Positions 1 through 19,886 of a stretch of 19,886 bases of DNA are shown here, one piece after another (position 1 is the stretch's first letter; the number at the start of each line of letters is the position of its first letter). The translations under genes and the position numbers were made by a program. The notes under the pieces were generated by a model. The model was given only the letters and a program-made list of their open reading frames with translations. It was not told the origin of the DNA and made no database searches. Location: NCBI GenBank assembly GCA_019057475.1, contig DXJO01000005.1, positions 1-19,886 on the forward strand, given 5' to 3'. This DNA is from Candidatus Thorarchaeota archaeon. Its GTDB lineage: Archaea > Asgardarchaeota > Thorarchaeia > Thorarchaeales > Thorarchaeaceae.

Positions 1-682
1 CAGGGACAACTTTCAGAACCACATACTGGAGCCGCTTTATGAAACCACTTCCACGTCGGAATTCAACCCATTTGACTCTGGAATCATTAGATTTCGCATG
101 CAGAACGAGGAGGAGGTATTTCAACAAGACAGGAATCGCAAAGGCAAGAGAGTATCCAGCCGTCAAAATGAAACCAAGGTTCATCAGGAAATGACTAGTG
201 GGTATTCCATAGACAATCGAATCCAGAATGCGAATCATTGAGAATGGCAAGATTAGAAACCACCACCAACTAAAAAGAACAACGCACATTCTAACACTGA
301 GTATAACCTCTCCCTCTTTCCTCACGACATCAAGTTTCGTTGTTACAAAGCGGGACAGAAACAAACCAATCATCATTCCAATAATACTTGAAGCCAAGAT
401 TACTAGTCGTGATAAGTCAGAACCTAGCAGTGCCAAGACGACTTGATCGATTGGCGAACGTGACCCCCTAAGATAGTTGTAGGACATTAGCGTCGGCAAG
501 TAGCCTGCCAGTATTAGGACACCCCCTACAATGAAGAGTGAAGGGAAAAGCACAAAGAAAATGCCGTGAGAAACGTTTCTCTCCGTTGTGTCCTCCTTTT
601 GCTCTGAACCATCCGCAATCAGAATCCTGTCACCATGTTCACATTCCTTCAAGGTCTTAAAAGAACTTGGAACAAAGTTCAT
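1..682 (-). CDS. Hypothetical integral membrane protein (~4 TM helices), runs off the left edge
   Basis: Hand translation: open frame from ATG at 682 (true start may be ~620, after a GGTGA) to base 2 with no stop. Hydrophobic segments GIFFVLFPSLFIVGGVLILAGYL, LVILASSIIGMMIGLFL, MCVVLFSWWWFLILPF, LGFILTAGYSLAFAIPVLL. Absent from the ORF track, presumably because it has no stop in the window. Confidence 0.75.
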   Translation of the reverse strand, partial: MNFVPSSFKTLKECEHGDRILIADGSEQKEDTTERNVSHGIFFVLFPSLFIVGGVLILAGYLPTLMSYNYLRGSRSPIDQVVLALLGSDLSRLVILASSIIGMMIGLFLSRFVTTKLDVVRKEGEVILSVRMCVVLFSWWWFLILPFSMIRILDSIVYGIPTSHFLMNLGFILTAGYSLAFAIPVLLKYLLLVLHAKSNDSRVKWVEFRRGSGFIKRLQYVVLKVVP

Positions 683-717
683 ATTCTCTGTTCTTGTACT
701 TCACTTGGGGGTAAGAC

Positions 718-1878
718 ATGAAGAGAGTGCTGCTTCTCATACTGCTATGTTCATCTCTTCTCGTCGTTTCATCATCAACTGACGGATTTCCGAAAGTACA
801 GTATTCAGCCTATATCTTCGCGTCACACCCTTCAATCAACATAACATGCAATGCTGATTTCATTGACCAAGGGTGGTCCGGAGATGGTTCTCCTGATGAC
901 CCATTCCTGATTCAGAATCTCGACATCACCTCGAATGTCACCTGTATACGCATAGCGGACACAACAGCATGTTTCATCATTCGCGACTGCCAACTGGAGT
1001 CTTTCTGGGATGAAGACTACGCGCTTGGGTATGATGCGATCCAACTTTACAACGTGTCGAATGGTGTGCTGGAGAACTGCGACATCTATGGGAGTGCCAG
1101 CTGTATCTTTCTGGTTGACTGCAACAACACCGAAGTAAGAGGTTGTCGTCTACGCTCAATCTCAGCAACTGGGTTATGCGGAATACGCCTGCAGGAATGC
1201 AGAATCCTAGAGAACAACATCCCTCAGAGTGGCATGGAAGGTGTGGTTCTCATGGATGGAAATGACATCGACTTCACAGATAATCAGATATCTGATTCCC
1301 ATCAGAGTGGAGTGCACTTGTGCAACTTGTCCCGATGCATGATAGCTGACAATGCAGTGAGCTCGTGCAATGGTCATGGAATGCATCTCGGTGAAATACT
1401 AGACTCCTCAGTGTTTGGCAATTCAATCACTCTGAATGGCGAATATGGTCTGTGTGCACATGCCATCACCAGCAGCTTTGTGAACAACACTGTGACTGAG
1501 AATCATGGGTACGGAATCGATCTGGAGGGCTCAGGGAATAATCTCTACGGCAACATAATTGGCGGTAATGGAGCTTCCAATGCTCGTGACCGTGGGTCAA
1601 ACAACACATGGGATGATTCTGTCAGTCTAGGGAACGCTTGGGATGACTACACGGGCTTTGGTTCATACGCCATCGAAGGCGAGGCAGGCAGTATTGACCG
1701 ATACCCATCGACAGTCCCAGGAGTTATTGGACCAGCACTCATTCTTATGGTGCTTGCGGCAGGCATTCTGGCTATTCCACTCTTGTACTTCCTTCTGAAG
1801 AGAGTTAGATTGCGACATATGCAGCCCTCTTCTGATGCCAAATCAGGTCCTCTTGTCTGTGGGTCCTGGTCTGGCTGA
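718..1878 (+). CDS. Secreted, C-terminally anchored right-handed beta-helix (NosD/CASH-like) surface protein
   Basis: Signal peptide MKRVLLLILLCSSLLVVSS; GWSGDGSPDDPFLIQNLDI motif; repeated GI.L/N.I beta-helix units; WDDSVSLGNAWDDY...DRYP motif; C-terminal TM followed by KRVR. Confidence 0.9.
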   Translation: MKRVLLLILLCSSLLVVSSSTDGFPKVQYSAYIFASHPSINITCNADFIDQGWSGDGSPDDPFLIQNLDITSNVTCIRIADTTACFIIRDCQLESFWDEDYALGYDAIQLYNVSNGVLENCDIYGSASCIFLVDCNNTEVRGCRLRSISATGLCGIRLQECRILENNIPQSGMEGVVLMDGNDIDFTDNQISDSHQSGVHLCNLSRCMIADNAVSSCNGHGMHLGEILDSSVFGNSITLNGEYGLCAHAITSSFVNNTVTENHGYGIDLEGSGNNLYGNIIGGNGASNARDRGSNNTWDDSVSLGNAWDDYTGFGSYAIEGEAGSIDRYPSTVPGVIGPALILMVLAAGILAIPLLYFLLKRVRLRHMQPSSDAKSGPLVCGSWSG

Positions 1879-1910
1879 GAATCCTCTCCTTTCTCCCTGA
1901 ATAGAGCATT

Positions 1911-1970
1911 CTACATCTGCTTCTGTTGTCTGTACGGGGGATTCTCTGCATCAAAGAGCTCTCTCGCCTG
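1911..1970 (-). repeat. Repeat copy 1: 3' end of an unknown gene (QARELFDAENPPYRQQKQM*)
   Basis: 1911-1946 matches 17167-17202 at 31/36 nt; encodes the same peptide as copies 2 and 3. Confidence 0.8.
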
Positions 1971-2096
1971 AACCACACGGAACAATTATGAATGATTTTC
2001 CAACATGACTTGAGTGGCGTGTAGTCACGGACGGCCAGTAAGCGTGTTGTTGCAGTTAACGCACGTCACCTCTTTGTCCTCAACCACTGGATAGCA

Positions 2097-2123
2097 CCTG
2101 CTCGATCAACATGATAGAGCAGG
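2097..2123. terminator. Stem-loop CCTGCTC-G-ATCA-ACA-TGAT-A-GAGCAGG, possible terminator or operator
   Basis: 7+4 bp stem with one mismatch between convergent genes; pyrimidine tract follows on the + strand. Function is inferred. Confidence 0.3.
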
Positions 2124-2142
2124 CTCTCTCTTTCTTAATGTG

Positions 2143-2639
2143 TCAACTAGACTCGAATTCACGTTGTCGAACTACTGATAGAACGTTTAATGTGTGAAAG
2201 ATTGGTAATGGAATTGATACAGCGTATGTCCATCCAACTGATACGAGAAAAAAGCGGATTGTAGAAATGCCTGTATGATTAGAGCTAATCCAATTACACG
2301 CAGAATCGATCTCTTTGTAGTTGTACCTTTTATGAACCGCGATTGGGTTATAATGACTAAGATATAGAGTGGTATAAACAGGACACCGAAGAGCAAAGTT
2401 GGAATGGAAAGGAATTCAAAAAACGTAGAGCTATAAGGGCCTGCTATTGTGCTACCATTCTCATGAACTATTGCCCAAAATACTGCGAACACACTGTACC
2501 GTATGTAAGAATTGTCGAGATGATTAAGGCGTGAAATCTCTAGTGAATGTGGTACAAACAGAGTCACAATAATGAGAATAGCTAAGAATCTAGAAGTCTT
2601 CCTCGCTTCCGATCTATCTTGAGCGACTATGTCAGACAT
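2143..2639 (-). CDS. Hypothetical membrane protein (~4 TM), frameshifted at the homopolymer 2248-2253
   Basis: C-terminal part of the 402 aa ORF starting MSDIVAQ. Adding one base to the run gives a hydrophobic end AFFLVSVGWTYAVSIPLPIFHTLNVLSVVRQREFESS* with stop at 2143. Confidence 0.6.
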
Positions 2640-2749
2640 GGACCGTGCCCTATCGAACATATACTGATCTGCCCAATAATCTTGCGGATTGCAGGAAACA
2701 CCTCGTGGGAATGACAAGCAATGAACTATGCACTCTGTACCTGAACAGT

Positions 2750-3395
2750 TCAGGACCAGTCTCCCCCCTTTCGAACTGGCCAGTCTCTTGAGATTATCGA
2801 TAGCCTCTTTCGTTGCTTGTGCTTTCGGGAAGGCCTTACTAATGGCATAGACTCCGAGCACATTGACCATCCATGCTGAGTCATGCTTGTATTCATGGTC
2901 GTCAAGTGCTCTCTTAATCTCTTGGCCAACTCTGGCATCACTCGAATCGTATATCCCTGCAGCACAGTAAGCAAGCAGTACAGACTTTTGTACCTCCTCT
3001 CGACCGTAGTATTGCGTGATTATCATGAACACGACCGCGTCATCAACAGGGTCCGCCTTCATTGGGAAGTTCTCAGGGTCTGCCCCCATCCGCTTCGTTA
3101 TCCTTGAGGGGAGTGACATTGTGACCCTTCTAGCATCGACCGACTCTGTTTCAGGGTCAACCTCACAGAGGTAGCCCGAGAGGCGCAGGTACATCCCAGT
3201 GCCAGTGGCGATAGGGTGGATCTGTGTCGGAACAATGCATAGGTAACGCTCAGTAAGGTCTTCATCCCACTGAACCTTCTCGTATGGGTCGTCGTGGTCC
3301 AAGTCCTCAATTGCACTCATGGACATGGTTGCGAGTGTGTGCAGGAGGACCAGGTTGGGATCCATTTGGTCCCGTTCACCTTCCAGCTGGTCCAC
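2750..3395 (-). CDS. Hypothetical soluble protein (N-terminal half of the 402 aa ORF, probably a separate gene)
   Basis: GC-richer than the membrane part. Removing one G from the G6 run (2763-2768) ends it at ...LASSKGGDWS* (TGA at 2750). The linker in the fused frame looks non-coding. Confidence 0.55.
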
Positions 3396-3477
3396 TTCAT
3401 TCTCATTTTCTGCATTTTCACAGTGTTCGTACCAAGGGATGTCTCATTGCCTATATCGGATTAATCGAACTCGGGTG

Positions 3478-4740
3478 TTAATCGCGTTTAATGGTGATTA
3501 ACAGAAAGATAACCAAGAGAAAAAACATTGCTACTTGAAGATAGTTAGCGAGTGTATCCAACCAATCAGTTCCACCAAGAATCACGATGGTGGGAATCCC
3601 GAGAAGTATAATCAGTATGTAAAACCCAAGCTGGATGTTCCTAAGCCTACTAGTTCCAATGCTCCTCTGGATTTCAAATTCCTTCTGAAGAAACTCAAGT
3701 CCAAAATCAAGGAATTCATTTTGGTTGTAGCTATTAACGACCTGCCTTGCTTCAATGTGGGATTCAGTACTAGTTATGAAGGTAGTGGGAAATCCGGTCT
3801 TTTTAACATCTATTAAAGGATCCCGAATAGTGAGATAATCTCCCCAGTCCAGAGGTTTTTCAGTTTGCTCAAGGATATTGAGATAAGCTTTAACGTATTT
3901 CCCAACTCTATGTTTGAGAGCATTAACGTGGTTAGTGAGTTCCAATCTTCTTCGTTCAAGCCCTCCTGATGGACCCAACCAGTACCATTTCAATCCTTTA
4001 GCTAGTTCCTTCCTAACGATTTCTAGCTCATTAGAACAATCGATCTCTTCATAGAATGCGTCCATAAGGAATAGATTGCACTTTACCCATTCCTCTGCAG
4101 CAAAAGGTAAGGGTAAGTTTGGAAAAATGCTAACAGACTCGCAAAGAAGTGCTCTGAGAAACATCCGATTGCTCAATTTAAAGTAGTCATCAGGTGATAG
4201 ATTCCCACTAGAATCCCTAAGAGTTTCATACCTAATTTTCCTTTGGGAGTATACCCACATATCCATGACACATTGAGACCATATGAAATCCCCCAATTTT
4301 CCAACGAAATCGCTATGCTGACTCGAATCCATGACCTTCTCTAGATTGTCCCAATCTAGAGTCAGTACTCCAACGCCCAATCCGATATTTTCTGAAGAAA
4401 AAACAGTATTAGTGACATACTCGCCTATGATTTTGAGGTCGCTAGTCACCCTCATGCATTGACTAAGAAGAGAGGCTACTGGATCGCTTCCATTAAGAGT
4501 TACAATTTGATGAGATGAGATTAGAAGAGTGCGGTAGCCTATCAAAACATTATACTTGTGATTTCCTTCCTCGGTTGCGAAAATCCTAATCGCACCATGT
4601 TCATGCGTATCTGCAGGCAGATTCAGTTGATTGACGAGATTAGTTCTATATAGATCTGTTGAGTAACTCTGAAGTCTTTCCAAATACTGGATTCTTCGAT
4701 TGTATGAAATCGAAATAGTGACATAATTCCTTCTTGTCAA
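3478..4740 (-). CDS. Hypothetical 420 aa protein: large soluble domain, helical stretch and two C-terminal TM helices
   Basis: Long AT-rich ORF with TTG start preceded by GGAGGT and an upstream TATTATAA. TMs LGFYILIILLGIPTIVILGG and YLQVAMFFLLVIFLLITI. Confidence 0.8.
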   Translation of the reverse strand: MTRRNYVTISISYNRRIQYLERLQSYSTDLYRTNLVNQLNLPADTHEHGAIRIFATEEGNHKYNVLIGYRTLLISSHQIVTLNGSDPVASLLSQCMRVTSDLKIIGEYVTNTVFSSENIGLGVGVLTLDWDNLEKVMDSSQHSDFVGKLGDFIWSQCVMDMWVYSQRKIRYETLRDSSGNLSPDDYFKLSNRMFLRALLCESVSIFPNLPLPFAAEEWVKCNLFLMDAFYEEIDCSNELEIVRKELAKGLKWYWLGPSGGLERRRLELTNHVNALKHRVGKYVKAYLNILEQTEKPLDWGDYLTIRDPLIDVKKTGFPTTFITSTESHIEARQVVNSYNQNEFLDFGLEFLQKEFEIQRSIGTSRLRNIQLGFYILIILLGIPTIVILGGTDWLDTLANYLQVAMFFLLVIFLLITIKRD

Positions 4741-4937
4741 CGGAACCCGTTACCTCCGAGAATTCATGTTATAATACTAGATTATGTCTTTTACTATCCG
4801 CGGCGGCATTCCTTCTGCTATGAGCCGTGTATTGCATTTCGGATGATTTTGCGTACCACTTAATGCCTATAATCACCACAACTTACAAGTCTTCTTGCCT
4901 CAACAAGCCCCTCGTACTCCAAGTCAATTCCTTACGT

Positions 4938-5366
4938 TCAATCTCCTACACTGATAGCAGCGAGTTTTTTTTGCGAGTCTTTGCGAATGCGTTGTCCACA
5001 GTCCCTACAGAATTGCATGTTTTGCTCATCGTCTTCCCAATTGAGATATGTCATATCGAGAGCGTCTTTCACTAAGCGAATCAGGGGGTTTGTCTTGCTT
5101 CGTTTGTAGTTCAAATGGTGTTCTCGGTGTTTGTCCCATGTCATCACTTCTAGATTCTCTTTTCGATTATCAAGACGATTTCCGTTTATGTGATGGACAA
5201 TTTCTTCAGGTCTAAGCTTTCGGCTAATAATGTGCTTCTCAGCAACCCACCTATGAACAAGAATGTTCGATTCCCGGAAGCGATAATATCCCCGCTCGTC
5301 CTTGTACTTGATTGAGTCAGGTTTCGAACCATGCTTTCTCGGTTTCTTCTTGAAGAACCTACTCAT
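4938..5366 (-). CDS. HNH endonuclease (HNH_3-like) with a C-terminal Zn finger cut by a frameshift
   Basis: VHRWVAE...IVHHINGNRLDNRKENLEVM motif. CRDC is followed in the -1 frame by CYQC (stop at 4924). Confidence 0.9.
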   Translation of the reverse strand: MSRFFKKKPRKHGSKPDSIKYKDERGYYRFRESNILVHRWVAEKHIISRKLRPEEIVHHINGNRLDNRKENLEVMTWDKHREHHLNYKRSKTNPLIRLVKDALDMTYLNWEDDEQNMQFCRDCGQRIRKDSQKKLAAISVGD

Positions 5367-5515
5367 TCGGAACCCCCCTGCGCGTGTGTCTTTTAATGAG
5401 TTTCCATATTAATGAGTGTTGTAAAGAATGCTCTTCTCGACTGACACTGGTCTTTAGACCTACAGCACTGGACGCGGTCTATTGCTCCGAACCTGTGGGT
5501 GCTCCTCTCTTGCCC

Positions 5516-5560
5516 AATTGCTGAGAGTTTATACCCAATATCTTTGATTGAATGCCCGAG
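5516..5560 (-). pseudogene. Remnant of a PLD-fold gene paralogous to 7218-8156 (LGHSIKDIGYKLSAI)
   Basis: Aligns without gaps to IGHSIKDIGKKQSTI at 7299-7343, with synonymous third-position differences across the GHSIKDIG core. Confidence 0.7.
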
Positions 5561-5633
5561 AGTTCCTCCTGCGAGGGTGACTCCGAAAGCTGGGGTGTTT
5601 TTGAAGGACATAACATACACATGAATGATTCAG

Positions 5634-5876
5634 ATGGGTCGCACGATCAGGACATTCAGAGAAGCTGTAGACATCGAGAGTGCAAAGTGGAAGACCTTTC
5701 GCAGACAGTTAAAGCGCGAAGACCGCGAGAGGCTCGACAAGATATTCGACTACGCAAGGATGCACGCAGACTCTGGAACAGTGATCTCCATCCCTCACAA
5801 GATTGACGTGGTGTTCATGTCCGTGTTGATCGAGATGCAGAGGAGGATTGACGAGCTTGAGTCCACCCTTCAGTAA
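5634..5876 (+). CDS. Small conserved archaeal protein resembling the PolB2-associated family (arCOG07300/PPB2-like)
   Basis: MGRTIRTFR...W..FRRQL..EDRE.LD.IF.YAR.HADSG......P....FMSVLIEMQRRI pattern, recognised from memory of this family. Start set at ATG 5634. Confidence 0.7.
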   Translation: MGRTIRTFREAVDIESAKWKTFRRQLKREDRERLDKIFDYARMHADSGTVISIPHKIDVVFMSVLIEMQRRIDELESTLQ

Positions 5877-5884
5877 CATATCGT

Positions 5885-6025
5885 TCATGAAGCTTCCTGT
5901 CGCTTTACAATCATGATAACCCATCCACCAATGACATGGTGAGCTTTGATGTACCCCTCGGATGCCCACTTCTTGATGACCAATTGTAGGGGGTGCCTTG
6001 GCAATCCTGTGGTAGCCAACAACAT
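5885..6025 (-). CDS. 46 aa winged-helix-like micro-ORF or remnant, coupled to the peptidase stop
   Basis: ATG overlaps the peptidase TGA (TGATG). MLLATTGLPRHPLQLVIKKWASEGYIKAHHVIGGWVIMIVKRQEAS* resembles a wHTH recognition helix and wing. Confidence 0.4.
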   Translation of the reverse strand: MLLATTGLPRHPLQLVIKKWASEGYIKAHHVIGGWVIMIVKRQEAS

Positions 6026-7245
6026 CAAGAATCAAGGCTATTGATGAGCCGAGCAAAATGATGGGTTGTATCCTCTGTGAGTGACAAGAAGGCCAATGCT
6101 CCGAATCTTGTGTGAAGGGGGTCAGAAGGCTCCTTGTGTCTTCCGTATTCCTCTGCTACTCGGATTATATCATTCCAATGCTGTTTGATGTTTCCAAGAG
6201 ATGCCTGAGATTCCATCCACTCTACAAGGTCTGGAGCCATGTCAGAGCCTGCGAAGACATTGGTTACTGCGTCGAGCTCAGGACTGGGCAAACGAGGTGG
6301 GTCTAGGAATCGGTTGAGCTTGTCCTTGTCCACACCCAATTTCGACACCTCTTCCAGAACACATTGAATGCGAAGTTCCCATGGCGGATGTGTGGATGAG
6401 ATATTAACAACAGGGTCCCTCATACTCAACCTGTAGAGTTCAGTCACAAAAGCAGGTCCACAGATTGCAAGTGCCACATAGTCTGCAAAGAACTCGGGTA
6501 TCCATGCAATGTTGAAAGCTCTGGATAATCCAATCACTTGTTCCTCATAGTTCTTGAAGGATTTGCCCAGAGATTTCTTAACGGGTGAGAGGCGGTTAAT
6601 GAGTAGTTGCTGCAAAGACTCTTGATTCCAATCTGCATTCAACTTCAGATATAGGTGACCTAACTCATGAGCCATTGATGGCCACTTTTCATATCTCGTT
6701 CGGTACGCGAAAGGTATTCCGAAGAACACACATGAACCAGCTTCAACCATAGAGAAGGCTTGAGTGAATACCATAATGGGCTGTACGCGAATGTTAAGGG
6801 CATTGATGTACGATTCTGCCAGTTTATTTCCGAAATCGAGGTTAGAAGAAATCCATTCAGTTCGCCTCTGCGTCTTCCATAGTTGAAGCAGATTGATAAG
6901 TCGACTATGTTGTAGAGGAACCGTTGACAACATCTGAATATTCGAAATGCTTTGTATGAATTCCAGAGTCTGTTTCGGGCTTTCTTCTGCATTCGGGACA
7001 AGCTCTTCATGCTTATTGATCCAATTATCAAGGAGTATCGAGTGTTCGTTTATCGAAGTCAGAACAGAGCTGTAGACCGCCTTGCACTCGGGAACATCTT
7101 CCTCTGAAAGTAGCTTGACAGTTTCTTGTGCATCCTCGATGCTCTTGCGAACGTCCTCGATGATTATTTCCCATATGGCTGAAATGTCATATTCCTCCTC
7201 ATCAAAGTTGCTCAGGCCTATTGAAGCGGTTCCGATGTTCTCCAA
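6025..7245 (-). CDS. Soluble zinc metallopeptidase (gluzincin, M48/M78-like motifs)
   Basis: AHELGH (HEXXH), downstream EFFADYVA (third ligand) and STHPPWELRI. Helical N-terminal region; no signal peptide or TM. Confidence 0.8.
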   Translation of the reverse strand: MENIGTASIGLSNFDEEEYDISAIWEIIIEDVRKSIEDAQETVKLLSEEDVPECKAVYSSVLTSINEHSILLDNWINKHEELVPNAEESPKQTLEFIQSISNIQMLSTVPLQHSRLINLLQLWKTQRRTEWISSNLDFGNKLAESYINALNIRVQPIMVFTQAFSMVEAGSCVFFGIPFAYRTRYEKWPSMAHELGHLYLKLNADWNQESLQQLLINRLSPVKKSLGKSFKNYEEQVIGLSRAFNIAWIPEFFADYVALAICGPAFVTELYRLSMRDPVVNISSTHPPWELRIQCVLEEVSKLGVDKDKLNRFLDPPRLPSPELDAVTNVFAGSDMAPDLVEWMESQASLGNIKQHWNDIIRVAEEYGRHKEPSDPLHTRFGALAFLSLTEDTTHHFARLINSLDS

Positions 7246-8156
7246 GCAACATCAAACCATTTCTCCAAGTTCCTTGCAGATTCTTCAGACATGGGAAGGA
7301 TTGTTGACTGTTTCTTGCCTATGTCTTTGATGGAATGGCCTATGGACCAACTTGTCGGTTTTGTGAGAATAGCTCGGTCGTGTAGAATCCCTGGTTGGGC
7401 ATAAGCGATTTGTACCTCAGGCTTCTGGGCTGTCAGCCTACGAGCGAATAGCTCAAACTCCTTGTGCTTGGTGGGATTGGGCAGTCTTGAAGTTAAGAAC
7501 ATGACTGGCAGCCTGTCAGGAGCCTTGTTCAAAACGACCAGTGTTTCCTCTCCTGGCCAAGGGTCAACCACCTTTAGGAACGCCTTCGCAGATGACACAA
7601 TCTCAGTGACCTTCATTAGGGCATCAAAAGTTTCTCCAGGCATCACAACCAGTGCTTTGGGTGATTTTGCCTGTTTCAATAGATCCTCGTTTCGAATCAA
7701 GTTCTTATCCATAAGAACACGTATTTGGGTGATTCCGTGCCTAAGTCGTGTTTCGGGTCTGGTGAACCTCCGAATCTTGGAGATCTGAAACACAAGCTTC
7801 TCACTATCTGGCGAAGTTCGGGTTCCCGTTTCAGTCGATACGCCACTCAGATAGGTCAATACCTGTGAAAGCCACTCATCGAACCTTCGGATAGCTACTC
7901 TCTCTGCGTTCTCCAGTTTGTCACGCCGGTCTTTTTCCATGAGTGTCTTTGAGAGCTTGCGTGCCCGTCTTCCTACTCGCCCTGAATCGAAGAAATCAGA
8001 GGCAGCTATCCCGGCTATCTCAGACAAGACCATCTGTGAACCTTCATGTGACGCCTGCGATAGTGCCTCTTTGGCCGTGAACCACTCATGCAATAGGGTT
8101 TCAGCCTTTATGACGAAAGCTTCCAGTTCGGCACGGATTTGGTTCGACATAGTCAT
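7218..8156 (-). CDS. Helical N-terminal domain plus C-terminal PLD-like domain of the HDR type (putative nuclease)
   Basis: SAKAFLKVVDPW, MFLTS, LHDRAIL...WSIGHSIKDIGKK and FDVAW are hallmarks of the HDR variant of the PLD fold. Likely start MTMSNQ (8156/8150) rather than 8240. Confidence 0.8.
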   Translation of the reverse strand: MTMSNQIRAELEAFVIKAETLLHEWFTAKEALSQASHEGSQMVLSEIAGIAASDFFDSGRVGRRARKLSKTLMEKDRRDKLENAERVAIRRFDEWLSQVLTYLSGVSTETGTRTSPDSEKLVFQISKIRRFTRPETRLRHGITQIRVLMDKNLIRNEDLLKQAKSPKALVVMPGETFDALMKVTEIVSSAKAFLKVVDPWPGEETLVVLNKAPDRLPVMFLTSRLPNPTKHKEFELFARRLTAQKPEVQIAYAQPGILHDRAILTKPTSWSIGHSIKDIGKKQSTILPMSEESARNLEKWFDVAWRTSEPLQ

Positions 8157-8220
8157 CAATTCAATTGAAATGGTAATAACGTTATTTGGAGGAGTCTCTT
8201 TGATTATGCCGTAACTCATA

Positions 8221-8581
8221 TCAATCATGAAGGTTGGCAAGGCAACTCCCGCAGACCACCGTCATTCGGAGGCTCGGGTTCTCGAAGGGCCAGCTCGCTG
8301 TCGCGTAGATGCCGAAACCCTCATGGCGCCAACCAGTCAAGTCTGTAAAGCTGACCGGATACGTGTTGAAGCCTATCCTGTTGTCCATGCCGTCGGGAAG
8401 GTAGAGGGGATTAGGCTCTATTGCGGGTCTTCCAATATCCGCGACCAAACCACCTTCAGTGAAGTTCACATCTTCGCCGAGAATGAAATGAAGAGTTCCA
8501 CTACAAGAATAGCCGAAATCACGACCTCCTAACATAGCCCCATTCCCGAAGGGGACTACGGCATCGACAATGTCACCATTT
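8221..8581 (-). pseudogene. C-terminal half of a split beta-rich surface-protein gene
   Basis: Begins with NGDIVDAVVPFGNGAMLGGRDFGYSCSGT, which duplicates the end of ORF 10615-11022. No credible start of its own. Confidence 0.7.
8491..8581. repeat. 91 bp imperfect direct repeat, left copy
   Basis: Ungapped 80/91 identity with 10651-10741 (offset 2160). Confidence 0.95.
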
Positions 8582-8626
8582 GTAGGGAGAAGAATCTTAT
8601 GTGTGATGTGAATCATTGAAAACCAA

Positions 8627-17318: not shown

Positions 17319-18692
17319 TTGGCTTTGTCAGAAACAGCTAGAAACAGATTCGATGAGATGCGGGAACTTCTTCGAGAATATCCATGGGATTTCATGGGCT
17401 TCCTTTTCATAGCGCTCTTGATTCCCAGAATATACAGCTTGACTAACACCTATTGGGTCGGTCATATCGACTACAGTTCTCTTGCAATAGCTGAGCAGTA
17501 TGAGTTCATGGGAATACTGATAGAAATCGTAAACGAAACAATACCATTCGGTATACTGGCACTGGTCAGTCAGAACTATCGCGATAGAAACGCCGTAGTC
17601 AGACAGCTTGTGGCAGGGCTGGTTCTTCAGTTAGTGCTGTCCACCATTCTCGCTGCTGCCATTCTTGTCAATATGTCGATGTTCGTGGATTTCATTGGCA
17701 CAGCACCTGAACTGGTTGATCAGACAGTGTCCTACTTGTCCTTGAGAGCATTGGCGCTTCCGTTCGCTTCAGTATCTTTGCTCTTAGTTGTAGGACTGAA
17801 GTCCATGGACCGGGCCAAGCTTGCACTTCTGATAGTCGCCTTGAATGTCGGAGTGAACATCATACTTGATCTTCTTCTTGTTTCTCCCTTTCCGTTCTCG
17901 CTCCAGCTAGGACTGACTGGTGTGGCACAAGGGTATCTCATTGCAAACATCATATACTGTTTCATTGCACTTACGGCGGCGATACGGACTCTGCAAATGC
18001 GACGCTCTGAGTGGGGAATAGGCCCGTTAATGACCCAATCACGACCGCTCTTCAAAGTCGGGGGTTGGACGGGGATTGATTCCTTTGTACGGAACTTCTT
18101 CTACTTTTTCGTTCTTCAAGTGCTGAACTTCATGGGTCCGAATCAGTATGCAGGCTTCCAGCTCTTCCAAAGGCTGATGTGGACTGCGCTGATCCCTGTC
18201 ATAGCATTATCAGAAGGGACTAGTATCCGGGTGGGGAACTATCTGAAGACTGAGGAAGCGGAATATAGGATTCCAAGGCTTCTTCAGACATCTGCTTTTC
18301 TAGGATTCCTAATAATCGCAGGCTTCGGATTACTCGGGTTGGTTGCGATAAATGCCATGGGGTTCTTCTTTACTTCAAATCCAGATGTTGTTCACTACTC
18401 AACAGTCATGTTCTGGTGGCAGATAGTCCCATACATCATCTTTGCAGTTTCAATGAATCTGAGAGGCGTGTTTTTCGGCACAGGGAAGACATACTACATT
18501 CTCATCGTGAGCTTGGTTCTCAATCTAGGGATTATCCTGCCATTCTTCTACATGATGAGTTCACTCATCCTTCCGCAGTCCTTTGAGTCCGTTATGCTCA
18601 TGTTTGTACTCGTGGATGCTGTGGACTTTGTAGTCACGTTTGCTCTTGTGAGGACACTGCTCAAACGACTCTTTCCAGTCAGTACAGTCTGA
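17319..18692 (+). CDS. MATE-family efflux transporter / flippase
   Basis: About 12 TM helices in two halves; TNTYWVGHI, NIILDLLL...LGLTGVA, IRVGNY and GVFFGTGKT motifs. Start uncertain (TTG 17319 after GGAG, or ATG 17358). Confidence 0.9.
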   Translation: MALSETARNRFDEMRELLREYPWDFMGFLFIALLIPRIYSLTNTYWVGHIDYSSLAIAEQYEFMGILIEIVNETIPFGILALVSQNYRDRNAVVRQLVAGLVLQLVLSTILAAAILVNMSMFVDFIGTAPELVDQTVSYLSLRALALPFASVSLLLVVGLKSMDRAKLALLIVALNVGVNIILDLLLVSPFPFSLQLGLTGVAQGYLIANIIYCFIALTAAIRTLQMRRSEWGIGPLMTQSRPLFKVGGWTGIDSFVRNFFYFFVLQVLNFMGPNQYAGFQLFQRLMWTALIPVIALSEGTSIRVGNYLKTEEAEYRIPRLLQTSAFLGFLIIAGFGLLGLVAINAMGFFFTSNPDVVHYSTVMFWWQIVPYIIFAVSMNLRGVFFGTGKTYYILIVSLVLNLGIILPFFYMMSSLILPQSFESVMLMFVLVDAVDFVVTFALVRTLLKRLFPVSTV

Positions 18693-18767
18693 CAAACCGG
18701 ATGGGTTAGATGCCAAGGATCAGCTCTCCGCCGTTCTCGTACGCACGGAGCTGGTTTCCTTGCCTGT

Positions 18768-18893
18768 TCAACCCCTTCCTCCCATATCTCGCCCAATCAC
18801 AGCCTCGTCCAATGCATTGTCAACGACCTTATTCAGATTCTCAACAAACTCATCACTGGTGACGAGGGCCATCTCCTCTACGTGGGGCGACAT
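18768..18893 (-). CDS. 41 aa hypothetical protein (MSPHVEEMALV...)
   Basis: ATG directly follows the TGA of 18894-19106; below the ORF-track length cutoff. Confidence 0.55.
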   Translation of the reverse strand: MSPHVEEMALVTSDEFVENLNKVVDNALDEAVIGRDMGGRG

Positions 18894-19106
18894 TCAGATA
18901 TCCTCCTTTGTGTCCTCACGCACGACAACCGCAGTCTTCGCTCGTTCGCGTGTTCTGTCCACTATGTAGATTGAGGTTTCCAAGAGTGACCCTGCAAACT
19001 CTTCAAGTCCTTCAGTCGCGTAACAGGTCTGAGCGCCGCTGAGCAGTTCCAGAATCGTGTCTAGGTTATGAACCAGACCTGCCATTGTGAACGCAATCTT
19101 ACTCAT
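18894..19106 (-). CDS. 70 aa hypothetical protein
   Basis: ATGAGTAA overlap with the upstream gene; GGAGG upstream. Confidence 0.65.
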   Translation of the reverse strand: MSKIAFTMAGLVHNLDTILELLSGAQTCYATEGLEEFAGSLLETSIYIVDRTRERAKTAVVVREDTKEDI

Positions 19107-19311
19107 CTTTCATTTCCTCCCATTTATCGTTTCTACGAACAGACACAATTTTCTCATCGGGATACATTCGTGTCTGGTCTAATCTCCAATAGTACCCCGC
19201 AGAATCACGGATTATCAAAACGCCCTCCTCTTTGCGGGCATAAATTTTACATCCAACTTCGGTGCGATAACAGATTCCTGCTTTGTATCCGTGGTGGCTG
19301 TATCGCGGCAT
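19099..19311 (-). CDS. 70 aa hypothetical protein (MPRYSHHG...)
   Basis: TAAAATG junction with the upstream gene; GGAGG upstream. Confidence 0.65.
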   Translation of the reverse strand: MPRYSHHGYKAGICYRTEVGCKIYARKEEGVLIIRDSAGYYWRLDQTRMYPDEKIVSVRRNDKWEEMKDE

Positions 19312-19312
19312 T

Positions 19313-19465
19313 TTACTTGTCCTCCTTCTCCTTCGCGGCCTCTCTCCTCTTCTTCCACCTCTCAGGGTCACAAAACCATCTGAGAAACAGACACCAACCC
19401 AGCGGTAATACAATAATCAATATGTTTTCGAGAACTGTATACTCTTCGATAGGCCAATAAAACAT
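19313..19465 (-). CDS. 50 aa single-TM protein with a charged tail (MFYWPIEEY...)
   Basis: GGAGG upstream and TGATG overlap; one hydrophobic helix followed by KKRREAAKEKEDK. Confidence 0.65.
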   Translation of the reverse strand: MFYWPIEEYTVLENILIIVLPLGWCLFLRWFCDPERWKKRREAAKEKEDK

Positions 19466-19622
19466 CAGTTTGCCCCCTCCTTGATAGTCCCATCTACGTT
19501 GTGTTTGAAAAGTGTTCCACACTCACAACACCTGCGCTTGTTCTGGGCAGCTGGTTCTGGGTCCCACACTTCGGGCATCGCTCTCTCTCCAAGATCTCCT
19601 CATACATCTTATCGACACTCAT
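19465..19622 (-). CDS. Small Zn-ribbon protein with a single-base frameshift
   Basis: MSVDK...RCPKCGTQNQLP, then in the -1 frame NKRRCCECGTLFKHNVDGTIKEGAN*, whose TGA overlaps the next ATG. Confidence 0.6.
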
Positions 19623-19886
19623 CTAATGCGCCTCCTTCTTCTTCGCTGGCCTCTTCTTGCCTTTGGGTCTCAAGGCTTTCTCCTTCTCTTCAATCTGTTC
19701 TTCCAGTTCTCTCAGGACTCGCTCTTGTTCCTTCATTGGTGGTTCTTTGTAGACTTCAACTTTCAACCATTCATCGACTGGCACCTTGCCGTTAGCCACG
19801 TCACGTATCAAATTCTCCAAGCTCGATATTCTTGCTTCCAAGTCGTCAGTTCTTTCTTCGGCAAGTCGCACACCGTTCTTTGTTAA
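19623..19886 (-). CDS. C-terminal part of a protein entering from the right edge (coiled coil and basic tail)
   Basis: Frame is open to base 19886 (LTKNGVRLAEERTDDLEARISSLENLI...); TAG abuts the next ATG. Confidence 0.65.
   Translation of the reverse strand, partial: LTKNGVRLAEERTDDLEARISSLENLIRDVANGKVPVDEWLKVEVYKEPPMKEQERVLRELEEQIEEKEKALRPKGKKRPAKKKEAH

Follow-up and report, generated by a model that had tools for sequence, protein, structure and literature searches.

The question raised by this locus is whether three open reading frames that touch one another within a 19,886-nt stretch of archaeal DNA (hereafter the window) form one coupled system. All three are on the minus strand, and the ORF listing places them where a preliminary description of the region had put them. 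The first encodes a PLD-like protein (7218–8156; 312 aa from the ATG at 8156, with the frame open up to a TTG at 8240), the second a soluble M48-like zincin of 406 aa with a TTG start at 7245 (6025–7245), and the third is a 46-aa ORF (5885–6025). The described overlaps are present: the 3′ end of the PLD-like gene and the 5′ end of the zincin gene overlap by 28 nt (7218–7245, minus strand), and the zincin stop codon TGA (6027–6025) has the A at 6025 in common with the ATG of the 46-aa ORF (6025–6023). The flanks are also of the kinds described, with a GmrSD-type gene on the plus strand on one side (8627–10387; GmrSD_N; PADLOC HEC-05, E 9e-229) and an HNH endonuclease gene on the minus strand on the other (4938–5366; Pfam HNH_3, E 3e-7). 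The GmrSD-type gene is a separate cassette with 94-nt direct repeats on both sides.

The preliminary description took the three ORFs as one system in which the peptidase controls a PLD effector. Our reading, which we hold with somewhat better than even confidence, is that two defence-type genes, separable from one another, lie stacked here in a hypervariable hotspot for cassettes in the genome of an Asgard-like archaeon, with no dedicated three-gene system. Of the earlier claims it retains the defence type of both genes and their place in a defence or cassette island.

The 46-aa ORF had been described as a small wHTH gene. Its position and the ATG/TGA overlap stand, but the ORF is accounted for by its homology with the end of a 171-aa gene and not as a gene of its own. 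Residues 20–44 match the C-terminus of a 171-aa protein, encoded on a different contig of this genome, with 72% identity (G000:C32, E 7e-8), and the DNA at 5896–5979 is 81% identical over 84 nt to positions 1503–1586 of L070, the 3′ end of an ORF at 1498–2013. An intact paralogue of the 171-aa gene exists elsewhere in the genome, and no counterpart of the 46-aa ORF follows the zincin in any other zincin locus. Judged by its sequence, the 46-aa ORF is what is left of the 3′ end of an older gene.

The pairing of the two remaining genes was examined in 801 archaeal species genomes, 400 from the phylum of the window and 401 from a Bathyarchaeia-class sample. Of these, 32 carry the PLD-like family and 17 the zincin, and both are found only in the genome of the window. 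In the window's phylum the counts are 17 and 9, with the window's genome (G000) the single overlap, and in the Bathyarchaeia-class sample 16 and 9, with an overlap of 0. All 17 other zincin loci lack a PLD-like neighbour, and no zincin neighbour occurs at the approximately 20 PLD-like loci for which the neighbourhood was examined; these neighbourhood counts leave out the contigs of the nearest zincin relatives (45–89% identity). In G385, whose zincin is the nearest homologue at species level (E 8e-34), a PLD-like neighbour is likewise missing, and relatives of the PLD-like protein have varied, unrelated neighbour genes. The preliminary description had itself named non-adjacency of the homologues elsewhere as evidence against coupling, and non-adjacency is what we found. 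Complex prediction for the PLD-like protein and the zincin returned a score of 0.00 and gave no verdict.

Strain-level contigs bear on the same question. A 97%-identical strain variant (run X3, 4266-nt contig) joins position 7240 to 8431, with 1190 nt absent. It keeps the GmrSD-type gene and the zincin, whose frame is open, and is without the PLD gene, which also counters the coupling claim. The missing segment has a 5-nt repeat, TCCAA, at both edges (7241–7245 and 8431–8435), which reads TTGGA on the minus strand and contains the zincin start codon. The seven C-terminal PLD residues (RTSEPLQ) are encoded on the far side of the joint and fit the pattern of the PLD-like family at that end, W-x-x-S-x-P-L. 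Therefore, the X3 variant is probably a deletion of an older PLD–zincin arrangement and not an empty site, a point against separable genes. Other cassettes of the island are likewise present or absent among strains; one strain variant, for example, is without both the HNH gene and a 420-aa gene (joints 3349/3385 to 5592/5626). Overlap within a defence island does not by itself make genes partners, and contigs at strain level are able to reveal as much directly. With no conserved pairing and a third ORF that is a remnant, the dedicated three-gene system is not supported, which removes a tempting "new system" call.

The zincin has the motifs that the preliminary description had noted, namely HELGH at residues 193–197 (codons 6655–6669, minus strand), EFFAD at 251–255 (ExxxD, 6481–6495) and THPP at 285–288 (HPPxxxR, 6370–6390). 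H193, E194, H197, E251, D255, P287 and R292 do not vary across two alignments of the family, one of 18 close and one of 32 distant relatives; H286 is present in all 18 close relatives and in at least 90% of the distant ones. Family-wide, an HExxH motif is thus combined with a predicted downstream Glu ligand in ExxxD, which is what defines a gluzincin. No hydrophobic 19-mer exceeds 1.5 on the Kyte-Doolittle scale, and the protein is therefore predicted to be soluble, in line with the earlier claim.

The affinity to M48 is seen in weak matches. Pfam M48 (PF01435) reaches 13.9 bits, short of its gathering cut-off of 20.3, aligning residues 191–298 with model positions 69–184, and it is the commonest weak Pfam match among the close relatives (7 of 18), with every score below the cut-off. 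A protein atlas gave Peptidase_U49 (Lit) and M48 as weak leads (score 0.79). The zincin alone gave nothing significant against Pfam, NCBIfam and PDB sequences and did not match any PADLOC model, its profile retrieved only coiled-coil noise from the PDB, and zincin alignments retrieved no relative from metagenomes (two scans) or viruses (one scan). The family is rare, with 53 cluster representatives at E≤1e-3 among 1.84 billion, and the subfamily of the window is distinct, with at least 9 clusters at E<1e-30. The zincin shares the motif order HExxH ... ExxAD ... HPPxxxR with M48 gluzincins of the HtpX/Ste24/BepA type, but differs from them in being soluble, with a 130-residue helical N-region and no membrane segments. 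Collectively, these features suggest an active-looking gluzincin of an undescribed M48-like family. The analogy to IrrE, ImmA and CapP made in the preliminary description did not hold up beyond the general idea of a stress or defence module in which a zincin acts on a partner, as M78 does not match the zincin of the window (3 of 18 relatives only, E≥0.014) and the window has no HTH substrate gene, the supposed HTH partner being a gene remnant.

In other genomes, zincins of this family serve as accessories in long Argonaute operons and beside dCTP-deaminase-like genes, as a rule following a small helical partner. Among the zincin relatives, a long Argonaute adjoins in 8 archaeal loci and a dCTP-deaminase-like gene in 3, and nearly all have a small helical ORF abutting upstream. 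A narrow profile of the zincin of the window connects it to these groups, with matches to P0021 (E 9e-8), which belongs to the same subgroup as the Argonaute-linked zincins of L045 and L048, to a dCTP-deaminase-linked zincin (G135, 4.6e-7) and to two zincins of Argonaute operons (G109, 2e-4; G229, 5e-4). The helical protein and zincin pair of pAgo operons (PliAgo-type HTH, Cas4-like nuclease, pAgo) has a homologous catalytic core, at a zincin identity of about 17%; the published account of PliAgo-type HTH/Cas4-like nuclease/pAgo operons does not mention the protease pair (PMC9360449). Unlike in these operons, no Piwi (PF02171) or pAgo match was found in the 96%-complete genome or in the window, and the small helical ORF (130–175 aa) is absent upstream of the zincin, where the 312-aa PLD-like gene lies. 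Our results thus extend an undescribed zincin family, otherwise an accessory of Argonaute operons, to a solitary archaeal subfamily.

A lack of both Argonaute and helical partner would also be expected if the zincin were a remnant without function, stranded when an Argonaute operon was lost. We consider this very unlikely, because the zincin frame is open at full length with all invariant catalytic residues kept, and because the protein belongs to the distinct subfamily described above. The frame is intact as well in relatives at 89% (P0003) and 45% (P0005) identity, in G385, and in a 397-aa member (P0098) of a cluster at 85% identity whose representative (P0004) is a 298-aa piece. On the separable-genes reading, the zincin would act as an effector or regulator by proteolysis, independently of the PLD protein.

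The PLD and zincin genes are probably co-transcribed, and their 28-nt overlap argues for co-expression, which counts against separable genes. A contig from another study (run X8, about 92% identical) spans the PLD/zincin junction (6923–7277), so that the junction is kept in this relative. Additionally, zincin relatives are nearly always translationally coupled to their upstream gene, a role that the PLD protein could fill. These two observations likewise speak against separability. They lead to the alternative of a lineage-specific two-gene system, which is the preliminary model in a weaker form. The zincin would regulate the PLD effector through cleavage of either the helical N-domain or an inhibitor, and the PLD protein would stand where other zincin operons have Argonaute plus nuclease, or dCTP deaminase. 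Consistent with this, the zincin family always accompanies nucleic-acid- or nucleotide-directed defence proteins, and the N-domain of the PLD-like protein is helical and encoded in the upstream position of the usual partner. However, hhalign finds no relation between this N-domain and the small helical partners (probability 0.9%), the two families meet in one genome of 801, the relatives of the PLD-like protein adjoin unrelated genes, and the X3 variant has an open zincin frame without the PLD gene. We therefore regard the two-gene system as unlikely. A broader version, to which we give slightly less credence still, makes the zincin a portable accessory for varied immune effectors directed at nucleic acids or nucleotides (long Argonaute together with a Cas4-like nuclease, dCTP deaminase, HDR-type PLD) that would here serve as a proteolytic on/off switch via the helical N-domain. 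If true, the pair would be a new protease-gated PLD defence system.

Returning to two separable genes, the PLD-like protein can be considered in its own right. Searches of Pfam, NCBIfam and PDB sequences with the protein alone gave nothing significant, and a word-index search retrieved only the protein itself. Its fold was read from an alignment-based AF2 model (pLDDT 89.8), used in place of a single-sequence model with a pLDDT of 53.8. In this model residues 164–312 show an alpha/beta PLD fold, as the preliminary description had claimed, with a Z of 16.1 to Nuc (1bys; rmsd 2.4 Å, 141 residues aligned) and a Foldseek match to 1byr (E 3e-6, TM 0.74). Four nucleases, Nuc, NucT, SauUSI and Zucchini, match the model best (Z 14–16), with TrmBL2 and TrmB at Z 12–13 and MITD1 at Z 11.2. 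Residues 1–160 (7677–8156, minus strand) form a helical N-domain, predicted by AF2 secondary structure to consist of a long helical hairpin and a small helical subdomain, with no specific fold match in structure comparison. Full-length relatives occur in four genomes (G341, G322, G349 and G353), the HDR domain is also present behind several other N-termini, and in G399 the same N-domain is joined to HEPN_Swt1 instead of PLD. The HEPN swap points to an effector role.

The PLD-like domain has the invariant motifs DPY...HDR...GxSxKD, in this order. The HDR codons (residues 259–261; 7374–7382, minus strand) occupy the place of HxK in the PLD signature, and H259, D260 and R261 are invariant across 13 relatives; in a wider set of 41, H259 and R261 are invariant and D260 is found in at least 90%. 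The following GxSxKDxG motif spans residues 273–280, with S275 and G280 invariant in both sets. The catalytic HKD signature HxK(x)4D(x)6GSxN is not matched by the protein, as the site reads H259-D-R261 ... G273-x-S275-x-K277-D278, with Arg for Lys and a variable +7 position. Compared with Nuc, NucT and Zucchini (rmsd 2.4–2.8 Å over about 140 residues, sequence identity 12–14%), the protein likewise has one motif per chain and therefore would need a dimer for one site, but it differs in HxR for HxK, in the non-conserved Asp at +7, and in GxSxKD for GSxN. Two PLD domains may pair as in Nuc and form one phosphodiester-cleaving or phosphate-binding site, which would act on nucleic acid during infection, and the helical N-domain may be a dimerising or sensing module.

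The closest named relative is PDC-S05 of PADLOC, whose models PDLC04869 (E 3e-17) and PDLC04879 (6e-14) match the C-terminal 150 residues only (residues 174–322 in the 340-aa frame, against model positions 150–292 of 306). No PDC-S05 model is matched at full length, and the N-terminal half, helical in the window's protein, differs and is left unmatched. Like PDC-S05, the protein is a single polypeptide with an HDR-type PLD-fold domain in a defence island; PDC-S05 stands as a single gene, and relatives of the PLD-like protein have no fixed partner and no zincin. The PDC-S05 that was tested is described with a Virulence_RhuM domain, and a representative cut T7 and T5 plating approximately 1000-fold in E. 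coli (preprint 10.1101/2024.09.26.614923). The preliminary description did not recognise the pairing as a named system; its PLD-like member partly matches a named single-gene candidate for phage defence, and we consider the PLD-like protein a candidate single-protein effector related to PDC-S05. It represents a new architecture for the HDR-type (MIT_C-like) PLD domain common to PDC-S05, with a helical N-domain that is HEPN-bearing in a relative.

The HDR variant had also been noted in MITD1, and this was confirmed, as the MITD1 chain reads IHDR where the HDR of the family aligns, with DPY aligned as well. MITD1 (4a5z) is the sole meaningful PDB match of the family profile (E 0.013). Pfam MIT_C (PF16565; PDB 4a5z, 2ymb) matches 2 of 13 relatives at E≥0.006, and the protein of the window has no Pfam match. 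Fold and motifs are shared with MITD1, all scores stay below significance, and the PLD-like protein lacks both a MIT domain and any link to ESCRT-III. The HDR site is relevant to the ancestry of the PLD-like domain of MITD1; the family occurs in DPANN, Bathyarchaeia and Asgard archaea, and therefore does not provide an Asgard-specific bridge to eukaryotes.

Membrane association of MITD1 is mediated by its PLD-like domain (PMC11962514), and the PLD-fold domain of the window could similarly be a sensor, scaffold or regulator, binding a ligand or membrane like MITD1 or the TrmB sensor domain, and not an enzyme. The Arg in place of Lys and the non-conserved Asp of HxK(x)4D agree with this, as do the match to MITD1 and the fit of TrmBL2 and TrmB to the fold. 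Its closest structures are nevertheless nucleases, its His, Arg, Ser, Lys and Asp are kept invariant although the family evolves fast, an HEPN RNase domain takes its place in G399, and the domain is common to the defence candidate PDC-S05. We therefore doubt a non-enzymatic role, but give it some weight. Both the PLD-like protein and the zincin are good targets for biochemistry.

Convergent to the three ORFs lies an 83-aa gene (5625–5876, plus strand) of a multi-copy small-protein family, which has three copies in the genome of the window, one of them directly upstream of a PolB-like gene. A homologue is found near the zincin in G385; the 83-aa gene is outside the proposed PLD/zincin unit. As for the host, the genome has an ESCRT-II match, from which it looks Asgard-like.

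The PLD-like protein (312 aa) is encoded at 7218-8156 on the minus strand, in a frame that stays open to 8240, and the 3' end of its ORF lies 28 nt within the zincin ORF (406 aa, 6025-7245, minus strand, start codon TTG). A third minus-strand ORF (46 aa, 5885-6025) has one base of its ATG in common with the zincin stop. The three ORFs lie between a GmrSD-type gene (Pfam GmrSD_N; PADLOC HEC-05, E 9e-229) and an HNH endonuclease gene, so that the ORF map, Pfam and PADLOC HEC-05 agree with the layout in the preliminary description, and the evidence also supports the defence context proposed there. The window is one entire 19.9-kb contig of a 3.34-Mb genome that is 96% complete. An Asgard archaeal host fits, because the genome holds an ESCRT-II family gene (PF05871 over the Pfam cut-off; locus L071, G000:C26 22957-23217). 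DNA related to the window is found in marine-sediment and cold-seep metagenomes.

The third ORF had been taken for a mini winged-helix gene. Its residues 20-44 share 72% identity with the C-terminal end of a 171-aa protein from contig C32, also in this genome, and nucleotides 5896-5979 match the 3' end of that protein's gene with 81% identity over 84 nt. This homology explains the ORF, which is a gene remnant rather than a wHTH partner. No counterpart was found after other zincins.

The PLD-like protein and the zincin do not travel together. Of the 400 genomes searched from the window's phylum, 17 encode a PLD-like family member and 9 a zincin, and the window's genome alone has both; a sample of 401 genomes from the class Bathyarchaeia gave 16 and 9 with an overlap of 0. 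With both families in one of the 801 genomes, and no adjacency outside the window in HMM scans of all fetched loci, the pairing is not conserved across genomes. The closest species-level zincin homologue (genome G385, E 8e-34) has no PLD-like neighbour; a type IIG-like methylase-restriction gene is located nearby. The neighbours of full-length PLD-like homologues are unrelated genes, some carrying Rx4H motifs. The closest PLD-like homologue (genome G341, L035 8392-13172) is followed directly by genes for a 437-aa RNKIAH (Rx4H) protein and for a P-loop protein of 993 aa with the motif GVGGIGKS, and these genes may be another defence cluster.

Strain variants separate the two genes as well. In sequencing run X3, a 4266-nt contig matches 5822-7240 at 97% identity and then passes straight to 8431-10508. 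Because it joins 7240 to 8431, this strain keeps the zincin and GmrSD genes and lacks 1190 nt with the PLD gene. TCCAA is found at both edges of the absent piece (7241-7245 and 8431-8435) and reads TTGGA on the minus strand, and therefore the zincin start codon survives. The final PLD codons (RTSEPLQ) lie outside the absent piece and fit the C-terminal pattern of the PLD-like family; a microhomology deletion is thus the likelier explanation of the variant, ahead of an empty site. The PLD-zincin arrangement is found in close relatives only, since the junction is crossed by a ~92% identical contig from run X8 of a separate study. The proposed control of a PLD effector by the peptidase is not supported, as the pair is conserved nowhere else and a PLD-less strain variant exists. 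A functional coupling specific to this lineage is possible because the genes overlap and the zincin family habitually accompanies immune effectors, and we consider it unlikely. Most likely, these are two separable defence-type genes that lie stacked within a variable island and are transcribed together.

This region around the zincin and PLD genes is a cassette hotspot, present or absent as a mosaic among strains. X3 contigs join 3349/3385 to 5592/5626 and leave out the 420-aa gene and the HNH gene, a block whose presence varies among strains. X3 contigs likewise show a joint between 5863 and 10604, at which the remnant, zincin, PLD and GmrSD genes would be missing; the zincin-to-GmrSD block as a whole is possibly also present or absent among strains. 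The GmrSD/HEC-05 gene is bracketed by 94-nt direct repeats that are 87% identical (8488-8581 and 10648-10741). Separately, the ORFs at 8221-8616 and 10615-11022 resemble a single gene split in two. The window's genome encodes an 83-aa protein family in three copies (window 5625-5876, L040 1474-1728 and L041 1495-1779), one of which overlaps a family-B DNA-polymerase-like gene at that gene's start. Read depth on the 83-aa gene is several times that of its flanks. In G385, a frame-changed homologue is found close to the zincin (L011 6343-6578).

As a single query, the PLD-like protein had no match in Pfam or NCBIfam. PADLOC PDC-S05 matches its last 150 residues (E 3e-17); this is a single-gene phage defence candidate of which one representative cut T7 and T5 plating in E. 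coli ~1000-fold (preprint 10.1101/2024.09.26.614923). Relatives for alignment and modelling were collected through genome scans and a protein collection. In the resulting AlphaFold2 model (pLDDT 89.8), residues 1-160 are helical, with a long hairpin and a small subdomain, and structure comparison assigns a PLD fold to residues 164-312, as had been claimed. The latter match Nuc (Z 16.1, 2.4 A, 141 residues), NucT, SauUSI and Zucchini (Z 14-16), TrmBL2 (13) and MITD1 (11.2). D198 (DPY motif), H259, R261, S275 and G280 are invariant in alignments of 13 and 41 sequences, D260 is invariant in the former and reaches at least 90% in the latter, as G273 does in both. On these residues, the family signature is HxR ... 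GxSxKD, which differs from the canonical PLD signature HxK(x)4D(x)6GSxN. The HDR site may cut nucleic acid, or may just bind a ligand. The HDR likeness to MITD1 pointed out earlier was right, since MITD1, the only PDB sequence match of the family profile (E 0.013), aligns at DPY and IHDR; at this level the link is sub-significant. Pfam MIT_C and PLDc_2 weakly match a few relatives.

The PLD-like family occurs in Heimdallarchaeia, Bathyarchaeia and DPANN archaea, with several distinct N-termini preceding the HDR domain. Genome G399 (L037 6618-7544, minus strand) has the window protein's helical N-domain joined to a Swt1-like HEPN domain (Pfam E 6e-10; PADLOC PDC-M34B) where the PLD domain would otherwise follow, an effector swap of the kind typical of conflict proteins. 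The window's genome also encodes a second HDR-type PLD protein of 330 aa (SIHDRWIITKD; G000:C51, L043 1351-2343, minus strand); its N-terminus differs, and a gene for a related, paralogous N-domain lies upstream.

The zincin matched no library family (Pfam M48 13.9 bits, under the cut-off of 20.3) and no PADLOC model. H193, E194, H197, E251, D255, P287 and R292 do not vary among 18 close or 32 distant relatives; H286 is likewise fixed in the close relatives and reaches at least 90% in the distant ones. The motifs thus stand in M48 order, in a protein that is soluble. The family is rare, with 53 cluster representatives at E<=1e-3 in an exhaustive profile search of 1.84 billion proteins.

Upstream of the zincin in 17 other loci there is nearly always an abutting or overlapping helical ORF of 130-175 aa; no relation of the PLD N-domain to these small partners was found. 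Three loci have the co-directional order Cas4-like nuclease, class II pAgo, small protein and zincin, two of them with an HTH regulator gene also upstream. At five loci, a long pAgo (Piwi; PADLOC PprPIWI) faces the helical ORF and zincin tail-to-tail. Zincins of this family adjacent to long Argonautes were found at eight archaeal loci (L013 3136-8125, L014 3065-8288, L061 3730-8978, L045 1787-5590, L046 1034-3783, L057 5819-9685, L059 5735-9593 and L048 1-2232) from Asgard-phylum genomes, Bathyarchaeia and Woesearchaeota; a small helical ORF of 133-160 aa is present in seven, and the L048 contig ends there. The literature searched held no mention of a helical ORF and zincin beside Argonautes, and the pair is not mentioned in the paper on PliAgo-type operons (PMC9360449). 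No Argonaute was detected in the window's genome. A second recurrent setting of the zincin family, at three loci (L012 6891-9265, L005 358-2981 and L063 7561-9845), has a small ORF of 154-175 aa, a zincin of 397-458 aa and an adjacent gene resembling dCTP deaminases (Pfam DCD, E 1e-35 to 1e-40).
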